From Ranitomeya imitator (Eukaryota), in contig NC_091282.1 in the NCBI RefSeq assembly GCF_032444005.1, positions 128,092,001-128,156,000 of the forward strand: DNA of 64,000 nt, read 5' to 3'. The translations under genes were made by a program, and so were the position numbers. The notes beneath the pieces are model-generated. The model made no database searches. It saw only the letters and a program-made list of their open reading frames with translations, and was not told the origin of the DNA. This document shows positions 1-64,000 of this stretch, one piece after another (the stretch's first letter is position 1; every line of letters begins with the position of its first letter).

Positions 1-2
1 GA

Positions 3-158
3 CAGAGGAGAATCCCGTCGACCAGAGGCCGAGACGACGATCGCTTCCATCGGGATGGACGACCGATTTGCCGCCGCTGTCACCAAGTGGGCCATCTTGC
101 AATGTACTGTCCTTTAAACGAGCAACCCCTGGGGCAAAGGGCCAACCTCCAGGAATAG
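3..158 (+). pseudogene. gag: gag C-terminus with CCHC zinc knuckle (family A)
   Basis: Frame from base 3 reads ...ICRRCHQVGHLAMYCPLNEQPLGQRANLQE* = CX2CX4HX4C, stop at 156-158. Confidence 0.85.
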
Positions 159-160
159 GA
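113..160 (+). promoter_or_regulatory. -1 ribosomal frameshift signal between gag and pol
   Basis: T TTA AAC heptamer at 113-119 correctly phased in the gag frame; -1 frame continues FKRATPG.. into the protease ORF; GC-rich potential stem/pseudoknot starts about 6 nt downstream. Confidence 0.7.
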
Positions 161-1573
161 CGATCAGGCCTGCAACATTGGAGAGCCAAATACGTCGGAG
201 GGCGACCAGTTCTCCCCATCGTGATCGACGGTATCCCCATGAACGCTCTGTTGGACACCGGTTCCCAGGTGACGACTATGCCCTACGTCCTCTATAAACG
301 CTATTGGGAGGACACCGACATTACCCGTGGCCCCGATGATGATTTCACCATCATAGCTAGTAATGGTCAGCCACTGCCACAAGTGGGGTATAAGGAGGTC
401 ACCATCAAAGTGGGGCGGGTAGAGTTGGAGGCCCAGGGCATTGTTATTGTTGATATTGATTGACGTGAACGTAACCCCATGATGACTATCGGTACTAATG
501 TTATAGAAAATTGTCTTGCAGAAGTTATTGTCTTGTTGCAGCAGGTAGCCGAAACAGCTGGTTACAGCGAACAACGTGCATTGCAGAAAGAGATCAGAGC
601 TCTGATGCAGAGACAACAGGTGGAGTTGACTGGTGGTGAAATTGGCCGGGTCACAGTGAGTGATTCAAACCCCATTGCGATACCCCCCAGGAGTGAAAGG
701 TTAATATGGTGTCGGGCAGCCATAGGCCTTAGGGGGTAAAAATTATCAGGCCCTAGTAGAGCCGGTGTATTCAGATAACAGGCCTACTCTCCTGACAGCC
801 AGAGGGGTGGTCAACGTCCGCCAGGGGAGGGTGCCAGTACGCGTTCCTAACTGTGGGGAGGAAGAAGTCCACTTGACCACGTACGCCACACTTGCCAAGC
901 TGTTCACCGTTAGTAATAATGTAATACAGGCACCTGGGCCCTTGGTTCCATCCGAACCGGCGGAGAACAATGGCTCTGCAGGACAGTCGAAAGATTGGTG
1001 CCGGGAATTGCACGTGGGCATTGATTCTACCCCATCTCACCAGAAACAGGGGGCCTATAGGGTGGTTCATGAGTACGAGCGGGTATTCAGCAAGCATCCT
1101 CTAGATTTCGGGCAGGTAAAAGGGATTCAACATCACATCCCCACAGGAGATCACCCACCCATAAAAGAGAGGTACCGTCCTGTGCCCCCAGCTCATTATC
1201 AGTGTGCCAAGGACATGTTGCGAGAGATGAAAGAGGCTGGGGTAGTGAGGGACAGCTGTAGCCCCTGGGCAACCCCATTAGTTCTCGTTAAGAAGAAAGA
1301 TGGCACCATGAGGATGTGTGTGGATTACAGGCAACTAAACCGCATTACACATAAGGATGCATATCGCCTGCCCAGGATAGAGGAGTCCTTGGCTGCCTTA
1401 AAGTCCGCTAACTACTTTTCTACCTTAGATCTTACCAGTGGGTACTGGCAGGTTCCCGTGGCGGAGGCAGACAAGGAAAAGACGGCCTTCACGACACCGT
1501 TGGGCCTCTGCGAATTCAACTACATGCCTTTCGGATTGTGTAACACTCCGGGAACGTTCCAGAGGATGATGGA

Positions 1574-2368
1574 TGTTGTGAATTCTGTTGTCAAGCTCCC
1601 TCCTTTGGTCATGAATGGTACTTCGGCTGGTTCTGTCCATGGGGCTGCGGCTTCTGAGTTTCCTTCCACAGGTGACGAGGTTAATTCGTTAGCTGGCTGC
1701 TCTATTTAACTCCACTTAGATCATTGCTCCATGCCACCTGTCAATGTTCCAGTATTGGTCTAGTTCACTCCTGGATCGTTCTTGTGACCTGTCTTCCCAG
1801 CAGAAGCTAAGTTCCTGCTTGTTTTTCTTTAGTTTGCTATTTTTCTGTCCAGCTTGCTATTTTGATTTTTGTCTTGCTTGCTGGAAGCTCTGGGACGCAG
1901 AGGGAGCGCCTCCGCACCGTGAGTCGGTGCGGAGGGTCTTTTGCACCCTCTGCGTGGTCTTTTTGTAGTTTTTTGTGCTGACCACAAAGTTACCTTTCCT
2001 ATCCTCAGTCTGTTCAGTAACTCGGGCCTCACTTTGCTAAATCTATTTCATCTCTGTTTGTATTTTCATCTTTACTCACAGTCATTATATGTGGGGGGCT
2101 GCCTTTTCCTTTGGGGAATTTCTCTGAGGCAAGGTAGGCTTTATTTTTCTATCTTCAGGGCTAGCTAGTTCCTTAGGCTGTGTCGAGTTGCATAGGGAGC
2201 GTTAGGAGCTATCCACGGCTATTTCTAGTGTGTGTGATAGGATTAGGGATTGCGGTCAGCAGAGTTCCCATGTCTCAGAGCTCGTCCTATATTATTTGTA
2301 ACTATCAGATCATTCCGTGTGCTCTTAACCACCAGGTCCATTATTGTCCTTACCACCAGGTCATAACA
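1574..2368 (+). mobile_element. solo LTR, family B, inserted in the RT of family A
   Basis: TGTTGTGAATTC...CATAACA ends; 6-bp TSD GATGGA on both sides; homologous to the LTRs of 25389-31042. Confidence 0.95.
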
Positions 2369-5300
2369 GATGGAGTGCTGTCTGGGGCATAAGAACTTTG
2401 AAACCGTGTTGCTATATCTGGACGATGTCATTGTCTTCTCCAAGACCTGTGAAGACCACTTGAAGCACCTGGCCGAGGTGTTTGAAGCTCTGTCCAATTT
2501 TGGCTTAAAGGTGAAACCGTCCAAATGCCATCTGCTAAAACCCAAAGTGCAGTACCTGGGCCATGTGGTGAGTGCTGAAGGAGTGGCCCCAGACCCCGAC
2601 AAGGTCACGGTGATCAAGGACTGGCCGCAGCCCGGTAACCTCCATGAAGTCCGGCAATTCCTCGGGTTGGTGGGTTACTACCGGAGGTTTATCAAGGACT
2701 TCACCAAGAAGGCCGCGCCATTGCAAGACCTGTTGGTGGGCCAGTCCAAGAAACCCAAGGGCAAAAATGCCCCATTTGACTGGAACGATGAACTGGAAGA
2801 ATCATTCACCTGCTTAAAGTCGGCGCTGACGGGAGAAGAGGTGCTGGCTTAGCCTGAATACGACCAACCATTTGTATTGTATACGGATGCCAGCAATGTG
2901 GGACTGGGAGCTGTGCTATCCCAAGTCCAGAAGGGTAAGGAGAGAGTAATCGCTTATGCCAGCAGGAAACTTCACCCCACTGAAAGGAACCCTGACAACT
3001 ACAGTTCCTTTAAGCTGGAGTTCCTCGCCGTAGTTTGGGCCGTGACAGAGAGGTTCAAGCACTACCTGGCCTCTGCGAAATTCACTGTCTTCACGGATAA
3101 TAACCCATTAACGCACTTGGACACAGCAAAACTTGGTGCCCTGGAGCAGCGGTGGATGGCCCGGTTGTCCAACTACGACTTCACCATCAAATACCGGGCA
3201 GGGCACAAGAATGTGAATGCCGATGCATTGTCACGCATGCCTCACTTGCCCGAAACCGATTTAGACCCAGAAGCATTTGAAGAGGTGGAACTGCCTGCTT
3301 TTTTCATCGCCCCAAGGCGACTCAGTGTTCTCATCGGGTGGAGAATAGGTGCAAGAGTAAACAGGGCGCCCCGTTGAACCCCCTGCCCCATCATGGGTGG
3401 GCAGAGAACCAGGATGGTGACCCTGCGGTCCGTCGGGTGAAAGAGCTCCTGACGCAGGCAGGTTTGCATCCCGGCCCGGATGATCCACCGGAGACATCAC
3501 AGCTGTGGAAGGAGAGGAGCAAGCTGTTTATTCACGATGGAAGGCTGTGCTGGAGGAACATCGACCCACACACTTATGAATTGGTGTGGCAGATCGTGGT
3601 CCCAAGACAAGATGTGCCCATGGTCCTGGGGGCATACCACGATGGGACGGGACATTTCGGATGGAAGAAGCTGGAGAGGCTACTCCGTGGGAGGTTCTAC
3701 TGGATTGGCATGAAGAAAGCCATTGAGAAGTGGTGTCGAGAGTGTGGCCCCTGTAGCCTACGCAGGAAGGATCGTGACAGTCAACGAGCGCCCTTGCTGC
3801 CCATCGTCACCAAACGACCGCTCGAGTTGGTTGAGTTAGACCACATGAAGTTAACACCCAGCCGGTCAGGCTATACCTACGCTCTCACCATCGTGGACCA
3901 CTACTCCAGATTCCTAGTGGTCGTGCCGGTCAAGGATCTAACGGCTAGGACAGCTGCCAAAACCTTCCAGCAGTACTTCTGTAGACCCCATGGGTACCCG
4001 GAGAAGGTACTAACCGATCAGGGGCCAGCATTTGAGGCGGAGGTGTTCCAGGAGTTCTGCGATCTGTACGGGTGTAAGAAGATCAGAACCACGCCATACC
4101 ATCCACAAACCAACGGGATGTGTGAGAAGATGAACCAGGTAGTGATCGACTTGCTGAGGACCTTACCTGTGGAGGAACGGAACTTATGGCCCACAAAGTT
4201 GCCAGACCTGGTGGATGTGTACAACCACATCCCAGTGAATTCCACCAACTGCACTCCAGCATACCTGATGCGAGGGAGGTCTAGCAAGTTACCTGTGGAC
4301 CTGGACATGGGGGTCCTGACCCCCGAAGATATCTCGCCAGATGCGGATTGGTATACAGAGAGGCAGCAAAAGTACCGCAAAGTACAGGAAGCCTTGCCCA
4401 AGCCAGACAGAAACAAGAAAGGGACTACAACCAACATGCCCCTGCGGCTCCCTTGTCCCCTGGAGAGCAAGTACTCAAACGGAAGAGGAGGCTACACAAG
4501 CTGGATGACCAATGGGAAGTGGAACCATATACCATTCTGCCATCTGATTTCGACAATACAAAGGTCTGTCTCATCAGCAAAGATTGTGGGGAGGAAACCT
4601 CAACGGCAATATGCAGGGACCACCTTAAGATATGCCCTGATAAACTGAGAGATGGGGAAGCAGACCCTGGGACGACTCCGGCCTCGGAAGGAGAAAAGAT
4701 GCTACACACTGTTCTTGGTGACTTTCCCCAGTCTTGGACGCAAATAAATCAGGCCTTCGTGGTACCTGTCCTGACGTTTCGCCAACTGACCCCGCCAGAA
4801 CTAGATGTGGAGCCAGTCATCCAGATCCGCCATCACAGCAGACCTCATCAGAAGATGCCATGCCAACTGCTGAACCGGCAAGTTTTCCCTCCGCTAATGG
4901 TGAATCTGCCATGCCCATCGGTAGTAGTAGCGGTTTTGAGAACTCCAACGTGCCAGTACTGCCCAGACTCACTAGAAGTGTAGCTAGAAGACAGTGCACT
5001 ACACCAGCGATAGCAAACTTAGTGGACCCTGTTGGGCCCATAGCAGCCCCTGCACTGCGGAGGTCCACACGTAGCACCCAGAATCAGACTCCCCTTCGCT
5101 ACAAAGCTTGGAGATACTAATGATAAGTGCTATTGTTTGTGGAAATATCTTTGTTATAAGTTTAAAAATGGACAACGGAGTAATGGACAGTGAATTGCTC
5201 CAAAAACTTCACAGGGGCCCCTTTGTTTACCCGGGGTCCCTGCTGTTTTAAAGTGGCACCCAACTGAACTGAGAGTCATGAACTGTGTGTTACCAAACTT

Positions 5301-5455
5301 TTGCAACGTTCAAGCGTCTTCACCTCCCAGAAAGGGAAGTACTGTTATGTTTATTTGTTCATAATATTTCACAAAATTGTATATGTTTTATGTTAACATG
5401 TATTGTTGTTCTTCTTCTTCCCAGTCCAGGAGTACTGGATTTAACCGGGGGGGAG

Positions 5456-6513
5456 TGCAGCGCCCCAGAGACCTGGTCGTTGCAGTATGACGCTCTGCCG
5501 CTAAGGGGAGGGATGGTACGTCTGATGGCACTAAAGGAGTTCTTCTGACCAGGTATCACAAACACACTTGACACTTCACACTCCGGCCACCAGGGGGAGT
5601 GGTTCTATCTAGTAGGCCACTCCTCACACTCTGGTAAAACTGGGGGTTGGACAGGAAGTTAGGCAGAAAGAGCCCGGGAGAGTTCGGGAGAGGACCTGTC
5701 AGGGGTGGGATCCTGACAGCGGTCTAGAAAGAGAACAGATCGTTACAGAGCCGTGCCTGCACTACTTGCAGCGGTATCCTAAGAAAGGACACGAAGCGAA
5801 GTTTATTGTGGAGAAGTGAGAAGCGGGATCACAGGGTAAAGGAGATAGAGCCAGGAGGAGTCGTGCCCCTGAGACCGTGGCAACATCCTTCTGAGGCGCA
5901 TAGCCGGTGGCCGGAGCACCGAGAAAGTAAGAGACTTTACGCATTACTTCAACACGGCAGGACAGTTAATTACAGGTTGGCTGTCTCACCTAAATCACCT
6001 AAGCAGACAAAGGAGGCAACTGTGGGAGAGGGGCGTCTCTAGGGTCCCAGAATAAATCCAGGCCTACCCGTCATACGGGTGCGTCCTAACCATATCATCT
6101 GGGGGACGGAGAGAGAGAAAGAACAACAAACACAGACACAACAGTTGTGAGGACTATCCCATGGTGCTCAGCAGGGAAGGACTACAACACACAGGCGCTA
6201 GTTGGTAGGCACTGATTCCCACCTGCAAAGGGAACTCTGGATGTGTTTTCGGACTGGCCAGTCTCAGCCAGCCCTGTTAGCAGTGCCCTGGATTGCGGAC
6301 CCCAAAGCCTTCAGTAAAGAGGTAAAGAGACTGCAACCCTGTGTCCTCGTTATTCATTGCGCCTCGCACCACCCATCACACCATCACCTTTCATTGGACG
6401 CCCCTTAGCAGGGTCATGGACCGGGTCTAGCCACCGTGACGACCCCAATACAGAGACTGAGGGGCCCGGTATCGAGAACTCGTGGCCCTGTGTCTGGGGG
6501 CGCTTAATATGCA
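5456..6513 (+). repeat. 3' LTR of family A element
   Basis: Starts TGCAGCGCCCC after the PPT; ends ...GGGGGCGCT(taatat)GCA; homologous to 13618-14896 and 25220-32081; right end degraded. Confidence 0.85.
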
Positions 6514-7554
6514 TGTGATTATGCTGCAGCGCAGTCGGCGCCAACACCAACCTGCAGCAGGTAAAATGTTTTTTCCAATATATAATATTCATTATTTAAA
6601 ATAGGGGCAGGTCACTGAGGGATTAATGACCTGTTAGAAGCCACACAGATGAATAACTAAGCAGAGCATCAAATAAAGTTCCCCAAAAATTCAACGTGCT
6701 TGGTCATTCTTTACCCTAAAATCAGTTGTCAGGAGATTAAATACATATAAAAAGGTTGACAATCAGCAGGTTTGACTGGCTATGTTATATCGTGTATGTG
6801 TGGCCTTATGAAAGCGATTGGCCTGACCAGTCATAGTAGACTTAAAGGAAACTGTGCCGCAGACCAAAAATAACAAGTCCTTCTGGTCTGTCAACATGAA
6901 CATGTTAATCACAGAGCAAAGCAACAATGGTCACCCACAAGAAAGCTACACTGACCAAAAGCATTCTGCTAACTCACTGCCAGAGATTTCTCTCTGAGCA
7001 GATAATGCTTTTAGCTCTAGGAATCGTTCCAGTTGGATGATGAGTAAATGGCTATAAAATAAAATGCTACATCAGCTTCACATGAAAAATAAGCACTTAA
7101 ACACAGACAGAAAACCTCTCTTATCTCAGGCCACAAACAATCATTCCACCTTCCGTCCTGTACATTTATTATAAGCTTATAATCCACAAGGCCAAAGAAA
7201 ATGACTGAGCATTTATGTAGGGAAGTCATGGCGGCTGAAGGTCAACTATTATATGTCTGCACAATGAGGAGGATGTGGAATTTCTTGCCACCACACAGAA
7301 TGGTGCATGGACTTTATAAGACAGCAGATGTCTGAATTTATATCAGGGGACATATTTATTGCTCTCATAATCCAATGAATGTGCACAACATGGATGTGTG
7401 GTTTAAGAAAATTCCTCTAAGATAATGACGTTCAATTTACTTAACATTAGCCTAACAGAAAAATAAAAGTGTCCTTCTCATGGGGGATTCACCATTTCCC
7501 CAACTCGGTATAAATCTAGTATTACCAGTGGTGCCATTATCCATCTATCAACTA

Positions 7555-10500
7555 CAGCCACGTAGTATATAACACAGCCCATGTAGTATAAAACACAGCC
7601 ACGTAGTGTATAAAACAGCTCACGTAGCATATAGCACAGCCACATAGTATATAGCACAGCCATGTAGTATATAACACAGCCACATAGTATATAACACAGC
7701 CCACATAGTATATACAAAGCCACGTAGTATAAAGCACAGCCTCATAGTATATAGCACAGCCACATAGTGTATAACACAGCCCATGTAGTATATAGCACAG
7801 CCAGATAGTATATAACACATCCCACGTAGTATATAGCACAGCCACGTAGTATATAACACAGCCCACGTAGTATATAGCACAGTCACATAGTATATAGGAC
7901 AGTCATGTAGTATATAACACAGCCGCATAGTATATAGCACATCCACGTAGTATAACACAGCCCACGAAGTATATAGCACAGCCATGTAGTATATAACACA
8001 GCCACGCAGTATATAACACAGCCACGTAGTGTATAAAACAGCTCACGTAGCATATAGCACAGCCACATAGTATATAGCACAGCCATGTAGTATATAACAC
8101 AGCCACATAGTATATAACACAGCCCACATAGTATATAGCACAGCCACGTAGTATAAAGCACAGCCTCATAGTATATAGCACAGCCACATAGTGTATAACA
8201 CAGCCCATGTAGTATATAGCTCAGCCAGATAGTATATAACACATCCCACGTAGTATATAGCACAGCCACGTAGTATATAACACAGCCCACGTAGTATATA
8301 GCACAGTCACATAGTATATAGGACAGTCATGTAGTATATAACACAGCCGCATAGTATATAGCACATCCACGTAGTATAACACAGCCCACGAAGTATATAG
8401 CACAGCCATGTAGTATATAACACAGCCACGCAGTATATAACACAGCCACGTAGTGTATAAAACAGCTCACGTAGCATATAGCACAGCCACATAGTATATA
8501 GCACAGCCATGTAGTATATAACACAGCCACATAGTATATAACACAGCCCACATAGTATATAGCACAGCCACGTAGTATAAAGCACAGCCTCATAGTATAT
8601 AGCACAGCCACATAGTGTATAACACAGCCCATGTAGTATATAGCACAGCCAGATAGTATATAACACATCCCACGTAGTATATAGCACAGCCACGTAGTAT
8701 AACACAGCCCACGTAGTATATAGCACAGCCATGTAGTATATAACACAGCCACGCAGTATATAGCACAGCCATGTAGTATATAACACAGCCCATGTAGTAA
8801 ATAGCACAGCCACATAGTATATAAGACAGCCCACGTAGTATATAGCACATCCACGTAGTTTAACACAGCCTACGTGGTATATAGCACAGCCATGTAGTAT
8901 ATAGCACAGCCACGCAGTATATAGCACAGCCATGTAGTATATAACACAGCCCATGTAGTAAATAGCACAGCCACATAGTATATAACACAGCCCATTTAGT
9001 ATATAGACCAGACATGGAGCATATAACACAGCCCACATAGTATATAACACAGCCACGTAGTATATAGCACAGCCACGTAGTACATAGCACAGCCACATAG
9101 TATATAACACAGCCACATAGTATATAACACAGCCCACATAGTAAACAGCACAGCCACGTAGTATAACACAGCCCACATAGTATATAACACAGCCACGTAG
9201 CATATAACACAGCCCATGTAGTATATAGCACAGCCACATAGTATATAACACAGTCCACATAGTATATAGCACAGCCACGTAGCATATAACACAACCACGT
9301 AGTATATAGCACAGCCATGTAGTATATAGCACAGCCACATAGTATATAGCACAGCCACGTAATATATAGCACAGCCACATAGTATATAACACAGCCACAT
9401 AGTATATAACACAGCCCACATAGTAAACAGCACAGCCACATAGAATAACAGCCCATGTAGTATATAGCACAGCCATGTAGTATATAGCACAGTCACACAG
9501 TATATAGCACAGCCACGTAGTGCATAACACAACACACGTTGTATATAGCACAGCCACGTAGCACATAACACAGCCCATGTAGTATATAGCACAGCCACAT
9601 AGTATATAACAGAGTCCACACAGTATATAGCACAGCCATGTAGCATATAACACAACCACGTAGTATATAGCACAGCCATGTAGTATATAGCACAGCCATG
9701 TAGTATATAGCACAGCCATGTAGTATATAACACAGCCACATAGTATATAACACAGCCCACATAGTATATAGCACAGCCACGTAGTATAAAGCACAGCCTC
9801 ATAGTATATAGCACAGCCACATAGTGTATAACACAGCCCATGTAGTATATAGCACAGCCAGATAGTATATAACACATCCCACGTAGTATATAGCACAGCC
9901 ACGTAGTATATAACACAGCCCACGTAGTATATAGCACAGCCACGTAGTATATAGGACAGTCATGTAGTACATAACACAGCCACATAGTATATAGCACATC
10001 CACGTAGTATAACACAGCCCACGTAGTATATAGCACAGCCATGTAGTATATAACACAGCCCATGTAGTAAATAGCACAGCCACATAGTATATAAGACAGC
10101 CCACATAGTATATAGCACATCCACGTAGTTTAACACAGCCCACGTGGTATATAGCACAGCCATGTAGTATATAGCACAGCCACGCAGTATATAGCACAGC
10201 CATGCAGTATATAACACAGCCCATGTAGTAAATAGCACAGCCACATAGTATATAACACAGCCCATTTAGTATATAGACCAGACATGGAGCATATAACACA
10301 GCCCACATAGTATATAACACAGCCACGTAGTATATAGCACAGCCACATAGTATATAGCACAGCCACATAGTATATAACACAGCCACATAGTATATAACAC
10401 AGCCACGTAGCATATAAAACAGCTCATGTAGTACATAGCACAGCCACATAGTATATAACACAGTCCACATAGTATATAGCACAGCCACGTAGCATATAAC

Positions 10501-11094
10501 ACAACCACGTAGTATATAGCACAGCCATGTAGTATATAGCAAAGCTACATAGTATATAGCACAGCCACGTAATATATAGCACAGCCACATAGAATATAAC
10601 ACAGCCACATAGTATATAACACAGTCCACATAGTAAACAGCACAGCCACGTAGAATAACAGCCCACGTAGTATATAGCACAGCCATGTAGTATATAGCAC
10701 AGTCACACAGTATATAGCACAGCCACGTAGTGCATAACACAACACACGTAGTATATAGCACAGCCACGTAGCATATAACACAGCCCATGTAGAATATAGC
10801 ACAGCCACATAGTATATAACACAGTCCACATAGTATATAGCACAGCCACGTAGCATATAACACAACCACGTAGTATATAGCACAGCCATGTAGTATATAG
10901 CACAGCCATGTAGTATAAAACACAGCCACATAGTATATAACACAGTCACATAGTATATAGCAGAGCCATGTAGCATATAGCACAGCCATGTAGCATATAG
11001 CACAGCCCACGTAGTATATAACACAGTCACATAGTATATAACACAGCCCACGTAGCATATAGCACAGCCATGTAGTATATAGCACAGCCCACAT
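7555..11094. repeat. ~3.5-kb satellite of 20-21-bp units (CACAGCC[C]AYRTAGTATATAR)
   Basis: Directly visible tandem units; all long ORFs here are products of the repeat. Confidence 0.97.
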
Positions 11095-12422
11095 CCCCCC
11101 GAGAATGTCCCCACAGTCCAGTACTCACTGTTATAGTAAAAAAACACTCCTCACCTCTCCTCATGCCTGCGCTGCTCCCTGCTCCTGTCTCAGCGGCTGC
11201 ACTGCCTGGCACACAGTGAGAGCGCGATGATGTCATCACGCACCCGCAGTGTCAGAGGCAGAGCGGGGAATGATGGGAGAGAGAGCATTAGCTGACGTTC
11301 TCTCCTCCATCATTGCTTTGTACTGCACCAGCAAACGCCAGTATAGTTCAATGTGGTGATGGCGGCAGGTGTTGTGAATTCTGTTGTCGGGCTCCCTCCT
11401 GTGGTCATGAATGGTGCTTCGTCTGGTTCTGTCCATGGACTTCCTCTAGTGGGTGTTTCTGAGTTTCCTTCCACAGGTGACGAGGTTGATTCGTTGGCTG
11501 GCTGCTCTGTTTAACTCCACTTAGATCTTTGCTCCATGCCACCTGTCAATGTTCCAGTATTGGTCTAGTTCTCTCCTGGATCGTTCTTGTGACCTGTCTT
11601 CCCAGCAGAAGTTAAGTTCCTGCTTGTTTTTCTTTGGTTTGCTATTTTTCTGTCCAGCTTGCTATTTTTATTGTTGTCTTGCTTGCTGGAAGCTCTGGGA
11701 CGCAGAGGGAGCGCCTCCGCACCGTGAGTCGGTGCAGAGGGTCTTTTTGTGCCCTCTGCGTGGTCTTTTTGTAGGTTTTTGTGCTGACCGCAAAGTTACC
11801 TTTCCTATCCTCAGTCTGTTCAGTAAGTCGGGCCTCACTTTGCTAAATCTATTTCATCTCTGTGTTTGTATTTTCATCTTTACTCACAGTCATTATATGT
11901 GGGGGGCTGCCTTTTCCTTTGGGGAATTTCTCTGAGGCAAGGTAGGCTTTATTTTTCTATCTTCAGGGCTAGCTAGTTCCTTAGGCTGTGCCGAGTTGCA
12001 TAGGGAGCGTTAGGAGCAATCCACGGCTATTTCTAGTGTGATTGATAGGATTAGGGATTGCGGTCAGCAGAGTTCCCACGTCCCAGAGCTCGTCCTTATT
12101 ATCAGTAACTATCAGGTCATTCCGTGTGCTCTTAACCACCAGGTCCATTATTGTCCTGACCACCAGGTCATAACAGGCAGGGGAGTCGGCACTGGTGGCG
12201 GGCGGGCCCCCCTGCCTCACAGGGGCCTCATAGCGGCTGCATGATGTGCCACTAGCTGAGGGCCCCTAGGGGAGCAGGGGCCCTAGGCAGCTGCCTGCCC
12301 CAATGCCGGCCGTGCCTGCAGGGGCCCCCGAAGCCTCAGTGTACCATACCATGAATGGGCCCCCCTGTTTCGCCAGGGCCCCGGCACTTGCCAGGGCGTG
12401 CTGGGTGCTGATGCCAGCCCTG
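11095..12422. mobile_element. non-autonomous DNA-transposon remnant (hAT-like right end), interrupted by a family B LTR
   Basis: GC-rich palindromic interior, GGGGCCC motifs, terminus ...GGTGCTGATGCCAGCCCTG; left end and TSD not found. Confidence 0.45.
11370..12175 (+). mobile_element. solo LTR, family B
   Basis: TGTTGTGAATTC...CATAACA; 6-bp TSD GGCAGG. Confidence 0.95.
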
Positions 12423-13617
12423 TAGAAGATATTTTAGTAGAAGATATTTTAGGTACAATATAAAAACAATTTACTTTGTCTTATGGGAGTTAATATAATA
12501 TTGTAGAACTTTCACATGTACAATTACTTAGAAGCTGGTAAACCCCCCCCTTCATTAGAAACAAAAATGAGCATGTAATTTACATCCCATCTTCAATGCA
12601 GAATATATAATGCAATTGTGTATAACGAATACTTATTATTTATAACAAATAACGTTATTTTATAAAATACAAAAAATAATACGATAAAGCCAATAGGAAT
12701 AAAAATTCATGGCATGCACGTTCTACCTCTGAAATTTATTAATGCATCAATACGTTGATTGGATGAGTCATAAAACCACCACTTGCATATAATTAGCTGA
12801 AGGAGAATCAATTGCACTTGGTTGGTTTTATGAGACTATATGGCCATCATTTCAGGGGTTTAGCATTGAGCATCTGCTAGGGTAAGTGTAGAGTATGGAT
12901 TGAGTAATAATTCAGTATTTCTAAATACACAAGATAGCCCTGGAGGGAACTACAACAATGGAATTATTTTACCTATACAGATGTTGTAATAACAAATTAT
13001 ATGGGTTGTAGTTAGTGATCTTGTGGTTGGATGGTGGATATTTCATGACAATGGAGCTATAGGTTTGGATTCACAATCAGAGATTTTTGCAGAAGCCCTA
13101 ATGGGCAACATATGCAATTTTGGCATGAACATGGTGAAGCCCAGGCAACATCTTAGTCTGTTTAATAAAGACCCGATAAGAAAAGTTTGCGAAGCCCTAG
13201 TTTAGAAAAACCTACATAATATGAACTACTAACCTGGTCATAGTTTTAATCCTAAAAGGAAAGGGCTAATGTAGGAGCATAGAAAAACAAGATATCGCAA
13301 AAAATGAAGAGCAGATATGACACCACAATATACTGTACATAGCCACTTATGGTAGTAGTTATAGTTAGAACAATTTTGCTCTGATCTCCTCTCTACTTGG
13401 ATTGGCACTTCACAAGCCACACAATCCTGATTTATTTTTGTTTTTTAACCCAGATAGCAAACACAGTCTTTAAAATGGGTTAATGGAAGGTGTAATAATC
13501 AGCAAAATAATTCAAATTCAATCACATAATTGTGTATTGGGCATAAGATATTGTATAAGATTGTTATACCTTACAACTGCTGAAATAAAGGTAGTTCTTC
13601 AGCATGAAAGGCACATG

Positions 13618-14896
13618 TGCAGCGCCCCCAGACACAGGGCCACGCGTTTCGGTACCGGGCCTGTCTGGTTCGGTTCTGAGGCTGTCACGGTGGCTAGACC
13701 CAGTCCGCGACCCTGCTAAGGGGCGTCCAATGAAAGTAGTGGAACAGTCTGTCAGAAGTTCGTGACGCCACCTGTGGTGTTCGGTCAGGGTGACCGACCA
13801 TGCTATGGGGTCCGCTGGGGTGATGGAATGGCAGCCGGATGGTATACCTTCCCACAGGTGAAGCATGTCCCCAGGGCTTCCCAGTAAGGTGGATGGTGAT
13901 GGTGTGAGGTGCAGTCAATGACGAGGACACAAGGTTGCAGTCTCTTTACCTCTTTACTGAAGGCTTCAGGATCCTCAATCCAGAGTACGTTTAACAGGGC
14001 TCTCAGAGACCGGCCGGTCCGATGGGCACATCCAGAGTTTCCCTCGTAGATGGAAATCGTTGCCTACCAATAGCGCCTGTGTGTTGTAGTCCTATCCTGC
14101 TGAGCATTCGGAATAATCCTCACAACTGCTGTTCTCGTTCGTTCGTTCTCTACAGCTCTCTCTCTCGTTCTTTGGTTCCAGATGTTACTAGTTTCTAACG
14201 TCCCCCAGGTATGTTTTGGCTAGGACGCCACCCGTATGACGGGAAGGCTTGGAGGTCTTCCGGGACCCTAGAGATGCCCCTCTCCCAATGTTGCCCCCTA
14301 TGTCTTCGTAGGTGTAGTAAGGTAGACAGCCAGCCTATGACTAACTGTCCAGCGGAGTTTGAAGTAAGGCCTGAAGTCAGTTACTCCTACGGTGTTCCGG
14401 CCACCGACTACGTGCCTCAGTAAGATGTTGCCTCTGTCTCTCACGGCACGACTCTTACTGGCTCTCCTTTGTGCTTGATCTCGTTTCCACGTTTTCACAA
14501 TATCCTTCCCTTCGTGTCTCTTTCTTAGGATACCGCCGCAGGGCATGCAGGCGCGGTTCCGTTACGTTCTGTTCTGTTCGCTAGACACCTGCCAGGTTCC
14601 CACGCCTGACAGGGGCCCCCCTGTGCCTTCTTCCTGCAACACCCCCTGCCACGGGATGTTGCCTGGTTCCAACCCAGTCAGCTTCTGACTAACTTCCTCC
14701 CCAGCCCCTAGTTTTACCAGTGTGAGGAGTGGCCCAATAAATAAAGCCTTTTTCTCCCCCTAGTGGCCGTAGTGTGAAGTGTAATGTGTTCTAGTGATAC
14801 CTGGTCAGGAGAACTCCTTAGTGCCATCAGACGTACCGCTACTCCCCTTAGCGGCAGAGTGCCATACTGCAACGACCAGGTCTCTGGGGCGCTGCA
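13618..14896 (-). mobile_element. solo LTR, family A
   Basis: TGCAGCGCCCC...GGGGCGCTGCA inverted termini; 4-bp TSD CATG; reverse complement of the 5456 LTR. Confidence 0.93.
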
Positions 14897-15734
14897 CATG
14901 CAACCTTTATGAAGTGTTAAGATGCCCATGCACCTTAGGTAGTTGCCAGTTTGGCTCAACTGACCATAAAATGGACATAATATATAGCAATGTAAAAATG
15001 ACATTGCTGTTCAAATGTTCCGTCTTATGTTACTTATTTTAACCGCGTCAGGGTTCGAAAACCCTTAAGCAGTTAAAAGAAGTGACATGCTTCTTCCCCT
15101 GGTGGCTTCCGCTAACTCTCTATACTTGAAAGTATAGAGCAAAAGACACTAGCTGTGGCAAAAATAATGACAACACCGCCGACTCTTCCATCAGCTGAGC
15201 ACTTCTGCTTAGTAGTCAGCGTGATCTCCTGTAATGCCCAAGGAGCAACAGAGTTTTAAGATGTTATACCAATGTTTATCTTCGGTTTACTAACTTTTTG
15301 ATGAAAGTCCTGAAGAAGCAATGGCTCAAGATGAACCGAGATCTCATTCTGTGCATGCGCCGCCTCCGGCGGTCATTTTCCTGAAGCCCACCGGCGGGAA
15401 ATCAATGGGAAGAATGGAGACTCTGCTCCTGCCTCTTCACAAACATGTTCTTGAAGCCCAGGGCCCGCAGCCTCGCACCACCGGACAATCCCTCCTCCCA
15501 GCCACACTCCTGCCACCGCCATCTTCCTGCAGCAGCAACCTGGCTTCTTGTGACCCTGTTCAACACAACACCCCCCCCCCCACACCAGTAACCTACATTT
15601 GAACTATAAGATGCACCCCCATTTTCATCCCAAATTTAGGGGGGGAAAGTGCCTCTTATAGTTGGAAAAATAGATTATTTTCTTTTTTATTCTTGAAAAT
15701 TTGTTGGCTGTAGTCTAGAGCATGTTTTGGTTGC

Positions 15735-18700
15735 TGTTATGTAGGCAATCCAGTGACACAGTGTGCCAGCAATCAGAGCACATACAGTGATCTGACAATA
15801 ACCCAAAAACAATAGAACGAGCTCTGAGACGTGGAATCTCTGTAGACCGCAATACCTGAACCTATCCTAACACAACTAAAGGCAGCTGTGGATTGCGCCT
15901 GACACTACCTATGCAAGATAGAAAAACAAGCCTGACTTGCCTCAGAGAAATACCCCAAAGGAAAAGGCAGCCCCCCACATATAATGACTGTTAGCAAGAT
16001 GAAAAGACAAACGTAGGGATGAAATAGATTCAGCAAAGTGAGGCCCGATATTCTAGATAGAGCGAGGATAGCAAAGAGAACTTTGCAGTCTACAAAAAAC
16101 CCTAAAGCAAAAAACCACGCAAAGGGGGCAAAAAGACCCACCGTGCCGAACTAACGGCACGGCGGTACACCCTTTGCGTCTCAGAGCTTCCAGCAAAACG
16201 AAAAGACAAGCTGGACAGAAAAAGTAGCAACAAAAGCAAAGAAGCACTTATCAAAGCAGAGCAGCAGGCCACAGGAAAGATCCAGAAGCTCAGATCCAAC
16301 ACAGGAACATTGACAAGGAGCAAGGAAGGCAGAATCAGGTGGAGTTAAATAACAAAGCAGCCAACGAGCTCACCAGAACACCTGAGGGAGGAAGCTCAGA
16401 AGCTGCAGTACCACTTGTGACCACAGGAGTGAATTCAGCCACAGAATTCACAACAGTACCCCCCCCTTGAGGAGGGGTCACCGAACCCTCACCAGAGCCC
16501 CCAGGCCGACCAGGATGAGCCACATGAAAGGCACGAACAAGATCTGGAGCATGGACATCAGAGGCAAAAACCCAGGAATTATCTTCCTGAGCATAACCCT
16601 TCCATTTAACCAGATACTGGAGTTTCCGTCTAGAAACACGAGAATCCAAATTTTCTCCACAATATACTCCAATTCCCCCTCCACCAAAACCGGGGCAGGA
16701 GGCTCAACAGATGGAACCATAGGTGCCACGTATCTCCGCAACAACGACCTATGGAATACATTATGTATGGAAAAGGAGTCTGGGAGGGTCAGACGAAAAG
16801 ACACAGGATTGAGAATCTCAGAAATCCTATACGGACCAATAAAACGAGGTTTAAATTTAGGAGAGGAAACCTTCATAGGAATATGACGAGAAGATAACCA
16901 AACCAGATCCCCAACACGAAGTCGGGGACCCACACGGCGTCTGCGATTAGCGAAAAGTTGAGCCTTCTCCTGGGACAAGGTCAAATTGTCCACTACCTGA
17001 GTCCAGATCTTCTGCAACCTGTCCACCACAGAATCCACACCAGGACAGTCCGAAGACTCAACCTGTCCTGAAGAGAAACGAGGATGGAACCCAGAATTGC
17101 AGAAAAATGGAGAGACCAAGGTAGCCGAGCTGGCCCGATTATTAAGGGCGAACTCAGCCAACGGCAAAAAGGACACCCAATCATCCTGGTCTGCAGAAAC
17201 AAAACATCTCAGATATGTTTCCAAGGTCTGATTGGTTCGTTCGGTCTGGCCATTAGTCTGAGGATGGAAAGCCGAGGAAAAAGATAGGTCAATGCCCATC
17301 CTACCACAAAAGGCTCGCCAAAACCTTGAAACAAACTGGGAACCTCTGTCAGAAACAATATTCTCAGGAATGCCATGCAAACGAACCACATGCTGGAAGA
17401 ACAAAGGCACCAAATCAGAGGAGGAAGGCAATTTAACCAAGGGCACCAGATGGACCATTTTAGAAAAGCGATCACAGACCACCCAAATGACTGACATCTT
17501 TTGAGAAACGGGAAGGTCAGAAATGAAATCCATCGAAATATGTGTCCAAGGCCTCTTTGGGACCGGCAAGGGCAAAAGCAACCCACTGGCACGTGAACAG
17601 CAGGGCTTAGCCCTAGCACAAATCCCACAGGACTGCACAAAAGTACGTACATCCCGTGACAGAGATGGCTACCAGAAGGATCTAGCCACTAACTCTCTGG
17701 TACCAAAGATTCCAGGATGACCAGCCAACACCGAACAATGAAGTTCAGAGATAACTTTACTAGTCCACCTATCAGGGACGAACAGTTTCTCCGCTGGACA
17801 ACGATCAGGTTTATTCGCCTGAAACTTTTGCAACACTCGCCGCAAATCAGGGGAGATGGCAGACACAATGACTCCTTCCTTGAGGATACTCGCCGGCTCA
17901 GATGAACCCGGAGAGTCGGGCACAAAACTCCTAGACAGAGCATCCGCCTTCACATTTTTAGAGCCCGGAAGGTACGAAATCATAAAATCGAAGCGGGCAA
18001 AAAATAACGACCAACGGGCCTGTCTAGGATTCAAGCGCTTGGCAGACTCGAGATAAGTAAGGTTCTTATGATCAGTCAATACCACCACGCGATGCTTAGC
18101 TCCTTCAAGCCAATGACGCCATTCCTCGAATGCCCACTTCATGGCCAGCAACTCTCGGTTGCCCACATCATAATTACGCTCAGCAGCCGAAAACTTCCTG
18201 GAAAAAAAAAGCACATGGTTTCAACACTGAGCAACCAGAACCTCTCTGTGACAAAACCGCCCCTGCTCCAATCTCAGAAGCATCAACCTCGACCTGGAAC
18301 GGAAGAGAAACATCTGGTTGACACAACACAGGGGCAGAACAAAAACGATGCTTCAACTCCTGAAAAGCTTCCACAGCAGCAGAAGACCAATTAACCAAAT
18401 CAGCACCCTTCTTGGTCAAATCGGTCAATGGCTTGGCAATGCTAGAAAAATTACAGATGAAGCGACGATAAAAATTAGCAAAGCCCAGGAATTTTTGCAG
18501 ACTTTTCAGAGATGTCGGCTGAGTCCAATCCTGGATGGCTTGGACCTTAACCGGATCCATCTCGATAGTAGAAGGGGAAAAGATGAACCCCAAAAATGAA
18601 ACTTTCTGCACACCGAAGAGACACTTTGATCCCTTCACAAACAAAGAATTAGCACGCAGGACCTGGAAAACCATTCTGACCTGCTTCACATGAGAGTCCC

Positions 18701-21384
18701 AATCATCCGAGAAGATCAAAATGTCATCCAAGTAAACAATCAGGAATTTATCCAGATACTCACGGAAGATGTCATGCATAAAAGACTGAAACACAGATGG
18801 AGCATTGGCAAGTCCGAACGGCATCACTAGATACTCAAAATGACCCTCGGGCGTATTAAATGCAGTTTTCCATTCATCTCCTTGCCTGATTCTCACCAGA
18901 TTATACGCACCACGAAGATCTATCTTAGTGAACCAAGTAGCCCCCTTAATCCGAGCAAACAAGTCAGATAACAATGGCAAGGGATACTGAAATTTAACAG
19001 TGATCTTATTAAGAAGGCGGTAATCAATACACGGTCTCAGCGAACCATCCTTCTTGGCTACAAAAAAGAACCCTGCTCCCAGTGGTGATGACGATGGGTG
19101 AATATGTCCCTTCTCCAGGGATTCCTTCACATAACTGCGCATAGCGGCGTGTTCAGGCACGGATAAATTAAATAATCGACCTTTAGGGAATTTACTACCA
19201 GGAATCAAATTGATAGCACAATCACAATCCCTATGCGGAGGTAGGGCATCGGACTTGGGCTCTTCAAATACATCCTGATAATCAGACAAGAACTCTGGGA
19301 CCTCAGAAGGAGTGGATGACGAAATAGACAAAAATGGAACATCACCATGTACCCCCTGACAACCCCAGCTGGATACCGACATAGAGTTCCAATCCAATAC
19401 TGGATTATGGGTTTGCAGCCATGGCAACCCCAACACGACCACATCATGCAGATTATGTAGCACCAGAAAGCGAATAACTTCCTGATGTGCAGGAGCCATG
19501 CACATGGTCAGCTGGGTCCAGTACTGAGGTTTATTCTTGGCCAAAGGTGTAGCATCAATTCCTCTCAACGGAATAGGACACCGCAAAGGCTCCAAGAAAA
19601 ACCCACAACGTTTAGCATAATCCAAATCCATCAGATTCAGGGCAGCGCCTGAATCCACAAACGCCATGACAGAATACGATGACAAAGAGCATATCAAGGT
19701 AATGGACAGAAGGAATTTGGATTGTACAGTACCAATGACGGCAGACCTATCGAACCGCTTAGTGCGCTTAGGACAATCAGAAATAGCATGAGTGGAATCA
19801 CCACAGTAGAAACACAAACCATTCAGACGTCTGTGTTCTTGCCGTTCAACTCTGGTCATAGTCCTATCGCACTGCATAGGCTCAGGTTTAATCTTAGACA
19901 ATACCGCCAAATGGTGCACAGATTTACGCTCGCGCAAGCGTCGACCGATCTGAATGGCCAAAGACATAGACTCATTCAAACCAGCAGGCATAGGAAAACC
20001 CACCATGACATCCTTAAGAGCCTCAGAGAGACCCTTTCTGAACAAAGCTGCCAGCACAGATTCATTCCACAGAGTGAGTACTGACGACTTCCTAAATTTC
20101 TGACAATATACTTCTATATCATCCTGACCCTGGCACAAAGCCAGCAAATTTTTCTCAGCCTGATCCACTGAATTAGGCTCATCGTAAAGCAATCCGAGCG
20201 CCAGGAAAAACGCATTGACATTACTCAATGCAGGGTCTCCTGGCGCAAGAGAAAATGCCCAGTCCTGAGGGTCGCAGCGCAAAAAAGAAATAATAATCAA
20301 AACCTGTTGAATAGGATTACCAGAAGAATGAGGTTTCAAGGCCAGAAATAGCTTACAATTATTTTTGAAATTAAGAAACTTAGTTCTATCACCAAAAAAC
20401 AAATCAGGAATAGGAATTCTTGGTTCTAACATAGATTTCTGATCAATAGTATCTTGAATCCTTTGTACATTTGTAACGAGATTATCCATTGAATTGCACA
20501 GACCCTGAATATCCATGTCCACACCTGTGTCCTGAAACACCCAAATGTCTAGGGGAAAAAAAAGACTGAACACAGAGCTGAGAAAAAAAAATGATGTCAG
20601 AACTTCTTTTTTCCCTCTATTGAGAATCATTAGGTTTGGCTCCTTGTACTGTTATGTAGGCAATCCAGTGACACAGTGTGCCAGCAATCAGAGCACATAC
20701 AGTGATCTGACAATAACCCAAAAACAATAGAACGAGCTCTGAGACGTGGAATCTCTGTAGACCGCAATACCTGAACCTATCCTAACACAACTAAAGGCAG
20801 CTGTGGATTGCGCCTGACACTACCTATGCAACTCGGCACAGCCTGAGGAGCTGACTAGCCTGAAGATAGAAAAACAAGCCTGACTTGCCTCAGAGAAATA
20901 CCCCAAAGGAAAAGGCAGCCCCCCACATATAATGACTGTTAGCAAGATGAAAAGACAAACGTAGGGATGAAATAGATTCAGCAAAGTGAGGCCCGATATT
21001 CTAGATAGAGCGAGGATAGCAAAGAGAACCCTAAAGCAAAAAACCACGCAAAGGGGGCAAAAAGACCCACCGTGCCGAACTAACGGCACGGCGGTACACC
21101 CTTTGCGTCTCAGAGCTTCCAGCAAAACTAAAAGACAAGCTGGACAGAAAAAGTAGCAACAAAAGCAAAGAAGCACTTATCAAAGCAGAGCAGCAGGCCA
21201 CAGGAAAGATCCAGAAGCTCAGATCCAACACTGGAACATTGACAAGGAGCAAGGAAGGCAGAATCAGGTGGAGTTAAATAACAAAGCAGCCAACGAGCTC
21301 ACCAGAACACCTGAGGGAGGAAGCTCAGAAGCTGCAGTACCACTTGTGACCACAGGAGTGAATTCAGCCACAGAATTCACAACA
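15735..21384 (-). mobile_element. full-length family B chromodomain Ty3/Gypsy element, inactivated
   Basis: LTRs 15735-16455 and 20650-21384; PPT beside 16456; 6-bp TSD GGTTGC; gag-pol nearly identical to 26138-30415. Confidence 0.97.
16335..20630 (-). pseudogene. gag-pol with two 1-nt frameshifts (~18205, ~16655) and a TGG>TAG nonsense change (~17670)
   Basis: ORF pieces 18180-20630, 17669-18214, 16478-17638, 16335-16649 align to the intact 1425-aa ORF. Confidence 0.9.
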
Positions 21385-21499
21385 GGTTGCGTTAACCTGG
21401 TTATTGACTGATACCAGGGTGATATTGTATGCTGAAACCATGAGTGTAAATTTACCAAAATCTCTACCAAGTGCTTTACTTGAAATATTAAAAAAAAGT

Positions 21500-21686
21500 T
21501 GCCATAATGACTTTTGGGTTTTCATTGGCTGTAAGCCATGATCATCAACATTAACAGAAATAAGCACTTGAAATAGATCACTTTGTTTGTAATGACTCTA
21601 TATAATATATGAGTTTCACGTTTTGTATTGAAGAACTGAAATAAATTAACTTTTTGATGATATTCTAATTTAGTGAGACGCACCTG
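21500..21686. mobile_element. Tc1-like terminal inverted repeat fragment
   Basis: Ends ...TATTCTAATTTAGTGAGACGCACCTG followed by TA, as in Tc1-like termini; no partner end. Confidence 0.55.
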
Positions 21687-21869
21687 TAACACCCAGTTTG
21701 CAACAAGGGTTCATCAGACCATCCACATCTTCACTTGGGGCACGTTTCCTCTTTGTTGGTAAAAGAAAAAAATATTTTGGTATATCATCATGTATTGACT
21801 ACTGGTAGCTTTACAAAATTACTGTAAAGAATCAATATCCTCTGCTACTCATCCCTGATCTCTATAACC

Positions 21870-24410
21870 AGATATTGGGAATCTAAGGGGATTAAAACAT
21901 TATCCACATAAGAGGAGGAGATGAGTGTAAGACAGCATTTAATACACCTGAGATTCACTATGAATATTGTGTTATGCCTTTTGAGCTAAGTAATGCGCCG
22001 GCTGTTTATCAAAGTGTTGTTAATGATAAATTCAGAGATATAAGTGGTCAATATGTGGCCACCTACTGTATCTAGAAGACATATTGGTTTAGTCACTAGT
22101 TTATAAGTTACACATCTGAAATGTATGAACTGTATGTCATAGATTCAGAGACAATTCTTTATTTGCGAAATTTGAAAAATGTGTTTTCTTTTTTCAAGAT
22201 GTAATGAATGATTGGGTACAACTCAAAACTCTGAAAGCTTTGCAGCACTTTCTTGGGTTTGCTAAATACTATCATAAATACTGTATATTAAAAATGTTTC
22301 CTTGATTGCCAAACCATTGACCTAACTAAGGCACTTGAAACATGATTCTATACCTTCACTGAGTTGCGGAAGTTTAAGGAACATTTTTTATCTGACAGTG
22401 TATTCATCCAATCTCATCTAGATTATCATTTGGTAGTAGAGGAGGATGCCTCAGAAGTTGGAGTTGGAGCAATGTTATCACATGATATAACGTTTCTCTC
22501 TCAACTGTCTGTTTTTGCCCTCTTTTCACACTTCCTTGAATGAGCTAAACATAAAATCAATATTATCATAGACCACACAAATCTCACATATCTGCAATCA
22601 GCCAGAAGGCTTCTTTTCTAAGTTTGATTTTGTGGTGACATATTGACATGATAATAAAAGCATTGAAGCCGATGGGCTCTACCGAAGATTCTGTCCATCT
22701 GAAACTGAGTGCTCTAATGAAATTCCCATTCTAGTTGAGGGTCTAGTTGTGTCTTCTGTTTTCCTCGATCTTGTTGAGGAGCTATGTAGATCACAAGAGT
22801 TGGCTTCTAACAATACCCTTAACCAAGAATTGTTTGCTCCTCTTTAGTTCAAGCTGCGAGTTCTTCAGGAATCCTATGATTTAGTTCTTGCAGGGAATCC
22901 TGGGAATAACAATACTATCTGACTGGTCACCATGAATTTTTGATGGCCAACTATTGTTTGGGATTGCGTGGCATATGTGATCACATGTGAAATCTGTGCC
23001 AGAGCAAAAAAAAAACAAACTCTTTCGGCTGGACTTACTTACTCTTAATAGTCGTTAGACCTACATCTCCATGGACTTCATTACTGACTTACTATTTTCG
23101 GAATAGAAAACTGATATTTGATTGGTGATTGACAGATTCAGCAAACAATGATATTTTTTCCCTCTTACCTAACATCCAAATATTATGTACAGTATGTTAT
23201 TGATCAAAATCATTGTACGCCTTCAATGGCTCCAACTAGTGATGAGTGAGTATACTCATTACTCGACATTTCTCGAGCACGCTCGGGGTTCCTCCAAATA
23301 TTTTTTAGCGCTCGGAGATTTAGATTTTCTTGCCGCAACTGAATGATTTACATCTGTTAGCCAGCATAAGTACATGTGGGGGTTCCCTAGCAACCAGGCA
23401 ACCCCCAAATGTACTTAACAGATGTAAATCATTCAGCTGCGGCAATAAAAACTAAATTTCCGAGCACTAAAAAATACTCGGTGGACCCCCGAGCATGCTC
23501 GAGAAATCTCGAGTAATAAGTATATTCGCTCATCACTAGTTCCAACTGAGGAACTTTGTTAATCTCCAAATTATGTATTAAGATTAATATTGAATTTTCT
23601 TTTTATCTTCTTAGAATCTAAAGACCAATGGTCAGACAGACTGTGCTGATAATATACTCAAGCAATATCTTTGGTTTTATGTCTCTGATCATCAGTCTGA
23701 TTGGGTGGACAATTTTCCTTTAACTGAGTTTGCTATTAACAATAAGTACTAAGTATCTATTAAGATGTCTCCATTCTTCTATAGTCTTGAATAGCATCCT
23801 AATATTGGTTCTTTTTCAGCCACTGAGATGGATACTCCACAGGCCGATTATTCTATCAATAGGTTGAAGCTTATCTAGTCTGAGGTCAAAGAGAACTTGA
23901 TGAGGGCACAGGGTCGACAGACCTCTTCTGTTAATAAGAGGCGGACGGATGGGCCAAGCTTTGGTGTTGGGAACCAGGTGTGCTTATTCACTAAAAGCAT
24001 CAAACTTTAAGTTCTTTCTATTAAGCTAAGGCCCAAACATTTTGGTCCATATGAAATAACTGAGATCATTAACTTTGTAACCTTCCATTTGTATATTTTT
24101 CCTTCCTTTCGGAGACCCAGTTTAATCCACAAATTCCTGCTTAAAGTACACCGCTCATTAGTTCATTCTGTTGGTTATCCTCCTCTAGTGTTGGCCAGAT
24201 GCAGTCTGAAATTAAAAAAATTCTAGATGAGGTAGTGGAAGGCGTCTTACAGTATCATGCATACTGGAAAAGATATGGGTCAGAGGAGAGCTCTTAGGTT
24301 TTGGCAAGTATCATCAATGTCATTCCATCTGTCATTTTCTGCAAAAACTTGCCCTAAGGGTCCAAATACCCCTTTTAAAAGTGGGAGTACAGTAACATGC
24401 ATATTTGAAC
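21870..24410 (+). pseudogene. pol: old, heavily decayed chromovirus-like pol (RT-RH-IN)
   Basis: Fragments such as GDECKTAFNTPEIHYEYCVMPFELSNAPAVYQS, EEDASEVG, SMDFITDL recognisable despite many stops; PPT-like purine run at ~24400. Confidence 0.85.
23237..23538. mobile_element. palindromic MITE (hAT-like) inserted in the decayed integrase
   Basis: TAGTGATGAG...CTCATCACTA TIRs; 8-bp TSD GCTCCAAC/GTTCCAAC (1 mismatch). Confidence 0.8.
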
Positions 24411-26121
24411 TTGCCCCTAATACCTCTGCATCTTTCGCTAGGGGGTGCCGCACTTTCATTGTGGACCAAGTGGGGCGACACAAGAACAGTTTTGTTAGGT
24501 GATTTATGGGACTTGTGGTGATGTCTAGACAGATAAATTTTGGATTAATATTTTAACATTCCTAATCCAACTAGCTCTTTTCTGTGAACCTTTGGCAGGA
24601 CCACACTCAAATTAAACCTTTATCAGCTACTTCTAGCTGCCAGTTATAATTTGCTACTACACTGGTTTATTGCTTTGTCTGTCCATAGTGTTCTGTTTCA
24701 TATGGTGTTTAATTCCTGATCTTGGCTCATATTTTTTTTAATCTGACAACTTTGACGACTTTGTCCTCCTGGTAATAACTTCACTTTATGACTCTTCTCT
24801 CTGCTAGAATCTCCACTGACAAGCAGCTACTCCATGGGTGTAACCCAGGGAGCCCAGTGCAAAACCAGGTCCTGTATAGGGTGAAAACCAGGGTTATCCT
24901 AGGACCTGTTAAACAGAGTGGATTGTGCTATATTGGTCCATGGAAGCCCTATTAAAAGCTGCCAGTCTACCATGAATAGAGCTTCATTACAATAGGTAAA
25001 GATTTCAGTCTCTTTTGGTTGGATTACAAAGTGTTGTACATGAAGCTCAAATGAACAATAGAAGTATTATGTGATAATTAAAAATAAAAATCATTTTTTT
25101 CATAACTGGACTGGATTGTAAAGCCTGCTACTTTATTTGTTACATAAAAGAAAAAGATTTTATAATGGAAAAAAAAAGAAAGAAATATAAGAAATAAAAA
25201 TTGATTAATGGAAAGGATTTGCAGCGCTCCAGAGTCCTGGTCGTTGCAGTGATGTTGTTCTTCCACCAGGGGGAGTGATGTTACGTCTGATGGCACCAAA
25301 GGAGTTCACCCTGCCAGGTATCACAGCCACACACACACTTCACACACTGGCCACCAGGGGGAGCTAAAGGTTCTATCTATTAGGCCACTGTTGGGAATTC
25401 TGTGGTCACAAGTGGTATTGCAGTCTCTGGGCGTCCTCCCTCAGGTGTTTTGGTGAGCTCGTTGGCTGCCTTGCCATTTAGCTCCACCTGAGTCTGTCTT
25501 CCTTGCTCCTTGTCAATGTTCCAGTGTTGGATCTGAGCTACTGCATCTTTCCTTGGGCCTGCTGCTCTGCTAGATAAGTGCTTCTAGTTTGTTTTCTGTT
25601 TGTTTCTGTCCAGCTTGCTATTAACTTTTGCTGGAAGCTCTGAGAAGCAAAGGGGTGCACCGCCGTGCTGTTAGTTCGGCACGGTGGGTCTTTTTTGCCC
25701 CTTTGCGTGGTTTTCGTTTTAGGGTTTTTTGTAGACTGCATAGTTCTCTTTGCTATCCTCGCTCTGTCTAGAATATCGGGCCTCACTTTGCTGAATCTAT
25801 TTCATTCCTACGTTTGTCTTTTCATCTTGCTAACAGTCATTATATGTGGGGGCTGCCTATTCCTTTGGGGTATTTCTCTGAGGTAAGTCAGGCTTGTATT
25901 TCTATCTTCAGGCTAGTCAGCTCCTCAGGCAGTGCCGAGTTGCATAGGTAGTGATAGGCGCAATCCACTGCTGCTTCCAGTTGTGTGAGGACAGTTCAGG
26001 TACTGCAGTCTACAGAGATTCCACGTCTCAGAGCTCGTCCTATTGTTTTGGGTTTTTGCCAGATCTCTGTATGTGCGCTGATTACTGCACGCTGTGTTGC
26101 CTGATTGCCAGCCATAACAGT

Positions 26122-26130
26122 ACAAGGAGC
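26122..26130 (+). promoter_or_regulatory. primer-binding site complementary to the element's own LTR (self-priming type)
   Basis: ACAAGGAGC, 2 nt after the 5' LTR, is the reverse complement of GCTCCTTGT in the LTR ~30 nt downstream of a TATTTA box. Confidence 0.75.
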
Positions 26131-26137
26131 CAATTCA

Positions 26138-29100
26138 ATGATTTCCAATAGAGGGAAAAAAGAAATCCTGACATCATTTTTTTTTCTTAGCTCTGTCTTC
26201 AGTCTTTTTTTTCCCCTAGACATTAGAGTGCTTCAGGACACAGCTGTGGACATGGATATTCAGGCTTTGTGCTCCTCAATGGATAATCTCGTTGTAAATG
26301 TACAAAAGATTCAAGATACTATTGATCAGAAATCGATGCTAGAACCAAGAATTCCGATTCCTGATTTGTTTTTTGGTGACAGAACTAAGTTCCTGAGCTT
26401 CAGAAATAATTGTAAGCTATTTTTGGCCTTGAAACCTCATTCTTCTGGTAATCCTATTCAACAGGTTTTGATTATTATTTCTTTTTTGCGCGGCGACCCA
26501 CAGGACTGGGCGTTTTCTCTTGCGCCAGGAGACCCTGCATTGAGTAATGTTGATGCATTTTTCCAGGCGCTGGGATTGCTTTACGATGAGCCTAATTCAG
26601 TGGATCAAGCTGAGAAAAATCTGCTGGCTTTATGCCAGGGTCAGGATGATGTAGAACTATATTGTCAGAAATTTAGAAAATGGTCAGTACTCACTCTGTG
26701 GAATGAATCTGCACTAGCGGCTTTGTTCAGAAAGGGTCTCTCTGAAGCTCTTAAGGATGTAATGGTGGGATTTCCTATGCCTGCTGGTTTGAATGAGTCT
26801 ATGTCCTTGGCCATTCAGATCGGTCGTCGCTTGCGCGAGCGTAAATCTGTGCACCATCTGGCGGTATTGTCTGAGAGTAAGCCTGAGCCTATGCAGTGCA
26901 ACAGGACTATGACTAAAGTAGAACGGCACGAACACAGACGTCTGAACAGACTGTGTTTCTATTGTGGTGATTCTACTCATGCTATTTCTAATTGTCCTAA
27001 ACGCACTAGGCGGTTCGATAGCTCTGCCGTTATTGGTACTGTACAGTCCAAATTCCTTTTGTCCATTACCTTAATGTGCTCTTTGTCATCATATTCTGTC
27101 ATGGCGTTTGTGGATTCAGGCGCTGCCCTGAATCTGATGGATTTGGATTATGCTAAACGTTGTGGATTTTTCTTGGAGCCTTTGCGGTGTCCTATTCCGT
27201 TGAGAGGAATTGATGCTACACCTCTGGCCAAGAATAAGCCTCAGTACTGGGCCCAGCTGACCATGTGCATGGCTCCTGCACATCAGGAAGTTATTCGCTT
27301 TTTGGTACTGCATAATTTGCATGATGTGGTCGTGTTGGGGTTGCCATGGCTACAAACCCATAATCCAGTATTGGATTGGAACTCTATGTCGGTAACCAGC
27401 TGGGGTTGTCAGGGAGTACATGGTGATGTTCCATTTTTGTCTATTTCGTCATCCATTCCTTCTGACATCCCAGAGTTCTTGTCGGACTTTCAGGATGTAT
27501 TTGAAGAGTCCAAGTCTGATGCCCTTCCTCCGCATAGGAATTGTGATTGTGCTATCGATTTGATTCCTGGTAGTAAATTCCCTAAGGGTCGTTTATTTAA
27601 TTTGTCCGTACCTGAACACACCGCTATGCGCAGTTATGTGAAGGAGTCCCTGGAGAAGGGACATATTCGCCCATCGTCGTCACCATTGGGAGCAGGGTTC
27701 TTTTTTGTAGCCAAGAAGGATGGTTCGCTAAGACCGTGTATTGATTACCGCCTTCTTAATAAGATCACTGTTAAGTTTCAGTATCCCTTGCCATTGATTT
27801 CTGACTTGTTTGCTCGGATTAAGGGGGCTAGTTGGTTTACTAAGATTGATCTTCGTGGTGCGTATAATCTGGTGAGAATCAGGCAGGGAGATGAATGGAA
27901 AACGGTATTTAATACGCCCGAGGGTCATTTTGAGTATCTGGTGATGCCGTTCGGACTTGCCAATGCTCCATCTGTTTTTCAGTCTTTTATGCATGACATT
28001 TTTCGTGAGTATCTGGATAAATTCTTGATTGTTTACTTGGATGACATTTTGATCTTCTCAGATGATTGGGAGTCTCATGTAAAGCAAGTCAGAATGGTTT
28101 TCCAGGTACTGCGTGCTAATTCCTTGTTTGTGAAGGGATCAAAGTGTCTCTTCGGTGTGCAGAAAGTTTCATTTTTGGGGTTCATCTTTTCCCCTTCTAC
28201 TATCGAGATGGATCCGGTTAAGGTTCAGGCCATCCAGGATTGGACTCAGCCGACATCTCTAAAAAGTTTGCAGAAATTCCTGGGCTTTGCTAATTTTTAT
28301 CGTCGCTTCATCTGTAATTTTTCTAGCATTGCCAGACCATTGACCGATTTGACCAAGAAGGGTGCTGATTTGGTTAATTGGTCTTCTGCTGCCGTGGAAG
28401 CTTTTCAGGAGTTGAAGCGTCGTTTTTGCTGTGCCCCTGTGTTGTGTCAACCTGATGTTTCTCTTCCGTTCCAGGTCGAGGTTGATGCTTCTGAGATTGG
28501 TGCAGGGGCGGTTTTGTCACAGAGAGGTTCTGGTTGCTCAGTGTTGAAACCATGTGCTTTCTTTTCCAGGAAATTTTCTGCTGCTGAGCGTAATTATGAT
28601 GTGGGCAACCGAGAGTTGCTGGCCATGAAGTGGGCATTCGAGGAGTGGCGTCATTGGCTTGAGGGTGCTAAGCATCGCGTGGTGGTTTTGACTGATCATA
28701 AGAACCTTACTTATCTTGAGTCTGCCAAGCGCTTGAATCCTAGACAGGCCCGTTGGTCGTTATTTTTTGCTCGTTTTGATTTTGTGATTTCATACCTTCC
28801 GGGCTCTAAAAATGTGAAGGCGGATGCTCTGTCTAGGAGTTTTGTGCCCGACTCTCCGGGGTTATCTGAGCCGGCGAGTATCCTCAAGGAAGGAGTCATT
28901 GTGTCTGCCATCTCCCCTGATTTGCGGAGAGTGTTGCAGAAATTTCAGGCTAATAAACCTGATCGTTGTCCGGCCGAGAAACTGTTCGTCCCTGATAGGT
29001 GGACTAGTAAAGTTATCTCTGAACTTCATTGTTCGGTGCTGGCCGGTCATCCAGGAATCTTTGGTACCAGGGAGTTGGTTGCTAGATCCTTTTGGTGGCC

Positions 29101-30415
29101 GTCTCTGTCGCGGGATGTGCGTGCTTTTGTGCAGTCCTGTGGAATTTGTGCTAGGGCTAAGCCCTGCTGTTCACGTGCCAGTGGGTTGCTTTTGCCCTTG
29201 CCGGTCCCGAAGAGGCCTTGGACACATATTTCGATGGATTTCATTTCTGACCTTCCCGTTTCTCAAAAGATGTCTGTCATTTGGGTGGTCTGTGATCGCT
29301 TTTCTAAAATGGTCCATCTGGTGCCCTTGGTTAAATTGCCTTCCTCCTCTGATTTGGTGCCTTTGTTCTTCCAGCATGTGGTTCGTTTACATGGCATTCC
29401 TGAGAATATTGTTTCTGACAGAGGTTCCCAGTTTGTCTCAAGGTTCTGGCGAGCCTTTTGTGGTAGGATGGGCATTGACCTATCTTTTTCCTCGGCCTTC
29501 CATCCTCAGACTAATGGCCAGACCGAACGAACCAATCAGACCTTGGAAACATATCTAAGATGTTTTGTTTCCGCTGACCAGGATGATTGGGTGTCATTTT
29601 TGCCGTTGGCTGAGTTCGCCCTTAATAATCGGGCCAGCTCGGCTACCTTGGTCTCTCCATTTTTCTGCAATTCTGGGTTCCATCCTCGTTTCTCTTCAGG
29701 ACAGGTTGAGTCTTCGGACTGTCCTGGTGTGGATTATGTGGTGGACAGGTTGCAGCAGATCTGGACTCAGGTAGTGGACAATTTGACCTTGTCCCAGGAG
29801 AAGGCTCAGCTTTTCGCTAATCGCAGACGCCGTGTGGGACCCCGACTTCGTGTTGGGGATCTGGTTTGGTTATCTTCTCGTCATATACCTATGAAGGTTT
29901 CCTCTCCTAAATTTAAACCTCATTTTATTGGTCCGTATAGGATTTCTGAGATTCTCAATCCGGTGTCTTTTCGTCTGACCCTCCCAGACTCCTTTTCCAT
30001 ACATAATGTATTCCATAGGTCGTTGTTGAGGAGATACGTGGCACCTATGGTTCCATCTGTGGAGCCTCCTGCCCCTGTTTTGGTGGAGGGGGAATTGGAG
30101 TATATTGTGGAGAAGATTTTGGATTCTCGTGTCTCTAGACGGAAACTCCAGTATCTGGTCAAATGGAAGGGTTATGCTCAGGAAGATAATTCCTGGGTTT
30201 TTGCCTCTGATGTCCATGCCCCAGATCTTGTTCGTGCCTTTCATGTGGCTCATCCTGGTCGGCCTGGGGGTTCTGGTAAGGGTTCGGTGACCCCTCCTCA
30301 AGGGGGGGGTACTGTTGTGAATTCTGTGGTCACAAGTGGTATTGCAGTCTCTGGGCGTCCTCACTCAGGTGTTTTGGTGAGCTCGTTGGCTGCCTTGCTA
30401 TTTAGCTCCACCTGA
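26138..30415 (+). CDS. single-ORF Gag-Pol polyprotein, 1425 aa from first ATG (alternative ATG 26252): gag, CCHC, protease, RT, RNase H, integrase, chromodomain
   Basis: CFYCGDSTHAISNC; FVDSGA; YLDD; EVDAS; HHCC; SMDF/SDRG/ERTN; C-terminal YIVEKILDSRVSRRKLQYLVKWKGY..DNSW chromodomain. Confidence 0.96.
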   Translation: MISNRGKKEILTSFFFLSSVFSLFFPLDIRVLQDTAVDMDIQALCSSMDNLVVNVQKIQDTIDQKSMLEPRIPIPDLFFGDRTKFLSFRNNCKLFLALKPHSSGNPIQQVLIIISFLRGDPQDWAFSLAPGDPALSNVDAFFQALGLLYDEPNSVDQAEKNLLALCQGQDDVELYCQKFRKWSVLTLWNESALAALFRKGLSEALKDVMVGFPMPAGLNESMSLAIQIGRRLRERKSVHHLAVLSESKPEPMQCNRTMTKVERHEHRRLNRLCFYCGDSTHAISNCPKRTRRFDSSAVIGTVQSKFLLSITLMCSLSSYSVMAFVDSGAALNLMDLDYAKRCGFFLEPLRCPIPLRGIDATPLAKNKPQYWAQLTMCMAPAHQEVIRFLVLHNLHDVVVLGLPWLQTHNPVLDWNSMSVTSWGCQGVHGDVPFLSISSSIPSDIPEFLSDFQDVFEESKSDALPPHRNCDCAIDLIPGSKFPKGRLFNLSVPEHTAMRSYVKESLEKGHIRPSSSPLGAGFFFVAKKDGSLRPCIDYRLLNKITVKFQYPLPLISDLFARIKGASWFTKIDLRGAYNLVRIRQGDEWKTVFNTPEGHFEYLVMPFGLANAPSVFQSFMHDIFREYLDKFLIVYLDDILIFSDDWESHVKQVRMVFQVLRANSLFVKGSKCLFGVQKVSFLGFIFSPSTIEMDPVKVQAIQDWTQPTSLKSLQKFLGFANFYRRFICNFSSIARPLTDLTKKGADLVNWSSAAVEAFQELKRRFCCAPVLCQPDVSLPFQVEVDASEIGAGAVLSQRGSGCSVLKPCAFFSRKFSAAERNYDVGNRELLAMKWAFEEWRHWLEGAKHRVVVLTDHKNLTYLESAKRLNPRQARWSLFFARFDFVISYLPGSKNVKADALSRSFVPDSPGLSEPASILKEGVIVSAISPDLRRVLQKFQANKPDRCPAEKLFVPDRWTSKVISELHCSVLAGHPGIFGTRELVARSFWWPSLSRDVRAFVQSCGICARAKPCCSRASGLLLPLPVPKRPWTHISMDFISDLPVSQKMSVIWVVCDRFSKMVHLVPLVKLPSSSDLVPLFFQHVVRLHGIPENIVSDRGSQFVSRFWRAFCGRMGIDLSFSSAFHPQTNGQTERTNQTLETYLRCFVSADQDDWVSFLPLAEFALNNRASSATLVSPFFCNSGFHPRFSSGQVESSDCPGVDYVVDRLQQIWTQVVDNLTLSQEKAQLFANRRRRVGPRLRVGDLVWLSSRHIPMKVSSPKFKPHFIGPYRISEILNPVSFRLTLPDSFSIHNVFHRSLLRRYVAPMVPSVEPPAPVLVEGELEYIVEKILDSRVSRRKLQYLVKWKGYAQEDNSWVFASDVHAPDLVRAFHVAHPGRPGGSGKGSVTPPQGGGTVVNSVVTSGIAVSGRPHSGVLVSSLAALLFSST

Positions 30416-33400
30416 GTCTGTCTTCCTTGCTCCTTGTCAATGTTCCAGTGTTGGATCTGAGCTACTGCATCTTTCCTTGGGCCTGCTGCTCTGCTAGATA
30501 AGTGCTTCTAGTTTGTTTTCTGTTTTTTCTGTCCAGCTTGTTATTATCTTTTGCTGGAAGCTCTGAGAAGCAAAGGGGTGCACCGCCGTGCTGTTAGTTC
30601 GGCACGGTGGGTCTTTTTTGCCCCTTTGCGTGGTTTTCGTTTTAGGGTTTTTTGTAGACTGCATAGTTCTCTTTGCTATCCTCGCTCTGTCTAGAATATC
30701 GGGCCTCACTTTGCTGAATCTATTTCATTCCTACGTTTGTCTTTTCATCTTGCTAACAGTCATTATATGTGGGGGCTGCCTATTCCTTTGGGGTATTTCT
30801 CTGAGGTAAGTCAGGCTTGTATTTCTATCTTCAGGCTAGTCAGCTCCTCAGGCAGTGCCGAGTTGCATAGGTAGTGATAGGCGCAATCCACTGCTGCTTC
30901 CAGTTGTGTGAGGACAGTTCAGGTACTGCAGTCTACAGAGATTCCACGTCTCAGAGCTCGTCCTATTGTTTTGGGTTTTTGCCAGATCTCTGTATGTGCG
31001 CTGATTACTGCACGCTGTGTTGCCTGATTGCCAGCCATAACAGGCCACTCCTCACACTTGGGTAAAACTGGGGGTTGGTTAGGAAGTGAGGCAGAGAGAG
31101 AGAGTTGGAGGGAGAAGAGAGAGTTGGAGCCAGGAGGAGAGGAGAGGAGCAGACTGGGCTCGGCCCAGGAAAGGTAAAGAAGGACACGGAGCTGCGCCTG
31201 CAACCCATGCGGCAGCCTCCTAAGAAAGGACATTAAAGGAAGTGTGCCATAGTGAGTGAGCACAGAAGTCATAGCAACAGGAGTGAAACAACAGTGGGAG
31301 ACTAGCTAGAAGCAGGCTGCCTCCCACTGAGCGCAGATCCGGTGGCCGGAACACCGAGGGAGTAATAGACTCTACGCTTTACTTCAGAGACCGGCAGGGC
31401 AGATGATTCCAAGTTGGCTGTCCGACCTAAACACCTAAGCAGACAAGTGGCAATGTGGAGGAGGGGCGATGCTAGGGTCCCTATAAAATAGCCTCAGGCC
31501 ACCACTATCATACGGGTTGGTCCTATCCATCTAGGGGACAAAGAGAGAGAAGTAACAAGAGTGAGGACCTTATGGTAGCTAATGCAAGTAGGGACCTACT
31601 ACGTTACTGTGCGCAAGAGGAAGGCTACTGATTTCCACCTGGATAAGGGGACTCTGGAATTGCCATCAGACTGGCCGGACTCTGCCTACCCTGTCATCCG
31701 GCACTCTGGACTGTGGATGCTGAAGCCTTCAGTAAAGGTAAAGAGACTGCACCCATTGTGTCCTCGTTATTCACCGCGCCTTGCACCATCCATCATCACC
31801 ATCTACACTTCTGGGAAGCCCTGGGGATATACTTCACCTGTGGGAAGGTATACCATCTAGCTGCCATTCCATCACCCCAGCGGACCCCTAAGCAGCGTCG
31901 GTCACCCTGACCGAATACCACAGGTGACGTCACGAACACTACAGACTTCTACAAACTCTACACTTTTATTGGGCACCCCTCATAGGGCCACGGTCCGGGT
32001 CGGGCCACCGTGACATCCCCGCTGAGGGAACTGAAGGACCCGGTACCAAGTACCCCATTGCCCTTATGTGGGGGCGATCCAGATTCATTCTGTTTAATCC
32101 AAAAATCTTAATATTATTGAATGTGCAAATATTTTTAACACATTAATAAAATATTTATAACACGTTAGTAAATATTTATGACACACTAATACAACTGTAA
32201 ACCTTATTATGAATGTCAACAAGGCCCTCCCTCTTAGTGTAATTGTGAATTAGAGTTATGCTATATGCTTCTCTTTGTTACTTGCAAATGCATAACTCTC
32301 ATCCCAAGTTTATGAAAATTATTTTTATTTTTTATTTTATTCTTTTCTCAAACCCGTATAGCATTTCAATGCCTTCTCATTTAACTGAGGAAATTATAAC
32401 TTTTTGTCCCAGAAGACCAAACTCATTGTAAATACAAATCTGTGTAATTTGCAATGCATTTCATTTGCATAACTAATGCACTTTATTTAACAACATTGCA
32501 GTCATGTTTAATATGGAATCGTACATTGACATGATTACCATATGTTAAAACAGAAGTGTTATGAACAGAAACTGCATAACCTTGACATTTGTAGGTCGCT
32601 CATATCCTTGATTTATATACTTATATACCAGAGCTATTCTAAAATGTGATTGATTATTTCTGGATAGTGTTCACCAACATTTATTTGAAGAGAATACCAT
32701 TTTATTTTATTTAAATACGCTAAAAACTTTTTTGCAATTATCTTTATAGCGGTTGAAGCTTTGTTTAGTTAATTCAGGGCTCCAAATCCACTGCTTAAAC
32801 ATAAATTAAAAAGTAACATGCCTGCCGTTTACAGCTGCCACAGTGATGAACGAAGGAGCAGGGCTGGGACGAGGTATAGGCAGGGTGGGAAGAATTGACA
32901 TTTCTGTACTCAGCTTGGTTCTTGTATTAAAGTACTTATGGTGTTCTGGTAATGTATTCCTGTACTGGTGATGTTTCTGCTGAAATGGTCCCTTTTTCCC
33001 AAAAAAAATATACAGAAATTAAAAATAGTAAAATCATATGATATCTTCACGTCCAAAATAATACGATCTATTAATTTGCAACATTATTTTACCAGTAGGT
33101 TAAGCATTGCCTCACATACCGTATATGCAATAAAAAGGGATCAAAATTTTTTTGTACCCTAAAATAGAGCCAATAAAAACTACAATTTGCCATGCAAGAA
33201 ACAAGCCCTCATACAGCTCCATCACTGAAAAGGAAAAAGTTACAGGTCTCAAAAAATGTTTGACAGAAGTCAATTTCTTTTTTACAAAGTTTTGAATTTT
33301 TTTTCACCATTGAAAAAAAATAAAAGTTTGTTGTCGCCATAATTCCATTCACCTGGAGAATCCTCTTACCAGGTCATTTTTTCCCACATAATGAATGCCA

Positions 33401-33857
33401 TAAAAACAAATTTCAAAAAACACAATTTCACCTATTTTAGATTTTTTTCCTGTTTTCCAGTGGATTATTTGATGAAATTACAAAACTGCAACATAATATC
33501 ATTATATATAAATTGAGGGGGCACCACGGATTCCTTGTGGGATACACAATTCTGTTTTCTTTTGTTTCCAAAACTGCAACATAACCTGCAAATCACAAGC
33601 CCTTGTACAGCTATGTCATGTAGACAGAAAGATAAAAAAATGCTATGACTCTTGGAAGAAGGGGAATTAAAAAACAAGGGGGCAAAAACAAACATTCTAC
33701 AACTGTAGAAAAAAACACATGGAGCACACATCCAAAATTTATACAATGATCTTTTGAGACTATGCAAAAATTGACAAAACTTAAAGCTAACCTGTCATAT
33801 CCCCAAATGCAATTAATCTACAGATACAAGGCAGTCTGCAGGTTAATAGCATCCTTA

Positions 33858-34190
33858 GGCCGGTTTCACACGTCAGTGGCTCCGGTACTTGAAGTGACAG
33901 TTTCCTCACGTACCGGAGACACTGACTCACGTAGACACATTGAAATCAATGTGTCTCTGCACATGTCAGCGTGTTTTCACGGACCGTGTGTCCGTGTGCA
34001 AAACACGGAGATATGTCAGTGTTCGTGGGAGCGCACGGATTACACGGACCCATTAAAGTCAATGGGTCCATGTAAAACACGTACCGCACACGGACGCTGT
34101 CTGTGTCCAGTCCGTGTGCCGTGCAGGAGACAGCGCTACAGTAAGCGCTGTCCCCCCCATGTGGTGCTGAAGCCGCCATTCATATCTTCT
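33858..34190. mobile_element. Harbinger-like MITE, left part
   Basis: TTA|GGCCGGTTTCACACG terminus resembling the ends at 46421 and 47224; palindromic interior; no right end. Confidence 0.5.
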
Positions 34191-34492
34191 AAGCCAGAAA
34201 GCTATGTATTCATCCTTTGGACTGCACCCTTGGGTGGAGATATGCTGAACAACCTCCCACTTAGCAACAGCTATTCAATCAACCTAGGCCAAAACATGGC
34301 CGATTAACCCCTCTCAGCACTTAGTGTGCAGGAGCATTTTTCTAAGTACACATCACTGAACCTAACAACCTCAGTGATACATTTCTCCCATCCAGTACTT
34401 TGCCAGTGACTTTGTCACACTGTATATATGGTATGTGTATAAATAGTATATGTGTGTTTGTGCTTGTGCCTAGACATGTGTGTATGTGCTTG

Positions 34493-34496
<4 letters not shown>

Positions 34497-34531
<35 letters not shown>

Positions 34532-34554
34532 GTATATATATATATATATACATA
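34497..34554. repeat. (TA)n microsatellite
   Basis: Directly visible. Confidence 0.97.
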
Positions 34555-35887
34555 CTAGCTATTGAACCCGTTCTACGCCCGGGTGGCGAGCATTTATATT
34601 GGTATATGGTCTCCATCCTGGTATGTGCTGCTCCATCCTGCGTCCCCATCCTGTCATGTGCTGCTCCATCCTGCATCCCCATCCTGTCATGAGCTGCTCC
34701 ATCCTGCGCCCCCATCCTGTCATGTGCTGCTCCATCCTGCGTCCCCATCCTGTCATGTGCTGCACCCATCCTGCACCCCCATTCTGTCATGTGCTGCTCC
34801 CATCCTGCGCCCCCATTCTGACATGTGCTGCTCCCATCCTGCGCCCCCATTCTGACATGTGCTGCACCCATCCTGCGCCTCCATTCTGACATGTGCTGCA
34901 CCCATCCTGCGCCTCCATTCTGACATGTGCTGCACCCATCCTGCACCCCCATTCTGTCACTGGCTGCTCCCATCCTGCGTCCCCATCCTGTCATGTGCTG
35001 CTCCCATCCTGCGCCCCCGTTCTGTCATGTGCTGCTTCCATCCTGCACCCCCATTCTATCATGTGCTGCTTCCATCCTGCACCCCCGTTCTGTCATGTGC
35101 TACTGCCATTCTGCGCCCCCATTCTGTCATGTGCTGCTGCCATCCTGTGCCCCCGTTCTGTCATGTGCTGCTCCCATCCTGCGCCCCCGTTTTGTCATGT
35201 GCTGCTTCCATCCCGCAGCCCCGTTCTGTCATGTGCTGCTGCCATCCTGCACCCCCGTTGTCATGTGCTGCTCCCATCCTGCGCCCCCGTTGTCATGTGC
35301 TGCTGCCATCCTGCGCCCCCGTTCTATCATGTGCTGCTTCCATCCTGCACCCCCGTTCTGTCATGTGCTGCTGCCATCCTGCACCGCCGTTCTGTCATGT
35401 GCTGCTGCTATCCTGCGCCCCTGTTCTGTCATGTGCTGCTCCCATCCTGCACCCCCGTTCTGTCATGTGCTGCTTCCATCCTGCACCCCCATTCTGTCAT
35501 GTGCTGCTGCCATCCTGCACCCCCGTTCTGTCATGTGCTGCCCTATTCTGTCATGTGCTGCTGCCATCCTGCACCCCCCTTCTGTCATGTGCTGCCCTAT
35601 TCTGTCATGTCCTGCTCCCATCCTGCGCCCCCGTTCTGTCATGTGCTGGTCCCATCCATATGCCCCATACGCTGCTCCATAAAGGTTTATGACCCCCATC
35701 AGGTGGCGTAAGTAACAAATAGCTGTGGCATGAAGTGCCACAGCCTCATGGCACAGCAATTTTTTACTAACACTACCTGATTCTTTTCCGGCGCCATTGT
35801 CTTGCTCCTCCTGGTGCCGGAATCGGCGCCTGCGCAGTCCGCGCTTTCCGGCGCCATTTTCTTGAAGACACACTGCTGTGTGTTAGA
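34555..35887 (-). mobile_element. non-autonomous Helitron-like element carrying a 33-34-bp minisatellite (~34610-35660)
   Basis: Minus strand reads A|TC...ACCCG-GGCGTAGAA-CGGGT hairpin-TCAATAG-CTAG|T; no TSD or TIR; 5' end placement is inferred. Confidence 0.6.
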
Positions 35888-36224
35888 TTAATCCATCATA
35901 TATGGCTTTTTTTGGGAGTAATATATTTATGCTATATATTTACTAATGGTTTGCTAACCATGATAATTTAAACTTTGATTCCTTGATAATTATGTCAGTG
36001 TACCCACTCCCACGTTTGTAAATTGTACATATGCACTGTGGTTTTATCCACCGTTCTATCCTGCTCTGTGTATTGATTTTCAATAAAGTTTTTGTATAGT
36101 TTCATATAATTTTGGGCTCTATGATCGTTTTTTCCTCGTTTTACTACTCAGATTTATCGAGCAGAGGACACCGCTGGACCTCGGCCAGGTAAGGAGAATT
36201 TTTTTGTAAAGCTGCACTAAAGGG

Positions 36225-37640
36225 GTGAATTATACTACTATAGGGGTGCGCTATACTAATGTGGGGATGCATTATACTACTATGGGGTTCATTATACTGC
36301 TATGGGGGTGCATTACTCTGCTATGGGGGGTGCATTATACTGTTATGGGGGTGCAGATTACTGCTATGGGCGTGCATTATTCTGCTATGGGGAGTGCATT
36401 ATACTGCTATGGGGTGAATTATACTACTATGAGGGTGCATTATACTGCTATGGGGTGCATTATACTGCTATAGGGGTGCATTATACTTCTATGGTTGCAT
36501 TATACTGCTATGGATGTGCATTATACTTCTATGGGTGCATTATACTGCTATGGGGGTTTATGACACTACTATGGGAGTGTGATATACTGCTATGGGGGTA
36601 TGTTATATTACTATAGGGGCGCATTATACTGCTATAGGGGTGTATTATACTACTATGGAGGTGTGTTATACTGCTATGGAGTACATTATACTGCTATGGG
36701 GGTGCATTATACTATTACTATTATATATGACAATGGGGGTGTATTAAACTAGTATATATAACTATGGGGGTGCATTATATTTTATGTATGACTATGGGGG
36801 TGCATTATACTACTATGGATGACTATCGGGTGCATTATACTATTAACCCTGCTGTGGAACCATGAAAAAATCACTGCTTTGGTACCATGGGGTCTATATG
36901 ACCCAATGCTCAAAATCGTCATATTTCATTAAAATTAACATGCTGGCTGCTTAGAATAATTACTTTTATTCTGTCACCATTTCAGAATACAGTTATGAAA
37001 TCAGATGTAACTTTGAAGTGATTTATTTGTCATCATCAAACACAAGCTGAAATAAATTTAGCCCTTGCATACACTGCACGTCATAGTGCCATGTTCTTCA
37101 CAAACGAACTTCTTGCAGTCATTGCAAACAAATCTCGTCTTTTTGTCCTTCGATCGAGGACAAATATAGCACCGATTGCGCTGTTGTAACACTGCTGGTG
37201 TCACTTGGAACTAGCCATTGTTTATTTACAATTATATTACAAAACCTGTGAATAAACAGAAAATATTAAAAAAAAATGTCAGACAATAAAGGAACTATGG
37301 GGTTTGGAGTCCCAAACACAAAAAATTGAAAATAACTTTGAAACAAAATTGAAAAAGAAATTCAAAATATCATCAACATAAGCAGAAATATGGAAATATG
37401 TTACTTGAAAATACATAGAAGATCAATGTCTGAGATTGACCAATTTTAGAAATATTTCAATTTATTCAGCGCTGGGGTTTATATAACCCCACGGTTCCAC
37501 AGCAGGGTTAAGGATGACCGTAGTGCTTTATACTACTATATATGACTATGGGATGCATTATACTATTATGGATGACTATGGGGTGGATTATATTACTATG
37601 TATGACTATGGGGTGCATTATACTATTTATGACTATAGAG
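36225..37640. repeat. 20-22-bp minisatellite (GGGGTGCATTATACTGCTAT), interrupted at 36847-37507
   Basis: Directly visible tandem units on both sides of the insertion. Confidence 0.9.
36847..37507. mobile_element. piggyBac-like non-autonomous element (661 bp)
   Basis: TTAA|CCCTGCTGTGGAACC ... GGTTCCACAGCAGGG|TTAA. Confidence 0.9.
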
Positions 37641-38427
37641 CAATATGGAGGGACATGGGGGCTATATGGAGAGATGTGAGGCAGAATGGGAGGACATGTG
37701 GGGTCCAGAATGTGGGATATTATTACTGTAGGGACTAATTAAAGGGAATTATTTTTGAGGATACTGTTTGTTTTTAGTGTGGAGGAGGAGACGTTCTGAT
37801 ACTGTGCAGGGTGACACGGTCCCTTTTTTTCTTCATCTAGCGTAGTGTAGAAGTTGGGGGAAAATGTGGGAATGTGCGCTAGATTACTGTGTTATTTTCT
37901 GCAGAGACAAGTCCTGGCTGGAAGAAGTGATGGCTGCCTCTGCTGGATGAAGATGAAGGACTTCAACTAGAGATGTCACTGGTGAGTCAGTGTGTTACCT
38001 CTACACTGACACTATACACTGTATACTTTATACAGAGGTCCTATGTATAATGTCACCGTTAATTTTATAGTACACGTCATCAAAGTTCAATAAACACAGT
38101 TGCATCTCGTCTCAGTGCCCATTTCATAGCACTACACATCATATGGCTTTTAGATTGCAGTCCCTAAACACGCCGGACATCTCCTTGTCCAATATCCATG
38201 GGGCGGCCGCACGCCATATTACAGTATCCAAACACAGCTTTTTATGTCGCAGACACTACACATGCCAGTCCTCCTCTGACTAGTTTCCGTGGGAGTCCTG
38301 CACCACTGTATCATAGTCTCTTTACTCACACAGCTGTACACAGCCCAGGATCTCCTCCGGATAGCAGCAGGGCACCATATCCACCTGTTTGGAATTGTTA
38401 CACATGCCAGTCCTCTTCGGGCACAGG

Positions 38428-39239
38428 TGTTATGAAAGGTAATTCAGTACCACAATGGACATAGAGGTCAGCGCACATACAGTGACCTGGCAATAACCCA
38501 AAAAACAAGAACGAGCTCTGAGACGTGGGAACTCTGTTGACCGCAATCCCTAATCCTCTCCAACCACACTAAAGGCAGCCGTGGATTGCACCTAACGCTG
38601 CCTATGCAACTCGGCACGGCCTGAGAAACTAGCTAGCCTGAAGATAGAAAATAAGCCTACCTTGCCTCAGAGAAATACCCCAAAGGAAAAGGCAGCCCCC
38701 ACATATAATGACTGTGAGTTAAGATGAAAAGACAAACGTAGAGATGAAATAGATTTAGCAAAGTGAGGCCCAACTTTCTGAACAGAGCGAGGATAGAAAA
38801 GGTAACTTTGCGGTCAACACAAAAACCCTACAAAAACCACGCAAAGGGGGCAAAAAGACCCTCCGTACCGAACTAACGGCACGGAGGTACACCCTCTGCG
38901 TCCCAGAGCTTCCAGCAAGCAGAAAAAAACAAATAGACAAGCTGGACAGAAAAAAACAGCAAATAAATAGCAAAGAGGAACTTAGCTATGCAGAGCAGCA
39001 GGCCACAGGAACGATCCAGGAGGAAACAGGTCCAATACTAGAACAATGACTGGAAGCCAGGATCAAAGCACTAGGTGGAGTTAAATAGAGAAGCACCTAA
39101 CGACTTCACCACATCACCTGAGGAAGGAAACTCAGAAGCCGCAGTACCACTTTCCTCCACCAACGGAAGCTCACAGAGAGAACCAGCCGAAGTACCACTT
39201 GTGACCACAGGAGGGAGCTCTGCCACAGAATTCACAACA
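38428..39239 (-). mobile_element. solo LTR, family B
   Basis: TGTTATG...TTCACAACA (reverse of LTR ends); 6-bp TSD CACAGG. Confidence 0.95.
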
Positions 39240-40821
39240 CACAGGACTTCCACCTCCGGTCACAGGACTGTCCACATCTGAGACCAGTTACCATGGACGA
39301 CTTGCATCGCTGTATACGCTGTGGGTACCAGGCTATTCAGCTACCATAGCTGCTGGCTCCGCTGGCCTGTGCTGCTTCACACACACAGCCAGCGCTCTGC
39401 AGTCTTCTGCTCTGCACACCAGCACACACCAGACAGACACTGACATTGCACCTGACACACCCATACCCCTTAGTGCAGGGTTTTTAACAAACAAACCTGT
39501 GGCTTTCAGCCACATGGAACACCCGGACCGGAAATCCGTGACTGCCATGCACACCGATGGACTTCATCCGTCTGCATGCACAACCTGGGGAGAACACACA
39601 GCTATCCCTACCTGTGACACAAGTCACTGCCTCACATATCCTCCACCTGTTCAGACCTGTGGGGTTGAACACTTGTCACCCCATATGGGCGCGAGACAGG
39701 GCATCTGTATGACCCTGTGACATCCCCAACCAAAACAACATTTTCAGTCTCTCCTGCCAATATGTCTAATCGGAGCCTATCGGGATTACACTCTGACCCT
39801 AATTTGATGACCCCTATGGCAGGTATCGCAAGATTTTCTGGTTCTACGCCCGACACAGCACATAAGCACATTCTCTGCTGCTTCCACTGCTGCTCCTGCT
39901 GCTGCAGAACCTTTTGCTGCAACTGCAGCTCCTCCGCAATGCAGACTTCATGGACCCGTCGATGCACAGTAAATCTTCGCAACCCCACCAAGTTACCGCC
40001 AGAAGCCTTCAATCTTTGTGGCCCCGCAGAGCCACAGCAAGCTGTCTTGAAAAACTTTTTCCAGCAGATTTGCACAACGCTATGCAGCATGCTTTGGGGT
40101 ATGCCTCAGTTCACACTGCTCGCATTCTTTCCACCATATGTAATGCTGCGGTAGCACCCGTATGCAGTGAAGAGGCAGTAACTCACAAAGTTCAAACACA
40201 AAAGTCTCTTTTATGTTTTTCTTCACACATAAAGGTGCATAGCATTTTATAGTACAAGTCATCAAAGTTCAATACATACAGTTGAATCACTTCTCAGTGC
40301 CCGTTTCATAGTACTACACATCATAAAGCTTTTAGATTGCAGTCCCTAAACACGCCAGCCTTTCCTTGTTCAAGTATCCGTGGGGTGACCGCACGCCATA
40401 TTACAGTCTCCAAACACAGCTTTACATATCGCAGATACTACACACACCAGTCCTTTTCTTACTAGTTCCCATGGGAGTCCTGCATCGCTGTATCACAGTC
40501 CCTTTACTCACACAGCCGTACACAGCCCAGGATATCCTCCAGATAGCAGCAGGGCATCATATCCATCTGTTTGCAATCGTTACACATGCCAGTCCTCTTT
40601 CGGGCACAGGACATCCACCTCCGTTTCACCTCCGGGCACAGGACTCTCCACATCCGAGACCTGTTACCATGGACGGCTTGCATCGCTGTATACGCTGCGG
40701 GTGCCAGGCTATTCAGCTACCATAGCTGCTGGCTCTGCTGGCCTTTCCTGCTTCACACAACCAGCGTTCTGCAAGCCTCTGCTCTGCACACCAGCACACA
40801 CCAGACTGATACTGACGTTGC

Positions 40822-41286
40822 TCAGTATAAGAGTCATCAAGCACAATATAACACTGAGGCCGGGAGTAAACAAATATCACTCCCCCATCGTAAACACCAA
40901 GAGCGGATGGCTGAAAAGGACTGCTCCCAAATACAATGTACACAACAAAATGGAGCATACTCAATGTCCCACCGATCATGATAGAAAGATTATTTTATTG
41001 AAACAAATCATGTACACAAATAAATATACAAATTACAATAAAGACCCCAAAACAGGAGGTACAAGGGGAAACATGGCGATAAACAGGGAAGGGTTGGGAA
41101 ATAAAGTGTATCCCATCAGGGTATAGGCATGAATATGGTCCAGGCAGAGTTCAATGGCTAACCCCATCAGAGCAGCATCATTACATATATAGGTAACATA
41201 CCCATCATGAGCCCAGAACAAACTGCAATTATATCCCAAATGCCCCTGACGCGCGTTTCGCGGTCCAGCTTTTTCAAAGGATATAG
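40822..41286 (-). mobile_element. Penelope-like/retrozyme-like 465-bp monomer
   Basis: 9-bp TSD TGACGTTGC (40813-40821, 41287-41295); absent from the sister unit; hammerhead motif at its 5' end, AATAAA further 3'. Confidence 0.7.
41243..41280 (-). ncRNA. minimal type-I hammerhead ribozyme motif (U3-A8 variant)
   Basis: CCT-TTGAAAA-AGCTGGACCGC-GAA-ACGCGCGT-C|AGG: palindromic stem III, GUC site, CCT/AGG stem I. Confidence 0.65.
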
Positions 41287-41444
41287 TGACGTTGCACCTG
41301 ACATCTGGCACACTCAGCCTCATGGAAAACCCGTACCGGAAATCCGTGACTGCCATGCACACCTATGGACTTCATCTGTCTCCATGCACAACCTGGGGAG
41401 AATACACAACGACCCCTACCTGTGACAGGAGTCACTGCCTCACA

Positions 41445-42165
41445 CTGTACACTGACACTATATACAGAGCTCATGTGTATAATGTCACTGTTGATCAGTG
41501 TATTATATGAACACTGACACTATATACAGAGCTCCTGTGTATAATTTCACAGGTGATTGTAGTATTACCTGTACAATGATACTATGTACAGAGCTCCTGT
41601 GTATAATGTCACTGTTTATCACTGTATTACCTGTACACTATACACTATATACAAAACTGCTGTGTATAATGTTTTTTTTTATTAATCAGTATTGTAGTAT
41701 TCGGTCACTATGTGGTGGTAATATGTGGTCTGGTCATGGTGTGGCCATATTTGTCCCTTGTTTGTGGCATTATTGGTCCATATGGGGTAGTAATATGTGG
41801 TCTGGTCATGGTGTAACAGTATTTCTCCCTTGTATGTGGTATTATTCGGTAACTATATGGTGGTAATATGTGGTCTGGCCATAATGTGGTGGTATTTGTC
41901 CCTTATATGTGGTTTTATTCAGTCACTATGTGGTGGTAATATGTGGTCAGGACATGGCTTGTATATGATCTGGTGTTAGATGTGAACTGATAAAGTGTGA
42001 TTGGTGAAGACATGCTGCAGATGTGAAGTTTTTCTATGAGTGGGCGGTGGGACTGTAGAAGATTTGAGGGTTGGAGGTGGAGCTGGGGTGGATTCTGGGC
42101 GGAATCACAAGGGGGTTTGAAAATTTTGCCAGTATGGGGCCCCGAAATTCCTGGTGGCAGCCCTG
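41445..42165. mobile_element. right part of a hAT-like non-autonomous element with 62-bp and GGTCAT-type arrays
   Basis: Same arrays as 49590-50623 in opposite orientation; terminus ...GGTGGCAGCCCTG; left end not found. Confidence 0.55.
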
Positions 42166-42602
42166 CCTATATGTGTGTTTACTGTTTATACGGTATCTGT
42201 TGTGGCATTTCTCCACTCTCTGTGGACGAGGGGGGGGGGGTACTCACTTAGCTGGTCGTTGAGGCATACACTGGGATACTCAGGGTTAAACAGTCCATCC
42301 TCGTATCCTAAGAGGCGTCCTCTCCGGAGGTATACCACAGGCATCTTCTTTCTGGCTCAGACTAGCCAGCACTGCCCCTGCACAAACACACAAACTACAT
42401 CTTGGGTGTCCAGACACACCCCCTTGGGTGTGGTATGTAGGTGACAGGATCCACCCATCCCTCCAAGTCACCTTGAAGCCTTCCCAATGTATAGTAACCT
42501 TCAACAGTATATCTGCTGAGCAAAACAAACCCAGGTTTCCATCACAGGTTCACCCACCTCTGTGATACATACCGCCCATTAACCACATGGCCACCCGCCA
42601 TA

Positions 42603-44187
42603 CAGTGGGTACGGAAAGTATTCAGACCCCTTTAAATGTTTCACTCTTTGTTTCATTGCAGCCATTTAGAAAAATTTAAAAAAGTTCATTTTTTTCACAT
42701 TAATGTACACTCTGCACCCCATCTTGACTGGAAAAAAACAGAAATGCAGAAATTGTTGCAAATTTAATAAAAAAATAAAACCTGAAATATCACATGGTCA
42801 TAAGTATTCAGACCCTTTGCTCGGACACTCATATTTAAGTTACATGCTGTCCATTTCCTTGTGATCCTTTAGATGGTTCTACTCCTTGAAAGGAGGCCAG
42901 CTGTGTTTAATTAAACTGATAGGACTTGATTTGGAAAGGCACACACCTGTCTATATAAGACCTCACAGCTCACAGTGCATGTCAGACCAAATGAGAATCA
43001 TGAGGTCAAAGGAACTGGCCAAGGAGCTCAGACACAGAATTGTGGCAAGGCAAAGATCTGGCCAAGGTTACAACAGAATTTCTGCAGTGCTCAAGATTCC
43101 TAAGAGCACAGTGGCCTCCATAATCCTTAAATGGAAGAAGTTTGGGACCACCAGAAGTCTTCCTAGAAACCAAACTGAGCAATCATGGGAGAAGAGCCTT
43201 GGAGAGAAAGGTAAAGAAGAACCCCAAAATCACTGTGGAAAGTTCTACAATGTCAACTATCACTGCAGCCCTCCACCAGTTGGGCCTTTATGGCAGAGTG
43301 GCCTGACGGAAGACTCTCCTCAGTGCAAAACATATGAAAGCCTGCATAGAGTTTGCTAACAAAACATATGAAGGACTCCCAGACTCTGAGAAATGAGATT
43401 ATCTGGTATGATGAGATGAAGATTGACCTTTCTGGTGATAATTCTAAGCGGTATGTGTGGGGAAAACCAGGCACTGCTCATCACCTGCCCAATACAATCC
43501 CAACAGTGAAACGTGGTGACAGCATCATGCTATGGGGGTGTTTTTCAGCTGCAGGGACAGGACAACTGGTTGTCATTGAAGGAAACATGTATGCGGCCAA
43601 ATACATCCTGGATGAAAACTTCTTCCAGAGTGCTCTGGACCTCAGACTTGGCTGAAGATTCACCTCCCAACAAGACAATGACCCTAAGCACACAGCTAAA
43701 ATAACAAAGGAGTAGCTTCAGAACAACTCTGTGACCATTCTTGACTGGCCCAGCCAGAGCCCTGACCTAAACCAAACTCAGCATCTCTGGAGAGACCTGA
43801 AAATGGCTGTCCACCAACGTTCACCATCCAACCTGACAGAACTGGAGAGGATCTGCAAGGAAGAATGGCAGACGATCCTCAAATCCAGGTGCAAAAAACT
43901 TATTGCATCATTCCCAAGAAGACTCATGGCTGTACTAGCTCAAAAGGGTGCGTCTACCCAATTATGAGCTGAAAAGGGTCTGAATACTTATGACCATGTG
44001 ATATTTCAGTTTTCTTTTTTAATAAATTAGCAAAAATCACCACATTTCTGGGTTTTTTTCCAGTCAAGATGGGGTGCAGAGTGTACATTAATGAGAAAAA
44101 AATGAACTTTTTTAAATTTACCAAATGGCTGCAATGAAACAAAGAGTAAAAAATTTAAAGGGGTCTCAATACTTTCCGTACCCACTG
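42603..44187 (+). mobile_element. Tc1-like transposon with long IR/DR-type TIRs, decayed transposase (~43000-43980)
   Basis: TA|CAGTGGGTACGGAAAGTATTCAGACCCC...GGGGTCTCAATACTTTCCGTACCCACTG|TA; inner direct repeat AAGTATTCAGACCCTTT; WYDEMK, WPSQSPDLN fragments with stops and frameshifts. Confidence 0.95.
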
Positions 44188-44254
44188 TACCACACTGTAT
44201 AGATGAGTGTATGTACCTATATACATGGCATGTGTGTATGTTTATACCCACATA

Positions 44255-44322
44255 CAGTTGAAACCAGAAGTTTACATACACTATATAAAAAGACACATAT
44301 GCATGTTTTTCTCAATATCTGA
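44255..44322. mobile_element. Tc1-like TIR stub
   Basis: TA|CAGTTGAAACCAGAAGTTTACATACAC, truncated after ~68 bp. Confidence 0.65.
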
Positions 44323-45301
44323 TGAGTCACCCCGCCAGGGTTGTGGGGTACTCAGTAGCGGGTCCGGTGTTCACAGGGGAATGTCACATGGCTGCGACCC
44401 GGTCCGTGGCCCTGGGCGCCCATGTAAAAGGGAAAGGTCTTTAAAGGGAATAAAGTTTGTGTTCATGACGCCACCTGTGTTATTTGGTCGGGGTGACCGA
44501 CGCTGCTTTAAGGGGTCCTCTGGGGTGATGTTATGGCAGCTAGATGGAATAACTTCCCACAGGTGAAGCATGTCCCCAGGGCTTCCCAGTGTGTAGATGG
44601 CAGAAGGATGAGAGGTGCAGTAAGGGATGAGGACACAGGTTTGCAGTCTCTTTACCTCATTTACTGAAGACTTCAGCAGTCCAGGGCACCGGCAAACAGG
44701 TCCACATAGAAGTCCGGGCAGTCAAGAGACAAACAGGTTCCCCTGGGTAAGTCAGGTGGGGGCCTACCACTCTTCACTCTCTGTCTCTAAGTCCCTGCTG
44801 CCACTAAGAGTCCCAACAAGGTCTTTATTCGTTCTGCTGTCCTGGGACAGGCACCTGTATGGCAGGCAGCCGTGTTATGGGGTCCGTTCTCGGTGACTCC
44901 AAGCTCCTAAGTGCTGCTGTGCCACAAGTGATTATGGGCAAAGTCTTGGTAGTATAATCTGGCTCTGCTCCGTGTCGTAGAGTCCACGTAAGCTTCGGGC
45001 TCCCGGTTCCTTGCGCTATAGCTCTTCAGAGGCGTGCTCGTTGCCTCCTGGAGCTCTCACTTTCCTCTGTGCTCCCCTCCTGTCTGTCCCCGCACACAGA
45101 CTGTCTGCACTAACTGAACTCTCTCAGCCTCCAAAACAGGATCTTTATACAGGGAAGCTGCCCTAAAACAGGGATTTGAGCTCCCCCTCCTGGCCTGGAA
45201 TTGGAAGGTGTTGTGTGTGTAAACCTACCAAAGTGAATCTCATTTGTCTCTGGACATAGCACTATCCTCCCCGAGAGGAACAGCCAGCAGAGGGCGCCTC
45301 A
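44323..45301 (-). mobile_element. solo LTR related to family A, without TSD
   Basis: Shares the GACGCCACCTGTG...CTTCCCACAGGTGAAGCATGTCCCCAGGGCTTCCCAG block with 13760-13890; TGA...TCA ends; flanks do not match. Confidence 0.8.
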
Positions 45302-46421
45302 CCGCAAATGAAGCTAAATATAGGTCATTGACCTATATTTATCTTCATTCGCCGGGGTATTGCAGACATGAGCAGCCTGCATTAGCGGAGCTTGTGTCTG
45401 CAAAATATTTTAACCCCTTCAGATGGATCTACATCGTTGGACCTTACAGATCCTCGGAAGGTATGCATATTGTTGGTTTATTATTTTTTTTTAATTTACA
45501 GATCGAGGGTCTTCAGTGAGTGGATTGAGAGTAGAATAAATTAATACAAAAGCCTTTGTGATTTTTTCAATAAATTAATTTTTAATAATGTGTGTGTTTT
45601 TTTTTAACCCTTTACTACTATTGGATTAATAATGGATAGGTGTCATAATTGACGCCTCTCCATTATTAATTTGGCTTAATGTCACCTTACAATAGCAAGG
45701 TGGCATTAACCCTTCATTACCCCATATCCCACCGCTACACGGGAATGGGAAGAGAGTGGCCAAGTGCCAGAATAGGCGCATCTTCCAGATGTGCCTTTTC
45801 TGGGGTGGCTGGGGGCAGGTGTTTTTAGCCGGGGGGGGGCAATAACCATGGACCCTCTCCAGGCTATTAATATCTGCCCTCAGTCACTGGCTTTACTACT
45901 CTGGCGGAGAAAATTGTGCGGGAGCCCACGCCAATTTTTTCCGCCATTTAACCCTTTAATTTAATAGCTAGAATGGCCAAATTTTGCATATACACACTAC
46001 TAACATTAGTAGTGTGGAATATGCAAAAAAAAATGGTGATATGAGATGGTTTACTGTATGTAAACCATGTCTCATATCATGTCGGGTTTAGGAAGGAGAA
46101 AGCAAAAGTCGGTAATTGAATTACCGGCTTTTCTCTCTAACAGCGCTGCGTATTCCTCGCAAGTCACACTGCTGGTCCGTGTGTAATCCGTATTTTTGGG
46201 GCTTCCATAGACTTTCATTGACGTTTTATTTGTGCAATACGGTGACAAACGCAGCATGCTGCGATTTTCTACGGCCGTAGAAAGCCGTATAATACTGATC
46301 AGTTTAATACAGCAGATAGGAGCAGGGGCATAGAGAATAATTGTGCCGTATTTTTTGCGAGTTTTACGGACGTAGTTTCTGCGCTCTTACGTCCGTAAAA
46401 CTCGCAAGTGTGACGCCGGCC
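45302..46421. mobile_element. Harbinger-like non-autonomous element, right part
   Basis: Ends GTGTGACGCCGGCC|TAA; left end missing at the LTR junction. Confidence 0.55.
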
Positions 46422-47223
46422 TAAGAACTCCGTGTTAAGTTTTGTGAATTGTTCCTTAGCCACAGTAGATTAATGTATATATTTTGAATGTGGTCCATGT
46501 CTTTTTCTACAATTATGGTAAAAACTAAAATTATCTGTGGCAGGAAGGGATGAGAATTAACCTGTGATTAAATTAATTCTTCCCGAACAAGTCTGTTTTA
46601 CTCTGAAACATTACGGTGTTGTACAGAAAACATATTTTGAAAAGGTGGCTGCAGACTTTAAGGAGAGACCAGACTTGATGAAGGACTGAATGTTAAACTT
46701 CTGTGGCAATGGGACTGAATAAAAAACCTGAATTTAGGGAGCAAAATGTGTGTCCCAATACTTTTGACCATTTAGTATTCAATTAATCCAATTTTGACAA
46801 AGAAGAAAGGGGCCATCAGTTGCCGTTATATTGCAATTACATATCTGGATACAGATCGTCCTTGTTCTCCAAGACCAAGTTCTTATGTTATCATTTGATA
46901 GCACTGGTAACATATTAGCGATTACTATTCAGAACATTGAAAGGAGAAGCTAACAGAAAATTATATGGAACAAAATATAGTGTGAAAAAAATAGCTGAGA
47001 AGACAAAACCCTGAAAAAATTAGGAATGACCAAACAGGACGGATATTAATGTATCAATCACAACATAGTCACATTTTTTTTTCCAAAAGTTCCCAGCTGG
47101 GATCCATTGTTCAATGTCCTGAAATAATAATATGGTTTGGTGTGAAACGTAATAAATGCAGCAAGATATCCACATGATTAATCTTAGTCTGTTTTGTTGG
47201 AGAACTGCGTCTGCTGAGAGTAA

Positions 47224-47607
47224 GGCTATGTGCACACGTCAGGTTTTTTTCCTGACAAAATCCGGAGAAATCTGCCAGAAAATCGCGTTTTTTTCCGCGT
47301 GTTTTTCTCGCGTTTTTCTCGCGTTTTTCTCACGTTTTTTGCGCGGATTTTTTGCGGATTTTTTGCGTTTTTTTTTTCCTGAATGCATGAAATCCGCAGA
47401 AAATCCGCAAAAAGAATGAGCATGGCCATTCTTTTTGCGGATTGCGTTTTTTTTGCGGAAAAAAACGCATACATCTGCACAAAAAATGCGGAATGCATTC
47501 TAAATGATAGGATGCATAATTTGAGCGTTTTTTATGCGGATTTATAGCGTTTTTATCGGGAAAATCCGCAAAAAAAACGCGAAAAATCCGGACGTGTGCA
47601 CATACCC
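47224..47607. mobile_element. Harbinger-like palindromic MITE
   Basis: TAA|GGCTATGTGCACACGTC...GACGTGTGCACATACCC|TCA; interior of degenerate GCGGATTTTT-type repeats in inverted halves. Confidence 0.8.
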
Positions 47608-49899
47608 TCAATGCTGAAACTATCTAGCCTTGTGGAATATTTTTATGAGCACAATGAATTAGCTGTAACTTTGTGAAAAGGATAAAATATAAGAAGTGAT
47701 AGGAACAGTCCTCGGGAACTTCATGGAAATAAGTTTTTGGCTTTATGTCAGCACACCTTCACTCCCTTTGTCCCTTGTTGGATGTTTTTGTAGGCTGAAT
47801 CGGTCTTCCAATGTTAGCTCAAGTGAAGTATTATTGTCAACTGTGGCACAGAGAGAAAGATGAGAAATCTGAGAGACGCAAATGTAATGGGGACAGTTTC
47901 AGAGTAATGAGGGCAGAGTTTAGTTAGTGTTCCTCCTTTGAATGGTTGGCATGCTTATCGGGTGTGCAGATAGTGTGCAACCATGGAGTCAGAGCAGCGG
48001 AGAGGTAAGTGGGCATGGTGCAGAGGATTCAATGGGAGAGTTTAAAAGAGCAGAGGCAGAAGCAGCCAAGTAGAAGTAGAGCCAGGCAAGAGGGAGACAA
48101 CCAAACACTGCTGAAAACACCTTCAAGAGGGGATCTATTGCCAGATAAACAGAGTGGCTGTAAAAGAGCAAAGATAAGACAAGCCAAGAGATAGCCAAGA
48201 CAACTGGAAGTATCCAGAGGTGTACAAATGGCACAATCAAGATTTATGTTAGCAGAGTTGGACTGGGGTGTCTGGGGCCCACAAGGGGAATGGAGTCTAG
48301 GGGCCCACCCTACAGCTGTATGCAAATATCTGTCAGTCGTTATCCCCATTATAATGGAGCATCGGCTGTAAAACACAGGTGGCTCCTGCACATCTACTGT
48401 GCGCCCCCATAACTGGAATGTATAATTCTGGAAGCTTACAATAATGGGGTTCTTAAGTTAGAACAAGTTATCACCGATCCATGGGCTCCACAGGATAGGT
48501 GATCGCTTATGTCCGACCATTAGAAACTACACTGTTCGGAAGAATGAGGAAGTTTTATCCTTGACAGGACACATCCCCATTTTAAAATGAAGTGGCAGGT
48601 GGGATGTCTGACCGCAGGATCATTCATTCTCTTTGGGGCTTCTAGAAAAAAACAAGTAAAGCCACTGAGGGAATTAATGGATCAGTAGTCAAGTCGGACA
48701 TGCCACTCCAGTGTAATGGGAATAAAAAGTTCCACATTTTGCTGAATAGGTCCAAGTAGTAGACCACCACCAATCAATGCGTTATCATCCTATTGATAGG
48801 TGATTACTTTTTTCCACAGTTAGTGCATCTATGCCACTGTGGTCCAAGTATTTGTTCTCTAATGGAAATAAAGAATCTTCTCCTAATTAATATCAGAGAG
48901 TGTTCTGTCTTCATACACGTTGATACGGTGTGTGATCCAACATACAGCATAAACCACTTCTGTCTTCCAAATAAGCAGACTGTTCTCTGTAGTCTAACTT
49001 GTTTATTGGTAACAGGTATTGAAATGCGGTAAAACTAAAGGAATACAAATGACATATATAAGTATTGGGCTAAACAATCACAGAGCTGATACTTTACAAC
49101 TGACAAAGAAAGTATACAGTATGATGCAACCTATGTACATAACTACATACAGTAAGTCCCTGGTAATCACATTTCCTGTGTACTGACTGCTATACAGTTA
49201 ATCACATTCTGTACAACACTACATTGCAAGAACAGGGATAATGATCTTACCGGATAAACTTAACCAGGATGGCAAGTAAGTGAGGTAGTTCCAACAAAGC
49301 AGAAGATCACGTGTGTCCAGGAAGAACACAGAGAGAAAATGGAGGTTCTTCATCCCAAAATGCCTTGGTGCAATCCCACAATGCAACACTCTAATTATTA
49401 CTAAAAAACACAGGTAATACATTTAACCACCACTGGGTGGTGCTATAACACAGCAAACCAACACTATAGTACTGAACTTTAATGCATGAGACGAATTACA
49501 CTGTCCTATTAGAATGGACAGAACAGAGAGAACAAGTGACGGCCATACACAACACAATCCCCTATACCAAGATCAATACTAGCACATGCAGGGAAGAAAT
49601 ACCACCACAACATGACCAGACCACATAGTGACCGAATAATACTACATACAAGGGACAAATACCGCCACACCATGACCAGACCACATATTACAACCACATA
49701 GAGACCGAATAATATGACATATTAACAGCATATAGGGACCAAATAATACCACATACAAGGAGAAATACTGCCATACTGTGACAAGACCACAAATTGCCAC
49801 CACATAGTGACCGAATATTACAATACTGATCATGAATACAAACCACAATACTAACAACACTGTTATTACCACCACTGACAATATACACAGTACCACTGT

Positions 49900-50623
49900 A
49901 TATAGTGTCAGTGTACAGGTAATACAGGGATCACCAATGACATTATACACAGAAGCGCTGTATATTGTGTCAATGTACAGGTAATACAGTGATCACTGGT
50001 GTCATTATACACAGGATCTCTGTATATAAAGTCAGTGTGTACAGATAGTACAGTGATCACTGGTGACATTATACACAGGATCTCGGTATATAAAGTCAGT
50101 GTACAGATAGTACAGTGATCACTGGTGACACTATACACAGGATCTCTGTATATAAAGTCAGTGTACAGATAGTACAGTGATCACTGGTGACATTATACAC
50201 AGGAGCTCTGTATATAAAGTCAGTGTACAGATAGTACAGTGATCACTGGTGACATACACAGGAGCTCTGTATATAGTGTCAGTGTACAGGTAATGCAGTG
50301 ATCACCAGTGATATTATACACAGGAGCTCTGTATATAGTGTTAGTGTATAGGTAATACAGTGATCGCCAGTGACATTATACACAGGAGTTCTGTATATAG
50401 TGTCAGTATACAGGTAATACAGGGATCACCAGTGACATTATACACAGGAGGTCTCTATATAGTGTCAGTGTACAGGTAATACAGAGATCACCAGTGACAT
50501 TATACACAGGAGATCTGTATATAGTGTCAGTTTACTGTAATACAGTGATCACCGATGACATTATACACAGGACCTCTGTGTATAGCATACAGTGTACAGG
50601 TAATACAGTGATCATCAGTGACA
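49900..50623. repeat. 62-bp tandem array
   Basis: ACAGATAGTA recurs at 50041, 50103, 50165. Confidence 0.93.
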
Positions 50624-50636
50624 TAGATACCTATCT

Positions 50637-50677
50637 GGACCTGTGGAAGCGTCAATAATGCGAAACGGCCGTTGTCC
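50637..50677 (+). ncRNA. minimal hammerhead ribozyme motif (A6 mutated) at the start of a ~180-bp Penelope-like fragment
   Basis: GGAC-CTGTGGA-AGCGTCAATAATGC-GAA-ACGGCCGT-T|GTCC: stem I GGAC/GTCC, palindromic stem III. Confidence 0.55.
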
Positions 50678-50819
50678 TGTTTCTCTTTTCTGCATAATCT
50701 GCACTTGTCCTTGCCCGCACAACCTTGTCCATGCAATTCTTTGTAAAATAAAGGACTAAGGATTTTTTTTATCAACATTTGGAGTGTTGCTGCTATTTTT
50801 CTTCATTTTGGGACTGCCC

Positions 50820-50990
50820 ATGTGTATCCATCCTAGCCCCCTCGCCCGTCATGTGCATTCATCCTGGGACATCATGTGTATCCATCCTGGCCCCCCCCAT
50901 GGGTATCCATCCTGTCCCCCCATGGGTATCCATCCTGGCCCCCCCATGGGTATCCATCCTGGCCCCCATGTGTATCCATCCTGGCCCCTT
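50820..50990. repeat. 24-bp minisatellite (GTATCCATCCTGGCCCCCCCATGG)
   Basis: Directly visible. Confidence 0.85.
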
Positions 50991-51517
50991 GTCCTGGCTT
51001 CATGCACACACACAGAGAGAGGAGGGGGGAAAAAAAACGATTCCTCTTACCTGCCTGCGCTCCCGGCGGCGTCCTCCTCCTCCGGCGTGCTCATAGTAAA
51101 ATGGACGCTGACATAGCAGAGGCTGGCGGTGAATGTGTGCTCTTCATTATTGATCATGACGTGTGCCGCGGCAGTTCAAGTAATGACCGCTGCGTGCGCC
51201 CCTGCACATACTCTGCCTGCGCTTGTAAAGGACCTGAGCCCCTAAAAACCGTAGACTTTTTTTCCCTTCTTCTCCTCCTCATCTCCTTATCCCACTGCCA
51301 AGGGACTACCGGAGATTTCCCCGATACCCCGCCAGGCCAGTCCGACCCTGTATGTTAGACAGTATTGTTTCTGGAAAACTGCACATCACCCATTCAGTCC
51401 CAGTGTCATAGTGTTGATAAGTATATTTTGTAGAAAATAAGTTGATGTGCAATAAATATTCTGGTTATTGCTGAATATACAGTATATTGAAAATCTTTAA
51501 AATTCTATGTTTAAATA

Positions 51518-53152
<1,635 letters not shown>

Positions 53153-53279
53153 TAGTTGCAAAAAGTTTCCGACTGCATTATTAGAGACTATGAATAAGTT
53201 CCCTTAATTAGCTGTTCCGCCAACCTTCCAGAATTGGATTTAATTCGCTGTTGCTTTCATAGAATCATAGCATCACCGA

Positions 53280-53880
53280 ACAAAACAGTGAGTGAAGGCC
53301 AAGGAGGACGCTAATCCTGAAAAAAAGAGAATAAACTGTGCCAAAACCTATATAGACTAACTGAAATCCTTCTGGGAAAATATCTTTTGGACAGATTAAA
53401 TCATATTTATAGACGTTAAAATGAAGCCTATACAGAAAAATACACACTACCTACAATGCAAAACAATGGAGAATACATAATGCTGTGGGGCTGCTTTGCT
53501 GCATCTTGGATTGGAGATCTTGATTGGGATATGGGGGAAATGAAATCTGAGAATTAACAGAGAATTTTAGAGAAAAATGTGCTTCTAAGTGCACGGAAAC
53601 TAGTTACGAGTTGAAAAACATGAGTCCTACAGCAGAATAATTACCCAAAACACACAACAAAGGTATACAAGAACAACTGAAAAGGACAAAATGGACTGTT
53701 GTAACCGGCTTGAAATGAGTTCTAATCTAAGTCCAGTTCCAGGTGAAAATATTTTGAGAAAACTGAAATCTGTTATCGAGAAAAGGAACCGTGCAAATAT
53801 TAAAAAACTTGAGAAAATGACAGTGGAAGGAACTACGAGCCGACAGCTGCAAGAAGCTCAGAAGCCAAAGGTTGTGCATC
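53280..53880 (+). pseudogene. older decayed Tc1 transposase fragment
   Basis: IMLWGCFAAS, QQNNYPKHT, MSSNLSP-like remnants with many stops. Confidence 0.75.
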
Positions 53881-56800
53881 AGGGAATGGTGCCTGTTATC
53901 CAGTCCATGTCATATACTATATTTTTTTCATTTTTTTTACAAACTTTTTTTTGCTGTATGTGTTCAGACATGATATTCTAGTGATACACAGTTGACCACA
54001 AATGCAGTGGCCACGAAACAGCAAAGTCTCGGGAACCTCATTTTCCAAATCTATGAAAGTCCCAAAAGTGGGAGCACATTTCAGAAGAAAACACTCCCTT
54101 AACATTAATATAATATACGTGAATACGCAATAATTAAATGCCTATATTTATGGAAATGTATCTTCTGTCTGGCACATTGTGCCCAGGTTCCCTTAGGATC
54201 GCCTATATACATGTGCTTGCTTAGGCTACTTTCACACATCAGGTTTTTTGTTTCAGGCTAAATCCGGCTCTTGATTCATTTGTCACAATTACGTCCACTG
54301 CTATTGATCAACTTGTGGGCAATCTTCACCCTGGGTATTACTGTGTTTTTCTAGATACAATTAGCACAATAGGCACTGGTTACAAAGCTGCATGTTATAT
54401 GGATCGACGTCCTCATTTCTTGTAATACCCAGTACTATGTTTGTTTGCAAATAATCTCTGATTTTAATACATATCTAATAAAATAATTTAAAGGGTATAT
54501 ACTCCTCTGGTTATTTTTTTAACCATTTTTTTGTGAAAAATATCTATTTATGACTGAGTTTAATTACCCATAAATTTCAGTGGGCTTTTTCTTGCTTGCT
54601 AAAATAAAAAAGAGGTATGCACATGTGTGCCAGCCTGGTAAGGGCCAAGAAGACTTTCCTTTGGTGAGCGAATGGAGCCTTATGGATATGTTTGAGAATT
54701 TCCCGGTGAATATGTGACACATGCAGTGCCATGACAGTGGCTTTTTATAAAGCCACATTCACAGGTGAAATATTTGGTCAGTGTTTTACATCAGTGTCGG
54801 TAAGTCAAAATATGATCGTTTGGATCTTTTCTTTCTGAAACCTAAGTAATAGCTGACTATATTATTCTTTATTATCTCTTGCAGCTTTCGGGAAGTGCAG
54901 ATGGCAGAAATCTACAAAGCTTGTCCTGCACCCTCAGCAAAGGGATGCTGCATTGTGTCTGGTAGTGAGCTGATGTGCATGTCATGATAATTCCTGCTGA
55001 GTGGATCATACATTATTCATAACTCCTCTGCTCCCGTACGCCTTTCTCTGACTCTTTGGAAGTGATTGTTATCCAGCAGCTCAGACTCACCACAGCGCCA
55101 TGTAATCTGTCAGTCAAGTGTCACCTCAAACGGAGGGGGTTATTTGTGCTTGTTAGTCAAGTGACATTGGTGTCTGCACATTCATATCGTTCTTTGGCCC
55201 AATTCATTCATTCACTGCCCAATTCACAACGATAACTTGAAAATCATGTGCCATAAATTAGCATCCATATGATTATATATACATATGGAAATAGTCCCAT
55301 GGAAGAAATACAGCCTAGATGAGGCAAAGCTAAATCTAGGGTAGAAATGACACTTTTATGCAATAAGGTATATAAAAATGAACAGATGAACAGTTTTATC
55401 TCCTTATAGGAGATTTCAAACACTTTTTCAAATTCGAAAAAAAGTAAAGAAACATTCTTTTCTGTATAATGACTTGCATATAATGCAAAACTTAAATATT
55501 ATTTAAAAAAAAAATCTGTTTAACCCCTTAATCCCATATGACGTACTATCTCGTCGAGGTGACCTGGACTTAATTCCCAGTGACAGGATAGTACGTCATA
55601 GTGGATCGGCCGCGCTCACGGGGGGAGCGCGGCCAATCGCGGCCGGGTGTCAGCTGACTATCGCAGCTGACATCTGGCATGATGTGCCAGGAGTGGTCAC
55701 GGACCACTCCTGGCACATTATCCCCGACACACTGTGATCAGAGATTACCGCAGCGTTCCAGCGGTACAGGGAAGCATCGCGCAGGGAGGGGGCTCCCTGC
55801 GTGCTTCCCTGAGACCCTCAGAGCAATGCGATGTGATCGCGTTGCTCTGGGGGTCTCCTAACTCCTCCTCCCTGCAGGCCCCGGATCAGAGAAGGCGCCT
55901 GCAAGCCTCCAGCAATGCACATCAGATCGCTCATCTGACACAGTGCTCTGCAAAGTGTCAGATCAGTGATCTGACCCTATAACATGATGCCCCCCTGGGG
56001 CAATGTTGTTAAGTTAAAAAAAAAATATTCAAATATGTAAAAGTAAATAAAAAAAAAAATTCTAAATAAAGAAAAAAATATATATATTGTTCCCATAAAT
56101 ACATTTCTTTATCTAAAAAAAACAAACAATAAAAGTACACATATTTAGTATCGCCGCGTCCGTAATGACCCGACCTATAAAACTGTCGCCTTCAGTGAAC
56201 AGCATAAAAAAAGAGGCAAAAAACAACACTTTATTATCATACCGTCGAACAAAAAGTGGAATAACACGCGATCAAAAATGCGGAAATAAATAACTATGGT
56301 ACCACTGAAAACATCATCTTGTCCTGCAAAAAACGAGCCACAATACAGCATCATCAGCGAAAAAATAAAAAAGTTATAGTCCTCAGAATAAAGCGTTGCA
56401 AATATAATTATTTTTTCTATAAACGTTTTTATCATATAAAAGCACCACAACATAAAAAAATGATATAAATGAGGTATCGCTGTAATCGTTCTGACCTGAA
56501 GAATAAAACTGCTTTATACATTTTACCAAACGTGGAACGGTATAAACTCCCCCCCACCCCCCCAAAAAAGAAATTCATGAATAGCTGGTTTTTGGTCATC
56601 CTGCCTCACAAAAATCGGAATAAAAAGCGATCAAAAAATGTCACATACCGAAAATGGTTTAAAAAAAAACGTCAACTCATCCCGCAAAAACAAGACCTCA
56701 CATGACTCTGTGGACCAAAATATGGAAAAATTATAGCTCTCAAAATGTGGAGACGCAAAAACTATTTTTTGCAATAAAATGCGTCTTTTAGTGTGTGACA

Positions 56801-56924
56801 GCTGCCAATCATAAAAATACGCTAAAAAACCCGCTTTAAATAGTAAATCAAACCCCCCTTCATCACCCCCTTAGTTAGGGAAAAATAATAAAATTTAAAA
56901 AATGCATTTATTTCCATTTTCCCA

Positions 56925-57430
56925 TTAGGGTTAGGGTTGGGGCTAGGGTTAGGGCTAGGGTTGGGGTTAGAGTTAGGGTTGGGGCTAGGGTTAGGACTAG
57001 GGTTAGAGTTAGGGTTGGTGCTAGAGTTGGGGCTAGGGTTAGGATTGGGGCTAGGGTTAGGATTGGGGCTAGGGTTAGGGTTGGGGCTAGGGCTGGGGTT
57101 AGGGGTGGGGTTAGGTTTAGGGTTGGGGCTAGAGTGGGGGGTAGGGCTACAGTTAGGGTTGGGGCTAAAGTTAGGGTTAGAGCTGAGGCTAAAGTTAGGG
57201 TTTGGATTACATTTACGGTTGGGATTAGGGTTGGGGGTGTGTCAGGGGTAGGGGTGTGGTTAGGGTTACAGTTGGGATTAGGGTTAGGGGTGTGTTGGGG
57301 TTAGGGGTGTGGTTGGAATTAGGGTTGTGGTTGGGATTAGGGTTAGGGGCATGTACGGGTTAGGGGTGTGGTTAGAGTTATGGTTAGAGTTGGGATTAGG
57401 GTTAGGGGTGTGTTTGGGTTAGGGTTTCAG
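56925..57430 (+). repeat. degenerate telomere-like (TTAGGG/CTAGGG/TTGGGG)n tract
   Basis: Directly visible 6-bp-phased G-rich repeats. Confidence 0.92.
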
Positions 57431-58331
57431 TTAGAATTGGGGGTTTCCTCTTTTTAGGCACATCAAGGGTTCTCCAAAAACGCGACATGTAGTCCAATCT
57501 CAATTCCAGCCAATTCTGCGTTGAAAAAGTAAAACAGTGCTCCTTCCCTTCCGAGCTCTCCCGTGCGCCCAAACAGGGGTTTACCCCAATATATGGGGTA
57601 TCAGCGTACTCAGGACAAATTGGACAACAAATTTTGGGGTCTTATTTCTATTGTTGACCTTGGGAAAATAAAAAAACATTTTTGTGGGAAAAAAATGATT
57701 TTTTATTTTCATGGCTCTGCGTTATAAACTGTAGTGAAACACTTAGGGGTTCAAAGTTCTCACCACACTTCTAGATAAGTTCCTTGGGGGGTCTAGTTTC
57801 CAATATGGGGACATTTGTGGGGAGTTTCTACTGTTTAGGTACATTACGAGCTCTGCAGACGCAATGTGACGCCTGCAGACCATTTCATCTAAGTCGGCAT
57901 TCCAAACGGCGCTCCTTCCCTTCTGAGCTCTGCCATGCACCCAAACGGTGGTTCCCCCCCACATATGGGATATCAGCGTACTCAGGACAAATTGGACAAC
58001 AACTTTTGGGGTCCAATTTCTCCTGTTACCTTTGGGAAAATACAAAACTGGGGGCTAAAAAATAATTTTTGTGAAAAAAAAAAAATTATTTTCATGGCTC
58101 TGCGTTATAAATTGTAATGAGAAGAACAAGGAGCACTGAGCGCACTACTATAATATATAGAAAAATCCTACCTGGGGTGCAAGAGTGGCAAACATATTAT
58201 TGCAAAAGAAAAAAGGAAAGAAAGCCACCATGAACAGGCACACCACAGGCGCATAAGACACCAATAAGTCACATTTAAGAAACAAGAAGTTTATTGGCAC
58301 ACCACACAAAGATTAAAACATAATTAAAACA

Positions 58332-61300
58332 CACCCACGGGGCCCGCAAACATTTATCTCACACATTAAAAATGCTAAGGGTAAAGAGGTTCATAGACCT
58401 GGGGATATTCTGTCTAGTTTTCATGATTATTACAGATCTCTCTACAACATAAACGGCCAATATAAAGATCTCCCTGTCCACTCCCTACAAGAGAAAATCA
58501 AATTCTACATCCAACAAAATAAATTACCCACAATTTCTGAGGAAATCCTAGCTAATTTAGAAGACGATTTTACCTTAGAGGAGGTCTCCTCTGTAATACA
58601 AAACCTAAAGCTAGGCAAAAGCCAGGGCCCTGACGGCTACACAGCAGGCTTCTATAAGCAGTTCACGGATTTACTGAGCCCCCCATTCTTATCAACTTGT
58701 AACTTTGTTTCCTCAGGGGGTTCTTTCCCTCCACAGGCCCTAATTGCCCATATCACAGTTATCCCTAAACCAGGAAAAGATCCATTCCTCTGCAGCAATT
58801 ATCGCCCCATCTCACTTATAAATTTAGATGTAAAAATCTATGCCAAAATGATCTCAAAGAGACTCAATAATCTCTTGCCCCACTTGGTTAACCAAGACCA
58901 GGTGGGTTTTGTACCCGGAAGGGAACCAAGGGACAACACTATTAGATCTATCGCTTTGATTGATAGCGCAAATAGAAGAGGTGAACCTTTATGTATTTTA
59001 TCGATGGATGCAGAAAAAGCATTCGATAGAGTGGGATGGGAATTCATGTACCAAATGCTCGAGGGAATCGGTTTGCGGAGGAGGGCATTGTGGAGTATTA
59101 GGGCCCTCTATGAGTCTCCTTCTGCTCAGGTCAGGGTAAACGGCTCGCTGTCAGACTCTTTTCATATTCATAATGGTACAAGACAGGGGTGTCCCTTGTC
59201 CCCCCTGCTATACGTACTAACCATGGAGCACTTGGCAACTACAATCCGTAACAACCCATCTATAGCGGGAGTGAGGATCCAATCAGAAGAACATAAACTA
59301 GCACTGTTTGCTGACGATGTACTTATGTATGTCACCTCCCCCATTACCAGCCTACCCAATATCCTCTCAGAATTACATAAATTCGGCTCCCTAAGTAATT
59401 TCAAAATAAATTCACATAAGTCTGAAATACTAAACATCTCATTACCGTCCTCTCTAGTCTCCCAATTAAGCTCCTCTTTTCCATTCCGATGGCGATCCGA
59501 CTCTCTTGACTATCTGGGTATAAAATTAACAGCCAAGCCTCTACAATTATATGACGCCAATTATAAAGTAGCTCTGAACAAAGCAGAGCTCGACCTGGAG
59601 AAATGGAACAAATTACATCTATCATGGCTGGGAAGAATTAATGCTATTAAAATGGATTTACTCCCGTGCCTCCTTTACTTCTTCCAGACCATTCCTCTGT
59701 TCCTACCAGCGTCGTTCTTCTCCAGACTCAAGACAGCAATAACGAGGTTTGTTTGGTCAGGGAAGCGCCCACGCCTGGCATACCGTCTCCTGAGAAGAAC
59801 TAAATTAACTGGGGGGTTGGGCCTCCCGGATTTCTCCCTTTACAACAACGCATCCCTTGGAACCTGTCTCCTAGATTTATTCCACCACAAATCCAATAAG
59901 AAATGGGTTGGTTTAGAAATGAGGCTCACAAGCAAAAAGCCTCTAACTCATATCTGGAGGGGGGGAATCACGAACGCTCAGCGAAATGACCTACCCCTTA
60001 TAACAAGGAACCTAATCCTATTCATTAAACATGGTTATCAAAAGCTTAACACCTCTTCCATTCCAGGCCCCTTAACCTCAATCTCTGATAACTTAGACTT
60101 CCCAGTGGGTTTAGACAAAATTAATTTTTTACACAAACATAAGGACGACTACCCAGTAGTCCATGACTATATAGAACAGGACTCGATAAAACCCCTGAGG
60201 ATGATTTTTGCAGGAGCTGAGCCACCGCCAGGCTCTTGGCTCCTCCATGAACAAATTAAAAGCTACCTCATCAAATTATCCAAACAGACTGACATCTACA
60301 GACCACTTACTCCTTTTGAGTCTGCGTGCCTGGGTGGGGACCCTCCAATGCACACGGTATCATTATTATACAAAATGTTTCAAGGGCACCAAATAACCCC
60401 AGACAACTCCACTATATTCTTTTCAAAATGGGAGAATGAACTAGGTGAACAACTACCACCGGAAGATCACGACACAAAAACCTTCTCTTCACCTTCAGAT
60501 CCTCTCTATGCTCAGACTATCAAGAGAGAAGCTATAGACTCTTGTCTAGGTGGTACAGATGTCCATCAAGTGTCCATATTATCTACCCCACCACCCCGGA
60601 TACTTGCTGGAGGTGCTGGGAGGTTGAGGGGACATACTCACATGTCTGGTGGTCCTGTCCACATATACATGAGTTTTGGGAAGATATCTTTGAACTTCAC
60701 AATAAACTATCCTTCCACAAAATCCAACCTACAATGGAATTAGCCTTATTATCCATTTGTGACCTCTCCATTGCCAAATTCAAGAAAGGCTTGTTGAGAC
60801 ACTTCCTAGCGGCAGCTCGTAACCTGATTCCCCGCTACTGGAAGCAATCTAAATCCCCTTCCCGCTCTGATTTCACAATGGAACTCAATCACATTTTTAG
60901 AATGGAGCAACTGATTGGTCAAGACACTGGAACCTCGGACAGGGTGTTTGGGGTCTGGTCTCCTTGGATCGCCTTTAGGGAAACTGATGAACTAAATAAC
61001 TGGTTACGCTAAATAACTAGCCCAGTACACCAGAAACCCATACTCACCATTTACCCTGACAATGGGACTAATATTGTACCACCATGAAAAACTACAGACT
61101 CCAGTTCACTTGGACCAGAAACTGGATTCTTATTCCCTTCCTACCACACCCACATCCTCTCCACTCCTACCCCTACCTCACCTTTTTTTTCTCCCCTTTT
61201 TTCTCTTTCTCTTTTCATCTTATCTTCTTTCTTTCGACTACTCGTCTTCTTCTCCTATCATAACCTAGCTCATCCGTAGAATCTCCTTTAGGAGTTTAGT

Positions 61301-61712
61301 ATTACGGGGAACCTAGTCACCACTACTCCCATTTAATAAATAAATAATATCTCCGTAACTCATAAAAGTGGAGTAGCGGGATCTCGGGGATTGTAATGTC
61401 TACAAACCTATATTACAATCATTAATAAATCCTTAATGTACTAAATGTAGTATGTCCATGTTCATAGGACTAGAACTATAATAACCAGCTTACAATACCC
61501 CAACTCCCTTTTCTTTTTTATTTTCTTTATACTCTCTTTGTTGAGACAGTTACATTTTTATTACAATATTGCAAGAGTGACAAATATTAGATATACAATA
61601 TGATTTGAATAATGATTATCTTACATTTTTGTACGTGTTTATAAATGCAAATTATTACTGTAATTCTCATGTTTTTTCATAAACAATTCAATAAACCTGA
61701 TTTACAAAAAAA
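58332..61712 (+). mobile_element. 5'-truncated L1-clade LINE
   Basis: 17-bp TSD AAAACATAATTAAAACA at a TT|AAAA site; AATAAA at 61690 and short poly(A); ORF2 remnant. Confidence 0.95.
58380..61012 (+). pseudogene. L1 ORF2 (RT and C-terminal Cys domain), truncated, frameshift near 60540
   Basis: NYRPISL, RQGCPLSPLLY, LFADD, CWRC..HVWWSC motifs in ORFs 58848-60743 and 60542-61012. Confidence 0.92.
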
Positions 61713-62353
61713 AAACATAATTAAAACAATACAACATGAGAAACTTGGTCCATGTACATATAATAATATATAATATTTCAGTAAACAACTACATGCCTGC
61801 ACAAAAACATGAGTATAAGTCTACCCCCTGGCTCATGGGACTAGAGCAAAAAAATGCTGTGAAAAATCCACATATAGACTGCCCGTATCCAACAGGCAAA
61901 TAGAAATAAACCCAAAGGAGGCGGAAAGTGACCTGACTGCAGTACCTAGTAGTAAGCCACCTAGAAACCACAGGTGGATGGAATTGGAAAATACCTCGCA
62001 AGAGCAGATCAGGCCCTGCCAAAAATATGCAGTGTTAGAGTGTTAAACTGCCCATGGTCGAACCAGAACGTATAATATTACCCAAAAGGAGTAACAAGGG
62101 ACAAAGTCCCCGTGTGCAGGCAGGCTGGACCAAGAGACGCGACCCCACGCGTATCGCCCTCTAAATAGGGCTTCCCCTGACTTTGTCCCTTGTTACTCCT
62201 TTTGGGTAATATTATACTTTCTGGTTCGACCATGGGCAGTTTAACACCCTAACACTGCATATTTTTGGCAGGGCCTGATCTGCTCTTGCGAGGTATTTTC
62301 CAATTCCATCCACCTGTGGTTTGTGGGTGGCTTACTACTAGGTACTGCAGTCA

Positions 62354-63112
62354 TGGAAACAGGAACACATGGGCTACTTGCACAGTGAACAAGTCTGTAT
62401 GATCATGTTCACACACCACCAAGAAACCTGAAGACACAAAAGAGAATAGTAAAACCAAAAACACTCAGTTTGAAAAAATGTTGCAGTAATCCGCAAGTGC
62501 TAGTAAAAGATGTAAAAAACAGGGTATTTGGTTGATACGTTTTTTGCAAAAAATGTATACTAAGCTGCTCTACCAATCTTCACGGTATACCCTTATCAGA
62601 GCAGTCCTAACTAATGTATGCAATCCCTATCTGATGTATTTAAAAACCTGATCATCTGTATATAACCTGTGTGAACAGGGTTCAGAGAGGAAAAAATCCA
62701 TGTGTGCATGTGTGGAACTCCCCAGTCTTGTAGACACAAGACATGTTTCCATAATTGTTCTCTTGTGTCTACAAGACTGGGGAGTTCCACCACTCCTCTT
62801 GGGCTATCTGCACAAAAGCTGTTCTACCCTGTATGCACACATGGATTTTTTCCTCTCTGAACCCTGTTCACACAGGTTACATACAGATGATCAGGTTTTT
62901 AAATACATCAGATAGGGATTGCATACATTAGTTAGGACTGCTCTGATAAGGGTATACCGTGAAGATTGGTAGAGCAGCTTAGTATACATTTTTTGCAAAA
63001 AACGTATCAACCAAATACCCTGTCTTTTACATCTTTTACTAGCACTTGCGGATTACTGCAACATTTTTTCAAACTGAGTGTTTTTGGTTTTACTATTCTC
63101 TTTTGTGTCTTT
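62354..63112 (-). mobile_element. second fold-back Penelope-like element nested in the right arm of the first
   Basis: 14-bp TSD AGGTACTGCAGTCA (62340-62353, 63113-63126); 279-bp arms 62431-62709/62833-63111; 30-bp hairpin 62712-62741/62761-62790; GAAACATGTC on the minus strand in the hairpin loop. Confidence 0.7.
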
Positions 63113-63711
63113 AGGTACTGCAGTCAGGTCACTTTCCGCCTCCCTTGGGTTTATTTCTATTTGCCTGTTGGATACGGGCAGTCTATATGTGGATTTTTCA
63201 CAGCATTTTTTTGCTCTAGTCCCATGAGCCAGGGGGTAGGCTTATACTCATGTTTTTGTGCAGGCATGTAATTGTTTACTGAAATATTATATATTATTAT
63301 ATGTACATGGACCAAGTTTCTCATGTTGTATTGTTTTACTTATGTTTTCATCTTTGTGTGCTGTGCCAATAAACTTCTGGTTTCTTATATGTGACTTATT
63401 GGTGTCTTATGCGCCTGTGGTGTGCATGTTCATGGTGGCTTTCTTTCCTTTTTTCTTTTGCAGTAAATTGTAATGAAACACTTGGGGGTTCAAAGCTCTC
63501 ACAACACATCTAGATAAGTTTCTTAGGGGGTCTACTTTCCAAAATGGTGTCACTTGTGGGGGGTTTCAATGTTTAGGCACATCAGGGGCTCTCCAAACGC
63601 GACATGGTCTCAATTCCAGTAAATTTTGCATTGAAAAGTCAAATGGCGCTCCTTCCCTTCCGAGCACTGCCATGCGTCCAAACAGTGGTTTACCCCCACA
63701 TATGGGGTATC

Positions 63712-64000
63712 TGTTGTGAATTCTGTTATCGAACTCCCTCCTGTGGTCATGAATGGTACTTCGGCGAGTTCTGTCCATAGACTGCCTCTGGTGGCTGAGT
63801 GGAGCTGCTGCTTCTGAGGTTCCTTCCACAGGTGACTTAGATTATTCTTTGGCTGGCTGCTCTATTTAACTCCACTCAGATCATTACTCCATGCCAGCTG
63901 TCAATGTTCTTGTACTGGTTCAGTTCGCTCTTGGATCTTTCTGGTGACCTGTCTACTCCAGCAGAAGCTAAGTCCCTGCTAGTTAATTATTTGTTCATTG
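63712..64000 (+). mobile_element. family B LTR, truncated by the window edge
   Basis: TGTTGTGAATTCTG start, similar to the 1574 and 11370 LTRs. Confidence 0.92.

Follow-up and report, generated by a model that had tools for sequence, protein, structure and literature searches.

Three nested retrotransposition events, two of them fold-backs resembling Penelope-like element insertions, in a frog host repeat

The block at 58108-63476 of the window (the whole 64,000-nucleotide stretch of Ranitomeya imitator contig NC_091282.1 that was analysed) is best read as three retrotranspositions, each a separate event, in a host repeat that is hyper-abundant in this frog genome. As a locus it is an unremarkable pile-up of nested transposons, and its two fold-backs, each a head-to-head pair of 5'-truncated copies with one target-site duplication (TSD) and a tail at a single end, are members of an already known insertion type, the one usual for Penelope-like elements in frogs. 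The explanation we consider best, and hold with slightly more than even confidence, is three retrotranspositions in which each fold-back was made through dual-strand priming by a Penelope-like enzyme acting in trans. The features are listed below by window coordinates, strand and description, with the evidence in brackets where it applies.

57725-57737, no strand: paralogous empty site in a neighbouring copy of the host repeat (alignment to both flanks)
58108-58120, no strand: left copy of the outer 13-bp TSD, TAAATTGTAATGA
58121-58200, minus: 80-nt tail that prolongs the longer, left outer copy at its 3' end, with none in the right copy (arm alignment ends 80 nt earlier)
58201-58331, minus: outer left copy, 3' part of the arm (arm alignment)
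58332-61711, plus: 5'-truncated L1-type LINE (RVT_1, TSD)
61729-62108, minus: outer left copy, 5' part of the arm (arm alignment)
62109-62178, minus: 70-nt loop of unique sequence, including a degenerate hammerhead-like string at 62147-62179 (minus strand)
62179-62353, plus: outer right copy, 5' part, whose final 15 nt (62339-62353) are the left inner TSD
62354-62430, minus: tail of the inner left copy, 72-77 nt (arm alignment)
62431-62741, minus: inner left copy, with a 279-nt arm, 2 nt and a 30-nt 5' segment, without the 40-nt segment
62742-63111, plus: inner right copy without tail, with the 30-nt segment, the 40-nt segment (62791-62832) and the 279-nt arm
63112-63126, no strand: right copy of the inner 15-bp TSD, TAGGTACTGCAGTCA
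63127-63463, plus: outer right copy, 3' part, which stops 80 nt before the 3' end of the other copy
63464-63476, no strand: right copy of the outer 13-bp TSD

The outer fold-back (58121-63463) has arms of 511 nt that are 97.5% alike (13 mismatches, no indel), a 70-nt loop and a one-sided 80-nt tail, in agreement with the original prediction of an inverted repeat of about 510 bp with a loop and tail of these lengths. An L1 in the left arm and a second, 279-bp fold-back in the right arm had also been proposed, and both are present. The inner fold-back (62354-63111, arms 99.4% alike) additionally contains a 30-nt pair (62712-62741 and 62761-62790), set apart from the 279-nt arms by the 40-nt stretch unique to the right copy, which gives the structure an extra branch. 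This 40-nt segment is too short for a retained intron and has no splice-site pattern, and that reading was rejected. The right inner copy has its 5' end at about 62744, within a 19-nt loop (62742-62760). Once the L1 is removed (1,946 nt), the predicted fold is a three-way branch of 336, 164 and 282+32 bp at -1538 kcal/mol, compared with about -480 for shuffles, as foreseen for a multi-branch transcript lacking the L1. The 70-nt loop is most likely the 5' end of the outer left copy; a paralogous contig extends from the outer left arm 13 nt into it, and contigs of other outer-family copies cross the boundary between tail and arm (58200/58201).

Three nested TSDs had been predicted, of which those of 13 and 17 bp stand, while the inner one is 15 bp long and not 14. 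In the host repeat, alignments link 57669-57737 with 58056-58120, and 57725-57808 with 63464-63547; both flanks thus align across 57725-57737, and the 13 nt of the outer TSD are single-copy in the uninterrupted paralog. The inner target site likewise occurs once in the outer left arm (61934-61948). That each fold-back came in as a single insertion follows from the TSDs and from the paralog with the empty site. Arm divergence (K2P 0.026 for the outer and 0.0065 for the inner fold-back) fits the nesting order that had been suggested, with the older outer fold-back preceding both the L1 and the younger inner fold-back. At three sites of the outer left arm (58237 and 58275 among them) other copies of the family match the right arm, and the two outer arms therefore began alike. 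Anatomy, event order, microhomologies and the locus-private inner junction are shown for the two fold-backs.

The insert at 58332-61711 is an L1-type LINE, with a reverse transcriptase (RT), poly(A), a TT/AAAA target and a TSD within the 7-20 bp range of such elements. Its TSD is perfect over 17 bp (58315-58331 and 61712-61728; target GATT/AAAACA), its 3' end has AATAAA at 61690 and a short poly(A), and it keeps a 631-codon open ORF2 remnant (58848-60743; RVT_1, E=3.6e-29). The closest proteins are anuran LINE ORF2s (44-48% identical), several of which carry the APE endonuclease domain PF03372 that this copy has lost by 5' truncation. Its entry into the outer left copy would have been by conventional target-primed reverse transcription (TPRT), with TT/AAAA as the target.

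The outer element is a non-coding retroelement of low copy number whose unit spans at least 661 nt. Neither it nor the inner element has an ORF, and the translated frames of both units gave no candidate in the protein collection. The inner family, with about 10^5 copy-equivalents, is highly abundant and elsewhere in the genome appears to occur as tandem or circularly permuted copies of a unit of about 437 nt, in which the tail end continues into the unit start; an exact 25-mer search of this family against metagenome contigs gave no match. In contigs, it shows loose ends at 62744 and 62353 and opposite-strand joints at 62353/62753 and 62362/62744. The sequence upstream of 62744 in other copies is the tail and not the mirror arm, so the inner junction is private to this locus and the inner fold-back was made at integration and is not the transposing unit. 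Pairwise alignment on both strands (z<=2.3 vs shuffles) led us to reject a common family for the element at 40822-41286 and the outer and inner units; this absence of significant similarity among the three weakens the assignment to Penelope-like elements. The sense strand of both units was assigned from architecture only. Taking the A-rich strand (GCCACCATG at 58225-58233) as sense would put the 3' ends at the centre, and since no target-primed mechanism explains central 3' ends, this is kept as a caveat only.

Insertions of Penelope-like elements (PLEs) have been described in which an inverted 5'-truncated copy sits alongside and just one of the ends carries a tail (PMC8557442), and purified PLE protein cuts and extends both strands, with reverse transcription starting at two sites whose spacing equals the tail (PMC11167929). 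Both of our fold-backs resemble this architecture, in that each places an inverted 5'-truncated copy beside the main copy within one TSD and has a one-sided tail (PMC8557442, PMC11167929). Further features shared with PLE insertions (Evgen'ev & Arkhipova 2005; Arkhipova 2006; Craig et al. 2021, PMC8557442; Frangieh et al. 2024, PMC11167929) are variable TSD length and a footprint compatible with dual-strand priming, possibly together with partial tandems (inner family). Long variable TSDs, the lack of a terminal inverted repeat and the locus-private inner junction uphold the retro-insertion nature of both. The view that one Penelope-like element lies inside another fits the insertion architecture and is not supported in the sense of homology: the units are unrelated in sequence, and no RT/GIY-YIG partner could be linked to them. 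Nor is there support for the suggestion that such elements insert preferentially into each other, since this is one case and chance nesting is expected from so abundant an inner family.

Several observations stand against a PLE mechanism. Neither the elements nor the window contain an RT or GIY-YIG ORF, as originally noted: a domain search of 58100-63500 returned only the RVT_1 of the L1, and among the window's remaining ORFs the ten largest belong to Ty3/gypsy or Tc1 or are unassigned. The single ORF of an autonomous PLE, with telomerase-like RT and GIY-YIG, is absent from this set. Neither unit has a canonical or minimal hammerhead. The tails measure 80 nt (58121-58200) and 72-77 nt (62354-62430), compared with 30-40 bp in the literature, and the 3' ends, in the inferred sense, are pyrimidine/GU-rich and not AC-rich; an AC-rich stem-loop is where the only PLE examined in vitro begins. 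Nor do the TSDs clearly coincide with the ATT motif favoured by the in vitro PLE enzyme.

In the scheme that we infer, both for the enzyme that acted and for the order of the steps, the first event would have brought in the low-copy non-coding retroelement as two head-to-head copies within one 13-bp TSD, and the third the unrelated, abundant non-coding family, again as two head-to-head copies, into the right copy with a 15-bp TSD. An RT/GIY-YIG (Penelope-like) enzyme, supplied in trans, would nick both target strands 13-15 bp apart, and both 3' hydroxyls would prime cDNA on the element RNA. For the tailed copy, the cDNA would be primed at the RNA 3' end; for the tail-less copy, it would begin some 75-80 nt deeper inside the RNA, where there is microhomology to the nicked target. 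Such microhomology is found at the outer tail-less end (TSD TAAATTGT vs template continuation TAATATGT, 6/8) and at the inner one (TAGGT vs CAGGT, 4/5). Both cDNAs would reach to within 19-70 nt of one 5' end; a head-to-head junction with 0-3 nt of microhomology would then connect them, the loop being the leftover of the longer copy.

A single TPRT event followed by snap-back could give a similar product: one cDNA from one nick, whose 3' end folds at the RNA 5' end, self-primes and copies itself, after which microhomology some 75 nt short of the start links the returning strand to the other end of the target, leaving the tail. Loops of 19 and 70 nt, small for units of 437 and 661 nt, are also expected from a single cDNA snapping back, and the target microhomology at both tail-less ends and a possible 3-nt microhomology (GTC/GAC) at the outer junction suit it as well. 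However, it calls for a further end-joining step at comparable distances (72-80 nt) in two elements that are unrelated, the sole biochemical data for this class show both strands extended directly (PMC11167929), and the 40-nt difference between the inner arms is unexpected from faithful self-copying, although an RT slip could make one. We regard snap-back as a possible account that is probably not the right one. If the enzyme that mobilised both elements through twin priming came from a LINE (L1, CR1/L2 or some other source of an APE-type RT) and not from a PLE, this would draw on an L1 active at this very locus and on TSDs (13-17 bp) within the L1 range. Internal-microhomology twin priming is established for L1, where the 3' end of the second nick reportedly anneals internally by microhomology and primes an inverted copy (Ostertag & Kazazian 2001). 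Yet L1 inverts different, non-overlapping parts of its RNA, whereas here nearly the whole unit is present twice; none of the four 3' ends has poly(A) or a 3' microsatellite, the targets are not TT/AAAA, and neither one-sided tails nor partial tandems are LINE features (PMC8557442). We consider a LINE enzyme improbable.

The original prediction had the RT switching template at or near a hammerhead ribozyme, with the outer junction (62178/62179) cutting into its core. The minus-strand letters given for this junction are correct, and 62179-62147, read on the minus strand, is arranged much like a hammerhead: a GGAAG box, a bulged A, a 4-5 bp helix II closed by G-C, GATA in place of GAAA, and a CGCG palindrome. 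A near-canonical motif of the same layout lies at 50641-50672. Against this, the proposed core has three mismatches, of which two fall within the CUGANGA box and the third within GAAA; position 17, where cleavage would take place, is a G, there is no helix I, and four core changes since insertion are too many for 2.5% arm divergence. It is a motif of chance frequency: a descriptor loose enough to accept it has 18 matches in the window vs 20.3 in shuffles. The strict pattern CTGANGA...CGAAAC had 0 matches in the window, and a min-HHR descriptor had 0 in the region. Rfam returned no hammerhead for 57500-64000 at E<=10 (only hairpin-type miRNA look-alikes on the inner apex) and nothing for the whole window at gathering thresholds; this silence carries little weight because Rfam also misses other hammerhead-like strings, at 41240-41286 and 50641. 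The inner unit, searched as a dimer on both strands, gave no motif with <=2 core mismatches and a credible helix II/III, and nothing hammerhead-like occurs at the inner junction, which also speaks against template switching at a ribozyme. Judged by these searches, neither element involves a hammerhead, and we consider the ribozyme-based origin very improbable.

Other classes were excluded on structural grounds. The fold-backs are not foldback or long-TIR DNA transposons or MITEs, because their ends are not mutual inverted repeats and a tail is found at one end; their TSDs (13 and 15 bp) are not of fixed length. A DIRS-like element is ruled out by the presence of TSDs and the lack of an ORF. 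Palindromes are a known assembly hazard, and a chimeric fold-back read could have been built in, with no junction-spanning contig or read shown. Such an assembly artefact is unlikely and receives hardly any credence from us, because the arms differ (at 13 and 2 sites, plus the 40-nt indel), each outer arm contains a separate nested insertion bounded by a separate TSD, and the structure as a whole lies between TSD copies for which an empty-site paralog exists.

In canonical vertebrate PLEs the pLTRs typically carry hammerheads, and the fold-backs lack the one expected in the pLTRs of canonical EN+ clades. Naiad/Chlamys-type PLEs are also without a hammerhead (PMC8557442), and hammerhead mutants of a PLE still insert (PMC11167929). 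Frog non-coding tandem units come from PLE pLTRs (bioRxiv 10.64898/2026.07.22.740005), and frog non-LTR retrozymes derive from these as non-autonomous elements (Cervera & de la Pena 2020, PMC7229834; Li, Clavereau & Pollet 2026, bioRxiv 10.64898/2026.07.22.740005). Like retrozymes, the inner family has a short non-coding unit (about 437 nt), monomers together with tandem or permuted copies, and great abundance in an amphibian genome, and its sequence is found in transcriptome-sized runs. Unlike retrozymes, which carry a type I hammerhead per tandem unit, it has none even across the unit junction, and here forms mirror-image pairs and not tandem arrays. Dual min-hammerheads on opposite strands, 100-700 bp apart, mark the same kind of short head-to-head truncated PLE-type pair (Cervera & De la Pena 2014, PMC4209133), whereas our pairs have no hammerhead on either strand.

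The locus is a clean, datable example of integration in which all junctions, TSDs and an empty site are kept, and it displays mirror copies, a 72-80 nt one-sided tail and microhomology at the tail-less end in two unrelated hammerhead-free families. Tentatively, and at less than even confidence, the fold-backs could be in vivo footprints of dual-strand TPRT on ribozyme-less non-coding RNAs, with the second strand primed about 75-80 nt inside the 3' end as the origin of the tail; the inner family (437-nt permuted unit, about 10^5 copy-equivalents) might then be among the most successful vertebrate PLE parasites, and mobilisation in vivo could do without the hammerhead. Inverted repeats as long and near-perfect as these are a potential source of double-stranded RNA and of assembly or replication trouble. 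If the pattern holds genome-wide, the in vitro model of PLE integration would gain support from in vivo data, and a very abundant ribozyme-free non-autonomous family would be revealed in a giant-genome frog.

Reading of the sequence from 57900 to 64000, together with a repeat scan, confirmed the anatomy set out in the original prediction, including two of its three nested target-site duplications (TSDs of 13 and 17 bp); the remaining one, at the inner fold-back, is 15 bp and not 14 bp. The outer TSD, the 13-mer TAAATTGTAATGA, is found at 58108–58120 and 63464–63476, and the sequence flanking the outer insertion on both sides is host repeat, which recurs about every 375 bp. A neighbouring copy of this repeat carries the 13-mer only once (57725–57737) and runs without a break from the left flank into the right one; this empty-site paralog shows that the whole of 58121–63463 came in as an insertion. 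The inner 15-mer lies at 62339–62353 and 63112–63126, enclosing 62354–63111, and is single (61934–61948) in the opposite outer arm.

Components of the two fold-backs, each a head-to-head pair of copies of a non-coding element
Outer arms: 511 nt aligned after removal of nested elements, no indel; 13 mismatches, 97.5% identity, K2P 0.026
62109–62178: outer loop, 70 nt
58121–58200: outer tail, 80 nt, on the left copy only
Inner arms: 311 aligned positions; 2 mismatches, 99.4% identity, K2P 0.0065
62742–62760: inner loop, 19 nt
62354–62430: inner tail, 72–77 nt, on the left copy only

The perfect 17-bp TSD (58315–58331 and 61712–61728) encloses a plus-strand element which ends in AATAAA followed by an A-run, sits at a GATT/AAAACA target site and contains a 631-codon open frame (58848–60743) matching RVT_1. 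The closest proteins to this ORF2 segment are anuran LINE ORF2s, several with an APE endonuclease domain. The insert is a 5′-truncated L1-type LINE, and its perfect TSD, alongside an ORF2 stretch still open despite the truncation, points to a young insertion. Could the fold-back have been created by assembly? The internal evidence against this is strong: the arms have diverged, the nested insertion in one outer arm is not that in the other, both nested insertions are bounded by TSDs of their own, and an empty-site paralog exists for the outer insertion.

Removal of the L1 leaves 1,946 nt with a predicted fold of −1538 kcal/mol, compared with about −480 kcal/mol for shuffled sequences, in a three-way branch. 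The multi-branch fold proposed for such a transcript is thus borne out, as a trivial consequence of the repeats. The extra branch of the inner fold-back is due solely to a 40-nt segment (62791–62832) that is present only in the inner right copy and breaks up the inner arm alignment.

The divergence of the arms (outer 0.026 vs inner 0.0065 K2P) is consistent with the nesting order. At 58237 and 58275, where the left and right outer arms differ, all other family copies in the sequencing runs match the right arm, so the arms were alike at the start and have acquired private changes since. For arms that were initially identical, an assumed rate of ~1–2 × 10^−9 per site per year (not derived from these data) would make the outer insertion ~6–13 million years old and the inner one a quarter of that.

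Copy number in the sequencing runs varies widely among these sequences. The host repeat (57500–58120 and 63464–63720) has a summed word depth of 3–5 million, vs ~10 for single-copy contigs, amounting to several hundred thousand copy-equivalents and placing it among the most abundant sequences of the genome. The outer family is low-copy (85–300), and the inner family is very abundant (~1 million, roughly 10^5 copy-equivalents). Many inner-family contigs depart from the locus exactly at 62744, upstream of which they continue into the tail end and not into the mirror arm, while contigs reaching 62354 often run on into the start of the inner unit. Elsewhere, therefore, the inner unit, which has a reconstructed length of about 437 nt and the same 8 nt (TGTTTCCA) at both ends, is circularly permuted or partially tandem. 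It also follows that the inner fold-back junction is peculiar to this locus, and thus that the fold-back was made at integration and did not transpose as a ready-made palindrome. The inner loop is part of the right copy, the one without a tail. As to the outer loop, a paralogous contig that follows the left arm and continues 13 nt into the loop weakly favours the left copy, as had been assumed. Near-identical inner-family 31-mers (62354–63111) are contained at 52–69% in transcriptome-sized runs from this organism, a second organism and entries listing no organism, across several studies; this is compatible with, but not proof of, transcription. The family is probably transcribed and common to related species.

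A hammerhead-like core at the outer junction, with fold-backs arising by template switching at or near it, was part of the original prediction. Rfam (E ≤ 10), which is insensitive to minimal variants and also misses the other candidate motifs of the window, returned no hammerhead. Our own minimal hammerhead descriptor after Cervera & De la Pena (2014, PMC4209133) calls for a CUGANGA box or its U3-A8 variant, with a bulge allowed, then helix II, GAAA, a short palindrome, U-H and helix I; it gave zero matches in the fold-back region. The proposed string (62179 to 62147, minus strand) departs from the first box at two positions and from GAAA at one, and has a G at the cleavage position and no helix I. 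Loosened to accommodate this string, the descriptor matched 18 times in the window, where Markov shuffles averaged 20.3 matches; the chance of a match in a given 70-nt stretch is ~1%, without correction for the free choice of strand, junction and degeneracy. Decay of a former ribozyme does not account for the string either, since four core changes after insertion are too many for 2.5% arm divergence. Neither the outer unit nor the inner unit, the latter searched as a dimer covering the unit junction, contains a motif with ≤2 core mismatches. Judged by sequence, both elements lack a functional hammerhead; strings as loose as the proposed one occur at chance level, and the positioning of junctions by a ribozyme is unsupported.

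With one core mismatch allowed, the only match of the descriptor in the window is at 50641–50672 (plus strand; CTGTGGA...GCGAAAC-GGCC-GTT, with 4-bp helices I and II and A6 changed to U). The window has no other near-canonical minimal hammerhead; this one adjoins a ~60-bp tandem array (50300–50630). A 465-bp insertion on the minus strand (40822–41286; TSD TGACGTTGC at 40813–40821 and 41287–41295) has at its minus-strand 5′ end a U3-A8-type hammerhead-like string, TTGAAAA...GAAAC-GCGC-GTC, with a helix II of just 2 bp.

Published insertions of Penelope-like elements (PLEs) show a main copy abutted by an inverted 5′-truncated one, with a tail on one side only (Craig et al., 2021, PMC8557442). 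Both fold-backs share this architecture; caveats on a PLE assignment are that their tails are twice the published length and that their 3′ ends are pyrimidine-rich and not AC-rich. The proposal of one Penelope-like element inside another is supported for architecture and not for kinship: on neither strand does significant similarity link the two units to each other, or either of them to the 465-bp insertion. In line with the original prediction, no RT/GIY-YIG ORF is present in the elements, nor among the ten largest other ORFs of the window, and so the label "Penelope-like" is an architectural one only; we likewise infer the sense strand of the elements from architecture. A 2026 preprint traces frog non-coding tandem units to an origin in PLE pseudo-LTRs (bioRxiv 10.64898/2026.07.22.740005). 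A TIR transposon is excluded by unlike termini and variable TSD length, and a DIRS element by the presence of TSDs. Different in architecture from the fold-backs is a 308-bp MITE-like element (23234–23541), tail-less with symmetric termini, which has 126-nt inverted arms beginning TAGTGATGAG and an apparent TSD of 7–8 bp (TCCAAC core). Two Ty3/gypsy pol regions (18191–20631 and 26137–28577; 2.4 kb, 94% alike) are inverted across a 5.5-kb interval.

Only one PLE enzyme has been examined in vitro (Frangieh et al., 2024, PMC11167929): it cuts both strands of the target and extends them, its reverse transcription starts at two sites separated by the length of the tail, and the hammerhead is dispensable for it. 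Here, both nicked target strands most likely primed copies of the element RNA in a similar way, which would give a head-to-head pair. Such priming fits because both tail-less copies stop at template microhomology to the target: the outer TSD TAAATTGT matches the template continuation TAATATGT at 6/8 positions, and the inner TAGGT matches CAGGT at 4/5, with a joint chance of ~10^−4. It also fits because in both fold-backs the two copies approach the same 5′ end to within 19–70 nt, as expected of short templates copied to their ends. The main rival is a single cDNA that folds back and serves as its own template, for which small loops are also expected. Mobilisation of both elements by a LINE is unlikely, given the absence of poly(A) or a 3′ repeat and target sites that are not L1-like.

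Preferential insertion of these elements into each other, also suggested originally, would be drawn from one case only, and with ~10^5 inner-family copies any 1–2-kb element should contain one by chance at the percent level. The structure is genuine but ordinary, a further instance of the known PLE-type footprint. What it adds is modest: two unrelated, ribozyme-less families with the same footprint, long tails and microhomology to the target.
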